Part shown: positions 1 through 64,000 of the stretch, piece after piece
Numbering within the stretch: the first letter of the stretch is position 1
Layout: each line of letters begins with the position of its first letter
Source: Cyanobacteriota bacterium
GTDB taxonomy: Bacteria > Cyanobacteriota > Cyanobacteriia > Cyanobacteriales > Nostocaceae
Assembly (NCBI GenBank): GCA_046045965.1
Contig: JBJOKS010000006.1
Coordinates: forward strand, 96,001-160,000
Length of the DNA: 64,000 nucleotides
Direction: 5' to 3'
Translations under genes and position numbers: made by a program
The notes under the pieces: model-generated
What the model saw: the letters and a program-made list of their open reading frames with translations, nothing else
Told to the model about the DNA's origin: nothing
Databases searched by the model: none

Positions 1-1085
1 TCAATAAATCCTTCTTTGCCAGTCAGCATGATAATTGGTACAAGTCGAAATGCTGTAGAATGTCGCAGCATGGTGCAAATTTCGTATCCATCCAATTCGG
101 GCATGGCAATGTCGCATAAAATTAAATTGGGCTTGAGTTGAAATACGAGACTCAGGGCTTCTAACGGTTGGGTGATGGAAATTGCTTCATAGCCTTGTGG
201 TTGCAGGATTGACTCTACGGTTTCACAGATGGAGATGGAGTCTTCAATACATACTATCCGCCCCTTGTTGTCTGGTATATCCCACCTTGGTATTTGAGTA
301 TGGGGACTAGACGTGACTGAATATACTAATTGTAGCCATCCCTGTTGTACGTAAGGATATATTGCTTTGGCAACGGTTAAAATGTCACGATTCAGATAAC
401 GAGCCAATTGGCGTAAAGATGTTTTACCATCTGCCCAATGTTGTAATTTATTCACTGTTGATACTGGTAGTGAGTCGGTCAATCTAGCGATATCAGCCAG
501 CACTGGCAACTGTTCCGGCGATTGAATGTGTGGATATAGCTGCTTCCATTCTTGCACCTGCTTGGTGATTTTTGTTACTAAGTAGTTGATTTCCAAGCTG
601 GTTAACTGGGGAACAAGTGCCGCTCCTAAATCGAAAATAAAACTACCCTGGTGTAAACTCAACAGATCAAACAGTGTCTCATGTACTAAGCCGTGAATAA
701 TATTCCGGGCTGCTTTTGGGGTAATAATATTCTGCTCTAAAAGCGCCCAAATGTAGGCATACTCTGGGGAATTTGTTGATTCTAAGGTCGCAAGTTGCAT
801 TTTGTTCAGCCTTTGCTCAACTCGGTAATGACGCAGGTAATCATCAATCCGGGATAAATTACTTTCACCAGCTTGACAGTAGACTATTTGACCGTTTAGA
901 AAAAATACAAACCAGGATAGTGGTTGGCTCTCCGTGGCAAAACGACCTTTGGTGCTATCTTCACTACTCGATTTGTGACTTTGGTAAGTGTTGTGCGCCT
1001 CTACCCATAACTGCCCAGTTCTTTGTCCTAAAGAAATCAGTTGTAGGATACTACAAATATCAATCTCGTTTAAATTTCCCTGCAT
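1..1085 (-). CDS. hmpB: PatA-family response regulator (PATAN/DUF4388 + receiver), HmpB-like; 3' end runs off the window
   Basis: Not in the ORF track. Minus strand from ATG at 1085 reads MQGNLNEIDICSILQLISLGQRTG..., with a C-terminal receiver (IVCIED...ILCDIAMPELDGYEIC...IIMLTGKEGFI). Divergent from hmpF as in the Nostoc hmp locus. Confidence 0.8.
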   Translation of the reverse strand, partial: MQGNLNEIDICSILQLISLGQRTGQLWVEAHNTYQSHKSSSEDSTKGRFATESQPLSWFVFFLNGQIVYCQAGESNLSRIDDYLRHYRVEQRLNKMQLATLESTNSPEYAYIWALLEQNIITPKAARNIIHGLVHETLFDLLSLHQGSFIFDLGAALVPQLTSLEINYLVTKITKQVQEWKQLYPHIQSPEQLPVLADIARLTDSLPVSTVNKLQHWADGKTSLRQLARYLNRDILTVAKAIYPYVQQGWLQLVYSVTSSPHTQIPRWDIPDNKGRIVCIEDSISICETVESILQPQGYEAISITQPLEALSLVFQLKPNLILCDIAMPELDGYEICTMLRHSTAFRLVPIIMLTGKEGFI

Positions 1086-1723
1086 TTACCTACAATACCC
1101 TCCTTGGCATTCTAGAAAGAATACTTTATTAATTGTCACCTTCAACTTTTCCCTGTTTCCAGTAGAATGACAGGATAATTATTTGTGACAAACAGTCTGG
1201 GAACTTTAAGATATGATCATTTGGTGATAGATGTGGAAAAAGTTAGTGTTCACACGGTAGTCATAGTCACTATTTTGAATAGAGGATATAAAAGATGGGA
1301 TTTAGCTAGGTGTACCAAATATCAAGATATATCAATATGTGAGATATCACTTACATAAATAGTTTTATCTTTCTTGTACTGCTAAACTGATGTTAAACAA
1401 GATCGGTTCACAGCATAATTTAAGGTGTTCCCACTTACGGAGATCATGACTCAAAAGCAGTTAAATTTAAATCTAGTAGTTGCAGAATCAGAACTAAACT
1501 CTATAGAGCGAGTAATGGTTTATTGATTCATGTTGATGTAAAGGATAGTTTGAATATTTTACGTAAATTAGTCCCGACAACTTTATAGTCTAGGGATAAG
1601 GGGTGTTGTAGTTCGCCCTGTTGGGATTATTCCCGGCAAACAAAGGGCATAAGATATTTGTCTATGCTTTTTGCAACTATATACCAAAACACAGACGTAA
1701 AGTACATCAAAAGGACTAGCGGT

Positions 1724-3484
1724 GTGCTGTATTTAGCAGAAGTACAAAAGCAGAGAGGCGGTTTATTGGGTGGCGGTGCTAAAACTGAACTCAAGTTACT
1801 AGCTTGTCAACGCAGTGACCAGAATTGGAGTAATGTGTCAGAAGAAACTATTGCGGCTGAAGAAGCAAGCAAGTTGAATGATGGCGCACTCGTACTAGTG
1901 GAACTGAGTCCGAATCGTCAAGTGCAGCGGATTCAAGAGGCTGGAAGGCCACTAGTAAATATTTTGCAGAATTTTTCCCGTCAAATGGAAAAATTTAAGC
2001 TCAAAGAAGATGAGATTGACCAATGGAAGCAGTCACTAATGTTCCAAGTCCAAGAGCTAAATCGCCGAGAAATGGACATGGAAGCACGGTGGGAACAACT
2101 ACAACACCTGGAAAATGAGGTGCAACGCTTAGAAGAACACAAACAGGAAGTTGCAAAATCCCGTGAGCAAATTGAAAAGTTGCGGACAGAAGTTGAACGC
2201 AATCGTTACGAACTGGAAGGGGCTTGGGAGCATTTACGAGGTGAACAGCGTCGTCTTGATGAACTTAAATCAAATTCCCCCCAGGGTGCAGTTTTAGATC
2301 AGGGTCAAAGTCAACTAATCGCTGATTTACTCAATCGCTTATCTAATGGTGTAAGTTCTACTGGTATATTGCGGGAAAACCTCAATTTTACTTTTGAACT
2401 CGTAGAAAAGCAACAAGCTACTCTTAACCCACATTGGCAACATCTGGAGTTGCAGCGCCATTTGGCTCAACAACAACAAGGAGAAGTTGAACAGCTTGCT
2501 CAAATTTTGGGCGATCGCCAAGCGGACTTTCAACAAATCCAGGATTCTTTTCAGCAGGAAATAACTCAGTTACAACTGACTAAAACACAACTGAACAATA
2601 AACGGGATTTGTCTGTCATACTCCAAGAGCAATTGCGAAATCACGAAGATTTATACCAACATATCCAGAGTCTACTGGCTATGTCTGGGAATGTGGTTTT
2701 CGAACACCAAGTTGATGTGGAAGCTTTGCAAAACTTACCTTTGGAAGAATTGCAAAAAATGGCACAAGACTTGCAAGATAAACTAGAAATTGACTCTAGT
2801 TTCGTTCGAGACCAGGAACAGGAGCTAAATTACAAAGAACAAGCTATACAAGAACTAGAAGCAAAAATACAGCAAGCATCTGGAGAAGAGTTAAAAAATT
2901 TAGAAGCAGAACTAGCTGAAGAAAAAGACCTCTATCTCATGCTTAATAAAAGTCTAAAACCACAACGCAATAATTTACTAAAGCAGGAGCATATTTTTAA
3001 ACAACATCAAAATATACTACTACAAAGACAAGGACAGTCTGCTCCCAATTCTACAGGTGATAACGCAATCAATTTAGAGTCGCTGCTTTCCCAAATTGAC
3101 AGCCAACGACAACAACAGTCCCAGGAACTGCAAAAGCTAGAAACTGAGATTCAACAGTTGAGTGCTGATCTTGAGAGTAAGCAAGGGGAAATTGATCATC
3201 AAACCCATGAGTTAGAGTCTAAGCGTCAAGAACTTAAATCAATGGCAGAACAATTACTCAACTTGCAAACAGCAACCGCTGAATGTTGGGGCAGGGTAAA
3301 ACTTTATCAAGAAGCTCTACAACCTATTCAAGATTGTTTGGATGGTTTACGGGATAAGCTGCAAGCAATTTCTGACTCTTTAAATCACGTTCAAGAAAGT
3401 GGTGATTCTCAACTTCAGACTATTACCCAGATGCGTCAGACTATTCAAAGTTGGATTCCTCAAGGAGAGTTGTTAGCTTCTTAG
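1724..3484 (+). CDS. hmpF: Pilus motility taxis coiled-coil protein HmpF
   Basis: GTG start at 1724 gives MLYLAEVQKQRGGLLGGGAKTELKLLACQR, followed by a long Q/E-rich coiled coil. The ORF track starts it at 1658. Confidence 0.85.
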   Translation: MLYLAEVQKQRGGLLGGGAKTELKLLACQRSDQNWSNVSEETIAAEEASKLNDGALVLVELSPNRQVQRIQEAGRPLVNILQNFSRQMEKFKLKEDEIDQWKQSLMFQVQELNRREMDMEARWEQLQHLENEVQRLEEHKQEVAKSREQIEKLRTEVERNRYELEGAWEHLRGEQRRLDELKSNSPQGAVLDQGQSQLIADLLNRLSNGVSSTGILRENLNFTFELVEKQQATLNPHWQHLELQRHLAQQQQGEVEQLAQILGDRQADFQQIQDSFQQEITQLQLTKTQLNNKRDLSVILQEQLRNHEDLYQHIQSLLAMSGNVVFEHQVDVEALQNLPLEELQKMAQDLQDKLEIDSSFVRDQEQELNYKEQAIQELEAKIQQASGEELKNLEAELAEEKDLYLMLNKSLKPQRNNLLKQEHIFKQHQNILLQRQGQSAPNSTGDNAINLESLLSQIDSQRQQQSQELQKLETEIQQLSADLESKQGEIDHQTHELESKRQELKSMAEQLLNLQTATAECWGRVKLYQEALQPIQDCLDGLRDKLQAISDSLNHVQESGDSQLQTITQMRQTIQSWIPQGELLAS

Positions 3485-3508
3485 AAAAGATGGAGCGGGG
3501 AAAAACAC

Positions 3509-4501
3509 TCATTCATCAGTCCTCTGCAATATACAGATCCACTCACCTTGTACTATGGCTGTCACACCTCCGGGAAAAGGATCGGTTTGAGAACGATTTG
3601 GTGCTGTAATTAAAGCTGTGATTTTTTCAATGTGTTCAAAGTTGGGAGCATCAGGTAATATTTGCTGTAATACCTGACGCATCACCCGACGTTGCAATGC
3701 TAGGGGCTGTTTTTGCAAAAGATGACGATTGATACGTAAATCACCTTTCTCACCCTTTGCTGAGGCTTCTAGGCGCAATTGATGGGCATTTTGTTCTAGG
3801 TATTCTACCTCAGCTTGTAAAAGTTCTGCTGTTTGTGCTAAGTGGGATTCTACTTGGGGGTTGAAATTTTGTTGGAGATATGGTAAGAGTTGGTTACGAA
3901 TGCGATTTCGTGCGTATTGTAAATTCTGATTTGTGGAATCTTCCCAAATTGGCAAGTTAAAATCTTGACAAAATTTTCCTGTTTGAGCGCGGGTCAGTTC
4001 TAAAAGTGGACGCACTAGGGTAATGTTTTCAGTAAGTGGACGTTGCCAAGTTAAAGCTTGTAAACCATCAGCACCAGTACCCCGCATGAGGTTGTAGAGT
4101 AAAGTTTCTGCGCGATCGCTTGCTGTGTGTCCCGTAATGATATATTGATAATTATAAGTTTGGGCAATATTCGTTAAAACCTGATAACGCCAACTTCTAG
4201 CTGTAGCTTCACTATTAACAGGATTTGTAGCTGTTTCTAAATAAAAAGGTAGATTCCAAGTTTGTGCTAAATGTTGTACATGATCAGCATTAGCTTGGGA
4301 GTCAGCACGCCAACGATGATCACAATGAGCTACAGCTAAACTCCATTCCCATTTAGGTTGTAAATCTAATAATAATTTAATTAAACACAAAGAATCTTGT
4401 CCACCAGAAACTGCGACTAATAGCTTTTGCTTAGGTGCAAATAAACCACGGGCGCGGATGGTACGATGTATTTGGGCGTGGAGAGGAGTCCATAAGCTCA
4501 T
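3509..4501 (-). CDS. tilS: tRNA(Ile)-lysidine synthetase
   Basis: PP-loop VAVSGGQDS, GHTASDRAET and EDSTN..RNRIR motifs. Confidence 0.95.
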   Translation of the reverse strand: MSLWTPLHAQIHRTIRARGLFAPKQKLLVAVSGGQDSLCLIKLLLDLQPKWEWSLAVAHCDHRWRADSQANADHVQHLAQTWNLPFYLETATNPVNSEATARSWRYQVLTNIAQTYNYQYIITGHTASDRAETLLYNLMRGTGADGLQALTWQRPLTENITLVRPLLELTRAQTGKFCQDFNLPIWEDSTNQNLQYARNRIRNQLLPYLQQNFNPQVESHLAQTAELLQAEVEYLEQNAHQLRLEASAKGEKGDLRINRHLLQKQPLALQRRVMRQVLQQILPDAPNFEHIEKITALITAPNRSQTDPFPGGVTAIVQGEWICILQRTDE

Positions 4502-4648
4502 TTTTCTGTTGCGGCTAGTGCATGATTTTACTGGACAGGGATAGATTTAAGGTTAATAAAATATAGGTTTATTTTGATTTTCCTTGTTCCCATCCTATGT
4601 ATAGTAATGAATTACAGAAAGTCTCATGTAATCAAGCTTGAGAATAAG

Positions 4649-5953
4649 TTATTTATAACGTCTTTTAATATATTTTTTAATTAAAGGATTCAGAACCCAA
4701 AGTATTTTATCTCCTGCTAATATATCCGCTTTCTCAATCAAACGAACTTGCCATAAATGATCTATAGCTTGACTAATTTCTCCCTTAGAGGGGAAAAATT
4801 GAGCTATTTGAGAAATTAATTGTGGCTCTGTAGCTATGGCTAATTTTTGCATAATTTGAATTTCTAGGTTTGACAAATAGGAAGAAAAGAGTTTATCCAG
4901 CAATCCGCTCATCACATTAGGTATAAAAATTGTTCCTTCCAGAAATTCATAAATTTGTCTATTATGAATATTTTTAATTGGTTCAGAAGCCAGAATTAAA
5001 GCTAATGGATGTCCCTTGTAGATTTCAATTAGTTGTTCTATTCCTGGATTTACAAGTCCCAACTCTGTCAATAGGGTTTTAGCATCTTGATATTCTAAAC
5101 CGCATAATGAAAGTTGCTGAATATTTCTTCTATGACCAAGTACATCTATTACTCCAGGTTTTTGTATACTGGTAAATACCAAGCAGCTTTGATGTTCTGA
5201 TTCCCCAATTCTTTTTAAGAATCTCTCATATTGATATTTTTGTTCATTGTCTAATGATTCACCCTTTGCCATCACACCTTCCCATTGATCAAATATCAAC
5301 AAACAACGATTATCTGTTAAGAAACTAATCAGGTTTGTAGTTCTCCGATCTATAGCTGTTTCTGAACTGCTCGATGAAAAAGACAATTCAACATCAGTTA
5401 AAATTTCTGCCAAGGAAGGGGAATATTCAAGACTCTTCCAAATAACATAATCAAAATCATTTTTAACCTTTTCAACTAACTCCCTCACAAGCGCAGATTT
5501 ACCAATCCCATTTATCCCCAAAACACCTACCACACGACAGCTTTCAGTAACTATCCATTTTTGTAAATCAGACAGTTCTTGTTCTCGTCCATAAAAATCA
5601 CTTACATCTGGTGCTTCCAGCAAATTTCTATGTGAATTTATCTGTGAGATAGGCTTAGTTTTTCCTTCCCTCACAGGTTCTTTCTTTTCTTTTAAAAGTT
5701 CGTCTAGCACTAATCGACAATTCTTTTTATTTACATTTGTTCCTATAATTCTACTCAGTTTCTTGAATAATTCGGGACCTTTAATAATCATGATAGTACC
5801 GGGAGCATAACTTGGAATTTTCATCTGTTTGTATGGTTCATCTTTGAGAGAATATTCCAGAATCGCTTCTTCACAAGGATCTAAATCTAAATCTATTCCT
5901 TTTTCCAGCTTTACCCAATCTTTAAATAGTTTGATTAACTCTTTCGCATCCAT
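4649..5953 (-). CDS. NB-ARC/STAND-type ATPase with probable N-terminal HTH, no C-terminal WD40 repeats
   Basis: APDVSDFYGREQEL, Walker A GINGIGKS, Walker B LLIFDQWE, GHPLAL motif. ATG at 5953 preferred to the TTG at 5971. Confidence 0.8.
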   Translation of the reverse strand: MDAKELIKLFKDWVKLEKGIDLDLDPCEEAILEYSLKDEPYKQMKIPSYAPGTIMIIKGPELFKKLSRIIGTNVNKKNCRLVLDELLKEKKEPVREGKTKPISQINSHRNLLEAPDVSDFYGREQELSDLQKWIVTESCRVVGVLGINGIGKSALVRELVEKVKNDFDYVIWKSLEYSPSLAEILTDVELSFSSSSSETAIDRRTTNLISFLTDNRCLLIFDQWEGVMAKGESLDNEQKYQYERFLKRIGESEHQSCLVFTSIQKPGVIDVLGHRRNIQQLSLCGLEYQDAKTLLTELGLVNPGIEQLIEIYKGHPLALILASEPIKNIHNRQIYEFLEGTIFIPNVMSGLLDKLFSSYLSNLEIQIMQKLAIATEPQLISQIAQFFPSKGEISQAIDHLWQVRLIEKADILAGDKILWVLNPLIKKYIKRRYK

Positions 5954-5999
5954 AGTCCAGTTTTCTCTCAAGCTCGTATTATGGATTGTATCTTAATTT

Positions 6000-6088
6000 G
6001 CACTAACTTTATTAACTTTATTAGTTTTATTAGGCTTAAATACTGATAATTAGTTAGTAATGACGATTACATATAATGATGAGATACT
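6000..6088 (+). promoter_or_regulatory. 9-bp tandem repeats plus putative sigma70 promoter of the 6121 ORF
   Basis: TAACTTTAT x2 + TAGTTTTAT (6004-6030); ATGACG(6060-65)-17 nt-GATACT(6083-88). Paralogous to 7898-7994. Confidence 0.55.
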
Positions 6089-6120
6089 TTTTTGTGTAAG
6101 GACAAAAAAAAGAGGTTTAT

Positions 6121-6312
6121 ATGGCTAGTCAATACTTATTCAGGGTTAATATTGCAGATCAAATGGTTTCCCTATCAGAATTTGTGAACGTCAACAGACA
6201 AGATAATAATTGGCAGTTCATGTCAGTACAATCACCGGAATTAAGAAATATTTTATTTACACAGAGTTATGAGGGAGGGGATGATGATGATCCAATTGTT
6301 CCACCTAACTAA
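6121..6312 (+). CDS. Small protein, 63 aa, acidic/Pro C-terminus
   Basis: GAGG RBS just before the ATG; ends GGDDDDPIVPPN; has its own promoter-like element. Confidence 0.6.
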   Translation: MASQYLFRVNIADQMVSLSEFVNVNRQDNNWQFMSVQSPELRNILFTQSYEGGDDDDPIVPPN

Positions 6313-6433
6313 TTGATCAAATACGGCTTTTCCAAAATTCTCAAGAAAGCAAGATCATGGTTTGTGCAGATGAAAGTTGCTCTTATAAATCTTTATTTTT
6401 TTGAATAGTAAATGCACTTTCATCTGATCTAAT

Positions 6434-7486
6434 TCAGTGAGATGAAGAATTAAGAACTCTAACTGCTTCAAGCTTCCAAACTTCTAATTCTGGTAATTTC
6501 CAGCGAAATGTTTGCACCTGCTGATCATCGGAGTAAAATTCTAGAAAATGTCGCCATGATTCTCTTGCACCTTCCTGTTCTCCCTGTACAGCTTGTACTT
6601 GTGCTAATAAACAATAAGCTGGAGCGTAATTACTTTCTAATTCCAGACATATGCGTAAATGTTGTTTTGCTTCTTGATAACGATTTTGCTGAAAATATGC
6701 CCAACCAAGATTTTTGTGTAATGTAACTTTAACGGTGTTATCTTTTACCCTTGACAAAATTGGTTCAATGAGTTGCACCGCATCTACACTATTTCCTTGG
6801 AGAATGTGCAACCGAGCTAAGTTATTAACAGCAGCATCAGCAGCACGATTTTGATATCTAATAGCAATTTGATAGTGACGAAAAGCCCCAGCTAAATTGT
6901 CTAGCTTTTCATAAGCTGCTCCTAAATTATAGTGAGCAGAACCATAGTTGTGATTGAATTCAACTGCTAATTCTAGATAAGATACCGCAACTGTAAAATC
7001 ACTATTGAGGTAGCTTTTATGTCCTATCTGATTGAGGGTTTTAGAAATTTGTTTCTTTTCTTGCTCATTCAAATTAAGGCGAGTGATTAATTTCTTAAAA
7101 TCTTCTGATTTGTGGGGATTAACTGATAGTAAATGCAATATAGATTCGGTAATGTTTTCCTGATCTTCATCTGTCGTTTCTGCTAGTTCTTGTGTAAATC
7201 TAGATTGACGATCAGTTAATAGTTCTGGTTTGTATTTAGCAAACAGTGCTACTAAGTCTGAGCGTTTATAACGACGAGTATCAGAAGGTTCATTACTCAG
7301 TCCAAATTCGTAACATATTCTTTCAATATATTTTCTGACAGATGGTTCTCCAATGTTCATAGCTTCAGCTATATCCACATCTGTCTCACCTGCTAGTATT
7401 TTTTGCAACACTTGTTTGCGTCTATCTGTCAGCTTGTTAAATATGTGTTCAAACTCTTGTTGATTCATCCTCGGTGTTACTTGCAT
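6434..7486 (-). CDS. LuxR-type HTH + TPR repeat protein
   Basis: LTDRRKQVLQKILAGETDVDIAEAMNIGEPSVRKYI HTH; TPRs AHYNLGAAYE, AVNNLARL, LHKNLGWAY. Confidence 0.8.
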   Translation of the reverse strand: MQVTPRMNQQEFEHIFNKLTDRRKQVLQKILAGETDVDIAEAMNIGEPSVRKYIERICYEFGLSNEPSDTRRYKRSDLVALFAKYKPELLTDRQSRFTQELAETTDEDQENITESILHLLSVNPHKSEDFKKLITRLNLNEQEKKQISKTLNQIGHKSYLNSDFTVAVSYLELAVEFNHNYGSAHYNLGAAYEKLDNLAGAFRHYQIAIRYQNRAADAAVNNLARLHILQGNSVDAVQLIEPILSRVKDNTVKVTLHKNLGWAYFQQNRYQEAKQHLRICLELESNYAPAYCLLAQVQAVQGEQEGARESWRHFLEFYSDDQQVQTFRWKLPELEVWKLEAVRVLNSSSH

Positions 7487-7853
7487 TGGTTAAGTATTGA
7501 TCAGTAGTCACTTCACGAATGTGACTATTGTACAACAACTTATATCCATTATTGGTTTATTTTCTATCTATATTTTTATTTCTGCCCAAAACCTTGTGAC
7601 ACTTATTTCAGTCCAGGAATACCTCAATCTCTCCCATAGTCTTGACACTGGCAAGCAAATATGTCACATTTATAATTAAAGTTTATGTCACTCCAATATT
7701 TTTTATCCCGTGACATGGGTGTGGGAAGAAATGCTGCTAGAACGAAAGCTAGTCCGAACAAGGCAATCTCAATGTATTAATTAAAACTTAAGCGAAGTCA
7801 ATACTGAGGACATTTTCTGTCATATCTATATTTTAAAACTCACATAGTTAGCT

Positions 7854-7881
7854 AACCCTCTCAGATGAGAGAGGGTTTTTT
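7854..7881 (+). terminator. Intrinsic terminator with no annotated + strand gene directly upstream
   Basis: AACCCTCTC-agatga-GAGAGGGTT-TTTT. Confidence 0.65.
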
Positions 7882-7897
7882 ATGACATCTAAAAGTA

Positions 7898-7994
7898 GCA
7901 CTTAACTTTATTAAGTTTATTAACTTTATTAAGTTTATTAATTAACTTATTATAAAAAATTAGTGATGACAAAAACGTAGTTTTCCTAAATACT
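7898..7994 (+). promoter_or_regulatory. 9-bp tandem repeats plus putative sigma70 promoter of the 8027 ORF
   Basis: TAA(C/G)TTTAT x4 (7903-7938); ATGACA(7966-71)-17 nt-AATACT(7989-94). Confidence 0.55.
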
Positions 7995-8026
7995 AGAGAC
8001 ATAAAGAAAGTAATTCCTATCCTACC

Positions 8027-8272
8027 ATGAATTCGCAAAAATATCATTCGTTTTCTATAGTCATGCTTGTTGAGCTTTATCCAGCATTAGGAATTTTATT
8101 AGGATTGACTTTAGTGTTACTTTTACAAACTTCATCAGACAAAGTATGTATTCAATTTCCATCAGCACCAGATCGGGGTATTCCTGAAAGAACCAATGGT
8201 GCTGGAACACGAGTAACAATTCAAAATCCTATAAATTTGGCAAATATTTTCAGACTCAGAAATTCTTTATAA
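8027..8272 (+). CDS. Small membrane/secreted protein with a DUF928-like PxxGxPxRxxGAGTR motif
   Basis: Hydrophobic N-terminal segment followed by FPSAPDRGIPERTNGAGTR. Confidence 0.55.
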   Translation: MNSQKYHSFSIVMLVELYPALGILLGLTLVLLLQTSSDKVCIQFPSAPDRGIPERTNGAGTRVTIQNPINLANIFRLRNSL

Positions 8273-8380
8273 TAAAATAGACTTAAACCCTCGAAATCAA
8301 ACTATAAAAAACGAAATTTTTTTAGGCTTGAATGTATTTGAATGCAGGGATATAGACTTATCTTGACTACCAGCCTAAGC

Positions 8381-8511
8381 TAAGTAGGTAGGCGTTAAAA
8401 ATTGTCGTTATGACGAGGCAGGAGGCAGGAGGCAGCTATGCTGGAGGGAAGAGGTTTTTAGGAATTTTAATTTTTTTTACATACCTCTGTTTTTTCATGC
8501 CGACTTACTTA
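8381..8511. mobile_element. MITE-like element, ~131 bp
   Basis: Imperfect 21-bp terminal inverted repeats (TAAGTAGGTAGGCGTTAAAAA vs reverse complement TAAGTAAGTCGGCATGAAAAA, 17/21); internal GAGGCAG heptamers. Confidence 0.65.
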
Positions 8512-8653
8512 GTTTATCAATTTACTATTAAGCCATTTCATAGGATTATCAACTTATTTAAATTATGCTTTTTGCGGCTGTGTTTCTTAGGGTTTTTGTG
8601 CAGAACCTTGATCATTCTCCCCCCTCTCAACAGAAAGGGGGAAAAAGATGCAA

Positions 8654-9697
8654 TTAGAAAAACCAACCGTAAGAATGTAAACCCTTACCCAAAAGATTCA
8701 CACCCAAATAACAGATCCAAACTACAACAAAACCACCAGCGGCTAAAATTGCAGGTTTTCTACCTTGCCAACCGCGAGTAATTCTAGAATGTAGATAGGC
8801 TGCAAAAACCAACCAAGTAATTAAAGCCCAAGTTTCCTTTGGGTCCCAACTCCAATAAGAACCCCAAGCTTCATTAGCCCAAACACCACCGGCAATAATA
8901 CCAATTGTTAGTAAAGGAAAACCCAAACCAATCACGCGATAGCTGATATTATCTAAGGTTTCTGCCAGGGTGAGACGTTGAGGAGAAAGAATTTCCGCAG
9001 TTGAAATAGGCGCAGTTTTGACTACATCTAAAACAGCAGTACCATTACCATTGTTATTCGTTTCTAACCGGGAAAAACCATTGTTTTCAGATACAGAAGT
9101 TAGGGGTTCAGTTACTAACTCTCCAGCTTTGAGTAGTTTGTAACCATTGCTGCGATAACCACCATTACCAACAGAACTACCTTGTAATTGAATGTTTTGA
9201 CCACGTGTCACAATTAAAAAAGCGATCGCCAACAAAGAACCCACCATCAAAGCCGAATAACTCAACATCATCACACTGACGTGCATCATCAACCAATTCG
9301 ACTTTAAAGCCGGAACCAAAGGTTCAGAAACCTGCATTGCTGAAGGTAAGGTTAAAGTAGCAAAAGCTGTAATTCCCATCGCTACAGGAGCAGTTACAAC
9401 CCCCACCAAACGGCTACGACTTGTATTTTCAGCAAGTAGATGGACAGCAGTAATACCCCAAGTCAAGAAAAATAGAGACTCATAGAGATTACTGAGAGGA
9501 AAATAACCTGCTTCAATCCATCTTGCGCCTAATAAAGCAGCAATACACAAATTTGCGATCGCCATTCCAGCCGTCCCCAAAGCCGCAGTCACCGATAAAC
9601 TCGGAAAAGCCGCCCCCACCCAATACACCAGCATAGTGCAGAACAAAACAGCAAAGGAGGCATTATCCAGCCAGTTCTGGAGTACAACCAGATTCAT
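8654..9697 (-). CDS. ccsB: Cytochrome c biogenesis protein CcsB/CcsA
   Basis: [18 protein letters not shown] (WWD) motif, [17 protein letters not shown]. Confidence 0.95.
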
Positions 9698-9858
9698 AAA
9701 CACTTCTCCCTAGTGAATCAGTTATTCAGTTATTCAGTTAACCAGGTCAACATAATTAAATATAAAACGCTCAGGAGATAGATCCCCGACTTCTCAAAGA
9801 AGTTAGGTATCTGGCCGACTATCCTGATCCTATCTACTTTTGGTCTTCTGACTCCTGA

Positions 9859-11568
9859 CTATTTAATTTTCTTAAGTTCTAGAAAAATGTCATATTGCTG
9901 ACTACGACTATCGTTGACAGCAGTTGTCACTCCAACTGTACGTATTGCATTCAGTAATGCTTGTTGACTGGGAGACATAGTATTGGTATTGAAAGTAAAA
10001 CTTTTAATGCTCCGTTCCATATCCAAGAAAAACAGACCCTTAGCGGGATTCAATTCTTGAGGAACAGTTTGTTGAAAAGAGAGAGTGCTGGCTAGTGTGT
10101 GATTAGGTTGGGTAACAATTTTATCGCTAATAGGAGCGCCTAAAACAAAAAAAAGCACATCCTCATCTAACCAACCATGAGTAGCAGTTAAAGTCCCAAA
10201 AGGTGAAATCCAATTCACAACAGGTTTACCCGTAATATTAGCTGATTCGACTTTAAACTGGTATTGATTTTTCACCACATCATCGAGATTTTGTAAAGCA
10301 GCTTCAGCAGATTGACGTAAATTACCCTGAGCATCACTAGCCTTAATCATAAACACCAAACCCGCCCGAAAATTATCCGGTGCTGCATCTTTGGGAGTAT
10401 TGGGAATTACAGCAACGGAAAATTCCCCTTGCATCCAACTCAGTAAATCTTGTTCTAAATCTAAATTTGTCAGAGATTTTACACTCTGTCGCAGTTGTTC
10501 AGGCTTGATAGGTGACAAAGGATTTCCCTTGGAAGTAGAAACATAGTCTGTCCACAAACGCTGTAAGTTACTACCAGACCACATCATTAAAGTTTCACTA
10601 GGAAGGCGATTTTGCATACTTCCAGCTTTATTTTCTACCGCCAGCACGCGCTTACTATTAGGGTTTAACCAAGAAACAGCCTTTAAACGCATTCCTTGTG
10701 GTTCTAAAGTGACACTTCCCGCCAAACCTTGGTTACTCTGGAGTTGCGTCAATACCTGAGCGGGTAAACGCCGATTTGGAGCTATAGCTGCTATTTTGGC
10801 AGCGATCGGTACATTGACATAAAATTGAGCCAATGGTTTATAACTGCTCATTTTTGAGAAATTTGTAGCAAAACCGCCTAATGTTGCTAAAGATACTTTA
10901 TTTTTATAAGCATCAATCGTCCTCTCCGTAGCTTTAGGATGATCTGTAATTACAATAAAACGCTGATCTATTAATGCTGCGGAAAGTTTTACCCCAGCTT
11001 GTCCTTCGGTTTGTTTAATGGAGATACCTTGATAATTGCGCTCAATCCATTTACCTTGTTTCAATGGTTTAGGTCGTGCCAACATACTTTTAGCCACTTC
11101 TGGATTTTTGATCGGCAAAACCATCACCATTGACTGTTCAGAAGTATCAGCATCTGTTCCTACTGGTTTAGGTGCAGAATTATCGACTGAAGGAGCTAAA
11201 ACAGCGATAGTGACTTCATCCCCTATCCAGGGTTGAATATCTTTCTCAAAGTTGTAACCATTGTTAGTTAAAAAGCGTTCTTGCAACTTGAACAGATTTT
11301 TATCCAGTTGCTTTTGAATTTCTGGCGTTCCAAACTCCCTTAACTTTTGCCACTGTTGAGTATCTGTTGTCAAAGAAACTGCAAACAAAGCATCTTCAGG
11401 AATAATATTTGTACCCGCTGGCAAATTTCTAGAAAATGGTTGTCCTACGGTCAAAAACCAATAAGCTGCACTTCCAGCACCAATTAATAACCCCGCTGCT
11501 GATAGCGTTAGCACCAAAGACGGTTTCTTTTTTTTCTTCATCACACCAGACACAATAGGTAGTGCCAT
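9859..11568 (-). CDS. DUF3352 domain protein
   Basis: N-terminal TM anchor; DIQPWIGDEVTIA and LLSWMQGEF motifs. Confidence 0.75.
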   Translation of the reverse strand: MALPIVSGVMKKKKKPSLVLTLSAAGLLIGAGSAAYWFLTVGQPFSRNLPAGTNIIPEDALFAVSLTTDTQQWQKLREFGTPEIQKQLDKNLFKLQERFLTNNGYNFEKDIQPWIGDEVTIAVLAPSVDNSAPKPVGTDADTSEQSMVMVLPIKNPEVAKSMLARPKPLKQGKWIERNYQGISIKQTEGQAGVKLSAALIDQRFIVITDHPKATERTIDAYKNKVSLATLGGFATNFSKMSSYKPLAQFYVNVPIAAKIAAIAPNRRLPAQVLTQLQSNQGLAGSVTLEPQGMRLKAVSWLNPNSKRVLAVENKAGSMQNRLPSETLMMWSGSNLQRLWTDYVSTSKGNPLSPIKPEQLRQSVKSLTNLDLEQDLLSWMQGEFSVAVIPNTPKDAAPDNFRAGLVFMIKASDAQGNLRQSAEAALQNLDDVVKNQYQFKVESANITGKPVVNWISPFGTLTATHGWLDEDVLFFVLGAPISDKIVTQPNHTLASTLSFQQTVPQELNPAKGLFFLDMERSIKSFTFNTNTMSPSQQALLNAIRTVGVTTAVNDSRSQQYDIFLELKKIK

Positions 11569-11648
11569 AGCAACTAATACCTATAATTGGATAAGGTTAA
11601 GATTCCCGACTTGTTATATTAGTCGAAAATCTTGTTGTTGGCTGCAAA

Positions 11649-12278
11649 TCATTGGTTCTCATTTAGTGGTTTTATCTGTGTCTGACCCAGATATTTAGTT
11701 AAATAAGGTGAAAAAACCTCATAAATTAAGGTTAGAGGCTGTCCATGATGCCAAAACAAATAATGACGACCCCAAAAAGGACCAGCTTGATCAAATCCTG
11801 ACTCCAGCGCCTCTGAGTAACCACAGTAAATTCCTCGAATATCTCGATACAACTCAGTGCGGATACGTGCTAAACTTGCCCAAATTGGCAAAGAACGGTT
11901 TTGCAAAAATTCATCTACATGACTGGCTTCCCACCAGGAAGTAGCATAACCCAATCTTTGACCGGAGGCAGAACGCAGCCATACCTGTCGGCGCAGTCGT
12001 GGACCTGGGACTGCTTCAATTAAGCTAGGCGCGTGATCCGAGTTCATGCCAATTAAAGACATATCAATGACATCCACTTCTATCGGTTCAGAAGTGAGTA
12101 ATTGTAAATGTCTGGTTGGAGAACCATCACCCAATAGTAGCAATTGCCATGCTGGTGCTAACTGAGTGTGAGGCAACCCTTTTTGAATCTCTTCTTCTTC
12201 ACCTTGCCAAATAGGATCTAGGCAATGCCAAGCGGTTGGCAGTGTTAAGTTATTTGTGGGCGTAACAATAGTAGTCAA
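11649..12278 (-). CDS. Chorismate lyase (UbiC-like, DUF98)
   Basis: LLLGDGSPTRHL, RRQVWL, WGRHY, LIYEVFSP. Confidence 0.85.
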   Translation of the reverse strand: MTTIVTPTNNLTLPTAWHCLDPIWQGEEEEIQKGLPHTQLAPAWQLLLLGDGSPTRHLQLLTSEPIEVDVIDMSLIGMNSDHAPSLIEAVPGPRLRRQVWLRSASGQRLGYATSWWEASHVDEFLQNRSLPIWASLARIRTELYRDIRGIYCGYSEALESGFDQAGPFWGRHYLFWHHGQPLTLIYEVFSPYLTKYLGQTQIKPLNENQ

Positions 12279-12949
12279 TGTTGTTTACAAAACTTCACCT
12301 ATTTCTATGAAAGCACAAAAAACCCAGTCTCCCAACGGGATTCTGGATAAAATATGCTGACAAGTATTTTTGTACTCTTGCTACTAGTTTGGTGACTTGG
12401 TACTGTGAATCATCTACTAAGTGTTAGTGATAGGTAGGTACTATAGTATGTCTGTATTGGTTGTTTACTGAATTTACCTGTTGTATAGTTGGTTATTGAG
12501 TAATTTTTTGACCACTGAATTACACCTGCACTTAGTTATTGATTTTAATTTATATCAATTACCATAATATCATAATTCTTTGACAACATCATAGGTAAAT
12601 TTTCCTTGTTCAGTCTGGCTGCTTGGGAAAGCAACCCTTTCTACCCAAACTCCATCATGAAATTCTCTAATGTACTATAAAAAATAGAGATGGCTCATGT
12701 AAACTTAATCAAGTGGGAGTCAAAAGCACAAAGGTCTTTGAGTATTGTAAAATATAGTAGCGTCTTCATTGATTCGATACGCTTCATAAACGCGAAAAGT
12801 TGTATCTCCGTGAGAAAGCGATAGCCCGTTAGTAAAACAACGGCATTACTAACCATAGCAGCTTTCGCCGCGCAACAGAGGAATTTACATTGACCGAAAT
12901 TACAACCAATAAACGCGATTATAAGAAATATATACCCTGAGAATCATCT

Positions 12950-13825
12950 ATGTTCAATACAACTGAAATTATCATTGATGCTTTTGTAAATCAACTACGA
13001 GCAGGTTATCAACGTACCTACGGCGGTTTAAAAACAGATCATCAAGACATCATAGCTTGGGCTGGTAACATGGCTTTGGAAAACATAGCCAACAGCGATG
13101 CTTTATATCACAATGTTGAACACTCTGTTCTCGTTACCCTCGTTGGACAAGAAATTTTGCGCGGTAGACACATCCGAGAAGGAGGAGTTTCCAGTGAAGA
13201 TTGGTTACACGTGATCATCTCCTTATTATGTCATGATATTGGCTATGTCAAAGGAGTTTGTCGCGAAGACCAAGAAACAGAAAGCCTATATGCTACAGGA
13301 CAAAATGGTAACATGGTTTCTCTTCCTGCTGGTGCTTCTGATGCCAGTCTCACACCCTATCATGTAGATCGGGCTAAACTCTTTATTGATGAAAGATTTG
13401 GTGGACATCCTTTAATAGATGCGGAAGCAATTAAGAACAATATTGAATTAACAAGGTTTCCAGTTCCTAGCGCCGATGATCATCAAGATACCACCCACTT
13501 TGCTGGCTTAGTACGGGCTGCTGACTTGATTGGGCAATTAAGTGATCCCCGTTACTTGAAAAAAATCACAAGTTTATTTTACGAATTTGAAGAAACTGGA
13601 ATCAATAAAGCTTTAGGCTATAAAAACCCTGGAGATTTACGTAAAAACTACTCCAAATTTTACTGGAATGGAGTCTATCCTTATATCAAAGAAGGATTGC
13701 GTTATTTGTCTCTCACACAACAAGGAAAACAAGTTTTAGCGAATCTTTATTCCAATGTATTTGTGGTTGAACATGAAAAACAAAATGAAGAATTACGTTA
13801 TTTAGCTGAACAGTTAAATGCTTAG
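12950..13825 (+). CDS. HD-domain metal-dependent phosphohydrolase (Npun_R2479-like)
   Basis: YHNVEH, LCHDIGY, YHVDR, RAADLIGQ. Confidence 0.85.
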   Translation: MFNTTEIIIDAFVNQLRAGYQRTYGGLKTDHQDIIAWAGNMALENIANSDALYHNVEHSVLVTLVGQEILRGRHIREGGVSSEDWLHVIISLLCHDIGYVKGVCREDQETESLYATGQNGNMVSLPAGASDASLTPYHVDRAKLFIDERFGGHPLIDAEAIKNNIELTRFPVPSADDHQDTTHFAGLVRAADLIGQLSDPRYLKKITSLFYEFEETGINKALGYKNPGDLRKNYSKFYWNGVYPYIKEGLRYLSLTQQGKQVLANLYSNVFVVEHEKQNEELRYLAEQLNA

Positions 13826-14006
13826 ATAACCCAATTCAAGTAACTTCTAGTTGGGGCTGGTAATTGGTAATTGGTAATTATTGCCTTTGTTACCTGTTTC
13901 CTATCACCTGTTCTCTAACTAGCAAATTAAGTTAGGTAATTTAATTAGCCTTCTTTTATTGGTCATTAAGCTTATAGCAATCACTATTGTTTTGTGAATA
14001 AAAATT

Positions 14007-15122
14007 ATGAATTGGTGGCAGAGACTCAAGAAAAATCCTTTAGCAAGATTTGGTGCAAGCGTATTGTTAATATTTTATTTAGCAGTAATTGGTGCTGACT
14101 TTATTGCACCTTACAACCCTTACGATTCACAGCCAAATGGTTCACTACTACCACCTACTCGCATTTATTGGGCTTCTCCAGAAGGGAAATTCATCGGACC
14201 TCATATTTATCCAACAATTCAAGGAGACACAAGCCTAGAAACAGGTGAACGGAAACTAATTGTAGACTTTAAAAAACCTTCACCCCTGGGGTTATTTGTT
14301 TCCGGTCCAGAATATAGATTATTTCAACTGAGTTTACCCTTACCTCCCAAATGGGATGAAGTCACCATCATTCCTGGTATCCCTCTAAATTTGCATTTAT
14401 TTGGCTCTACTGGTGAAGCTAAATTTAACATTTTAGGTACTGATGAACAAGGAAGAGATCAATTTAGCCGTTTGCTTTATGGTGGAAGGATTAGTTTATT
14501 TATCGGTATTTTTGGCATCATCATTACCTATCCACTGGGTTTAATAATAGGTGGTATTTCCGGCTATTTTGGAGGTGTAATTGATAGTGTAATCATGCGT
14601 TTAGCAGAAGTGCTGATGACTTTTCCTAGTATTTATTTGTTAGCAGCATTATCAGGAGTTTTAAGCCCCCAATTAACCAGTACACAACGCTTTTTTCTAA
14701 TCGTTATTATTACTTCTGTAATTAGTTGGGCAGGTTTAGCTAGGGTAATTCGTGGTCAAGTTTTATCAATTAAAGAACGAGAATTTGTCCAAGCATCATT
14801 GGCAATGGGTGGTAAACCAATTTATATTATTCTCCGTCATGTTCTGCCCCAAACTGCTACTTATGTAATTATTTCTGCTACTTTGACAATTCCCAGTTTT
14901 ATTGGTGCAGAAGCAGTTCTGAGTCTCATTGGTTTAGGTATTCAACAACCTGATCCCTCATGGGGAAATATGCTTTCTCTAGCTAGTAATGCTTCGATTT
15001 TAGTATTACAACCTTGGCTGATTTTACCACCTGCAATCCTGATTATTCTCACAGTTTTAGCATTTAATTTACTGGGTGATGGTTTGCGCGATGCCCTTGA
15101 TCCCCGCAGTTTGCAAAGATAG
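14007..15122 (+). CDS. Peptide ABC transporter permease (DppC/OppC-like)
   Basis: LGTDEQGRDQFSRL, EAA-loop region, AFNLLGDGLRDALDP. Confidence 0.9.
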   Translation: MNWWQRLKKNPLARFGASVLLIFYLAVIGADFIAPYNPYDSQPNGSLLPPTRIYWASPEGKFIGPHIYPTIQGDTSLETGERKLIVDFKKPSPLGLFVSGPEYRLFQLSLPLPPKWDEVTIIPGIPLNLHLFGSTGEAKFNILGTDEQGRDQFSRLLYGGRISLFIGIFGIIITYPLGLIIGGISGYFGGVIDSVIMRLAEVLMTFPSIYLLAALSGVLSPQLTSTQRFFLIVIITSVISWAGLARVIRGQVLSIKEREFVQASLAMGGKPIYIILRHVLPQTATYVIISATLTIPSFIGAEAVLSLIGLGIQQPDPSWGNMLSLASNASILVLQPWLILPPAILIILTVLAFNLLGDGLRDALDPRSLQR

Positions 15123-15229
15123 GTAAAGATAAACAGCAAATTTCATCTTCATAAGGTACAAAAGGGCGGGCAAGATGCCCAGCCCACAAAACTTTAAATC
15201 ATCAAAAATAGAATTCCAAATCAAATCTT

Positions 15230-16255
15230 CTAATACCTAATTCTCGGATCTACATAAGCATTAAGAATATCAATCAAAATACTCGCACTCACAACAATAG
15301 CCCCAAAAAATACTAACACTCCCTGCACTGTGGGATAATCTCGGTCAGAAATTGCTTGATATAATCTATTTGCTAAACCAGGCCAGGAAAATGTTACTTC
15401 TGTTAAAATTGCTCCTCCTAATAAAGATGCAAATGTTAAACCTAAAACCGTAATTACGGGAATTAAGGCATTCTTTAAAGCATGGGAGACTAAAATCTTA
15501 TTTTCAGAAATTCCCCGCGCTCTAGCAGCTTCTACATAATCAGCTTTTAAGGTTTGTTTTAAATTTACCCTGACAATACGCTCAAAAATACCACTCAGCA
15601 AAATTCCCAAAGTTAAACTTGGTAAAGCGAGATGATGTAAAGCTGTAAAAAATTGACTGAAATTACCACTTAATAAACTATCAATTGTATATAAACCAGT
15701 AATAGTTGTCGGTGGGTTAATATTAGGAGGAAAACGGTTAGAATTAGGAAACCAACGTAATTGAACTGAGAAAATTAATTGTAATAACATTCCCGCCCAA
15801 AACATAGGAAGTGCATAGGTAATAATTCCAAATAAACGCCCACCGACATCAAAAGATGTTCCCGGACGAGAAGCGGAAAGTGTACCCACTAAAATTCCCA
15901 CAATTAAAGCCACCAGCATACTACAAACGGCTAATTCTACTGTAGCTGGAAAATGTTGGCTGATAATTTCCCACACATTTTGACCTCTACTTGTTAAAGA
16001 AGTTCCTAAATCAAAACGCAGAATTTGTCCTAAATAATTGAGGTATTGTAACCAAATAGGTAAGTCTAAACCTAGTTGTTTTCTTAATTCTTCTTTGGCA
16101 CTTTCTGGCGCACGTCCACCAAGAATTGCATCTGCGGGATCTCCTGGTGTGGCTCTCAATAAAAGAAAGACAATGCTGATAATAGTTAATAGTTGCAGTG
16201 GTGCAAAAAGCAACCGAGAAACTATGTAATACTGTAAAGCTTTAGAACGAGACAT
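15230..16255 (-). CDS. Peptide ABC transporter permease (DppB/OppB-like)
   Basis: PGDPA, DYVEAARARG, EVTFSWPG, RDYPTVQG, VDPRIRY. Confidence 0.9.
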   Translation of the reverse strand: MSRSKALQYYIVSRLLFAPLQLLTIISIVFLLLRATPGDPADAILGGRAPESAKEELRKQLGLDLPIWLQYLNYLGQILRFDLGTSLTSRGQNVWEIISQHFPATVELAVCSMLVALIVGILVGTLSASRPGTSFDVGGRLFGIITYALPMFWAGMLLQLIFSVQLRWFPNSNRFPPNINPPTTITGLYTIDSLLSGNFSQFFTALHHLALPSLTLGILLSGIFERIVRVNLKQTLKADYVEAARARGISENKILVSHALKNALIPVITVLGLTFASLLGGAILTEVTFSWPGLANRLYQAISDRDYPTVQGVLVFFGAIVVSASILIDILNAYVDPRIRY

Positions 16256-16261
16256 ATTTTA

Positions 16262-16380
<119 letters not shown>

Positions 16381-16385
16381 AATAC

Positions 16386-18044
16386 CTACTTTTTAATGTT
16401 CTTGTAAATCAAGTTTTGGGTAGGATCAAGTTTGACATCAGTTACGCCTTTTTGGGCAAATACATAATCTTTGTTTTGCCATAGGGGAACGTAAGGAACG
16501 TCTGTAACAACTTGGTTTTGAATGTCAGCAAAGATTTTTTTTCTAGCTTCTGGGTTTTGTTCTTTACGTTGTTGAGCAATGAGTTTATTCATTGTTTCAC
16601 TATAGTAAAAAGACCCTTGTGTTTGACTTCCACCGTCTTCACAACCTTTAGTTTCTGAACCTTTCTCACAAGCTAAAAATGGTTGTACGTAATTATCTGG
16701 ATCTAAAAAATCTGGATACCAATCTAGTAAAGCTATTGGATATAAACCCTTGGAAATTTCTTTAAAAAAGGTTGCACCTTCTACGGTTTTAACTTCCAGT
16801 TGTAAGATTCCATCTAGTTTAGTATCAGCCAAGGATTTTAGTGTTTGTGCTGCTAAACTCCGGGTAGGTGAACTAGCAGGATACCAAATTTGCACTTTAG
16901 CAGGATTTTGTTGGGAAAAACCAGCGGTAGTTAACAATTTTTTCGCTTCTTCAAATTTACCATCACCATATTTATCTTTAAATAATGGTTGGGAAACATT
17001 AAAGGTAGTGGGAATCATGCTGTAAAGCGGATCAGCTTGACCTAATAAAACACGTTCATTTAATAATGGACGATCAATTAATGATGCGATCGCACTTCTA
17101 ACTTCTGGTTTATCCAAAGGCTTCTGATTGCGATTCAACACCATATAACTAACTACACTACCCTGAGCGGTAATTGCTTGCCAATTTCCGTTTTTAGCAC
17201 CATCTTCTAAACTGCGAATTTGGTCTGGTTGTAAAGATAAATAAGCAACATCTACCGCACCAGTTTTAAAAGCATTAAATAAATTCACTGGACTGGTTTG
17301 AATCTGGACATTAATACCTTTATTCGCTGGTTTTTCTCCCCAATATTTGTCAAAGACATCAAATCTTAAAGAATCTGTACCATACTGGGCTAATTTATAA
17401 GCACCAGTTCCCACAAAAATATTGGGTTTAAATTTCCCCGCACCAATTTCATAAGCTTTGGGGGAAACTGGACACACTCCAGAAAATGCTAACAATGAAG
17501 GAAAAGCCGCAAAGGGTTTTTTCAGCTTAATTGTTAATTCATATTCCCCAGTAGCTTTAACTGAATCCACTGTATCAGAAAGCAGAAAAGATGGTTTACC
17601 CTTATTTTCGATAAAACGCTGGATGCTAAATTCCATTGCTTTAGCGTTAAAAGGTGTGTCATCGTGAAAAACTACTCCTTGACGTAGGGGAATAGTGTAT
17701 GTTAAACCATCTGCACTTACTTTAGGTAAAGCTGTTGCCAGTTGGGGTTTGATTTCTGTGCTACCTGGTTCGTAAGTATATAGGCGATCGCTCATATTAA
17801 ATACCAAACCCAAAGCTGCCAATTCATAAGCATCAGCGGGATCAAGAGTTCTAGGCTTTGAAGTTGTACCTATAGTAATCCGTCCATCACCAGCAGGAGT
17901 ATTGACAGCACCGGAGTTTGGTGTAGTTGTCTGTGGACTAGGAGTGCAACTAACAGCCAATAATAAACATAGAGAGAACAAAGATAGGAATTTTGTCACC
18001 CTACCCCACCGTCTCATAGACCAAGAAAACCAATTTATTACCAT
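16386..18044 (-). CDS. Peptide ABC transporter substrate-binding lipoprotein (family 5)
   Basis: Lipobox LAVSC; TLDPA, YTIPLRQGVVFHD, VGTGAYKL. Confidence 0.9.
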   Translation of the reverse strand: MVINWFSWSMRRWGRVTKFLSLFSLCLLLAVSCTPSPQTTTPNSGAVNTPAGDGRITIGTTSKPRTLDPADAYELAALGLVFNMSDRLYTYEPGSTEIKPQLATALPKVSADGLTYTIPLRQGVVFHDDTPFNAKAMEFSIQRFIENKGKPSFLLSDTVDSVKATGEYELTIKLKKPFAAFPSLLAFSGVCPVSPKAYEIGAGKFKPNIFVGTGAYKLAQYGTDSLRFDVFDKYWGEKPANKGINVQIQTSPVNLFNAFKTGAVDVAYLSLQPDQIRSLEDGAKNGNWQAITAQGSVVSYMVLNRNQKPLDKPEVRSAIASLIDRPLLNERVLLGQADPLYSMIPTTFNVSQPLFKDKYGDGKFEEAKKLLTTAGFSQQNPAKVQIWYPASSPTRSLAAQTLKSLADTKLDGILQLEVKTVEGATFFKEISKGLYPIALLDWYPDFLDPDNYVQPFLACEKGSETKGCEDGGSQTQGSFYYSETMNKLIAQQRKEQNPEARKKIFADIQNQVVTDVPYVPLWQNKDYVFAQKGVTDVKLDPTQNLIYKNIKK

Positions 18045-18514
18045 TAATTTTTTTTAATCAGCGGTCAGCCATTTTACTATATCTGTACCTTGATCAGTAA
18101 CAATTCTGCTGATGCCTTACCATCAGGAAATATATGCCAATATAACGAAATATAAGCTAATTAAGCGTTTGACGGTGATTGGGAACGATATTTTTAGGTA
18201 AAGCGAAGTAATCGCATCTGTTTACAAGCTTGCAAAGCGTTCCATCAATAGTTACACTTTTTAAAATATTCTCATTTTTGCTTGGCGATAGCCTACCTGC
18301 TCAAATAGCCACTTTCCCAAAAGTTCACAACTCAAAGGAAACCAGCGTATTAAAGCAGATAAGCATTGCTAAACCACAGGCTGATCTGTGGTAAAACTCA
18401 AGACTGGCAATAACAAAAAACTCAGAGAGTTCTCCAAGTCACGGCTTCCGTTTCCTGAGAACCTCAGTAAGAAAATTGCTTTGTAAACAAACTCTTCAAG
18501 GAGGATCGTAGTCG

Positions 18515-20044
18515 ATGGGACTACCCTGGTACCGAGTACATACAGTTGTTCTGAATGATCCAGGTCGGCTGATTTCTGTACACCTCATGCACACCGCCCT
18601 AGTCGCTGGCTGGGCTGGTTCAATGGCACTGTACGAACTAGCAGTTTACGACCCCAGTGATCCAGTTCTCAACCCCATGTGGAGACAAGGGATGTTCGTT
18701 CTTCCCTTCATGTCACGTTTAGGCGTAACTGAATCCTGGGGCGGATGGAGTGTGACTGGTGGCGCAGCAGTAGATCCTGGCTTTTGGTCATTTGAAGGCG
18801 TTGCTGCTGCTCACATCGTTCTTTCCGGTTTGTTATTCCTAGCAGCCGTTTGGCACTGGGTTTACTGGGACTTAGAACTGTTCAGAGATCCCCGTACAGG
18901 CGAACCTGCCTTAGACTTGCCAAAAATGTTTGGCATCCACCTGTTCTTATCTGGTTTACTTTGCTTCGGCTTCGGTGCTTTCCACCTCACTGGACTATTT
19001 GGTCCTGGTATGTGGGTTTCCGATGCCTTTGGTGTCACTGGCAGCATTCAACCAGTCGCACCAGAATGGGGACCTGCCGGGTTTAACCCCTTTAACCCCG
19101 GTGGTATTGTGGCTCACCACATTGCAGCTGGTGTAGTTGGTATTATCGCTGGTTTATTCCACCTCACTGTTAGACCTCCCGAAAGGCTCTATAAAGCCCT
19201 ACGGATGGGTAATATTGAAACCGTACTTTCCAGCAGTATCGCGGCAGTATTCTTTGCTGCTTTCGTAGTAGCTGGAACCATGTGGTACGGTAATGCTGCT
19301 ACCCCCATTGAATTGTTTGGTCCAACCCGCTATCAGTGGGATCAAGGCTACTTCCGTCAAGAAATTGATCGCCGTGTGCAAACCAGTGTTGCTCAAGGTG
19401 CAAGTCTAACTGAAGCTTGGGCGCAAATTCCCGAAAAACTGGCTTTCTATGACTACGTAGGCAATAGCCCCGCTAAAGGTGGTTTATTCCGTACAGGTCC
19501 AATGGTTAAGGGTGATGGTATTGCCCAATCTTGGCAAGGCCACGCAGTATTCACAGATGCAGAAGGACGCGAGTTAACTGTACGTCGTCTGCCTAACTTC
19601 TTTGAAACCTTCCCAGTGATTTTGACCGATAAAGATGGAGTTGTCCGCGCTGACATTCCTTTCCGTCGGGCTGAGTCTAAATACAGCTTTGAGCAAACAG
19701 GCGTAACTGTTAGCTTCTACGGTGGTAATCTCAACGGCAAGACCTTTACAGATCCTGCTGATGTGAAGAAATACGCTCGTAAAGCTCAAGGTGGAGAAAT
19801 CTTTGAATTTGACCGCGAAACTTTGAACTCTGATGGTGTATTCCGTACATCTCCCAGAGGTTGGTTTACCTTTGGTCACGCTGTATTTGCGCTGCTGTTT
19901 TTCTTCGGACATCTGTGGCATGGCTCTCGGACAATCTACCGAGACGTATTTGCTGGTGTGGAAGCGGATCTAGAAGAACAAGTAGAGTGGGGTCTGTTCC
20001 AGAAAGTGGGTGACAAAACCACTCGTACGCGGAAGGAAGCTTAA
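18515..20044 (+). CDS. psbB: Photosystem II CP47
   Basis: [19 protein letters not shown] start, 509 aa. Confidence 0.99.
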
Positions 20045-20135
20045 ACTACGATCAAGTATGGAGTTTTATTACTTCATACTTTTTCCCAGGTTTGGTAAAC
20101 TAAGATTACTGGCCGGATAGGCAGGAACTCCTAAT

Positions 20136-20243
20136 ATGGAAAGCGTTGCATACATTTTAATTTTGACCTTGGCACTAGGTGTTCTCTTCTTTGCGATCGC
20201 ATTTCGCGAACCTCCCCGCTTTGAGAGAAAAGAGAAAGACTAA
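20136..20243 (+). CDS. psbT: Photosystem II reaction centre protein T
   Basis: Below the ORF-track cutoff; [35 protein letters not shown] directly after psbB. Confidence 0.95.
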
Positions 20244-20345
20244 GCAGTTAAACAGTAAAAACTGGCATTTTTTCTCAGTATTCACCATTTAGCAATTTTT
20301 CAAGTCAGATTCTTCTATCCAGACTTGTAAAAAACCTCAAAATTC

Positions 20346-20379
20346 TATCCGTTGCCTCCTCTTTAGGTAGCAACGGATA
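20346..20379. terminator. Stem-loop downstream of psbT
   Basis: TATCCGTTGC...GCAACGGATA inverted repeat. Confidence 0.55.
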
Positions 20380-20606
20380 ATATTGTGAGTCTCTGTTGCT
20401 AAAATTATCAGGCTGCAAATGCCAACAAGTGAAAAATTTTTTGATATGTGATATAATATCCTATCTGGAAGATAATATGTGTGAACCTAGCTCTTCTGCG
20501 CTAGGATTGACAAAGATGTAAGTGTAGACTTATTGAAAAGCCACCGCATATACATCGTTAACTGTGACAAAAACTTGACGGAGACTAGAACCAGGAACAA
20601 ATCAGC

Positions 20607-21656
20607 ATGGTCAATCAGAATTTAACCGCTACAGAAATTGGATTTACTCACGAAGATTTCGCTGCTCTACTCGATAAATACGATTATCATTTTAGCCCTG
20701 GTGATGTTGTACCAGGTACAGTGTTTAGTATAGAGCCGCGCGGCGCTCTGATTGACATTGGTGCTAAAACAGCAGCATACATACCTATACAGGAAATGTC
20801 TATTAACCGGGTCGATGCCCCGGAAGAAGTCTTACAATCAAACGAAACACGGGAATTTTTCATCCTCACTGATGAAAACGAAGATGGTCAGCTAACCCTG
20901 TCCATTCGTCGTATTGAATACATGAGGGCTTGGGAAAGAGTACGTCAATTACAGGCAGAAGATGCTACTGTCCGTTCTGGTGTATTTGCTACCAATCGTG
21001 GGGGCGCATTGGTAAGAATTGAGGGACTACGTGGCTTTATCCCCGGCTCCCACATTAGTACCCGCAAACCCAAAGAAGAATTGGTAGGGGAAGAATTGCC
21101 CTTAAAATTCCTAGAAGTAGACGAAGAACGCAACCGCTTAGTTCTTTCCCATCGTCGGGCGCTGGTTGAGCGGAAGATGAACCGGTTGGAAGTTGGCGAA
21201 GTGGTAATTGGTACTGTTCGCGGTATTAAACCCTACGGTGCATTCATTGATATCGGCGGTGTTAGTGGACTACTCCACATTTCTGAGATTTCCCATGAGC
21301 ATATTGACACACCTCACAGCGTGTTCAATGTCAATGATGAAGTGAAAGTAATGATCATTGACTTGGATGCAGAAAGAGGTCGGATCTCGCTGTCTACCAA
21401 GCAGTTGGAACCCGAACCCGGTGACATGATTAAGAACCGCGATTTGGTCTATGATAAGGCCGAAGAAATGGCAGCTAAGTATAGGGAACAAATGTTAGCT
21501 AAACAGCAAGGTATCACTGCTGCACCTGTGGAAGCGGTAGAAGCAGTGGAAACTGTAGAAGCTGTAGAAACTGCACCTGTGGAAGCTGTAGCTGAAGAAG
21601 AAATTCCACCAGCAACTGAAGCTGAAGAAGAGATCCCAGCAGCTGTTGAAGAGTAA
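20607..21656 (+). CDS. rpsA: 30S ribosomal protein S1
   Basis: Three S1 domains (GALIDIG, LRGFIPGSHI, SGLLHISEIS) and an acidic repetitive tail. Confidence 0.95.
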   Translation: MVNQNLTATEIGFTHEDFAALLDKYDYHFSPGDVVPGTVFSIEPRGALIDIGAKTAAYIPIQEMSINRVDAPEEVLQSNETREFFILTDENEDGQLTLSIRRIEYMRAWERVRQLQAEDATVRSGVFATNRGGALVRIEGLRGFIPGSHISTRKPKEELVGEELPLKFLEVDEERNRLVLSHRRALVERKMNRLEVGEVVIGTVRGIKPYGAFIDIGGVSGLLHISEISHEHIDTPHSVFNVNDEVKVMIIDLDAERGRISLSTKQLEPEPGDMIKNRDLVYDKAEEMAAKYREQMLAKQQGITAAPVEAVEAVETVEAVETAPVEAVAEEEIPPATEAEEEIPAAVEE

Positions 21657-21697
21657 TATACCCTTAGTTGTAATTATTTACAACTCTGTATTTGATG

Positions 21698-21721
21698 AAG
21701 AGGGATTTTCCCTCTTTTTTT
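21698..21721 (+). terminator. rpsA terminator
   Basis: AAGAGGGA-tttt-CCCTCTT followed by a T run. Confidence 0.7.
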
Positions 21722-21754
21722 ATATTCAAAATCATATTAGTGGGGTGTAATATT

Positions 21755-22492
21755 TTGGCAACTATAAAATGTAGAAACATCACGTTTTCTCATATTCAAG
21801 CGATTTTATTTGATAAAAATGGGACATTAGAAGACTCAGAAGCTTATTTGCGATCGCTCGGACAAAAAGGAGCGCGGATGATAGACGCGCAAATTCCCGG
21901 TATTGGCGAACCTTTATTAATGGCTTTTGGTATAAATGGCGATCGCTTAGATCCGGCTGGTTTAATAGCCGTAGCTAGTCGCAAAGAAACAGAAGTAGCC
22001 GCAGCGGCCTATATAGCTGAAACAGGTAGAGGATGGTTTGAGTCCTTAAAAATTGCCCGTCAAGCCCTAGCAGAAGCTGAAAAATACGTGAATAAAACCC
22101 CCTCACCTCTGTTTCCTGGTAGCTTAGAAGTTTTAAAATCTCTCTCAGCAGCAGGTCTAAAACTAGGTATCCTCTCAGCTGCAACAACTCAGGATGTGCA
22201 GAAATTTGTCATCACTCATCATTTAAGAGATTACCTACAATTAGAAATGGGAGTTGATGAAGGTCCGAGTAAACCAGATCCCATTTTATTTCTACACGCT
22301 TGTCAAACTTTAGGTGTACAACCGGGAGCTACTTTGATGGTAGGCGATTCTGTTGGTGATATGCAAATGGCGAGAGATGGTAAAGCCGCAGGTTGTATAG
22401 GTATTACTTGGATTGATAATTTAGGTAATGTTCAAGGTGCTGATGTCGTGATTAATAAACTTGAGGAAATTCAGATTTTAGAGGATGTCTGA
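21755..22492 (+). CDS. HAD-family hydrolase
   Basis: ILFDKNGTL, SKPDP, MVGDSVGD. TTG at 21755 preferred because the longer ORF overlaps the rpsA terminator. Confidence 0.85.
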   Translation: MATIKCRNITFSHIQAILFDKNGTLEDSEAYLRSLGQKGARMIDAQIPGIGEPLLMAFGINGDRLDPAGLIAVASRKETEVAAAAYIAETGRGWFESLKIARQALAEAEKYVNKTPSPLFPGSLEVLKSLSAAGLKLGILSAATTQDVQKFVITHHLRDYLQLEMGVDEGPSKPDPILFLHACQTLGVQPGATLMVGDSVGDMQMARDGKAAGCIGITWIDNLGNVQGADVVINKLEEIQILEDV

Positions 22493-22615
22493 GAAGTATT
22501 TTTAAGAGTGATTTAGAGAGATCAATACAATATTTACAATACTTTTCTTCCTTGTCAACAAAGTACGAATTTCTGATACAATCAAAAATCCGACTCCTTT
22601 AACATAGATTGATGT

Positions 22616-24019
22616 ATGAGCAAGGGTACACTATTTGACAAAGTTTGGGACTTACACACCGTTGGTACACTGCCATCAGGATTAACACAACTATTTATTG
22701 GACTACATCTTATTCATGAAGTTACCAGTCCCCAAGCCTTTGCTATGCTCAAGGAGCGGGATTTAAAAGTATTATTCCCAGAACGGACAATAGCCACAGT
22801 TGATCATATCGTTCCCACAGAAAACCAAGCTCGTCCCTTTGTGGATAGCATGGCCGAAGAAATGATCCAGGCATTAGAAAAGAGTTGTCAAGAAAATGAC
22901 ATAACTTTTTACAATATTGGTTCAGGAAATCAAGGTATAGTTCACGTTATTGCACCAGAACTGGGACTCACCCAACCAGGAATGACCATTGCTTGTGGAG
23001 ATAGCCACACATCCAGTCATGGTGCATTTGGAGCGATCGCCTTTGGTATTGGTACAAGCCAAGTTAGAGACGTTCTCGCCTCCCAAACTCTATCATTATC
23101 TAAACTCAAAGTCCGCAAAATCGAAGTTAACGGCAACTTAAAACCTGGAGTTTACGCCAAAGACGTAATTTTGCATATTATCCGTACATTAGGCGTAAAA
23201 GGTGGAGTAGGCTACGCTTATGAATTTGCAGGAACCACCTTTGCACAGATGAACATGGAAGAACGGATGACCGTTTGTAACATGGCCATAGAAGGTGGTG
23301 CAAGATGCGGTTACGTCAACCCCGACCAAATTACTTACGACTACCTAAAAAATAGAGACTTCGCCCCCAAAGGTGCAGACTGGGACAAAGCCCTTGCTTG
23401 GTGGGAATCTCTGCGGAGTGATGCCGAAGCCGAATATGATGATGTGGTAGTATTTAATGCCGAAGACATTCCCCCCACAGTCACATGGGGAATTACACCA
23501 GGTCAAGGAATAGGTGTAGATGAAAAAGTCCCCACAGCCGGAGAACTGCTAGAAGAAGACCGCTTCATAGCCGAAGAAGCATATCGCTACATGGACTTAT
23601 ATCCAGGTCAACCCATCCAAGGGACAAAAATTGACGTTTGCTTTATCGGTAGCTGTACCAACGGACGCATCAGCGACCTGAGAGAAGCCGCCAAAATAGC
23701 CAAAGGACGCAAAGTTGCAGAAGGTGTGAAAGCTTTCGTCGTTCCTGGTTCAGAAAGAGTCAAAAAAGAAGCCGAAGCCGAAGGACTAGATAAAATCTTC
23801 GTTGCAGCAGGTTTCGAGTGGAGAGAACCAGGGTGTTCCATGTGTTTAGCCATGAACCCCGACAAACTGCAAGGAAGACAAATTAGCGCGTCATCATCTA
23901 ACCGCAACTTTAAGGGAAGACAAGGTTCCGCTTCCGGTCGCACCTTACTCATGAGTCCCGCAATGGTAGCCACCGCAGCTATTAAAGGAGAAGTCGCTGA
24001 CGTGCGTGAATTCTTCTAA
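22616..24019 (+). CDS. leuC: 3-isopropylmalate dehydratase large subunit
   Basis: [40 protein letters not shown]. Confidence 0.98.
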
Positions 24020-24117
24020 TAACCCTGAATAACCCTTGTGGGGTGGGCATCTTGCCCGCCCATAACAAAAAAATCTCTCTTAAACTCTTTCCTTCGTGCC
24101 TTCGTGGTTCATTAATT

Positions 24118-24726
24118 ATGGTAAGTGAAGTAAAACAAATATCCAGTACCGCCGTTCCCCTCATCGGTAACGACATCGACACAGACAGAATTATACCCGC
24201 CCGCTATTTAAAAGCAGTCACCTTTGACGGCTTAGGAGAAGGTGTATTTATCGACGACAGAAAAGCCTTAAACGGTCAACATCCCTTTGACCTACCCCAA
24301 TACCAAGGAGCGAAAATATTAATAGTTAACCGCAACTTTGGCTGTGGTTCATCAAGAGAACACGCACCCCAGGCCTTAGCCAAATGGGGAATTAAAGCGA
24401 TAATTGGTGAAAGCTTCGCAGAAATATTCTTTGGTAACTGCGTCGCTATGGGGATACCTTGCGTAACAGCCGAACCTAGCATAGTTAAACAAATGCAAGA
24501 ATTAGTCACCGCGAACCCTCAAGCAATCTTTATCATAGATGTGGAAAAATTGCAAGTACAGATTGGTGATTTTATTACCCCAGTGGTGATGGGAGAAGGA
24601 ACAAGAACCGCTTTTGTTTCTGGGACTTGGGACGCTTGCGGACAGTTGGTAGCAAATGCAGAACAGGTAAAGGCGATCGCATCGAAATTACCTTATATTG
24701 GTTGGGGTAAATTAGCCGCAAGTTAG
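24118..24726 (+). CDS. leuD: 3-isopropylmalate dehydratase small subunit
   Basis: [28 protein letters not shown] at 24118. Confidence 0.97.
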
Positions 24727-24749
24727 TTTGATCCCCCCAACCCCCCTTA

Positions 24750-24923
24750 GAGGTTGTTTGAAAAGTCTAATGTATTACCCCACCTAGCGACTAGAAGTCG
24801 TGGCTAAACAGACAAAACCCACCTACATGGGTTTCAAAACCTTGATTTTCCATTAGTCCACGCAGGTGGACTTGGTTTGTGTAGTAGCGAATTATATTCG
24901 CCCAAAACTTTTAAAACATCCTC
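24750..24923. mobile_element. MITE, 174 bp, with TTA target duplication
   Basis: TIRs GAGGTTGTTTGAAAAGT / ACTTTTAAAACATCCTC (15/17); TTA at 24747-49 and 24924-26. Confidence 0.8.
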
Positions 24924-24991
24924 TTAAAAAGGGGGCTAAATTACTTAAAATCGCCTAAAATTGTTTCTACAATTAGGGAATTAATTATGAG

Positions 24992-25450
24992 ATGAATGCA
25001 ATTAATTATTGGTTAATGAAATCAGAACCAGCAGTTTATAGTATTACTGACTTACAACAGCAAAGTGAGACAATTTGGGACGGTGTGCGTAATTATCAAG
25101 CACGTAATTTCTTGAGACAAATGCAAATAGGAGATTTAGCTTTTTTCTATCATTCTAATGCTGAACCTCCTGGTGTTTTTGGGTTAATGCGAATAATTGA
25201 AACAGGAATTCCTGACCCTACACAATTTGACGTAAATAGTAAATATTATGATCCTAAATCTACTCCAGAATCTCCCCGCTGGCAAACAGTAAAAGTAGAA
25301 TTTGTAGAGGTATTTTCTCAACCTATTTCCTTATCTACACTTAAATAAAAATTTAGTGAAGATGAATTATTAGTGGTGAAAAAAGGAAATCGCTTATCAG
25401 TAATACCTATTTTGGCAGCAGTAGCTAAAAAGATTTTGGACATGAATTGA
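24992..25450 (+). pseudogene. EVE-domain protein interrupted by an in-frame TAA
   Basis: YWLMKSEP and WDGVRNYQARN motifs. After TAA 25346-48 the frame continues KFSEDELLVVKKGNRLSVIPI... to TGA at 25450. Confidence 0.8.
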
Positions 25451-25802
25451 GTGATTATGTACCGAGTATATTCTTGACTCATCTTCTATGAAATTAGAAA
25501 TCATTTGAAAAGTAGTATTTTTTGTCAAGATAGATTAGACTAGAAATAGAACTAAATTGTCATGGTTTGGAATTCACAACTTTTATTTAAAAAAGAAACT
25601 CAACTAACAACTTACCTGACAATAGATTACATTCAAATATAGCCAAAAGTTTCCAGCGATAAATAAAGAGCAAGCATTCATGGTGTTGTAGTAAATATAA
25701 CCAGAAAATGCCAGTTTGGAAACATTGTCAGAACTGAAGAAAATTTTTCTGGCAAGCTTTTGAGTTAATCTAGTTTTTTCCCTATTCAAAGAGAATTTTG
25801 TT

Positions 25803-26036
25803 ATGCTTAACGGACCATTGCATGAACAACCTCGTAACCAACGAGCCACTGTAATTCGTACAAGTAATGAATTTGTACTGCTAGAATGGCTAAAGTCCAC
25901 TGGACGTTTAATAGCGCGTGAACCTGTAGAGTCTGAGCATCTCAAGGAAGTGGAAGAAATTTCAGAGATTATAGACCTCGATGATCTCACCTATGATAAT
26001 GATGATGATGACACAGATTTAGATTTAGAAGATTAG
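25803..26036 (+). CDS. DUF3134-family small protein
   Basis: LHEQPRNQRATVI...LLEWLKSTGRLIARE plus an acidic tail. Confidence 0.75.
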   Translation: MLNGPLHEQPRNQRATVIRTSNEFVLLEWLKSTGRLIAREPVESEHLKEVEEISEIIDLDDLTYDNDDDDTDLDLED

Positions 26037-26128
26037 TATAACTAGGCAGAAAGCACGAGGCAGAATGTAATTTGTAGCTGTCCTGTGATTTCTGCCGTTA
26101 TCAGTAATTTTACAGCATTTGCGTGAAA

Positions 26129-27541
26129 CTAATCTTTAATCAACTTCTCCAACGCTACCTGCAAATCTTTTGTTAATTCACTCACACCCTTTCTAGAAGC
26201 CTGTTTATTTCCTTGACAATTCTCCCATCTTTCACTCACAGAGATCGGTTCACCAACAATAATCATCGACTGTTTTAAACCTAAACGCGGCCTTCCTGGT
26301 AAAGTAGAATCTTGAATGCGAGACAGCATATCAAACATTAATAAAGTCGTTTCTGCAAATCTATCAGCCGTGGGTTTTTCTTGAATATAATTAGCTGTAA
26401 CTGCTACAAAACTTTCTGCTATTCTCATGTGTTGCATTTTCAAATCTGCTTCCTCCGCTACCCAGTCAGCCAGACCACGTTTAAAAGGTGGTAAACTATG
26501 AATATGCTCTATATCATCTCGATAAATATAATTCCAACCAGCTTCTTCTAACCTGCGACATCTATCAATAAAAGTTCCTTGGGCTGAAACATTAAAATAT
26601 TCTTCAGCAACCTGTAACGCTGTATCCATCAAATTTCTTAACCTAGCAATTAAAACCTCGTTGGGGTTAGCTGTTTCTTCAGCAGTAATGACTGGTAAAT
26701 CTCGATGATAGAAACGACGATAAAAGACTTCCATTTCTGTGACTAAATATTCTGCTAAATGGAAAATACGCTGATATAAAATTTCTGCTCTATTCTTGCC
26801 AGTTTGATTAATTTGTGTAACTTTTAAACCGCTATCAGCTTCTAATTTAGATAACAGCCAATCTATTTTTTCCCAAGGTGGGTTAACATAACTATATTTA
26901 ATAGCAATTGGGATAATAAAAACAGTTTCTTCACGGTTAGCTTTTTGCAAATCTTCCACACACCAAAAACCCAACTGTGCTACACCTGGTTCTAAAGGAC
27001 TGACAATACCACTATGACCATTTGTACCACCTTCAGGAGCGATCGCAATCGGCATTTTCGCATTTACAAATAAATTTCGTGCCATTTGAATTGCATTTCT
27101 GTCTACTTTTCTTCCCCTGCGAATAGGTACACCCCCAGCACGCGAGAATAACCATCCTAACCATTTTCCTGCCCATAAAGTCATCCCCCTTTCATACATA
27201 AAATGACTATGAACTGGGTATTTTAAATCAATTCCTTTTTCCCTTGCTACTTTAGGAACCATGCGAGAAAGTAAATATAACATTGACAGGGGATCTTCAA
27301 CTTCTGGATGACGAAAAGCAATTAAAAACCGAATTTTTCCTGCTTGAAATTCATGATATAATTTAGCTAAAACTTCAGTATTTTTAGCTTCAATTTTCAC
27401 AATACCAGCAGGTAGCCAAGGTCTGGTTCTCACTCGTAAAATAAAAGGGAGAAACCAAGACATGATCTTAAGTACCCAAGGTTGAAAATTTGGGGGAATA
27501 AATTTTAATGGTGGTTGGGTGGAATGAATAGACTTAGGCAA
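26129..27541 (-). CDS. Phospholipid/glycerol acyltransferase family protein
   Basis: FRHPEVED (HX4D) and APEGGTNG motifs; TTG start. Confidence 0.8.
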   Translation of the reverse strand: MPKSIHSTQPPLKFIPPNFQPWVLKIMSWFLPFILRVRTRPWLPAGIVKIEAKNTEVLAKLYHEFQAGKIRFLIAFRHPEVEDPLSMLYLLSRMVPKVAREKGIDLKYPVHSHFMYERGMTLWAGKWLGWLFSRAGGVPIRRGRKVDRNAIQMARNLFVNAKMPIAIAPEGGTNGHSGIVSPLEPGVAQLGFWCVEDLQKANREETVFIIPIAIKYSYVNPPWEKIDWLLSKLEADSGLKVTQINQTGKNRAEILYQRIFHLAEYLVTEMEVFYRRFYHRDLPVITAEETANPNEVLIARLRNLMDTALQVAEEYFNVSAQGTFIDRCRRLEEAGWNYIYRDDIEHIHSLPPFKRGLADWVAEEADLKMQHMRIAESFVAVTANYIQEKPTADRFAETTLLMFDMLSRIQDSTLPGRPRLGLKQSMIIVGEPISVSERWENCQGNKQASRKGVSELTKDLQVALEKLIKD

Positions 27542-27695
27542 TTTTTTGCTCCTATGTTCAGGGAAATAAAAAGCGATTGCACTTACACTAATTTTATGTG
27601 AATATTATGCAAATATGTAAAACTGTAAAAAATAAAACTACTCAAATTATCTGCGTTCATCTGCGTTCATCTGCGTTCCCTAAAAACTAAAAAAT

Positions 27696-28328
27696 ATGAA
27701 CACAACCCCAGAACAAAAACAATTTGCACCAGCAACCCAACGCAACCGCGAACCCATTTTAGAGGTACTTCAACAAATCTTACCCACAACAGGAACAATT
27801 TTAGAAATAGCCAGTGGAACAGGAGAACACGCAGTATTTTTTGCACCTCATCTAGCACCGCGAAAATGGCTACCCTCTGACCCAAACCCTCTATTAAGAG
27901 ACAGTATCAAAGCTTGGATAGCAGAATGTAAAAGTAATAATATTTACCCTCCTTTAGATTTAGATGCTCAGTTACCCGTTTGGCCAGTTGAAAAACAAAC
28001 ATTTACAGACTCGGCAATTGCCGCTATTGTTAACATTAACATGATTCACATTTCCCCTTGGTCAGCTTGTTTAGGACTCATGGCTGGGGCTGGACGGATT
28101 TTACCCCCAGATGGTATCCTTTACTTATACGGACCCTATAAACAAAACGGTCAACATACCGCACCCAGTAACGCTGCTTTTGATGAGTCGTTACAATTAC
28201 AAAACCCAGAGTGGGGAGTGCGTAATTTAGAAGATGTGGTACAAGCAGCAAAAGCTGAAAATTTGACATTGCAGAAAATTTACCAAATGCCAGCCAATAA
28301 TTTATCAGTTGTCTTCCAAAGAAATTAA
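27696..28328 (+). CDS. DUF938 class I SAM-dependent methyltransferase
   Basis: APATQRNREPIL, LEIASGTGEH, INMIHISPW, MPANN. Confidence 0.9.
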   Translation: MNTTPEQKQFAPATQRNREPILEVLQQILPTTGTILEIASGTGEHAVFFAPHLAPRKWLPSDPNPLLRDSIKAWIAECKSNNIYPPLDLDAQLPVWPVEKQTFTDSAIAAIVNINMIHISPWSACLGLMAGAGRILPPDGILYLYGPYKQNGQHTAPSNAAFDESLQLQNPEWGVRNLEDVVQAAKAENLTLQKIYQMPANNLSVVFQRN

Positions 28329-28338
28329 ACTAAATAAG

Positions 28339-28411
28339 TGGAGGTTAGCGGACTCGAACCGCTGACATCCTGCTTGCAAAGCAGGCGCTCTACCAACTGA
28401 GCTAAACCCCC
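28339..28411 (-). tRNA. tRNA-Ala(TGC)
   Basis: Reverse complement GGGGGTTTAGCTCAGTTGGTAGAGCGCCTGCTTTGCAAGCAGGATGTCAGCGGTTCGAGTCCGCTAACCTCCA: cloverleaf with anticodon TGC and a G3-U70 pair. Confidence 0.97.
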
Positions 28412-28509
28412 GTTTTTCAAGTCAAAATCAAAGAAGTTCGTTTTTTCAGAAACGGGTTAAGTTTAAACTTAAACTAAATAATATCCTATTATTCTTTTTT
28501 TGTAAACAG

Positions 28510-29415
28510 ATGAACCAAGAAAATAACCAAGAAAATATTATAGTTGTAGCTGCGTTGTATAAATTCGTCAGCTTACCCGATTATCAAGAACTGCAAGCAC
28601 CGCTGTTATTATTTTGTCAGCAACAAGACATCAAAGGGACAATTTTACTAGCAAAAGAAGGCGTTAACGGAACTATTGCAGGTTCTCGTTCAGCGATAGA
28701 TGCGGTTTTAGGGTTTCTGCGTAGTGATACTCGGTTAGCAGACTTAGAACATAAAGAATCTTACACAGAAACACCGCCTTTTGAAAAGATGAAAGTGCGG
28801 TTAAAACGAGAAATTGTCACATTGGGAATACCGGAAGTTGACCCAAATGAACAGGTGGGAAATTACGTTAGTCCAAAGGAATGGAATGATTTAATTTCCG
28901 ATCCAGAGGTGACAGTCATTGATACCCGGAATGATTATGAGGTAAGTATAGGAACTTTCAAAAGAGCAGAAAATCCCCAAACGCAGATTTTCCGAGAATT
29001 TCCTGAATACGTGAGTAAAAATCTAGACCCAAATAAACATAAAAAAGTTGCTTTATTCTGTACAGGTGGGATTAGATGCGAAAAAGCCTCATCCTATATG
29101 TTATCACAAGGCTTTGAAGAAGTTTATCATCTCAAAGGCGGTATTCTTAAATATTTAGAAGAAGTCCCCAAAGAAGAAAGTTTGTGGGAAGGGGAATGTT
29201 TTGTATTTGATGAACGGGTTGCAGTGCGTCACGGGTTGGAAGAAGGCAGTCATGAGTTATGCTTTTGTTGCGGTCATCCCATTGCTGAGGCAGATAAAAC
29301 TTCACCTAAGTATGAAGAAGGTATTTCCTGTCCCCACTGTTTTGATAGTTTAACGGAAGAGAAAAAAGCGAGACAACAGGAGAAGTGGAAGCAATATAAG
29401 TTACAGAATTTTTAA
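28510..29415 (+). CDS. trhO: Rhodanese-domain tRNA U34 hydroxylase (TrhO/YceA family)
   Basis: [41 protein letters not shown]. Confidence 0.88.
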
Positions 29416-29682
29416 AGCTCACGCAGAGTAGCAGAGAGATAAAACCTCTTTTCTCTGTGTCCTCTGTGTCTCTGTGGTTTGTTACTCATAAATTTTTTAA
29501 ATCTCAAAAATCCAAAAATTTTTCAACTCCCTTTTTTTCGCAATAATCACCCTCTATTCTCAAGATTATTGAGAACATTATCAATAATTTGACGAGAATA
29601 GGTTTTTTCAGCCATTGATATTGACATACTCTTTTTTTCTGGTATCATCTATGTATGATCCAAGGGAGTCATATATCAAGCT

Positions 29683-30369
29683 TCAGTTACTCTTGGATGC
29701 AAGTATTTTGTCAGATAACATAATTTTTGTTCCGTTCACTGCAATTTTTCCTTCTTGAGTGAGTTTGTAAAAAGCGCGAGAAAGGGTTTCAGGAACAGTA
29801 CCTAATAAAGCTGCTAGTTGGGTTTTGGGTAAATCTAATTCGACAACGTTAATATTACCGTTTTTCTGACTTAATTTTAATAAGTAATTGGTTAATCTTT
29901 CTGGGACTTCCTGAAAAGAAAGAGCGTTAACCAGGTGAGTTAAATGTCTCAGATGTCGTGCAAAAGTTCCCAACATTGATATTGCTAAAGTTGGATGTTG
30001 TTGTAAAACCATGAAAAATGAAGTTCTGGGAATAAACACAACTTCAGAAATTTCTATTGCTGCTGCGGATGCGGGGAAGTTTCCACCATCAAAAGCGGGA
30101 ACTTCTGCAAAATATTCTGAGGTTTCAAAGATGTGTAATATTTGTTCTTTACCGTTATTTGCTACTTTAAATACTTTGATTTTACCAGATTTAACAATAA
30201 AAAATCCCGTTGCTGTGTCCCCTTCCCAAAATAGGGTTTCGTTTTTTTTGTAAGTTTGGAGAATGGAAATATTCGCAACTGCTTGGAGTTGTTCGTCAAT
30301 GATGTTTTGAAATATTGGTGTTGTGTGGAGGAAGTTTTTAACTTCTAGGACTTTTTCGGTGAGAGTCAT
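29683..30369 (-). CDS. Crp/Fnr-family transcriptional regulator (probable hcp regulator)
   Basis: cNMP domain plus HTH LAALLGTVPETLSR; located near hcp. Confidence 0.88.
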   Translation of the reverse strand: MTLTEKVLEVKNFLHTTPIFQNIIDEQLQAVANISILQTYKKNETLFWEGDTATGFFIVKSGKIKVFKVANNGKEQILHIFETSEYFAEVPAFDGGNFPASAAAIEISEVVFIPRTSFFMVLQQHPTLAISMLGTFARHLRHLTHLVNALSFQEVPERLTNYLLKLSQKNGNINVVELDLPKTQLAALLGTVPETLSRAFYKLTQEGKIAVNGTKIMLSDKILASKSN

Positions 30370-30376
30370 GGGGATG

Positions 30377-30420
30377 ATGTCTGATTCAGGATATCCAGGA
30401 TTTAAGGATGTACAGGATGA
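30377..30420 (+). repeat. 44-bp dispersed repeat with 9-bp AGGAT periodicity, copy 1
   Basis: 41/44 identical to 56308-56351. Confidence 0.8.
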
Positions 30421-30490
30421 AATAGGGATTTAATATCTAAGAATATCTAAGTTTTGTGAAAGCACAAGTAGGGGAAATTAACAAAAAAAT

Positions 30491-30817
30491 TCAGGAGGAA
30501 ATAACTTTTGTTTGCACATTGATATCAACATTTAGCTTTTTCCTTAAAACATTAAAAATTGCAGTTAGATTATCCATTGTTGGATTACCTTTTGCAGATA
30601 ACATTCGATGAAGACTCTTACTTGGTTTAGAAGTTTCAATTGCTAACTGTTCAAAACCTACTGTTGCATTAACAATGTCTCTTAAAATAAGTCTTGCTGT
30701 TTCCGGTTCACCGTTGAGGAAAAGAGATATAGCTTCATCAAATAAAGCTATGACAAACTCAGGATCTTTTTGGAATCTTGCATTAACAGTTTCTTGAAAG
30801 TCTCTAGTAAGTGTCAT
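30491..30817 (-). CDS. Addiction-module antidote (HTH antitoxin)
   Basis: GFEQLAIETSKPSKSLHRMLSAKGNPTMDNL; 5 bp downstream of the toxin gene. Confidence 0.8.
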   Translation of the reverse strand: MTLTRDFQETVNARFQKDPEFVIALFDEAISLFLNGEPETARLILRDIVNATVGFEQLAIETSKPSKSLHRMLSAKGNPTMDNLTAIFNVLRKKLNVDINVQTKVISS

Positions 30818-30822
30818 AGTAA

Positions 30823-31194
30823 CTACCTCTTATATCCTGTCTCGTTTTCAGCGTCTTGCGTTTTCCTAACTTCTTTTTTTCGTCTTTTGTACTCTTGGTA
30901 TAATTCCTTAGCACGATTAATATCAGATTGCTGATTTTTCTTTGTCCCTCCACCAAATAATATTATCAGTTGCTTACCATCCTGAGCTAAATAAATCCGA
31001 TATCCTGGACCCCAATCAATCCTATATTCACCTATGCCATCAAACCATTTAACATTTGATGTATTTCCTAACTGCAAACGAGACTTAGCAACTGTTACTT
31101 TTGCAGCAGCTTTGGCATCTAAGCTATCAAACCATTCTTGGTAAGGGCTTGAACCATCTTCTTGAATATATTCTTGAACTTTGATAATAGACAT
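30823..31194 (-). CDS. RelE/ParE-family addiction-module toxin
   Basis: [30 protein letters not shown]. Confidence 0.85.
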
Positions 31195-31328
31195 AAAATC
31201 ATGGTAACTTATGTGTTACTATAATTCAAGTGGTTCTAGTGTAAATAAATTTAATGACAAATTAATTACAAATCAATAAATTTTAATAAATATGTACTAA
31301 AAAACTTTACCAAACTTTACCAATACAC

Positions 31329-31342
31329 TTGACTTAAATCAA
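31329..31342. promoter_or_regulatory. FNR/HcpR-like box upstream of hcp
   Basis: TTGAC-TTAA-ATCAA matches TTGAT-N4-ATCAA at 9 of 10 positions; 56 nt before the hcp ATG. Confidence 0.7.
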
Positions 31343-31398
31343 GGATATCCCCAATCGCAATGACTAAACTGTAAGCATCAAGAGTTGAGGAACGAATT

Positions 31399-33033
31399 AT
31401 GTTCTGTAACCAATGTGAACAAACCACCCGTGGAGATGTCTGTCATCAGTGGGGTGCGTGTGGTAAAAGTCCCGAAGTTGACGCTTTACAAGATTTATTA
31501 GTACATTGTTTACGCGGACTTTCCCAAATAGCATTACAAGCAAAATCTTTAGGTATTAATACTCGTGACACCGATGAATTTACCTGTGAAATGCTATTTT
31601 CCACATTAACCAATGTGAATTTTACCACTGCTGATTTTATGGCTTTTGTGAATCGTGCGATCGCACTTCGTGAAAGTCTCAAGTTAAAAATTCAAGCATT
31701 AGGTAATAAAGTTGTAGAATCAACAATTAATACTTTTCAACCTGCCAGTAGTTTAGCAGCACAAGTTCAACAAGGTAAAGATTTAGAATTTGAATTTATC
31801 AGTCAATCAGCGAAGAATGTTGATATTTTCTCTCTCAAACTTACCATATTATATGGTTTAAAAGGTGTTGCTGCTTACGCTTTCCATGCCTTAGAATTAA
31901 ATCAGCATGATGAAGGTTTATATACATTCTGCCATGAAGTTTTAGCTAATTTAGATGACCAAGATAAAACTTTACAAGATTGGTTGAATTTAGCTTTAAA
32001 AGTTGGGGAAATTAACCTCACAGCAATGCAGCTTTTAGACGCAGGAAATACAGAAACCTTTGGACATCCCACACCTACACCCGTAATTTTAGGACATACA
32101 ACTGGTAAAGCAATTCTCGTTTCTGGACATGATTTATTAGCATTAAAAGCTATTTTAGAAGCAACCGCAGGAACAGAAATTAAAATTTATACTCATGGGG
32201 AATTATTACCAGCACATGGCTATCCTAAATTAAAACAGCAATATCCCCATCTTTATGGACATTATGGTACAGCATGGCAAAATCAAACCCATGAATTTGA
32301 ACATTTTCCTGGTGCGATCGCTATGACTACCAACTGTCTTGTACCTCCCCATGAAAGCTATAAACATAAAGTATTCACATTAGGTCCTGTAGGTTATCCT
32401 GGTTTAGATCACGTTAGCATTTCCGATGTTTCACCCATCATCAATAAAGCCTTAGAATTACCTGGTTTTACAGATGAAGAAAACAAAGGACAAGTAACCA
32501 CAGGTTTTGCCAGAAATGCAGTTTTGAGTGTTGCAGATACAGTCATTAATGCTGTCAAAGCAGGACAAATAAAACACTTCTTTTTAGTAGGTGGTTGTGA
32601 TGGTGCAAAACCAGGCAGAAACTACTATAGTGAATTAGTAGAACAGATGCCAAATGATTGTATAGTCTTAACATTAGGTTGTGGAAAATTCCGCTTCTTT
32701 GATCAACAATTAGGTGAAATTGGTGGTATTCCCAGATTATTAGATGTGGGACAATGTAATGATGCTTATTCTGCAATTCAAATTGCCGTAGCTTTAGCAA
32801 ATGCCTTTAAAGTAGGAGTGAACGAACTACCATTATCAATGGTGTTATCTTGGTATGAACAAAAGGCGATCGCCGTTTTATTAACCTTACTTTATTTAGG
32901 TATCAAAAACATTCGCATCGGTCCCACCCTTCCCGCTTTCCTATCAGCAAACGTTGTCAAATTACTATCAGAAACCTATCATTTACAACTCATCACCACA
33001 CCAGAACAAGATTTAGCAGCGTGTCTTGGTTAA
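31399..33033 (+). CDS. hcp: Hybrid cluster protein (hydroxylamine/NO reductase)
   Basis: MFCNQCEQT...CGK, SGHDL, THGELLPAH, GGCDG, GQCNDAYS, SWYEQKA. Confidence 0.97.
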   Translation: MFCNQCEQTTRGDVCHQWGACGKSPEVDALQDLLVHCLRGLSQIALQAKSLGINTRDTDEFTCEMLFSTLTNVNFTTADFMAFVNRAIALRESLKLKIQALGNKVVESTINTFQPASSLAAQVQQGKDLEFEFISQSAKNVDIFSLKLTILYGLKGVAAYAFHALELNQHDEGLYTFCHEVLANLDDQDKTLQDWLNLALKVGEINLTAMQLLDAGNTETFGHPTPTPVILGHTTGKAILVSGHDLLALKAILEATAGTEIKIYTHGELLPAHGYPKLKQQYPHLYGHYGTAWQNQTHEFEHFPGAIAMTTNCLVPPHESYKHKVFTLGPVGYPGLDHVSISDVSPIINKALELPGFTDEENKGQVTTGFARNAVLSVADTVINAVKAGQIKHFFLVGGCDGAKPGRNYYSELVEQMPNDCIVLTLGCGKFRFFDQQLGEIGGIPRLLDVGQCNDAYSAIQIAVALANAFKVGVNELPLSMVLSWYEQKAIAVLLTLLYLGIKNIRIGPTLPAFLSANVVKLLSETYHLQLITTPEQDLAACLG

Positions 33034-33041
33034 ATACTGAT

Positions 33042-33107
33042 TAGATCCCCGACTTCTATTTGAAGACCATAATAAAATGATCAATTAATCATAGAAGTCG
33101 GAGATAT
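33042..33107. repeat. REP-like palindromic element (AGATCCCCGACTTCT family)
   Basis: AGATCCCCGACTTCT...AGAAGTCGGAGATAT; related copies near 9780, 11600, 54052 and 54561. Confidence 0.65.
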
Positions 33108-33113
33108 TAAATA

Positions 33114-33401
33114 TCAGCAAGTACCTATTTCGTTCTCATCCCAAACTTCCAACTTCAATTCTTGCAGATAATTTAAACCATTAGCAATTTGCGATTCAGT
33201 TCCCTGTAAATCTAAATCAAAGCAACCATCACTGACATCAAACCAACCATCACTTATCATTTCTTGACCTAAAAAAGCTGCTTTAATATTAACAGTCAAA
33301 CCAAACTCAGAAACCAACCGAGAAATGATAGGTTCTTGATGATAATCCTTAGTAATTTTCACCCTAATACGCTGACTTTTCAAAACATTTTCATTACTCA
33401 T
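33114..33401 (-). CDS. NIL-domain protein, copy 2
   Basis: YHQEPIISRLVSEFGLTVNIKAA...GWFD; paralog of 33564-33830. Confidence 0.85.
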   Translation of the reverse strand: MSNENVLKSQRIRVKITKDYHQEPIISRLVSEFGLTVNIKAAFLGQEMISDGWFDVSDGCFDLDLQGTESQIANGLNYLQELKLEVWDENEIGTC

Positions 33402-33563
33402 AAAAACCTCAAACAATCAAATTACAAACCAAAACTAATCATCGAACTCTAAAGAGAACCCAGCTTAAATATCTGCCCTGAGTGTAATTCCTTCCTATCT
33501 TAGCTATCAGATACGCGGCTTCGTATTTTTAATATCACAAATCGAGTATCTTAAATATTAAGA

Positions 33564-33830
33564 TCACCAATTACCTATTCTATGCTCATCCCAAACTTCC
33601 AAATTCAAATCTTGCAGATAAATTAAACCATTAGCAATTTGCGATTCAGTTCCCTGTAAATCTAAATCAAACCAACCATCACTAATAGCATCCTGACCTA
33701 AAAAAGCAGCTTTGATATTGATCGTTAAACCATAATCAGAAACCAGACGAGAAATAACAGGTTCTTGATGAAAGTCTTTAGTAATTCTCACCCTAATTCT
33801 TTGACTTGTCAATACATTTTCATCACTCAT
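33564..33830 (-). CDS. NIL-domain protein, copy 1
   Basis: FHQEPVISRLVSDYGLTINIKAA...DGWFDLDLQG; downstream of cysW. Confidence 0.85.
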   Translation of the reverse strand: MSDENVLTSQRIRVRITKDFHQEPVISRLVSDYGLTINIKAAFLGQDAISDGWFDLDLQGTESQIANGLIYLQDLNLEVWDEHRIGNW

Positions 33831-34002
33831 AAAAACCCCAAAAAAATAAAATTGCCAACCGAAACCAATCTAACTCATTTGCAACCTACACTCACAGAAA
33901 ACCCTTTCAAATCTCTTCTCTCCGTGTCCTCTGTGGTTCGTTCATAAAAACCAACTTAATATTTAACGAACCGCAAAGAACGCAAAGAGCGCAAAGTCAG
34001 AA

Positions 34003-34830
34003 TTATTCCACATCCTTAATACGGGTTTTCCGTTCCAAAACTTCCTTCAACACTAAAGTAATAACTGCCAAAAATGCCAACAATACCGCCGCAGAAAAAG
34101 CCGCTTCCGTTTCATATTGTTTATAGGCATCTTCCACAAACAAAGGTAAACTTTGGGTCTTAGTAGCAATATTACCAGACACCACAGAAACAGCCCCAAA
34201 TTCACCCATAGCCCTAGCATTTGTTAAAATCAAACCATAGAGTAAACCCCAACGAATACTAGGTAAAGTCACACGCCAAAAAGTTTGCCATTCATTTGCA
34301 CCCAAAGTTTTTGCTGCTTCTTCTTGGTCCTTACCAAACTCCTCTAAAACCGGTATTACTTCCCTAGCCACAAATGGCATACTTACAAAAGAAGTAGCTA
34401 ACACCATTCCCGGAAAAGCAAAAATAATTTGAATATCATGAGATTGTAAAAAACCACCAAACCAACCTTGTCTACCATAGAGTAAAACAATCATCAAACC
34501 TGCAACAACTGGAGAGATAGAAAAAGGCAGGTCAATAATACTCAGAACTATAGCACGACCAGGGAATTTATGACGAGCGATCGCCCAAGCTGCACACAAA
34601 CCAAAAACAGTATTGATAGGTATTGCAATCACCGCTAATAATAAAGTTAACCAAGCAGCATGGAGAAAGTCTGTTCTGGTTAAGTTCTCAAAAAATGGTC
34701 CAATTCCCTTTTTAAAAGCTTGGTAAAATACATTAATAGTTGGGATATACTGCACCAAAAATAAATAACCAACGGCTATCCCAATTAAAACCCCTGGAAC
34801 CCAACTTTGCTTTGGTTTACCTGTTGTCAT
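34003..34830 (-). CDS. cysW: Sulfate ABC transporter permease CysW
   Basis: [28 protein letters not shown]. Confidence 0.95.
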
Positions 34831-35686
34831 ATCTTCTTGCCCAAGCTTGTAATAAATTAATTGCTAACAGTAAAACTAGAGAAATTGCCAATAAAACAAC
34901 CCCTATCACCGTTGCACCTGAATAATCATATTGTTCCAAACGTTGGAAAATTAACACTGGTGCAATTAAATCTTGAAAAGGCGTATTAGAAGCAATAATC
35001 ACTGTTGAACCATACTCACCCACCGCACGGGAAAAACCCAAAGCTACACCGGTTAAGATTGTCGGAAATAAAGGCGGTAAAATCACCTTTGTAAAAGTTG
35101 TCCACTCAGAAGCGCCCAAACTCCAAGCCGCTTCTTCAATTTCCTTTTCCATCTCCTGCAACACAGGTTGTACAGTCCGCACCACAAAAGGCAAAGATAT
35201 ATATATCATTGCTACAGCCACACCCAAACGAGTAAAAGAAACCTTAATACCCAAAGGTGCAAGTAAAGAACCGATCCAACCATTATCGCTATACACAGTT
35301 GCTAAAGTTAAACCTGCTACCGATGTCGGCAAAGCAAACGGTAAATCTACTGTAGCATCAAAAATTTTCTTTAAGGGAAAATCGTACCTTACCAATACCC
35401 AAGCAATCAATGTACCAAATACACCATTAACCACCGCTGCCAAAAGTGAAGTTACAAAAGTAACATTGTATGTTGCCAATGCGAGTTCACTGGTAGCAAT
35501 TGCCCAAAACTTTGCAGGTGGTTCTGTACTTGCTTTCAAGAACATTGCCACAATGGGCATAAACAACATGAAAGTTAGGTATAAAATTGTAATCCGCCAT
35601 GTCCAAGGTAGACGAATTACTTTATCTAAAAACACCTTCAAAATAGGAGTTTTTTTACCGTTTTCCAAACTCGTAGATACCGCCAT
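34817..35686 (-). CDS. cysT: Sulfate ABC transporter permease CysT
   Basis: [31 protein letters not shown]. Confidence 0.95.
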
Positions 35687-35732
35687 AATTCAAACTTCAA
35701 AATCAAACTTCAAAATTTCCAACAATTACCAA

Positions 35733-36824
35733 TTATCTTTTTTTAGCTTGAATTTGATCAAATAATGCCCCATCATCAAAAAACTTTTTCTGCACAGTAT
35801 CCCAACCACCTAAATCTTGAACTGTACCCAAAGTTTTCACAGGGGGATATTTATCAGCAAATTCCTTTGATTTTGCTACGGTTTCATCCACAGGACGAAA
35901 ACCAACTTTCGCAAATTCTGTCTGTGCTTCAGGAGTAAATAGGTACTGAACAAAAGCCTCGACTACTTCCCTATTTCCATGTTTATCAACATTCTTATCC
36001 ACAATCGCAACAGGGTTATCAATAGAAATATTCACATCAGGAATCACATAATTTACCTTCACTCCCTTTTCTTGTGCCAAAACAATTTCATTTTCATAAT
36101 TAATCAACGCATCACCCTGACCCTGTTTAAAAAATGCGTCCGTAGCTTCACGTGCATCCCTAGTTAAAATAGGAACGTTATTGTAAACCTTGGTCACAAA
36201 CTCTGTCGCTTTAGCCTCATCCCCACCAGTTTTAATTGCAGAGTTCCACAAAGCCAAGAAATTCCAACGTGCTACCCCTGATGTTTTCGGATCGGCAGTA
36301 ATTACTTTTACACCATCTTGAGCTAAATCTGCCCAGGTTTTGATCCCTTTAGGATTACCTTCACGAGTCACTAATGCAGCTACAGACTTAGAAGCGACAG
36401 CATTATTAGGAGCTTCCTTTTCCCATCCTGGCTGAATTAAACCTGCTTTTTCAATTTTTTGGGTATCCAAAGCTAATGCTAAATGAACAATATCAGCTTC
36501 TAACCCATCAATAACGGCGCGTGTTTGCGAACCTGAACCGCCATAGCTTTGTTTAAATGTTACCTTTTGTCCATGTTCTTTCTGCCATTTTTCCACAAAC
36601 TTGGGAATGATTGCTTCGTGCGCTGTTTTCGTCACAGCAAAAGAGACTAGGGTAATTTCTGCATCTTTCTTTTTAGCATCTGTAGAAGTTGGATTTTGAG
36701 TATTATTCTCATTTCCACTACTACAAGCAGCAAGTGCCACACTCAAAAATGCTCCTGCTAAAAACAGGGATAGAAAGCTCTTTACCGATTTTATACGCAA
36801 CCTTGGATGCTGCAACCAACTCAT
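35733..36824 (-). CDS. sbpA: Sulfate-binding lipoprotein
   Basis: Lipobox LAAC; QSYGGSGSQTRAVIDGL, DPKTSGVARWNF, NYENE. Confidence 0.9.
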   Translation of the reverse strand: MSWLQHPRLRIKSVKSFLSLFLAGAFLSVALAACSSGNENNTQNPTSTDAKKKDAEITLVSFAVTKTAHEAIIPKFVEKWQKEHGQKVTFKQSYGGSGSQTRAVIDGLEADIVHLALALDTQKIEKAGLIQPGWEKEAPNNAVASKSVAALVTREGNPKGIKTWADLAQDGVKVITADPKTSGVARWNFLALWNSAIKTGGDEAKATEFVTKVYNNVPILTRDAREATDAFFKQGQGDALINYENEIVLAQEKGVKVNYVIPDVNISIDNPVAIVDKNVDKHGNREVVEAFVQYLFTPEAQTEFAKVGFRPVDETVAKSKEFADKYPPVKTLGTVQDLGGWDTVQKKFFDDGALFDQIQAKKR

Positions 36825-37152
36825 GCTCTGTTCTCCTGGAAATCTGAATTGCGGATAAACTTCACTTTCACGATAGGGAATATGGGGATTGTAGCAGATT
36901 TGAGGGAAATATATTTTTGATCACCTCATGATCACATCAAAATAACTCCCAACTTCGGATATATTTATAACTTTATATTATCAAATACAAATAATTTATC
37001 ATAAAAATAAATACACGCATTCCTCGATAGATATTTTGTATTTTATATCTTGATTTTCGCGATCGCATCTGATACGCTCTGTTTTTGTAAACAAATTACA
37101 GTTAGTCTATCAGATTACCGTAGATTATTTGAACACCACAGGAACACCTTTT

Positions 37153-38235
37153 ATGACATACAAAACCGCAAAATCAGCGAAACTCCTGCCTGTAAAAACA
37201 GCATCAACCATACTGTTAGCCATCAGTGTCAGTGCAAATACGGTAGTTCCTGTCTTTGCAGAAACTACAGCCCAAAATAAACAACTAATTAGTCAAAACA
37301 CCAAGAAAGTAGAAATCACCTTGGTATCTTACGCAGTTACAAAAGCTGCTTACAGTAAAATCATTCCTCAGTTTGTAGCCAAATGGAAACGAGAAAAAGG
37401 TCAGGATGTGATTATTCGGGAAAGTTATGGTGGTTCAGGTTCTCAAACCCGTGCTGTCATTGATGGCTTACAAGCAGATGTGGTAGCCTTAGCCTTGGGT
37501 TTAGATACCAAAAAAATCGAACAAGCAGGTTTAATTAACCCTGGTTGGGAAAAAGAAGCGCCCAACAACTCCATCATTACCCGTTCAGTGGTAGCATTAG
37601 AAACGCGCCCAGGTAATCCTAAAGGCATCAAAACCTGGAATGATTTAATCAAACCGGGAGTAAAAATAGTCACGGCCAACCCCAAGACCTCTGGTGGTGC
37701 AAGGTGGAATTTTTTAGCTTTGTGGGGAGCCGTTGCTAAAAATGGTGGTAATGAAAACCAAGCCTTGAATTTTGTCCAACAAGTATTTAGAAATGTAGTA
37801 GTTTTACCCAAAGATGCCAGAGAATCTAGTGATGCCTTTTACAAGAAAAACCAAGGAGATGTGCTACTTAACTACGAAAACGAAGTAATTTTAGCAGCAC
37901 AACAGGGTAAAACAGATACTACTTACGTAGTTCCTTCCACGAATATTTCTATTGAAGGACCCGTGGCTGTGGTTGATAAAAATGTAGATAAACGTGGTAC
38001 TCGTGCAGTATCAGAAGCATTAGTTAAGTTTTTATTTACACCAGAAGCACAGCGGGAATTTGCCAAAGTAGGTTTTCGACCAGTGAACCCGACAGTAGCC
38101 AAAGAAGTACAGAGTAAATTTTCCAAAATTGCCAAACTTTATACAGTGGGTAGTCTAGGAGGTTGGGATAGTGTGCAGAAGAAGTTTTTTGATGACGGTG
38201 CTATTTTTGACAAAATCCAATCTAGCAAGCGGTAG
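37153..38235 (+). CDS. Second sulfate-binding protein (Sec signal, no lipobox)
   Basis: ESYGGSGSQTRAVIDGL, NPKTSGGARWNF; signal peptide ending VFA-E. Confidence 0.9.
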   Translation: MTYKTAKSAKLLPVKTASTILLAISVSANTVVPVFAETTAQNKQLISQNTKKVEITLVSYAVTKAAYSKIIPQFVAKWKREKGQDVIIRESYGGSGSQTRAVIDGLQADVVALALGLDTKKIEQAGLINPGWEKEAPNNSIITRSVVALETRPGNPKGIKTWNDLIKPGVKIVTANPKTSGGARWNFLALWGAVAKNGGNENQALNFVQQVFRNVVVLPKDARESSDAFYKKNQGDVLLNYENEVILAAQQGKTDTTYVVPSTNISIEGPVAVVDKNVDKRGTRAVSEALVKFLFTPEAQREFAKVGFRPVNPTVAKEVQSKFSKIAKLYTVGSLGGWDSVQKKFFDDGAIFDKIQSSKR

Positions 38236-38418
38236 AGTAGGGGACTGGGGACTGGGTATTTACTTCCCTACTTCCCCTACTTCCTCTGCCTCCTGCCTCC
38301 TGCCTCCTAACTCCTGCCTCCTGCCTCCTGCCTCCTGCCTCCTAAATTTGAAAAAATCCCTGCTAATATCCCCACAATTTGATACCCTAGCTTAAACAGA
38401 TTTGAGAAAAGTGAAAGC

Positions 38419-39582
38419 GTGGAAATTCAACTTGGGCGGGGAAAAATAGCTCGTCGAGCCTATGGCATTGATGAAATTGCTTTAGTTCCCGGTAACACAA
38501 CACTCGATCCGAGTTTAGCGGATACTAAGTGGAAAATTGGTAATATTGAGCGAGAAATCCCCATTATTGCCAGCGCCATGGATGGTGTAGTCGATGTAGG
38601 CATGGCTGTACGTTTGTCCCAATTAGGGGCTTTAGGAGTTCTCAATTTAGAGGGTATCCAAACGCGCTATGCTGACCCAGCACCGATTTTAGATCGGATT
38701 GCCTCAGTGGGCAAAGATGAATTTGTTTCCCTGATGCAAGAACTCTATGCCGAACCAATAAAGCCGGAATTAATTGAAAAACGTATTCAGGAAATTAAAC
38801 AACAAGGCGGTATTGCGGCAGTGAGTGCTACTCCAGTAGGCGCAAGCAAATATGGTCAAGTAGTAGCCAAAGCTGGAGCAGATTTATTTTTTATCCAGGC
38901 TACGGTAGTTTCTACAAACCACATCTCACCAGAGTCTATCACCCCACTGGATTTAGTGGAATTTTGCCGTTCTATGCCCATACCTGTAATCTTGGGTAAT
39001 TGCGTCACTTATGAAGTCACCTTAGATTTGATGAAAGCAGGTGCAGCAGCAGTATTAGTGGGCATTGGACCTGGTGCTGCTTGTACATCCCGTGGCGTAT
39101 TGGGCGTAGGTATACCTCAAGCAACAGCCGTTGCTGACTGTGCCGCAGCCAGAGATGATTATTATCGGGAAACTGGTAAATATATCCCTGTCATTGCTGA
39201 TGGTGGTTTAATCACCGGTGGCGACATCTGTAAATGTATTGCTTGCGGTGCTGATGGCGTAATGATTGGTTCACCCTTTGCCAGAGCCGCAGAAGCCCCA
39301 GGAAGGGGTTATCATTGGGGTATGGCAACTCCTAGCCCCGTGCTGCCCCGTGGTACTCGCATTCGCGTTGGTACAACCGGTACTCTAGAACAAATACTCA
39401 GAGGTCCAGCCGGACTAGATGATGGTACTCATAACCTTCTCGGAGCCTTAAAAACCAGTATGGGGACTTTAGGAGCCAAAAACCTCAAAGAAATGCAGCA
39501 AGTTGAAGTAGTCATTGCTCCTTCCCTCCTAACCGAAGGCAAAGTTTACCAAAAAGCCCAACAATTGGGTATGGGTAAATAA
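38419..39582 (+). CDS. guaB: GuaB3-family IMP dehydrogenase-related protein
   Basis: ASAMDGVV, VGIGPGAACTSR, IADGG. Confidence 0.9.
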   Translation: MEIQLGRGKIARRAYGIDEIALVPGNTTLDPSLADTKWKIGNIEREIPIIASAMDGVVDVGMAVRLSQLGALGVLNLEGIQTRYADPAPILDRIASVGKDEFVSLMQELYAEPIKPELIEKRIQEIKQQGGIAAVSATPVGASKYGQVVAKAGADLFFIQATVVSTNHISPESITPLDLVEFCRSMPIPVILGNCVTYEVTLDLMKAGAAAVLVGIGPGAACTSRGVLGVGIPQATAVADCAAARDDYYRETGKYIPVIADGGLITGGDICKCIACGADGVMIGSPFARAAEAPGRGYHWGMATPSPVLPRGTRIRVGTTGTLEQILRGPAGLDDGTHNLLGALKTSMGTLGAKNLKEMQQVEVVIAPSLLTEGKVYQKAQQLGMGK

Positions 39583-39747
39583 ATCAAGTCAAAAGTCAAA
39601 GGTCAAAAGTCAAAATTAATAACTCCTGACTCCTGTACGGGCGAACGGCCGTTCGCCCCTCCTGACTCCTGACTCATAAACAAAAAAATTTTTCCAGCAC
39701 CCTCAATAATCACTGGAAAAATCACATCTGTCGCCTACAATAGAGAT

Positions 39748-39815
39748 AGCGGAGACAAATGTTTCCGTTCACTCCTCACACCACACTCCGCCCGGACTAC
39801 TGTTCGGGCGGTTCC
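39748..39815 (+). ncRNA. yfr1: Yfr1 small RNA
   Basis: Invariant ACTCCTCACAC between two hairpins, in the classic guaB-trxA position; TACAAT -10 just upstream. Confidence 0.92.
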
Positions 39816-39939
39816 TTATGTTTAGGCATAAATTCTATAGGTTCTTTGCAAATGTACATCCTTTACTTCCAAGCTGATGTTTTTGCTATGGTAGAATTTT
39901 CACAAAACTCATAAATATAATAGGCAAAGGTGTTTAGGA

Positions 39940-40263
39940 ATGTCAGCAGCAGCACAAGTTACAGATTCTACTTTTAAGCAGGAAGTAATCGACAGCGAAG
40001 TACCCGTTTTAGTTGATTTTTGGGCTCCCTGGTGCGGTCCTTGCCGTATGGTAGCTCCTGTTGTCGAGGAAATAGCTACTCAGTATGAAGGTCAACTCAA
40101 GGTTGTCAAAGTCAACACTGATGAAAATCCTCAAGTTGCCAGTCAGTATGGTATCCGCAGTATTCCCACATTAATGATTTTTAAAGATGGGCAAAAAGTA
40201 GACATGGTGGTCGGTGCGGTACCTAAAACTACCTTATCTAACACTCTGGAAAAGTATCTTTGA
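39940..40263 (+). CDS. trxA: Thioredoxin m-type
   Basis: WAPWCGPC motif. Confidence 0.97.
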
Positions 40264-40682
40264 ACCTCAACTGGTTACAAATTTTATTGATTTGTCTAGT
40301 TTTTAAGGTGAATATTTGTTAACTAGTTTCAGAGGCGCAGAGTTTGCGTCTCTACAAAACTTTTTACACAACAATTTAGAAGGGAGTAGGGTCTGGAGCA
40401 ATAAGCCGTTAAACAGTCTTTGCTCCGACAATTTACAATTTGTGATTTTTTGACAAAAAGCAATAAACTTTCTCCCCACCTTTCTAGCTCTCTACCTCCC
40501 CAAACGTACAATTTATTAACCTAACAGCTACTTGCCCGGTTTGACGGCCAAAGGGGAAATGGAAAAAAACCCTGATCCCATAAGCCGCTAAACAATACAA
40601 ACGCCTTTAGACCAAAAAATGTCCGCTTGCGGGAGTGTAGGTAGTTCACATAAAATATAATGCCATTGTTGTGGCAGTTCTC

Positions 40683-41753
40683 ATGACCTCCAAAGAGTCC
40701 TTTGAAATACTAGAGTCTCTCCAAGCTGATATTGCTGAGTTAATAGATCGTTTACCGACCTTAAAACATCGGCAATTTATCCAGCAGGCACTTGCTACCA
40801 TACTTCGTTTAGCTGATAGTGAAATTGAGCGTCTTGATTGGAAGATCCTATCTGCGGCTTTAGCAGATATGGAACGAGGCTTTCAACTCTTTTATAGTTA
40901 TCGACACGTTCGCAAAGTCACTATCTTTGGTTCTGCTCGTTTAGCACCAGAAACCCCTGATTACCAAATGGCGGTTCAATTTGCTCGCGCTGTTTCTCAA
41001 CTAGGATTCATGGTGATGACAGGCGGTGGTGGTGGTATTATGCAAGCTGGTCAAGAAGGTGCAGGAAGGGAAAATTCTTTTGGTTTAAATATTCAGTTGC
41101 CTTTTGAGCAACAGGCTAATCCTTTTATTGATGGTGATCCTAAGCTTATTAACTTTAAATATTTCTTTACCCGCAAGCTGTTTCTGCTCAAAGAAAGTGA
41201 TGCGGTAGCTTTGTTTCCGGGTGGCTTTGGCACTCAAGATGAAGCTTTTGAATGTATGACACTCAGCCAAACAGGTAAATTTGGACCAGTTCCTCTGGTT
41301 TTAATTGATCATCCTGGTGGTGATTATTGGCGCTCTTGGAGTCAGTATATTGATCAGCAATTAGTGGCAAAAGGTCTTGTTAGTCCAGAAGATCCCTGTC
41401 TGTACACGGTGACAGATAATCTAGAGGTGGCTTGTAATGCCATTACTCGTTTTTACCAAGTTTATCACTCTAGCCGCTATGTAGGTGATCAATTGGTAAT
41501 TCGTCTCAGACACGAGTTATCAGATGATCTGGTGGAAAAATTGAATACTGATTTTAGTGACATTCTTGTCCAAGGCAAAATTGAAAAAAGTCAGGTATTA
41601 TCTCAAGAAGGTCAAGATGAAACCTCTGATTTACCTCGTCTGGTTTTATACTTTAACCAAAGAGATTTGGGGCGTTTGTATCAGATGATTGCAGTGATTA
41701 ATGAGTTAGGTATTCCTTCCCCAGAGGAAACAGCGCATCCAGAAAGGAAGTAA
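40683..41753 (+). CDS. LOG-family nucleotide phosphoribohydrolase
   Basis: VTIFGSAR, TGGGGGIM, FFTRK, PGGFGTQDE. Confidence 0.88.
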   Translation: MTSKESFEILESLQADIAELIDRLPTLKHRQFIQQALATILRLADSEIERLDWKILSAALADMERGFQLFYSYRHVRKVTIFGSARLAPETPDYQMAVQFARAVSQLGFMVMTGGGGGIMQAGQEGAGRENSFGLNIQLPFEQQANPFIDGDPKLINFKYFFTRKLFLLKESDAVALFPGGFGTQDEAFECMTLSQTGKFGPVPLVLIDHPGGDYWRSWSQYIDQQLVAKGLVSPEDPCLYTVTDNLEVACNAITRFYQVYHSSRYVGDQLVIRLRHELSDDLVEKLNTDFSDILVQGKIEKSQVLSQEGQDETSDLPRLVLYFNQRDLGRLYQMIAVINELGIPSPEETAHPERK

Positions 41754-41994
41754 GTTGGGGACTGGGGACTGGTGATTGGTGATTGGTGACTGGTGATTGG
41801 TGATTGGTGATTGGGTAAAAATAACTAATAACTAATGACTAATATAACCAATGACTAATAACCAATGACTAATGACCCTGAATTATTCACTTTTCCTGGT
41901 GGCAAGCTTTCTAGATAGTAAGAAATTCAAAGGCATAATATGCCAGCACTGCAAACAATTATTAGATATCTGAACAAAGATAGAGGAATTAAAT

Positions 41995-43317
41995 ATGCTG
42001 GAATTATTAGGTTCAGGTTTGGTTTCACTTTGGCTCGATATGGCTGGGGTTCAGATCAAGCCTTTAAATGCTTTAGAAGCATTGGCTTGGCAAAGTAGTC
42101 CTGGCTTTGTCATTGCCCCTGATCCAAACCCAGCAGGAGCTATCACAGTACAGGAATATCTCAAGGAGTTGATGACTTCCAAGCTGGTAACGGAAAATCT
42201 GATTCAGCAACAGGGAATTTGGCTACAGTCGGGTCCGATGTTAATGGCTAATCACCAAGGTACAATGCCTTTACCCGCAGCATCTTTAACTAAGGTGGCC
42301 ACTTCATTAGCGACTTTTAAACTTTTGGGTCCTGAACATCAATTTGAAACTTTGGTGAGTGCTACAGGTCCGATAGTTAATGGGGTAGTGCAGGGAGATT
42401 TGGTGATTACTGGTGGTGGTGATCCCATGTTTGTGGGAGAGGAAGCGATCGCTCTTGGTAATGCTCTCAACAAAATCGGTATCAAGCAGGTAAAGGGAAA
42501 TTTAGTCATAACTGGCAATTTCGCTATGAATTTCCACAGTAATACCGCTGTATCTGGTCAATTTCTTAAACAAGCACTAGATCACAAAACCTGGAATCGT
42601 TCTGTGGTTTACCAATACTCAATCATGCCTAAAGGAACACCCAAGCCCCAAGTTGTGATTGCTGGTACGGTTAAAGTTGCAGCACAGCCTAACCCTAAAC
42701 AAACTTTACTGATTCGCCATCGCTCCTTACCATTAAAGCAATTGATTAAGGAGATGAATGTTTACAGTAATAATGATATAGCCGAAATGTTAGCCCAGTC
42801 TGTGGGAGGAGCCAATGTAGTTCAATCTACTGCTGCTAAACTGGCTATGGTTCCACAGTCGGAAATTCAGTTAATTAATGGTTCTGGACTGGGACGAGAA
42901 AATCGGATTTCCCCTAGAGCGGTCTGTGCTATGTTTATGGCACTACAACGGGAAGCATCATCCCATAATTTGACTTTAGCTGACTTGTTCCCTACCTCTG
43001 GCTTTGACAATCGCGGGACAATGCGATATAGAGATATGCCATCTGCAACTGTGATGAAAACGGGAACTCTCAGTGATGTTAGTGCTTTAGCCGGAGTTGT
43101 ACCCACACGCGATCGCGGTTTAGTTTGGTTTGCTATTATCAATCGTGGTTACAATGTGTCGAGTTTCCGTGCTGAACAAGATAAACTTTTACAACATCTG
43201 GTCAAACAATTACAAGTATCCGCTGGTGTTCCTACTGCACTAACTCCCCACTCACCAAAAAATTCTCTACCACAATTAGGCTCTCCCAACCGTAACGAAA
43301 TTTTGTATGGGGGTTAG
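41995..43317 (+). CDS. dacB: D-Ala-D-Ala carboxypeptidase (peptidase S13)
   Basis: AASLTK (SxxK), SNN and KTGTL motifs. Confidence 0.85.
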   Translation: MLELLGSGLVSLWLDMAGVQIKPLNALEALAWQSSPGFVIAPDPNPAGAITVQEYLKELMTSKLVTENLIQQQGIWLQSGPMLMANHQGTMPLPAASLTKVATSLATFKLLGPEHQFETLVSATGPIVNGVVQGDLVITGGGDPMFVGEEAIALGNALNKIGIKQVKGNLVITGNFAMNFHSNTAVSGQFLKQALDHKTWNRSVVYQYSIMPKGTPKPQVVIAGTVKVAAQPNPKQTLLIRHRSLPLKQLIKEMNVYSNNDIAEMLAQSVGGANVVQSTAAKLAMVPQSEIQLINGSGLGRENRISPRAVCAMFMALQREASSHNLTLADLFPTSGFDNRGTMRYRDMPSATVMKTGTLSDVSALAGVVPTRDRGLVWFAIINRGYNVSSFRAEQDKLLQHLVKQLQVSAGVPTALTPHSPKNSLPQLGSPNRNEILYGG

Positions 43318-43451
43318 TTAACGGTTAAAACCTTTAAAATCTCTGATATTCCTATATGGGAATTTTGCTAAAGTACAGCAAACCAATATCAGGTAATAGT
43401 AGAAACAGCCCAGAAAAGGTTAAAATAAGGGTTTTCAGGGTTTCAACCTCT

Positions 43452-44714
43452 ATGAAGAATGCTGCCACAAACCCTAAACGCATTTTATTCTTACATCCCA
43501 ATTTTCCTGCCCAATTTCGCCACCTAGCCACGTCTTTAGCAAAAGATGATAATTACCAAGTTGTATTTGGTACTAATCGTCAGGAAGGAACTATACCGGG
43601 TGTATTTAAAGCTATTTATGAACCTTCCCGGACAGCAGCACCGCAAACGCATCATTATGTCCGCAATTTAGAAAATGCAGTTCTCACTGGACAAGCTGTA
43701 TATCGAATCGCAGAACAACTGAAAGCACAGGGTTTTATACCAGATATAATTTATGGCCATTCTGGTTGGGGTCCGACTTTATTTATGAAAGAAGTTTTTC
43801 CTAAAGCAGAATTATTATGTTTCTTTGAATGGTTTTATCATGCTCGCGGTTCTGATGCTGATTTTGATCCCAGTGAACCATTAAATGCAGATGATCAATG
43901 TCGAATTCGTGTGAAAAATGCCCCGATTTTAGTTGATTTATACAGTTGCGATCGCGGACTTTCTCCTACTAATTGGCAACGTCAACAATTCCCACCAGAA
44001 TATCATAGTAAAATTAGCGTTTGTCACGATGGGATTGATACTAATTATTTTCAACCTAACCCTGGTGCTAAATTAGTTTTACCTCGCATTAATCTTGATC
44101 TTTCTCATGTTTCAGAATTAGTCACCTATGTAGGAAGAGGAATGGAACCTTATCGGGGTTTTCCTCAGTTTATGGAAGCAGTTGCATTAATTCAACAACA
44201 ACGTCCAAATTGTCATGTTGTAGTTGTGGGAGAAGATAGGGTAGCCTATGGGAAAACTCTTCCTGATGGTAAAACTTATAAACAGTTAATGTTAGAGAAA
44301 TTAGATTTGGATTTATCGAGATTACACTTTACTGGTTTACTACCTTACCATGAATATCTGCAAGTTTTACAAGCTTCTTCTGCTCATATTTATTTAACTC
44401 GTCCTTTTGTTTTATCTTGGTCAATGATGGAAGCAATGTCAGCAGGATGTTTGTTAATTGCTTCTAATACTTCACCCGTTTTAGAAGTAATTAAAGATGG
44501 CAAAAATGGACTTTTGGTAGATTTCTTTTCTCCTCAACAAATTGCAGACAAGGTAAACGAAGCTTTGGATAATTCTCAAGATATGACAGCTATTCGCACC
44601 GCAGCACGAAAGACTATAATCAAGAATTATGATTTAGCAACATTATTACCACAACATTTAGATTGGTTGTTGGGTAAAAAAACTTCTCTAAAATTTCATG
44701 GGTTTGGGAAGTAG
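43452..44714 (+). CDS. Glycosyltransferase family 4
   Basis: LFLHPNFPAQF, GHSGWG, RGMEPYRGF, LSWSMMEAMS. Confidence 0.88.
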   Translation: MKNAATNPKRILFLHPNFPAQFRHLATSLAKDDNYQVVFGTNRQEGTIPGVFKAIYEPSRTAAPQTHHYVRNLENAVLTGQAVYRIAEQLKAQGFIPDIIYGHSGWGPTLFMKEVFPKAELLCFFEWFYHARGSDADFDPSEPLNADDQCRIRVKNAPILVDLYSCDRGLSPTNWQRQQFPPEYHSKISVCHDGIDTNYFQPNPGAKLVLPRINLDLSHVSELVTYVGRGMEPYRGFPQFMEAVALIQQQRPNCHVVVVGEDRVAYGKTLPDGKTYKQLMLEKLDLDLSRLHFTGLLPYHEYLQVLQASSAHIYLTRPFVLSWSMMEAMSAGCLLIASNTSPVLEVIKDGKNGLLVDFFSPQQIADKVNEALDNSQDMTAIRTAARKTIIKNYDLATLLPQHLDWLLGKKTSLKFHGFGK

Positions 44715-44837
44715 AGAGGAAACATTTTGATGGGGAGATGGGGAGACAAATCAAGTCAAAAGTCAAAAGTCAAAAGTCAAAATTAATTACTTCTACTTCC
44801 TTTACCTCCCTTGTCTCCTGACTCCTGACTCCTATTC

Positions 44838-45884
44838 CTAATTCCGCATCACTGCATCTAACAAAACCTCACCACCAAACCGCACAGGGTCTGTACAAGG
44901 TAAACCTGTTTGATTTATAATTTGAGCGATCGCATTCTTCGCTGCAACTTCATCTAAATCTCTAGTATTTAAAGCTATCCCCGCTACAGGAACTTTACCA
45001 AAAGCACCCGCCCCACTAGCGACAATTTCATACATCTTAATTATTTCTGGTAGGGGTGGAATAGGAACATGAGGGTTATTACGGTTGTGAGTTTGTCCGG
45101 CTCGATGCACTAATATCAAATGTGTAGGTTGGGAACCACGAATGAGAGGTAAAGTTGCAGTTGAACCAGGATGTAACAGAGAACCTTGTCCTTCAATTTG
45201 CAGAATATCGTAGTGTTTACCAAAACGCATCACCAACTGTTCCACAGCACCAGCAGCAAAGTCTACCCGCACAGCATCCAACGCTACTCCATCACCTTCT
45301 AACATTAAGCCAGTTTGACCAGTAGCTAAAAATTTCGACTTCCAACCCCGTAATTTTGCAGCACGATGTAATTCTAAACTGGTGGACATTTTACCAATGG
45401 CCATATCCGTACCCACCGTCAACACCCGACGACAGGGAAGAGTTCGCGCTAACCCAGAAGCTATTTCTAAGTTAGCCGGTTCTTTGCGGACATCCCAAAT
45501 TAACTGTCCTGGTTTGAGGAGTGCGTTTAAATCTGGTATGTTAGCCAAAGGAGTATGTAAACCATTAACTAAAGACATTCCTCCTTTCAAAGCATCTTTG
45601 ATATCAGGCCAATAATGATCAGGAATTATCCCACCTTTAGGAGCAATACCAATTACTAAAACTTCTGGTTGATACTGCAAAGCTGCGGCTACAGATGCCA
45701 CAATGGGAACGTCACGCTTGATACCTGTTAACTCTGGTACAGATTTACCTACAGATTCTCTATCTATAACTGCAACAATAGGGGCTTCACTATAGCGTAA
45801 AATAGATAAACCGGTTTTTCCCTGAGTTCCACTCAGTCCTTCATGTAACAGAATTGCTATCTTTTTATTAAGTGGCAGACGCAC
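44838..45884 (-). CDS. DUF1611 P-loop protein
   Basis: VGTDMAIGKMST, ATGQTG, IEGQGS; overlaps the epimerase gene. Confidence 0.88.
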   Translation of the reverse strand: MRLPLNKKIAILLHEGLSGTQGKTGLSILRYSEAPIVAVIDRESVGKSVPELTGIKRDVPIVASVAAALQYQPEVLVIGIAPKGGIIPDHYWPDIKDALKGGMSLVNGLHTPLANIPDLNALLKPGQLIWDVRKEPANLEIASGLARTLPCRRVLTVGTDMAIGKMSTSLELHRAAKLRGWKSKFLATGQTGLMLEGDGVALDAVRVDFAAGAVEQLVMRFGKHYDILQIEGQGSLLHPGSTATLPLIRGSQPTHLILVHRAGQTHNRNNPHVPIPPLPEIIKMYEIVASGAGAFGKVPVAGIALNTRDLDEVAAKNAIAQIINQTGLPCTDPVRFGGEVLLDAVMRN

Positions 45885-46920
45885 TGTATTTCACTCCCAA
45901 ACCTGGTAAATTGTTAGGTAAAATCCGTCCTTTTTCAACTGATGCACCGATAAACGGATCATCAATTAAATTCAGGTGACTATCTAAGTCTAAATAATCA
46001 GCTAAAGGTGCAAGTTGTGAAGCTGCTGTATTAGCTAGTGAACTATCAGAATAACAGCCAAACATGACTTTTAAATTATGTGCTTTGGCTGTATGTACCA
46101 TTCGCAAAGCTTCACTTAAACCCCCAGATTTCATGAGTTTAATATTAATTCCATCTACATAATCAGCTAATTGGGGAATATCCCCACTGGTAAAGCAACT
46201 TTCATCAACAAAGATGGGTAAAGGTGAATGTTCTTTTAAGGTGGCTAAATGTGCTTCTTGTCCTCTTGGTAATGGCTGTTCTATATACTGTATACCCAAA
46301 TCTGCTAACCACAGAGACATGGCGATCGCATCTGCTAAACTCCAACCTCCGTTAGCATCTACAAATAAATCTATTTCTGGTGCTGTTTCCTTCACCGCTA
46401 AGAGCATTTTTCTGTCTGCTTCTATTCCCTCGGTGGAACCTAATTTTACCTTTAACAGCCGCACATCCATATATTCTAACCAGTCTTTTGTCCTAGCTGC
46501 TGCACCTGCTGGGGAATTAATACCAATTGTCACCGAAGTTGGTGCTATAACATTTCTATCCAGTCCCCACATTTTCCATAGGGGTAAACCTACACTTTTA
46601 CCCATCCAATCATACAGCGCCATGTCTATTGCTGCTCTGGCTGCGGAAGGAATTTTATATTGTGCTAAGATTGCTTCAATTTCTTGACGTTGCCAAGGGT
46701 TGAATGATTCTAACACAGGAGCAATTTTTTGTAATGCTTCGGTAATTATATCAGTTGATTGTCGGTGATTTCCAACACCAAAGGGTGATGCTTCTCCCCA
46801 TCCTTCTATGTCATTTTCTATTATTTTGACGCTGATATTTGTTGTTTGTGCTGTTGTTCCTCTACTTATTGTTAAGGGGAATCTTTTGTTGACTGTGAAT
46901 TGATTGATTTGTGTTTTCAT
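45868..46920 (-). CDS. L-Ala-D/L-Glu dipeptide epimerase (enolase superfamily)
   Basis: KVKLG, VDANGGW, IEQP, VDES, INIKLMK, DLDS. Confidence 0.88.
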   Translation of the reverse strand: MKTQINQFTVNKRFPLTISRGTTAQTTNISVKIIENDIEGWGEASPFGVGNHRQSTDIITEALQKIAPVLESFNPWQRQEIEAILAQYKIPSAARAAIDMALYDWMGKSVGLPLWKMWGLDRNVIAPTSVTIGINSPAGAAARTKDWLEYMDVRLLKVKLGSTEGIEADRKMLLAVKETAPEIDLFVDANGGWSLADAIAMSLWLADLGIQYIEQPLPRGQEAHLATLKEHSPLPIFVDESCFTSGDIPQLADYVDGINIKLMKSGGLSEALRMVHTAKAHNLKVMFGCYSDSSLANTAASQLAPLADYLDLDSHLNLIDDPFIGASVEKGRILPNNLPGLGVKYSASAT

Positions 46921-47009
46921 CTTTTTTTAAACGAACCGCTCCAGGCGCAGAGATCGCAGAGTAAAGAATGTTATAATTTTAGCGGGTGGGTTGTTTATTT
47001 TAACTGACA

Positions 47010-47576
47010 ATGGGTAATTTACAAAGGTGGCAGGTTTTAAGTTCACAAATGTTGATAAATCATCGTTTCTGTCTGGTGCGACGGGATGCGGTTGAGTTAC
47101 CTAATGGTCAGGTTATAGATGATTTTTTTGTTTATATTAAGCCTGATATTGCTGTAATTTTACCTGTTACTAATAATGGGGAGGTTGTTTTTGTTCGTCA
47201 GTATAGACACGCTGTTGGTGAGTTTTTTATTGAGCTTCCCGCAGGTAGGTTTAATGCTGAGGAAGAATGTGCAGAAGCAGCTGCTTTGCGGGAGTTACGG
47301 GAGGAAACTGGTTATGTTTCTGAAAAGGTGCGAAAAATCGCTACTTTATATGATAATCCCAGTAAGGAAACTAATCAAATTCATCTCTTTTTAGCTGAAA
47401 ATGTGGTCAAGGTGGGAGAACAGGAAAATCTTGATGTGACTGAAGAAATTGAGGTAATTTTAATTCCTATCAATGAGGTTTTTGAGAAAGTTACTACTGG
47501 AGAAATTTCGGTTGCGGGAACGGTTGCAGCGTTATTTATGGGTTTATCATCTTCTTTTATGTCATGGAAATTCTGA
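47010..47576 (+). CDS. NUDIX hydrolase (ADP-ribose pyrophosphatase-like)
   Basis: VRQYRH, ELPAG...AALRELREETG. Confidence 0.9.
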   Translation: MGNLQRWQVLSSQMLINHRFCLVRRDAVELPNGQVIDDFFVYIKPDIAVILPVTNNGEVVFVRQYRHAVGEFFIELPAGRFNAEEECAEAAALRELREETGYVSEKVRKIATLYDNPSKETNQIHLFLAENVVKVGEQENLDVTEEIEVILIPINEVFEKVTTGEISVAGTVAALFMGLSSSFMSWKF

Positions 47577-47606
47577 CTCCTGACTCCTGACTCCTGACTC
47601 CTTTAT

Positions 47607-48530
47607 TCACTTTTTCCATTGTTGTAAAATATAACTATAAAAAGCTTCTTTATCTACTTGATCCATAGCTTTGATTTTTCTCCCTCCCGTTACTATTTTA
47701 GTCCGTCCTTGACTCACACCTTGGGTAATAATTCCTGTTTCCCATTCTCGCAGTTCATAAATTTCGGGTTTTCCTAAATAAGCTGTTGCTAATACATCCC
47801 AAAAATAATAATCTTGGGGAATAACTAAGGCGTAACATTGACCTGCTAAATTAGAAATAGGATAATTATATTGTTTTCCCATTTTTTGTACTAATTCTGA
47901 TGTTACCGGAACTTGGTTGGTTAAGTCTAGCGGACACATAATTATTTCAATTTGCGTTTCCCAAACTTTTGCAGCAGAAACCGCATCCCAATACACATTC
48001 CATTCTGCTGAACCATCTTGTATTGGTTCTATTCCTTTTTCGACATTTCCAGGAACATTTAATGCTCCCCCCATCCAAACAATTTGTTTAATTTTCTTTT
48101 CTATTTCTGGTGCTTTTTCTAATGCTAAAGCTACAGTAGTTAAAGGTCCTGTTACCATTAAAGTCACTGGTTCTGGTGCTTCCTGTAAAACCTTCACCAT
48201 GAAATCTTGACCTGTTTGAGCAACTAAAGGTGTGTTAATAAAATCATTTTGATTGAGAATAGGTAAATGATCAATAATTAATGAATCTCGACGATAAAGA
48301 CGAGGAAAAGGATTAATTCCTCTCACTGTACTTTCGGCAACCGGAATATGAGAAAATCTCATTAAATCTATAATTTTGCGAGTTGCACTGACAGCAGATT
48401 GAATATAGCAGTCTGCGGGAGTGACGACTATTCCCAACAGTTCGATATGTTCCATTGTCAATAACAGCATGGTGGCTAAATAATCATCCACACCACCATC
48501 ATGATCCATTAATACCAGTTGTTTTTTCAT
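47607..48530 (-). CDS. Nucleoside hydrolase
   Basis: DHDGGVDD, TGPLT, WMGG, AEWNVYWD. Confidence 0.9.
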   Translation of the reverse strand: MKKQLVLMDHDGGVDDYLATMLLLTMEHIELLGIVVTPADCYIQSAVSATRKIIDLMRFSHIPVAESTVRGINPFPRLYRRDSLIIDHLPILNQNDFINTPLVAQTGQDFMVKVLQEAPEPVTLMVTGPLTTVALALEKAPEIEKKIKQIVWMGGALNVPGNVEKGIEPIQDGSAEWNVYWDAVSAAKVWETQIEIIMCPLDLTNQVPVTSELVQKMGKQYNYPISNLAGQCYALVIPQDYYFWDVLATAYLGKPEIYELREWETGIITQGVSQGRTKIVTGGRKIKAMDQVDKEAFYSYILQQWKK

Positions 48531-48546
48531 ATCAGGAGTTTATCAA

Positions 48547-48978
48547 ATGGATGAGTTTATGCAAGCTGCAATTAGCGAAGCTAAACAAGGCAGAAATGAG
48601 GGAGGAATTCCCATTGGTTCGGTTTTGGTCAAAGATGGTAAAATTCTCGGTAAAGGACATAATAAACGGGTTCAAGATGGTGATCCTGTCACCCATGCAG
48701 AAATTGATTGTTTAAGAAATGCCGGCAGAATTGGTAATTATAAAGGTACAACTTTATATTCTACATTAATGCCTTGTTATTTGTGCGCTGGTGCTGTGGT
48801 GCAGTTTGGAATTAAAAAAGTAATTGCAGGAGAGTCAAGAACTTTCCCAGGTGCAAAAGAATTTATGGTTTCTCATGGTGTGGAAGTTGTTGATTTAAAC
48901 CTTGATGAATGTGAACAGATGATGAATGAATTTATAGCAGAAAAACCAGAATTATGGAATGAAGATATAGGAGTTTAA
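48547..48978 (+). CDS. Nucleoside/cytosine deaminase (CDA fold)
   Basis: HAE...PCYLC zinc motif; LWNEDIG C-terminus. Confidence 0.9.
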   Translation: MDEFMQAAISEAKQGRNEGGIPIGSVLVKDGKILGKGHNKRVQDGDPVTHAEIDCLRNAGRIGNYKGTTLYSTLMPCYLCAGAVVQFGIKKVIAGESRTFPGAKEFMVSHGVEVVDLNLDECEQMMNEFIAEKPELWNEDIGV

Positions 48979-48981
48979 AGA

Positions 48982-49012
<31 letters not shown>

Positions 49013-49023
49013 AAGAAAATTCT

Positions 49024-49130
49024 CTCGTTCCCAGTCAAAGACTGGGAATGCCATAATAGAGTCTCTGATTCTAATTTTCCTAAAGGTAGAACCTTGTAAT
49101 AATTCATTCCCATACAGAGTATGGGAACGA
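49024..49130. repeat. REP-like composite palindrome
   Basis: CTCGTTCCCAG...CTGGGAATG and CATTCCCA...TGGGAACGAG arms. Confidence 0.65.
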
Positions 49131-49193
49131 GGAAATTTAAAATTCTCGGTTTCCTTCTTACTGTCACCTGTCACCTGTCACCTGTCACCTACC

Positions 49194-50105
49194 CTAACCT
49201 AAAAACTTTTCTAAATTCATTCTATCAGGTAAAGAACTCTGCGCCCCTAATTTTGTGGTTGCTAAAGCCCCTGCTGCTGCACCCCAAACCACAGCTTGAT
49301 GTAAAGAAAGTTTATGAAAAAGTGCTGCTGCTAAACCTGCATTGAAAGCGTCACCAGCAGCAACTGTATCTATTGCATGAACTGGAAAAGCTGGAATAAA
49401 GAAACTTTCTTCAGCAGTTGCATAATAAACACCTTTTGCTCCTAATTTTATAATCGCACATTTTACCCCACGTTGTAATAAAATCTTTGCGGCTTTAGCT
49501 GCGGTTTCTTCTCCGTTTACAGGAAAACCTACTAATTGACTTGCTTCGATTTCATTGGGTGTAATAATATCTATTAAGGGGTAAATTTCATCTGCTAAAT
49601 GAGATTGTGCGGGTGCAGGATCGAGAATAACGGTAATATTTGCATTCTTAGCGGCTTTGGCTGCTGCAACGACGGTTTCAATAGGAATTTCTAATTGTAA
49701 AAGTATGGTTGTTGCTGTTGGTAATAGAGGGTATAATCTGTTTATATCTTCTTGGTTAACTTGCCCATTTGCACCAGGAATTACAATTATGTGATTTTCA
49801 CCTTTTTTATCTATTGTAATAACAGCAATTCCAGAACTGACATTTTTATCAATTAAAATATTTTCAGTTTGGACACCGTAATTTTGCAAATTTTTGATGA
49901 GTTCTCCACCAAAATTATCAGCACCTACACGCCCGATCATTTGCGTAGGAATTCCTAATTTTGCTAATGCAACTGCTTGATTTGCACCTTTACCTCCTGG
50001 GGTTTGAAAAAAGCTTTCTCCTAGCAATGTTTCACCAGCAATTGGTAAGCGAGGGGCGGTTGCTACTAGGTCTATATTAATGCTGCCAAAAACGATAATA
50101 GTCAT
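49194..50105 (-). CDS. rbsK: Ribokinase
   Basis: GSINIDL, PGGKGANQA, LQLEIP, DTVAAGDAF. Confidence 0.93.
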   Translation of the reverse strand: MTIIVFGSINIDLVATAPRLPIAGETLLGESFFQTPGGKGANQAVALAKLGIPTQMIGRVGADNFGGELIKNLQNYGVQTENILIDKNVSSGIAVITIDKKGENHIIVIPGANGQVNQEDINRLYPLLPTATTILLQLEIPIETVVAAAKAAKNANITVILDPAPAQSHLADEIYPLIDIITPNEIEASQLVGFPVNGEETAAKAAKILLQRGVKCAIIKLGAKGVYYATAEESFFIPAFPVHAIDTVAAGDAFNAGLAAALFHKLSLHQAVVWGAAAGALATTKLGAQSSLPDRMNLEKFLG

Positions 50106-50272
50106 TTGCCAATAAAGATAATAATTTACTTATACTCTCCCTTTTTCAGAGAGAAATATAACAATGTTATGTAAAACTGCACAGAACCATTAAATCCATA
50201 ATTCATCCTTATTTATCTGCGTCTATCTGCGTTTATCTGCGTTCAATTACCAATCCTTTAATTAAACATCCT

Positions 50273-51337
50273 CTAAGCACGCCATCGCAGTAATATACTT
50301 TTAACAGGATTGATAAATTCCCGTTTTTCAGATGTAGCACGGGCAAATTCTCGTTTTAATTGATAATACCATTGTGCTTGCATATCTGAATCTTTAATTA
50401 GTCGTAATACTGGATTGTATTTGAGTCCAATTTGTTGCTTTTCTACTACTGTTCTGTCTTGACCTAGAAATTTTCTGGCTAATATATGAATTAAAGGTGT
50501 GAATATTCTTAACCAAGAAGGTATACCATAAAGGACAAAATTTACTTCTGTTTCTGTTTCGGAAATTGGTGTAACTGCGGTTAAATTACAAACTCGATGT
50601 TTACCAAAAGTAATTTCTTCAATTCTGACTCCTGGTAAACGAAAAGAAATTTCAACTTCGGGAATTCCACCACCGACTAACCAATATAATCGGCTCATGT
50701 TTTCCATATTTTCTGACAATTTATGTCGTCGAACTGTAAAGCCGTAATGTGAAGGATCAAATTGTTTAACTTCTTCATGTAAATCGCCGCTTCTCCACCA
50801 CCATACTCGATGCACGTAAGGAGAATGTGCAGGGTCCATTAAACCTGTAACTGCATGATCTATAAAGCAAGGAAACCGCATCACTTCTACTAAGTGGGGT
50901 TGTTGTTCAGGAAAACCAGGAACTACTGGAACGTCTTTTTCTTCAGCATGAATTTGAGATTTTTCATCATCACTCATGTAGATCCAAATGTTGCCTTGAG
51001 TTTCATAGATGGGATATGAATCCACATCAAAGCGTTGCAAATCAATGTTTTGTTCTGGCAATAATGATGGAATTGCTACGCATTTTCCAGCCGGGTTGAA
51101 GCGCCAACCGTGGTAACAACATTCTACTTCTTGACCATCGAATCGACCACAACTTAAGGGTACTGCACGATGAGGACAAATATCACGCACTGCGGAAACT
51201 TTACCATCTTGGTTTCTCATCAGCAGTACGGGTTCTCCTAAAAAAATCCGCGCTACCATTTTACCTGGTTTAAGGAGATGACTAGGTAGTGCGTAGTACC
51301 AAAGATTACGTAATAATATGTTATTGTTATCTATCAT
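50273..51337 (-). CDS. Rieske non-heme iron oxygenase alpha subunit
   Basis: CPHR...CCYHGW Rieske motif; DPAHSPYVH iron site. Confidence 0.9.
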   Translation of the reverse strand: MIDNNNILLRNLWYYALPSHLLKPGKMVARIFLGEPVLLMRNQDGKVSAVRDICPHRAVPLSCGRFDGQEVECCYHGWRFNPAGKCVAIPSLLPEQNIDLQRFDVDSYPIYETQGNIWIYMSDDEKSQIHAEEKDVPVVPGFPEQQPHLVEVMRFPCFIDHAVTGLMDPAHSPYVHRVWWWRSGDLHEEVKQFDPSHYGFTVRRHKLSENMENMSRLYWLVGGGIPEVEISFRLPGVRIEEITFGKHRVCNLTAVTPISETETEVNFVLYGIPSWLRIFTPLIHILARKFLGQDRTVVEKQQIGLKYNPVLRLIKDSDMQAQWYYQLKREFARATSEKREFINPVKSILLRWRA

Positions 51338-51437
51338 AAATAGCTAAGATTTAACAGAGGAAAATATCCAAAAATAATCATAAACAACAAGTGTCATTTT
51401 TAAAAGTTTTATTTCTGTCGATTGCCAAATTATTTTA

Positions 51438-51578
51438 TCAGTAAGGTAATCGCAGTGTAAATAGACTACCTTTGTTTAAGGTGCTGTTAACTTCTAGTGT
51501 TCCTTGATGTGCTGCGGCTATGGCATGAGCTATAGGTAATCCTAACCCAGAACTGCCTGTATTGCGAGAGCGATCGCT
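51438..51578 (-). pseudogene. C-terminal remnant of a sensor histidine kinase (HATPase_c)
   Basis: [46 protein letters not shown]; similarity begins at the HIP1 site 51570-51577. Confidence 0.8.
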
Positions 51579-51699
51579 TCATATAAACCAAATCGATATA
51601 AACTAAGAATTACCACCATCACACCAATTTAAGAAAGCTGGTGTTGGGTTGTGCGATCGCTTAACCCAACCTCAAATTTTCATTGTTGCAGAATATTCT

Positions 51700-52593
51700 C
51701 TATTCTACATTTACCCAAAAGTCTGCGGTTTTGATTTTCCCGTTGCGGTTAAATTGCATCCACATTTTATAAGTTCCTGACTGGGGTAATTTTGTATGAA
51801 ATTCGATTTTCCCATCCGTTGTATTTTTGAGTGCATGAGCATGGATATAATCGGCTTTTGTGAGAGGAGATGAGCTTTTAATAATTACTAAATGCCCTTT
51901 TTCTCCTAAGTAGGATTGTAGGTCTTTAATGGGTTGGTTTTTGTTGTCTTTTAAATCAAATGTAAAAGTTATATCTTCACCTGCTTTGATTTTTTCTTTA
52001 GATGGGTTAAAACTGACTTTAGTATCTGATATGGTTTTAGTTTTTTCATATTTAGATAAACTTTTGGGGAGAGGAACTGAACCAGGAATAGAGATTTTTG
52101 TTAATGATAAAGTTTCTGCTTGTCCCGCTGGTTTATAATCACTAAAAAGTGTATAATCTCCTGGTTGGGGAAAGTTCGCACTCACTTCAAATTTACCATT
52201 TTCTTTATAGTCTGGGTGAAGATGGTCGAAATGTTCCAAGTCATCACTAACAACTATTAAATGCATGAGTTTTTCTTGGAAGATGTCAAATTTATTGACT
52301 GGTTTTCCAGCAGTTTCTTGAAGATCAATAACTAACTTAATCGGTTGATTAGCAGATGGGTTTTTAGGTGCTGTTAATTTGGCTTGGGTGGCTATTTTTG
52401 GTTGTTCCTCATGGTGTTTGTGTTCCATTGAGTGTCCTTTATGCTCACTCATAGATTTTGTTTCTTTTTTTTCAGGTTGAGGACTATTTTCATTATGAGA
52501 AATTTGTGCTTCACCTGATTTAATTGTGGATGAACAACTAGGAGCAACTAATAATGTTGTAGCCGCGAAAATACTTACTAAAATACGCTTCAT
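51700..52593 (-). CDS. His-rich exported lipoprotein, probable heavy-metal binding
   Basis: Signal peptide with Cys; HKGHSMEHKHH; duplicated HLIVVSDDLEHFDHLHP / GHLVII...YIHAH domains. Confidence 0.75.
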   Translation of the reverse strand: MKRILVSIFAATTLLVAPSCSSTIKSGEAQISHNENSPQPEKKETKSMSEHKGHSMEHKHHEEQPKIATQAKLTAPKNPSANQPIKLVIDLQETAGKPVNKFDIFQEKLMHLIVVSDDLEHFDHLHPDYKENGKFEVSANFPQPGDYTLFSDYKPAGQAETLSLTKISIPGSVPLPKSLSKYEKTKTISDTKVSFNPSKEKIKAGEDITFTFDLKDNKNQPIKDLQSYLGEKGHLVIIKSSSPLTKADYIHAHALKNTTDGKIEFHTKLPQSGTYKMWMQFNRNGKIKTADFWVNVE

Positions 52594-52600
52594 TTTGATA

Positions 52601-52852
52601 TCCTTTGGGTGTTTTAACTTGTGCTGTCACTTTTGCGTTAGGAATTATCTCATGTTTATCTCCAGAAAGAAGATAAAAATCCAGGTGTGTACCTTTATTT
52701 TCGAGTTCGGTGACAAATTCTAAATCATATTTAGCAACTTCGACAAATTGACCTCCTTGACGCAGTTTACTATGGTCTATTTTTGCTGGTTATCGGGTGT
52801 TAGTAGCTGCTGGTTAGCTGTTGTTACAAGCACCTAAAAATAATATTCCTAT
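52601..52852 (-). pseudogene. Degraded metal-associated lipoprotein gene
   Basis: IGILFLGACNNS*...*...QGGQFVEVAKYDLEFV...GTHLDFYL...IPNAKVTAQVKTPKG: two in-frame stops and no start codon. Confidence 0.65.
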
Positions 52853-53343
52853 ACTAGTACAGCACGGCGTAAATAAACCAACCATTCTCAATTGCTATTT
52901 ATGAAGCAATTCACTCACAGGAACATCATCACCTGACTATATTTGCATAGGAAAATGAAATTAGAATGAAGAAATTGAAGTTAAAAAATGTGATTTCAAT
53001 ATTAGGTAATAATTACGGTGTGTTTCAGGTTTATGAAGTCCACCTCTCGCAAACCTTCTTCTTCGTAAGGGTAAAGTTCGCGACAGCGCGGGTGGGGTAT
53101 TTTTGTACCTCACAAAGTTGAACTCTTCTGTATAACTTCTCTAAAGCTTCTGCTGAATTTTGTATTAATTCGCTATAAAAAGAGCCAAAATAATAAATTA
53201 GGTTACAAACAAACCTTCTGTCAACTTAGTGATAATATTCTTTTAAATGCTCAAAATATGGCTTTTAAATCTATCTTTTGATAGTAGATTTATCCCCAAA
53301 TTAGGCTTGTTGATTATATACCAAATATGTAAATTTTTGGACA

Positions 53344-53446
53344 CTTCCTATAGGAAGATGACTATAAATAGAAGTAGCTTTAAATTAATCTTGGTGTGTC
53401 GAATAACTGCTTTCTATGGAGGTTTAGCTGCGCTAAACCTTTTTTT
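53344..53446 (+). ncRNA. Putative sRNA cassette 1 (operator, -10, short RNA, terminator)
   Basis: CTTCCTATAGGAAG 53344-57; TAAATT 53381-86; AGGTTTAGC-tgc-GCTAAACCT-T6. Confidence 0.65.
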
Positions 53447-53490
53447 ATGATTTGTCGAATCTGGCAGTAATATTATTTTTTTAAATCATA

Positions 53491-53590
53491 CTTCCTATAG
53501 ACTGATTAATTTAGGAAATACAGTATCTAAATTATGAAAATATAATCTACTTCTACTCAAGGCTTGGTGCAACACCAAGTCTTTATTTTT
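53491..53590 (+). ncRNA. Putative sRNA cassette 2
   Basis: CTTCCTATAGACTG 53491-504; TAAATT 53528-33; GGCTTGGTG-caa-CACCAAGTC-TTTATTTTT. Confidence 0.6.
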
Positions 53591-53704
53591 AAATAGCATT
53601 TTCTTAATTGAAATACTGCACATTCTCAGTCATGGTAGGATTGATAATTGCCATTCTAGGGTAAAATCAGGTCAATCAATAACAGGTTTTATCATATTTG
53701 TACA

Positions 53705-53807
53705 CATCCGCTAGGTAGATGATAGGAAATATAAGTAAGCTTACATTAAGTAGATATGGTAAACACTTGGTATATATGTGGGCTTGGTTCATCGCCAAGC
53801 CTTTTTT
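53705..53807 (+). ncRNA. Putative sRNA cassette 3
   Basis: CATCCGCTAGGTAG 53705-18; TACATT 53742-47; GGCTTGG-N7-CCAAGCC-T6. Confidence 0.65.
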
Positions 53808-53927
53808 GTAGGAAAAAAGCAGTTGAGATTCTTAACTTCTCTAAGCATTCAGCAATATTATTTTTCACGTCTTAATTGTGCGGTATGTTAATTATTACTC
53901 AGATACAAGCTAAAAATGTAATTTAAT

Positions 53928-54032
53928 TATCCTTTAGGTAGTAGAAATATTGATTTATAGAAAGTATGATTCAGTCTATTAATGCCTGAAAAATGTGTAT
54001 TCACCCTGGAATAATATCTAGGGTCTTTTTTT
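53928..54032 (+). ncRNA. Putative sRNA cassette 4
   Basis: TATCCTTTAGGTAG 53928-41; TATGAT 53965-70; ACCCTGGA-N6-TCTAGGGT-C-T7. Confidence 0.55.
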
Positions 54033-54123
54033 ATGCAGACTGTTTAACTATATGACTTCTTCAAGAAGTCGTACCTCTCTACTCAGAGTCGTATTTCATA
54101 GCAGGTTTTATCAATTTTGTACA

Positions 54124-54225
54124 CACCTGAGAGAGAGATGAACTAGAAGAAAACAGAGTTTAAATTAACTATATATGGTAAACACCTGGTATATACAGAG
54201 GCTTGGCTTGAGTCCAAGCCTTTTT
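54124..54225 (+). ncRNA. Putative sRNA cassette 5
   Basis: CACCTGAGAGAGAG 54124-37 (degenerate); TAAATT 54161-66; AGGCTTGG-N7-CCAAGCCT-T4. Confidence 0.65.
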
Positions 54226-54327
54226 CATTCTTTAGATAGATACTTATTGGCTTTTATACTGTTATCTAAGAGCAAATTTAAGAGTTTGACCAAGTAATGC
54301 TTTATCAGGTTTTGGGGTATTTGGACA

Positions 54328-54433
54328 CATCCTCTAGGAAGATGATCTGTAAGCTGACTAGAACTAAATTAATTTAGTACGTTGTTAAGCACAGCAATTA
54401 TAGAGGTTTGGTTAACAGCCAAACCTTTTTTTT
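54328..54433 (+). ncRNA. Putative sRNA cassette 6
   Basis: CATCCTCTAGGAAG 54328-41; TAAATT 54365-70; AGGTTTGGT-N5-GCCAAACCT-T7. Confidence 0.65.
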
Positions 54434-54657
54434 AATGTGTAAATATCACCCTCAATAAGTAATATTTCCAACTCAGTCATAAAGCAGATGTTTTTTGAAA
54501 TTTACTATACTATTCATAAAAAATTATTGATAGCGCAGCTTGATGTTAACCATAAAACAAGAACCCCGACTTCTTTCTTTTCATGGTCTATACTGGTACA
54601 ATGCAAATGTCACTCAAGCAGCGTTTTGTCTGCCGATATATCTCCAGAACATAAACT

Positions 54658-55695
54658 ATGAGTAATCACATCCCCGACTATGATCCTAGCGGTATAGCAG
54701 AAATTAATGGCAATCTCTTGGGTTTACCTTATGATTATGAGACTGCTAATTTAATTGTCTTTGCTGTTCCTTGGGAGGTTACTGTTTCCTATGGTGCAGG
54801 AACAGCTAATGCACCACAGCGAATTTTAGATGCTTCCTATCAAATAGATTTATTTGATTTTGATAATCCTGATGGTTGGAAACAGGGAATTTATTTAGTA
54901 GAAATTTCTCAAGATATTTTAGATAAAAATAATTATTATCGTCAACAAGCCGCTAAAATAATCGCCAGACAATCTGAAGGTAAAGAAATCACAGACGCAC
55001 CAGATTTAACACCTGTACTCACAGAAATTAATCAAGCAGGTGAACAGGTAAATCAATGGTTATTTAGCCAATGTCAGCAAGCAATGAATTTAGGTAAAAA
55101 AGTGGCTGTGATTGGTGGTGATCATAGTTCACCTTTGGGTTATTTCCAAGCTTTAGCAAATCAATATTCTGATTTTGGGATTTTACATATTGATGCACAC
55201 GCAGATTTAAGAGACGCTTACGAAGGTTTTGAATTTTCCCATGCGTCAATTATGTTTAATGCACTGAAAATTCCGCAAATTTCTAAGTTAGTGCAGGTAG
55301 GTTTGCGGGATATTTGTATTGATGAAGTGGAAATAATCAACGGTTCAAATAATCGAGTTGTTGCTTATTATGATTCAGCGATCAAACAACAACAATATGC
55401 GGGTAAAACTTGGATTGATTTATGTCAGGAAATAGTAGGGAATTTACCTGAGAATGTCCATATTAGTTTTGATGTTGATGGTTTAGATCCTAAACTTTGT
55501 CCTAATACGGGAACTCCTGTTCCGGGAGGATTGGAATTAGAACAGGTTTATTGTTTATTTAGGGAAGTTGTGAAAAATGGGAGAAAGATTATTGGGTTTG
55601 ATGTCAATGAAGTTGGTGATGCAGAATGGGATGGAAATGTGGGTGCGAGGATAGTTTATAAGTTGGCGAATTTGTTGGATTTATCGCAGAAATAA
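54658..55695 (+). CDS. speB: Agmatinase/arginase-family ureohydrolase
   Basis: GGDHS, HIDAHADLR, SFDVDGLDP, TGTPVPGG. Confidence 0.85.
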   Translation: MSNHIPDYDPSGIAEINGNLLGLPYDYETANLIVFAVPWEVTVSYGAGTANAPQRILDASYQIDLFDFDNPDGWKQGIYLVEISQDILDKNNYYRQQAAKIIARQSEGKEITDAPDLTPVLTEINQAGEQVNQWLFSQCQQAMNLGKKVAVIGGDHSSPLGYFQALANQYSDFGILHIDAHADLRDAYEGFEFSHASIMFNALKIPQISKLVQVGLRDICIDEVEIINGSNNRVVAYYDSAIKQQQYAGKTWIDLCQEIVGNLPENVHISFDVDGLDPKLCPNTGTPVPGGLELEQVYCLFREVVKNGRKIIGFDVNEVGDAEWDGNVGARIVYKLANLLDLSQK

Positions 55696-55750
55696 AAACC
55701 AGTAAAGAGGGGGGTGTTATAGAATAAAACAAAGCATATTAACTAAGACT

Positions 55751-56293
55751 ATGAAGACACTTGTTAAATGGTCTGTTGAAGATTATCATCGGATGATTAC
55801 CGCAGGGATTTTGAGCGATCGCCCTGTAGAATTACTAGCAGGGGAAATAGTGGAAATGTCTCCAGAAACACCTATTCATTACAACACCGCTAGACGTGGT
55901 ACTAAATACCTGGAGGAGTTACTAGCAAGTAAAGCAGAAGTTCGTTTTAATGGTCCAGTTACTTTATCTTCCTCTGAACCAGAACCAGATATAGCTATTG
56001 TCCGTTTACCAGAGTCAATTTATAATGAACGCCACCCAGAACCACAAGATATTTTTTGGATTATCGAAGTTGCTAATACGAGTTTACAGAAAGATGTAGA
56101 TATTAAAGCTGCTATTTATGCGGAAGCAGGAATACCAGAATATTGGGTTTTGAATTTAGCAGCTAAGAATATAATTGTGTTTCGAGAACCGGAAAATGGT
56201 AAGTATTTGAGTGAACAAATAATTGAGGAAGGGGTGATTATTCCTTTGGCGTTTGTAGATGTTCAAGTGTCAATTGAGAGACTTTTAGGGTGA
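55751..56293 (+). CDS. Uma2-family endonuclease
   Basis: VELLAGEIVEM, EPEPDIAIV, IEVANTS, YAEAGIPEYW. Confidence 0.92.
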   Translation: MKTLVKWSVEDYHRMITAGILSDRPVELLAGEIVEMSPETPIHYNTARRGTKYLEELLASKAEVRFNGPVTLSSSEPEPDIAIVRLPESIYNERHPEPQDIFWIIEVANTSLQKDVDIKAAIYAEAGIPEYWVLNLAAKNIIVFREPENGKYLSEQIIEEGVIIPLAFVDVQVSIERLLG

Positions 56294-56307
56294 TGTCGTT
56301 TGAGTAA

Positions 56308-56351
56308 ATGTCTGAATCAGGATGTCCAGGATTTAAGGATTTACAGGATGA
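56308..56351 (+). repeat. 44-bp dispersed repeat, copy 2
   Basis: 41/44 identical to 30377-30420. Confidence 0.8.
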
Positions 56352-56605
56352 GAAAATAATTGAATTAAAAATATATATTATTTGATTTCTACAAATTTAT
56401 TATCGTTTTATGAGTATAACTTAATATTGGCCTCAAGCACATTTCTAGCTCTGGCAACAGTTGTCTGTCAGTTCATATTATCCTAATTCTCTATCATGTG
56501 TAATATTGAAAGTCTGTATGTTTTTCCTTCTAACAAGAAAAGCTCATTTTTGACTGTGATATAATATACAATCAGATGTGCTAAATAATTGTGTGAGGAT
56601 GTCTG

Positions 56606-59600
56606 ATGACAAATGAAGAATTACTAAAAATAATTCAAGAAGCTGCTAATAATAAAGTTGAAAGATTGAATCTTTCTTACCAAAAATTAGATTTTTTACC
56701 AGCAGAAATTGGACAACTTGTTAACTTGACAGAGCTTGATATTAGTGGCAACCAACTGAGCAGTTTACCAGCAGAAATTGGACAACTTGTTAACTTGACA
56801 GAGCTTGATATTAGTGGTAATAAATTGAGCAGATTGCCATCAGAAATTGGAAAACTTCACAAACTAATAAAGCTAAACATTAGCGGAGATATATTTTTTA
56901 GTAACAACATATTAAAAAGTTTACCAGCAGAAATTGGACAACTTGTTAACTTGACAGAGCTTGATATTAGTGGTAATAAATTGAGCAGCTTACCAGTAGA
57001 AATTGGAAAACTTGTTAACTTAACTGAGCTTAATCTCAGTGGCAACCAATTAAAAAGCTTGCCATCAGAAATTGGACAACTTCACAAATTGAACAGACTT
57101 AACCTTGGTGGATATGGATTTTTAATTGGCAACCAATTACAACGTTTACCAGCAGAAATTGGACAACTTGCTAACTTAACTGAGCTTGATATTAGTGGTA
57201 ATAAATTGAGTAATTTACCATCAGAAATTATTCAACTTTCTCATTTGACTATACTTAATCTTAGTGATAATCAATTAAGCAGTTTACCACTAGAAATCAT
57301 TCAACTTTCTGAGTTAAATTGTCTTAGTCTAAGTCATAACCAATTTAGCAGTTTGCCAGCAGAGATTGGACAACTTACTAACCTAAGTGAGCTTGATATT
57401 AGTAACAATCAATTAACCAGTTTGCCAGCAGAGATTGGACAACTTACTAACCTAAGCGAGCTTGATATTAGTAACAATCAATTAACCAGTTTGCCAGCAG
57501 AGATTGGACAACTTACTAACCTAAGCGAGCTTGATATTAGTAACAATCAATTAACCAGTCTGCCAGCAGAGATTGGACAACTTACTAACTTGACTAGGCT
57601 TAACCTTAGTGGATATGATGTATTAGAAAGCAATGCAGTAGCTAGTTTACCATCAGAAATTATACAACTGGCTAACTTAATTGAGCTTAATATGAGTGGT
57701 AATAAATTAATTAATTTACCACCGGAAATTATAAAAATGTCTAGTTTGACTAGACTGAATATTAGTGACAACAGACTGAACAGCTTACCAGCAGAAATCG
57801 GACAACTTACAAACTTAATGGAGCTTGATATTAGTGCTAATCAACTGACTAGATTACCAGCAGAAATTGGAAAAATATATAAATTAAAATCTTTGTTAAT
57901 AAGTAATAATCAAATAGTTGATTTACCTCCAGAATTAGGAAATATAAAATTGTCACGGCTGAATTATGGTGGTAATCCGTTAGTATCGGTGCCACCAGAA
58001 ATTCGCAAAAAAGGTCATAGAGCTATTATCAATTTTTACAAGCAACAGCAAGAACAGGAAACTGATAAAATTTATGAAGCTAAATTACTGATTATAGGTG
58101 AAGGTGGTGCTGGTAAAACTACATTATCTAGTAAAATACAGAACGAAAATTATCAATTACAAGATGAAGATTCTACAGAAGGTATTGATGTTATTCAATG
58201 GAAATTTAAAATTGATAATGAAAAGGAATTTAAAGTTAATATTTGGGATTTTGGTGGACAAGAAATTTATCATACTACACATCAATTTTTTCTGACTAAA
58301 CGCTCTCTTTATATCCTAGTTGCTGATACTCGCAAAGAAGATACAGATTTCTATTATTGGCTGAATGTTGTAGAACTATTAAGTGATAATAGTCCTTTGC
58401 TAGTTGTCAAGAATGAAAAACAAGAGCGTAAACGAGAAATTAATGAAAAACAGTTAAGAGGTGAATTTACAAATCTTAAAGAAACTTTAGCCACGAATCT
58501 AGCGAATAATCGAGGTTTAACAGAAATTATCACACATATTAAACACCACATTCAAAACTTACCCCATGTAGGAACGGAACTACCAAGAAATTGGATTAAA
58601 GTGCGAGAGGCTTTAGAAGAAGATCCGCGTGACTATATCAGTTTGGAAGAATACTTTAAAATTTGTCAAGATAATGGCTTTACCACACAAGAAGATAAAC
58701 TATTTCTCAGTAGTTATCTGCATGATTTAGGTGTCTGCTTGCACTTCCAAGAAGATGAGCTATTAAGAAAAACAGTTATTCTTAAACCTACCTGGGGTAC
58801 AGATGCAGTTTATAAAGTATTAGATAACTCAGAAGTTACTGAAAATCTAGGTCAATTTAGTGGTGAGGATTTAGTTCACATTTGGCAAGAAGAGAAATAT
58901 GCCAATATGCGGCCAGAACTTTTACGGTTGATGATGAACTTTAAATTATGTTACGAAATCCCTAGTTGTCGTGGTAAATATATTGCGCCACAATTACTAA
59001 GTCCTAATCAACCAGAATATGACTGGGATGAAAGTGATAATTTACTATTACGTTATGAATATGAATTCATGCCTAAAGGTATGCTTACTCGTTTTATTGT
59101 GGAGATGCACCCTTGGATAGAAGGACAAAATTGTGTTTGGAAAACAGGTGTTGTTTTAAATAAAGATCAAGCTAAAGCTGAGGTGGTTGAATATTATAGA
59201 TATCATAAAGGAGAAATGAGGATTCGAGTTGCCGGCAAACGCAAGCGAGATTTGCTAGTCACTGTAATGTATGAACTCGAAAAAATTCATTCATCTTATG
59301 AACGTCTGAAAGATAAAATTAAAACTCTTGTACCTTGTAATTGTAGCAGTTGCAAAGGTAATCAGTCACCACATTTTTACCCATTAAAGATACTTTATAA
59401 ATTTTTGGATGACCACAGAGATATCCAATGTCAAAATAGTTACGAGATGGTTAATGTGCATGGTTTAATTGATGATGTCAATATAAAGCAAAGCCATTTT
59501 AGACTATCTGATGTTATAACTGAAGATGAACCTAAAGTTTATACTCTTATGCCTGATAGCAAGTACAGTATTCAAGCAGAAATAGTTCAGATTACTGAGC

Positions 59601-59944
59601 AAAATCATGGTGAAGTCATCGGTAAAAAATATGCCAATGATCCTCAGTTCAAAGAAGCATTGGCTGAAATTATTCAAATACTCAATAACCTAAAATCACA
59701 GAATCCAAATGCTACTGAAGCACAAGCTGAAGATATCATCGAAGCAGAATTTATAGCAATTCAAACTAATCAGCCCAATAAATTGCAGTTGTTAAGAAGA
59801 CAGCTATTGAACCATGAACGCTGGTTCAATGGTGGTAAATCAGCTTTAAGTGAAGTAGCAAAACATTATGTAGATAGCAATGTTTTTTATAAAGCAGGAT
59901 TAGCTTTCCTGGACGGTTTTAGTGCTGATGAGGAGGATATATAA
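56606..59944 (+). CDS. Roco protein: LRR - Roc GTPase - COR with C-terminal Cys cluster
   Basis: About 19 23-aa LRRs; GEGGAGKTT, STEGID, WDFGGQ, NEKQ; COR LHDLGVCLHF; PCNCSSC...C. Confidence 0.92.
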   Translation: MTNEELLKIIQEAANNKVERLNLSYQKLDFLPAEIGQLVNLTELDISGNQLSSLPAEIGQLVNLTELDISGNKLSRLPSEIGKLHKLIKLNISGDIFFSNNILKSLPAEIGQLVNLTELDISGNKLSSLPVEIGKLVNLTELNLSGNQLKSLPSEIGQLHKLNRLNLGGYGFLIGNQLQRLPAEIGQLANLTELDISGNKLSNLPSEIIQLSHLTILNLSDNQLSSLPLEIIQLSELNCLSLSHNQFSSLPAEIGQLTNLSELDISNNQLTSLPAEIGQLTNLSELDISNNQLTSLPAEIGQLTNLSELDISNNQLTSLPAEIGQLTNLTRLNLSGYDVLESNAVASLPSEIIQLANLIELNMSGNKLINLPPEIIKMSSLTRLNISDNRLNSLPAEIGQLTNLMELDISANQLTRLPAEIGKIYKLKSLLISNNQIVDLPPELGNIKLSRLNYGGNPLVSVPPEIRKKGHRAIINFYKQQQEQETDKIYEAKLLIIGEGGAGKTTLSSKIQNENYQLQDEDSTEGIDVIQWKFKIDNEKEFKVNIWDFGGQEIYHTTHQFFLTKRSLYILVADTRKEDTDFYYWLNVVELLSDNSPLLVVKNEKQERKREINEKQLRGEFTNLKETLATNLANNRGLTEIITHIKHHIQNLPHVGTELPRNWIKVREALEEDPRDYISLEEYFKICQDNGFTTQEDKLFLSSYLHDLGVCLHFQEDELLRKTVILKPTWGTDAVYKVLDNSEVTENLGQFSGEDLVHIWQEEKYANMRPELLRLMMNFKLCYEIPSCRGKYIAPQLLSPNQPEYDWDESDNLLLRYEYEFMPKGMLTRFIVEMHPWIEGQNCVWKTGVVLNKDQAKAEVVEYYRYHKGEMRIRVAGKRKRDLLVTVMYELEKIHSSYERLKDKIKTLVPCNCSSCKGNQSPHFYPLKILYKFLDDHRDIQCQNSYEMVNVHGLIDDVNIKQSHFRLSDVITEDEPKVYTLMPDSKYSIQAEIVQITEQNHGEVIGKKYANDPQFKEALAEIIQILNNLKSQNPNATEAQAEDIIEAEFIAIQTNQPNKLQLLRRQLLNHERWFNGGKSALSEVAKHYVDSNVFYKAGLAFLDGFSADEEDI
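57351..57590 (+). repeat. Near-identical 69-bp tandem LRR-coding repeats
   Basis: About 3.5 copies of TTGCCAGCAGAGATTGGACAACTTACTAACCTAAGYGAGCTTGATATTAGTAACAATCAATTAACCAGT. Confidence 0.9.
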
Positions 59945-60022
59945 AAGAAATATAAAAATATAATTGAAATATAAATTATCGGCTGGGTGCGTTTGCCCCA
60001 GCATATTTTTTAATATTAATAA

Positions 60023-60232
60023 CCCACATTCCGCAGAAGCGTAGAGTAAAAAAATAATTATCCCCAAAAGACATTATTGGTAAGGGTTTTCAGGCTTTTA
60101 GTTCAAATGAACCACAAAAACGCTATTGTGAATTTATCTCATTTATTGAGAACGTTTTTGGAAAAAAGTTTGTACAACCCTGAATCCTTCGTGATAATTA
60201 TTCAGACGTGGATTTTATCTGCGGAATGTGGG
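60023..60232. mobile_element. MITE, 210 bp, with perfect TIRs and flanking direct repeat
   Basis: CCCACATTCCGCAGA / TCTGCGGAATGTGGG; TTAATAA at 60016-22 and 60233-39. Confidence 0.85.
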
Positions 60233-60646
60233 TTAATAAATGCGTTCATGTGCAAAAAAACTTCCATCAACATGAAACAAATTACCTAACATCTCAGCTT
60301 GTTCTTGTGTTACTTCCACCTCACCATTAATTACTTTAGCAACTAACTCACTCGAACCAAAAATAGGAACTAAATCACCTAATTCTAAATCCTGCGCTTC
60401 CAATAAATGCAAAATTCTGGAACGAGGAGTAGAAACATTTATCTGATAATGCTGATTTTCAAAATCTTCAATTAGTCTTACCAATAATTCTAAAAGTGTC
60501 TTTTCTTCTGGTGTCAAATCAGAGCGAGAAAGTAAATCTTCCACCACTGCTAAAAAATTTTCGTTTTCTTCCTCAGTTTTAATAACTCGCGGTTGATACT
60601 GAGAAAGTAATTTACTGTAAACCTCTGAATCAAAAGTGAGGGTCAT
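60233..60646 (-). CDS. higA: HigA-type antitoxin (HTH)
   Basis: PRVIKTEEENE, LLVRLIEDFE, C-terminal HTH. The start may instead be 60676. Confidence 0.85.
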   Translation of the reverse strand: MTLTFDSEVYSKLLSQYQPRVIKTEEENENFLAVVEDLLSRSDLTPEEKTLLELLVRLIEDFENQHYQINVSTPRSRILHLLEAQDLELGDLVPIFGSSELVAKVINGEVEVTQEQAEMLGNLFHVDGSFFAHERIY

Positions 60647-60929
60647 TTTTCCAGTAGTTTTTGTCATATTCTGCATGAGTTAAGACATATTTAATATAGA
60701 TGACCTGGCTCTCATAGTTAATACTAGCAATTAAACGGTATTTATTGCCTTTAATATTGAAAACTGTAAAATTACCAACAGCTTCAGCTTTGGGATAAAC
60801 AGACTGTACCTCTATTAAATTAGCCCACTCAGCTTTACTAGCAGTAAAATACCAGTCATCAAGAGCTTCACAACTATCTGCGTGTTGTTGACAATATTTT
60901 CTGAGCTTTTTCCGACTGATGACGTGCAT
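60630..60929 (-). CDS. higB: HigB-family toxin
   Basis: MHVISRKKL, VFNIKGNKYRLI, LTHAEYDK. Confidence 0.92.
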   Translation of the reverse strand: MHVISRKKLRKYCQQHADSCEALDDWYFTASKAEWANLIEVQSVYPKAEAVGNFTVFNIKGNKYRLIASINYESQVIYIKYVLTHAEYDKNYWKNDPHF

Positions 60930-61075
60930 TAAACTTGTGATTTTAACTTGTACAGCCAATAGTTTTATAGATTCGTTTCAATAATAGCATGGTCTTAAAA
61001 TTAGATGCAGTGCGATCGCCTATAGTCAACAAGCGGTAAAATTAACAATCCAACCCCAAATTGCATCTATAACCC

Positions 61076-62587
61076 ATGTATTGCGACTACCTGGTACAAA
61101 TCCTTACCGCCCGCGTTTACGATGTAGCCCAGGAAACACCACTGGAATATGCTCCCAACCTCTCCCACCGCATCAACAACAAACTCCTACTCAAGCGGGA
61201 AGATATGCAGTCTGTCTTCTCCTTTAAACTGCGGGGTGCATATAACAAAATGGCTAACCTGCCCCCAGATTTACTGAAACAAGGTGTAATTGCTGCATCC
61301 GCCGGAAACCATGCCCAAGGTGTGGCTTTAGCTGCTAGTCGCTTGGGAACGAGAGCTATTATTGTTATGCCCGTCACCACTCCCTTGGTAAAAATTAACG
61401 CCGTGAAAGCACGGGGGGGAGAAGTGGTTTTATATGGAAATACCTATGATGACGCTTACGCCCACGCCCGTCAATTAGAAGCAGAAAAAGGGTTAACATT
61501 TATACATCCCTTTGATGATCCTGATGTCATCGCTGGCCAGGGTACTATCGGCATGGAAATTTTACGCCAATATCAACAACCTATCCATGCCATATTTGTC
61601 GCTATCGGTGGCGGTGGTTTAATTGCTGGTATTGCTGCTTACGTCAAACGGTTGCGTCCCGAAATCAAAATTATCGGTGTCGAACCGGTAGACGCTGATG
61701 CAATGTCTCAATCTCTCAAAGCCGGTCATCGTGTACGCTTGTCTCAGGTGGGTTTGTTTGCGGATGGGGTAGCGGTGCGGGAAGTGGGAGAAGAAACTTT
61801 CCGCTTGTGTCAGCAATATGTGGATGAAATTATTTTGGTAGATACCGATGCTACCTGTGCAGCGATAAAAGATGTGTTTGAAGATACCCGTTCTATTTTA
61901 GAACCTGCTGGTGCTTTGGCTGTGGCTGCTGCTAAAGCCTATGCAGAAAGAGAACAAATTCAAGGAGAAACCCTGGTTGCTGTAGCTTGCGGTGCTAACA
62001 TGAACTTTGACCGCTTGCGGTTTGTGGCAGAAAGAGCAGAATTTGGGGAACGTCGAGAAGCCATTTTTGCGGTGAATATTCCTGAAAAACCGGGAAGTCT
62101 GCGTCAATTTTGTGAATGTTTAGGCGACAGAAACCTGACAGAATTTAATTATCGCATTGCAGATAATAAAGAAGCTCATATTTTTGTCGGTGTACAAATT
62201 GAAAATCGCGCCGATGCAGCAAAAATTGTGGAAAAGTTTGAAGCTAATGGTTTAAAAACTATTGATTTAACTGATGATGAATTAACAAAATTACATTTAC
62301 GGCACATGGTAGGTGGACATTCTCAACTTGCTGATCATGAATTATTATATCGGTTTGAATTTCCTGAACGTCCTGGTGCGTTGATGAAATTTGTAGGTTG
62401 TATGTCTCCTAATTGGAATATTAGTTTATTTCATTATCGCAATAATGGTGCAGATTATGGGCGAATTGTTGTAGGAATGCAAGTTCCTCCTAATGAGATG
62501 AATGAATGGCAAGAGTTTCTTGATTCTTTGGGTTATCGTTATTGGGATGAAAGTCAAAATCCTGCTTATCAGTTGTTTTTGGGTTAG
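61076..62587 (+). CDS. ilvA: Threonine ammonia-lyase, biosynthetic
   Basis: FSFKLRGAYN, SAGNHAQG, two ACT-like regulatory domains. Confidence 0.97.
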   Translation: MYCDYLVQILTARVYDVAQETPLEYAPNLSHRINNKLLLKREDMQSVFSFKLRGAYNKMANLPPDLLKQGVIAASAGNHAQGVALAASRLGTRAIIVMPVTTPLVKINAVKARGGEVVLYGNTYDDAYAHARQLEAEKGLTFIHPFDDPDVIAGQGTIGMEILRQYQQPIHAIFVAIGGGGLIAGIAAYVKRLRPEIKIIGVEPVDADAMSQSLKAGHRVRLSQVGLFADGVAVREVGEETFRLCQQYVDEIILVDTDATCAAIKDVFEDTRSILEPAGALAVAAAKAYAEREQIQGETLVAVACGANMNFDRLRFVAERAEFGERREAIFAVNIPEKPGSLRQFCECLGDRNLTEFNYRIADNKEAHIFVGVQIENRADAAKIVEKFEANGLKTIDLTDDELTKLHLRHMVGGHSQLADHELLYRFEFPERPGALMKFVGCMSPNWNISLFHYRNNGADYGRIVVGMQVPPNEMNEWQEFLDSLGYRYWDESQNPAYQLFLG

Positions 62588-62725
62588 TGGTTATAAAGTT
62601 TGATTTTATTTCGCGCAAAGACGCGGAGGAGCAAAGAAGGAAAGGAAGAAAGGAAGGAAAAAAAGATATTTAAGGAGTCGGTTTTAACCGACTTTTGATT
62701 TTAGACAGGGAATTTATTCCCTGGC

Positions 62726-63130
62726 CTATTTTACGGGTTTATCTTTTACATTCCATATCATTTTTAATCCTAGCCATCCTAACCCACTACCAATAAAATA
62801 ATAGGGAAAATCTGCCCAGTTAAAGACGTTTCCTAATACCATTTTTCCCCACCAAAATGAACGTAAATAATCTAAAAATGGGGGATGCCATAATTGCAAA
62901 AATTCTATTAAACAAGTAATTGCTAATACCCATAACGGTATTTGCCAAACCGTGCGACGGGTGGGAATAAATAAAAATGCCAATAAACACCAAAATATTA
63001 CATAAAAAATACCCCCTACCTCTTGATTTAACCAAGGGACAGAATAACGATATTTACTATATAAAAGCCCAGTAATGAGAACAATGATTAAAAAACTAAA
63101 AGTGAATAACCGAATATTTTTAAATAACAT
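62726..63130 (-). CDS. DUF2809 membrane protein
   Basis: IEFLQLWH...LGNVFNWADF..Y motif. Confidence 0.75.
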   Translation of the reverse strand: MLFKNIRLFTFSFLIIVLITGLLYSKYRYSVPWLNQEVGGIFYVIFWCLLAFLFIPTRRTVWQIPLWVLAITCLIEFLQLWHPPFLDYLRSFWWGKMVLGNVFNWADFPYYFIGSGLGWLGLKMIWNVKDKPVK

Positions 63131-63375
63131 TTTCTGACAATGAATAATATTTGATAGTAAGCAATACCCATCCTAATTATCTCACAAATCAAATATAACT
63201 CTTCTCTCTGCGTCCTCTGCGTCTCTGCGGTTCGTTAATAAAAAAGGCTTGGTTTTCTATACCAAACCTTGTTTTACAGAAGTGAAAGACTCTATTGAAT
63301 TTAACCACTTATGAACTTGATAATTTATCTATCTTCAGAGTTAACTTATGTTTTTCATCCCCTAAATATCCTCAT

Positions 63376-63618
63376 CTACAAAGCATCTACAAATAAACGC
63401 AGATCCCAATAATGAGGTGAACCAGGTAATAAAACCCAGGTATTTTTTTCTTCTCCTGGTTGCAGTTGTAAACGGTTACATAGTTCATTTATTTCTTGCA
63501 CTGCAATGGAAATATCTGGCGCTCTTACCCATAAAATGATTGTATCATCTGTTTCTTTTTCCCAATCTAGATCATCATGGCGATAATATCTGACAAGGTT
63601 ATTTATATCATCAATCAT
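63376..63618 (-). CDS. Hypothetical protein
   Basis: GAGG RBS before ATG at 63618; 80-aa ORF. Confidence 0.55.
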   Translation of the reverse strand: MIDDINNLVRYYRHDDLDWEKETDDTIILWVRAPDISIAVQEINELCNRLQLQPGEEKNTWVLLPGSPHYWDLRLFVDAL

Positions 63619-63716
63619 CCCTACCTCAAATTTAATAAGTGAACGCAGATTAACACAGATGAATACAGATATTTTCAATTATTTATCTGCGTCTATCTGC
63701 GTCTATCTGCGTTAAA

Positions 63717-64000
63717 TTATCCCTGCATCTTATCCACCCAACTTAAACACAACTCCCGGAAATGTTCACCCCTAACTTCAAAATTCGGATATTGATCAAA
63801 ACTCGCACACGCAGGAGATAATAACACTACTGACGCTTGATATTTTTTCGCTAATTCTGCGGATCTGGGAATAGCATTATCCATTGTTTCCACAATTTCA
63901 TAATTACTATATCCCACTTCTTTCAAACGTTGAGCAAAAGCATTTGCAGCACTACCAATGAGTAAAACAGCAGCAGCTTTATCTTGAATTTTATTTAACC
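63717..64000 (-). CDS. murD: UDP-N-acetylmuramoylalanine-D-glutamate ligase, 3' part
   Basis: [23 protein letters not shown]; the 5' part lies outside the window. Confidence 0.92.

Follow-up and report, generated by a model that had tools for sequence, protein, structure and literature searches.

Tandem sRNA genes with individual promoters are known from the NsiR1 array, which comprises 12 mostly identical copies driven by DIF1 promoters and located upstream of hetF; its siblings have partly different targets and act by translational repression (PMC9045159). Another described relative, RF02596 (cyano_het_sRNA), corresponds to the sRNA 4547237r of Nostoc PCC 7120 (Brenes-Alvarez et al. 2016, PMC4734099). 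In a third class of systems, short RNAs pair with the starts of phage mRNAs and bias the choice between lysis and lysogeny. Phage-encoded antisense control RNAs of this kind are C4 of P1 and CI of P4. Antisense control of temperate phages also involves Sar of P22, OOP of lambda and host sRNAs acting on VP882 mRNAs (PMC12197685).

The locus compared here with these systems lies in a window of 64,000 nt (positions 96,001-160,000 of contig JBJOKS010000006.1, Nostocaceae assembly GCA_046045965.1). A preliminary description had placed six promoter-sRNA-terminator cassettes in it, and the 14-bp boxes, 23-nt spacers, -10 hexamers and hairpins with U-tract of all six are found where it put them. In each cassette a 14-bp box is followed after 23 nt by a -10 hexamer, then by a unique part of 20-28 nt and a hairpin with U-tract, the latter with predicted folding energies of -13 to -17 kcal/mol. 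Units 1-6 of the window are cassette types A-F (Table 1). Eight terminator-like sites occur between 52600 and 54700, as against 1.0 +/- 0.9 in 50 shuffles, and seven of the eight lie in the six cassettes. Type B, with a 5' part rich in pyrimidines, has the lowest conservation of all types; cassette D has a divergent box and a terminator sequence unlike those of the other units. The claim that each unit carries a distinct 5' seed stands insofar as the 5' regions are separately conserved, but units 3 and 5 are near-identical siblings, the seeds of cassettes C and E differing in one base. Elsewhere in the window, translations alone point to a likely HigB/HigA-type toxin-antitoxin pair (60233-60959) and a putative 1112-aa leucine-rich-repeat Roc-COR-like protein (56606-59944).

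Table 1. Cassettes of the array and flanking genes, in window coordinates (sRNA ends approximate)
Feature	Position	Strand	Box	-10 hexamer	sRNA	Remarks
Cassette A	53338..53446	+	53338-53361	53381-53386	~53393-53446	terminator stem 53418-53442
Cassette B	53485..53588	+	53485-53508	53528-53533	~53540-53588	
Cassette C	53699..53807	+	53699-53722	53742-53747	~53754-53807	
Cassette D	53922..54031	+	53922-53945	53965-53970	~53977-54031	
Cassette E	54118..54225	+	54118-54141	54161-54166	~54173-54225	
Cassette F	54322..54432	+	54322-54345	54365-54370	~54378-54432	
YtkA-like gene	51700..52593	-				upstream neighbour only, outside sRNA system
Arginase-family (agmatinase-like) gene	54658..55695	+				downstream; neighbour only in closest relatives

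Tandem genes with individual promoters are common to this array and NsiR1, yet the two differ in that the NsiR1 copies are mostly identical, whereas up to eight distinct seeds occur here. As had been claimed, neither hetF nor TCCGGA accompanies the cassettes: the DIF1 motif is absent from both strands between 53001 and 54660, and the neighbours are the YtkA-like and arginase-family genes. The best score of the array against RF02399 is 24.1, with a cut-off of 39. The array would function like NsiR1-type sibling sRNA arrays, yet lacks the promoter motif, neighbour and RF02399 score that mark NsiR1. A CRISPR array would have identical repeats, variable spacers, one leader and cas genes; here a promoter and a terminator belong to every unit, and the variable parts do not change from genus to genus. 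The Rfam scan returned no CRISPR repeat, and the neighbouring proteins scanned were four.

Conservation is confined to the family in the first sample searched: a 1.5-kb region matched 14 of 24 Nostocaceae genomes and none of 16 from other families. Across the family, arrays comprise as many as eight cassette types, A-H, in a set order, each with a nearly invariant 5' part. Among 111 loci (80 taken together with wide flanks, 30 as short pieces, and our own), the order A-B-C-D-E-F-G-H is violated once. Type A is present at 53 of them, and its 5' part has a mean column identity of 0.98 in anchor-selected rows. Across types, column identity is 0.91-1.00 in the 5' parts and 0.56-0.81 in the promoter spacers of seed-anchored rows, a selection that inflates the former, although units selected by promoter show the same picture. 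Between types, the terminator stems change by compensating pairs. Counted over the 254 of 368 cassettes that have the common stem, the first variable pair is U-A or C-G (129/107, with 15 wobble and 3 broken; 236/254 Watson-Crick) and the second G-C or A-U (193/56, with 3 wobble and 2 broken; 249/254 Watson-Crick). The genes around the array differ from genus to genus, the YtkA-like and arginase-family neighbours are not conserved around it, and no partner gene is linked to it. C or E cassettes were found in 88 of 201 family genomes and RF02596 in 74 of 151. An exact 21-nt pattern of type F is present in 110 GTDB contigs, almost all of which have Nostocales titles; two that bear the type-F seed, L094 and L066, come from Aliivibrio- and Chroococcales-titled MAGs and are probably misbinned Nostocaceae DNA. 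In three genomes of one genus (L293-L295), C and E stand back to back on opposite strands, ~200 nt apart.

The same layout of box and -10 hexamer was recovered in the cassettes of relatives, so the view that promoter geometry is under conservation holds. The family motif drawn from 49 of these cassettes extends beyond the 14-bp box first noticed: it comprises TATCAG at ~-74, TGNACACATCCTNTAGGAAGATGA at -55..-32 and TAAATT at -12..-7. A matrix built from relatives alone finds six sites above 14 bits in our own genome, as against one (14.1 bits) in reversed sequence. The six are five array units and the ortholog of RF02596 on contig C33, a seventh member at another locus that the preliminary description had missed; the promoter of unit 4 falls below this cut-off. 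A generic sigma-70 scan gave no excess (10 vs 9.8 +/- 3.9), and the promoter signal is therefore the family's own motif. Relaxing the threshold to 13 bits yielded 97 sites in our own genome and 61 in the reversed control; outside the cassettes, none of them was convincing. Together with the separately conserved 5' regions, the conserved geometry supports the proposal of a co-regulated sRNA battery that arose by duplication. To our knowledge, none of the NtcA, HetR, LexA and FurA motifs matches the family box, nor does any other known cyanobacterial motif fit it. By analogy with the promoter geometry of the CRP family (PMC6166021), a box centred near -43 would suit an activator placed beside RNA polymerase. 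In genomes outside the family, too, the short core of the promoter, taken with its -10 spacing, seems commoner than in the reversed control; the regulator may predate the array.

The supposition that the battery had not been described must be withdrawn in part. Unit 6 passes Rfam family RF02596, and types F and G, together with RF02596, appear as rows of the 2016 catalogue. An Rfam match above the cut-off was obtained for unit 6 alone (40.8 bits, cut-off 35.7); unit 3 (25.2), unit 1 (23.4) and unit 5 (21.7 bits) stay below, unit 2 scores 17.7 bits on the opposite strand only and unit 4 gives no score. The true ortholog of RF02596 is G000:C33:16312-16367 (80.1 bits), on a separate contig from the array; it has the same promoter, with a spacer one base longer. 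Judged by best match and by NsiR8 lying upstream, unit 6 is not the ortholog of 4547237r but that of 5335648r. At G000:C33:16500-16790, just 5' of the RF02596 ortholog, an NsiR8-like sequence with terminator is seen, as in PCC 7120. RF02596 shares size, fold, terminator type and promoter motif with the array units, and these are paralogs carrying other seeds: the array extends RF02596 by paralogy rather than being its ortholog.

Published data cover the transcription of three orthologs of the family, among them those of two array types, and for these the predicted transcription is borne out in PCC 7120. The ortholog of unit 6, 5335648r, is Northern-validated, and it and 5335498r are separate entries of Table S3 (PMC4734099); they are the orthologs of types F and G, and their distance of 150 nt is that seen in the arrays. 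The start mapped for 5335648r in PCC 7120 falls one base downstream of 54377, near which a start had been predicted. Among the rows of Table S3 searched, none matched types A-E or H, and the accessible text of the catalogue does not link the entries of the family or give a target, regulator or array (PMC4734099). As for expression, RF02596 RNA is reported to increase in dense cultures and under prolonged nitrogen deficiency, whereas the reads of 5335648r (121/9/12/5) show neither induction on nitrogen removal nor an obvious starvation pattern (PMC4734099). A search of RNA reads gave one run with a share of 0.16 and three short contigs, which point neither way. In the openly accessible literature, as far as the available texts go (including PMC12873609 and PMC3610870), neither array nor element is described; later PCC 7120 transcriptome supplements may name the RNAs. 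The array is thus real and partly catalogued, and no description of its unity as one family or array was found.

The new part of the finding is a computed complementarity of these sRNAs to the starts of genes in a prophage-like element. Apart from its own gene, unit 3 finds its longest perfect matches in the genome as two 16-mers, one on contig C93 and one on C58: the stretch nt 4-19 of the sRNA is complementary at all 16 positions to G000:C93:3901-3916 and to the C58 copy, 5-20 nt upstream of the ATG of a 58-aa ORF in both copies of the element. A shuffled unit-3 seed finds a 16-nt match anywhere in the genome in 67 of 2000 trials, and shuffled seeds strike the element set in 2 of 5000. Perfect unit 3 matches of at least 15 nt occur in 7 of 1180 element start windows, where they measure 15-17 nt at start codons, vs 0 of 6273 host windows.

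The two copies in our own genome, G000:C93:1-5755 (L126) and G000:C58:200-9100 (L127), belong to a set of 42 that includes 40 others, picked from the listed places by score and length of contig. Gene order is conserved across the 42: the element, ~12 kb long, has an IS110-family recombinase (above cut-off), small leftward ORFs, a repressor with an XRE helix-turn-helix, a replication gene that is initiator-like by Atlas features, the gene F1 and a structural-like module. Relatives of the own-genome copies have an additional short XerA-like recombinase (below cut-off); the C93 and C58 copies lack the tyrosine recombinase, and their structural-like module is inverted with respect to those relatives. 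Of 200 family genomes sampled, 57 have the replication gene. F1 gives weak arm-binding and DUF6788-like signals in 5 of 20 members (E 0.0013 or weaker; Atlas 0.87) and no clear match in a fold search; alignment A1 contains a conserved Q-L-x-L-F-like stretch at the N-terminus, which presumably resembles a sliding-clamp binding motif. We infer that the element is a phage, and no capsid was identified among its proteins by fold search of the candidate F10 (pLDDT 77, best Z 5.6 or lower) and PHROGs, which returned only weak tail matches. Among annotated phages, searches with element proteins turned up no relative, and in IMG/VR a single one, the replication gene having none there; a scan of IMG/VR for the site pattern gave one match, in an unrelated phage, and BLAST of phage and plasmid collections chance-level rows only. 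In 18 of the 42 elements, a conserved GC-rich, hairpin-rich stretch lies upstream of the repressor gene (L126:2480-2760 and homologous regions); it has no Rfam match in the five elements tested and is possibly a structured RNA or an origin. The Rfam scan of five elements also returned tRNA-like matches of 39-40 bits at L162:4042-4142 and L196:5294-5390 (-), the opposite strand of which pairs with C and E; ARAGORN does not call them as tRNAs.

Over the start of F1 or of a small ORF preceding it, type C is predicted to pair at -21.8 to -27.7 kcal/mol in 10 of the 42 copies, whereas the best of 6273 host start windows reaches -20.4 kcal/mol; 32 copies are without a C site. As the stop of the small ORF overlaps the F1 start, the site lies at the head of the F1 translation unit whichever ORF comes first. 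Cassette E pairs with the same sites with one mismatch, and between them types C, E and G match single-base variants of one element site. A pattern scan of 201 genomes returned 65 rows vs 6 in the reversed control. The full 15-nt core accounts for 15 rows, namely seven array genes and eight element start sites; all eight non-array matches of the core plus ATG sit in elements, three of them under a different replication gene. The remaining non-array rows, among the 30 loci inspected, are unrelated. Among 30 held-out loci found through F1, four beat the host minimum, three of these being near-copies.

Further sites extend the complementarity to other operons. With full-length RNAs, the RF02596 ortholog is predicted to pair with the leader of the C93 replication operon through 9+11 pairs at -30.9 kcal/mol, a strength reached by none of 3918 host leaders; four related copies give -20 to -22. 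Part of this site, we assume, resembles common short repeats. Unit 6 has a 13-nt match before the start of the left operon of C93 (-14.5 kcal/mol), equalled by 2 of 3918 host leaders, and the sites for F and the RF02596 ortholog are weaker in the C58 copy than in C93. Twelve related copies have windows within the host top 0.2% for C (14), E (10), G (7) and the RF02596 ortholog (3), out of 335 windows with 0.7 expected; this group was defined by its C site, so that only four extra C and three RF02596 windows are fresh evidence. In the other 30 copies, pairing windows are at chance. At the F1 start of two additional copies lies an RF02596/F-like site, and the C seed of their hosts is a variant. 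Element sites are not in excess for types A, B, D and H. The exact A and D seeds plus ATG gave 12 and 27 rows in 191 genomes, none at a gene of the element set. The F/RF02596 core plus ATG gave 28 rows, at control level, with one inside an element.

Set beside the phage systems, the likeness lies in this computed complementarity. Sar, OOP, C4 and CI are phage-encoded, whereas the present set is chromosomal and vertically kept, with several sites at 13-20 nt. It sits among host genes on a contig separate from the elements, and none of the 42 elements contains a full cassette or a self-complementary RNA partner, whereas an RNA gene of the phage-encoded class would lie inside the phage it controls.

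Collectively, the data suggest that host RNAs keep a prophage-like element quiet. The reading we prefer, and to which we give an even chance, is that of a co-regulated, repressing sRNA battery kept for host regulation, to which one element subgroup has been wired so that it lies dormant when the battery is on. The ~50-nt host sRNAs, types A-H in one array and RF02596 at a second locus, would form a family fixed in a Nostocaceae ancestor for host regulation. A single activator binding the box near -43 would turn on the whole set together, probably in dense, starved or differentiating cultures. Each sRNA would consist of a terminator hairpin preceded by a short, unpaired 5' seed, pair across start regions and repress translation. 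The subgroup would offer complementary sites at up to three operon starts: one after the replication gene for C, E and G, one in the replication-operon leader for the RF02596 ortholog, and one in the leftward operon for F, C or the RF02596 ortholog. With the host regulon on, replication and recombination-associated genes of the element would be held off, and the element has most likely retained the sites, or evolved them, as a means of sensing the state of its host. The activator, the repression, the pairing in vivo and the direction of adaptation are what we infer here. Counting against this reading are the disagreement between the 5335648r reads and the rise of RF02596 RNA, the relatedness of the site-bearing elements, the absence of an excess for types A, B, D and H, the 16-nt matches of shuffled unit-3 seeds, the presumed likeness of part of the RF02596 site to short repeats, and the searches that yielded neither a firm host target nor a capsid. 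In the replication-gene tree the site-bearing copies occupy at least three places, and the F1 tree is compatible with a single origin of the site plus losses. Canonical C is present in eight of eight hosts of site-bearing elements vs 4 of 27 other element hosts; the p value of 2e-5 for this contrast presumes an independence that does not apply, five of the eight hosts belonging to one genus.

If defence came first, the array would be a hard-wired antisense immunity battery, its seeds fixed against prophage starts, the silenced elements dormant passengers and the unmatched types aimed at unsampled elements. It would account for three different RNAs matching three operon starts in one 5.7-kb element copy, for C, E and G spanning single-base variants of one site and for an array that travels as a block while its neighbours change. 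Sites weaker in C58 than in C93, and the loss of the C site from L160 and L163, are as expected of escape, and a strong conserved host target was not found. However, the seeds are nearly invariant across genera rather than racing, and C or E is present in 88 of 201 genomes, as against roughly a dozen with site-bearing elements. Escape should be easy, as start regions are free to vary and 32 of 42 elements are without a site, and the phage, plasmid and IMG/VR collections hold no matches beyond chance rows and the one unrelated phage. Host regulation with co-option by the element is favoured over defence because the seeds are invariant, because elements easily do without the site and because site-bearing elements are confined to hosts with canonical C; defence as the origin seems to us unlikely.

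Since most sRNA-bearing genomes are without an element site, host targets probably exist, although the candidates, chosen after ranking from the top of one genome's list, are weak. Pairing of F with the tftA leader is better than 100 of 100 shuffles in a 60-nt window across 29 orthologs, and not significant in a 30-nt window (28 of 200 shuffles). D with nblA, a weak candidate, exceeds 199 of 200 shuffles across 30 orthologs, and A pairs with the start of a group-2 sigma factor at -16.8 to -21.9 in five of five relatives. Four of seven host candidates failed in orthologs or had none, and no firm host target was found in this set. Candidates rejected on their orthologs were rbfA for type B, a C41 gene and a C7 ATPase for type C and a C32 amidase for type A; a C38 gene was without a clear ortholog. 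That the RNAs act on host mRNAs alone, such as those of tftA, nblA or a sigma factor, the element matches being an inherited by-product of no effect, would agree with these three pairings and with a possible single origin of the element site. It is a distinctly poor prospect, for next to F1 proteins sharing no more than 31-64% identity, and under different replication genes, the match keeps its 15-17 nt and in every case its place at the start codon, and extra sites cluster in the same element subgroup. Decoys or guides for a protein that share a hairpin handle, rather than ribosome blockers, would explain why stem sequence is kept within each type beyond the needs of termination, and are very improbable given the stems that vary by compensating pairs between types, the absence of a linked partner gene and matches that lie on the mRNA strand at start codons.

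The boldest reading is that heterocyst-forming cyanobacteria possess a dedicated regulon of about nine tiny RNAs, inherited vertically, as a fixed antisense switchboard that would silence the replication, leftward and recombination operons of an undescribed family of small prophages at once, a proposal we rate as tentative and slightly short of even. If true, it would represent either an innate RNA-based anti-prophage system of the host that works without Cas, or a phage dormancy decision delegated to host RNAs. Three orphan catalogue entries now fall under one regulon that has a promoter motif to itself, and RF02596 gains its first concrete, testable targets. An undescribed family of elements, found in 57 of 200 sampled genomes, is exposed as well. 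Should the pairing operate in vivo, a host sRNA set would control several operons of a resident prophage-like element, in cyanobacteria that include bloom formers and symbionts.
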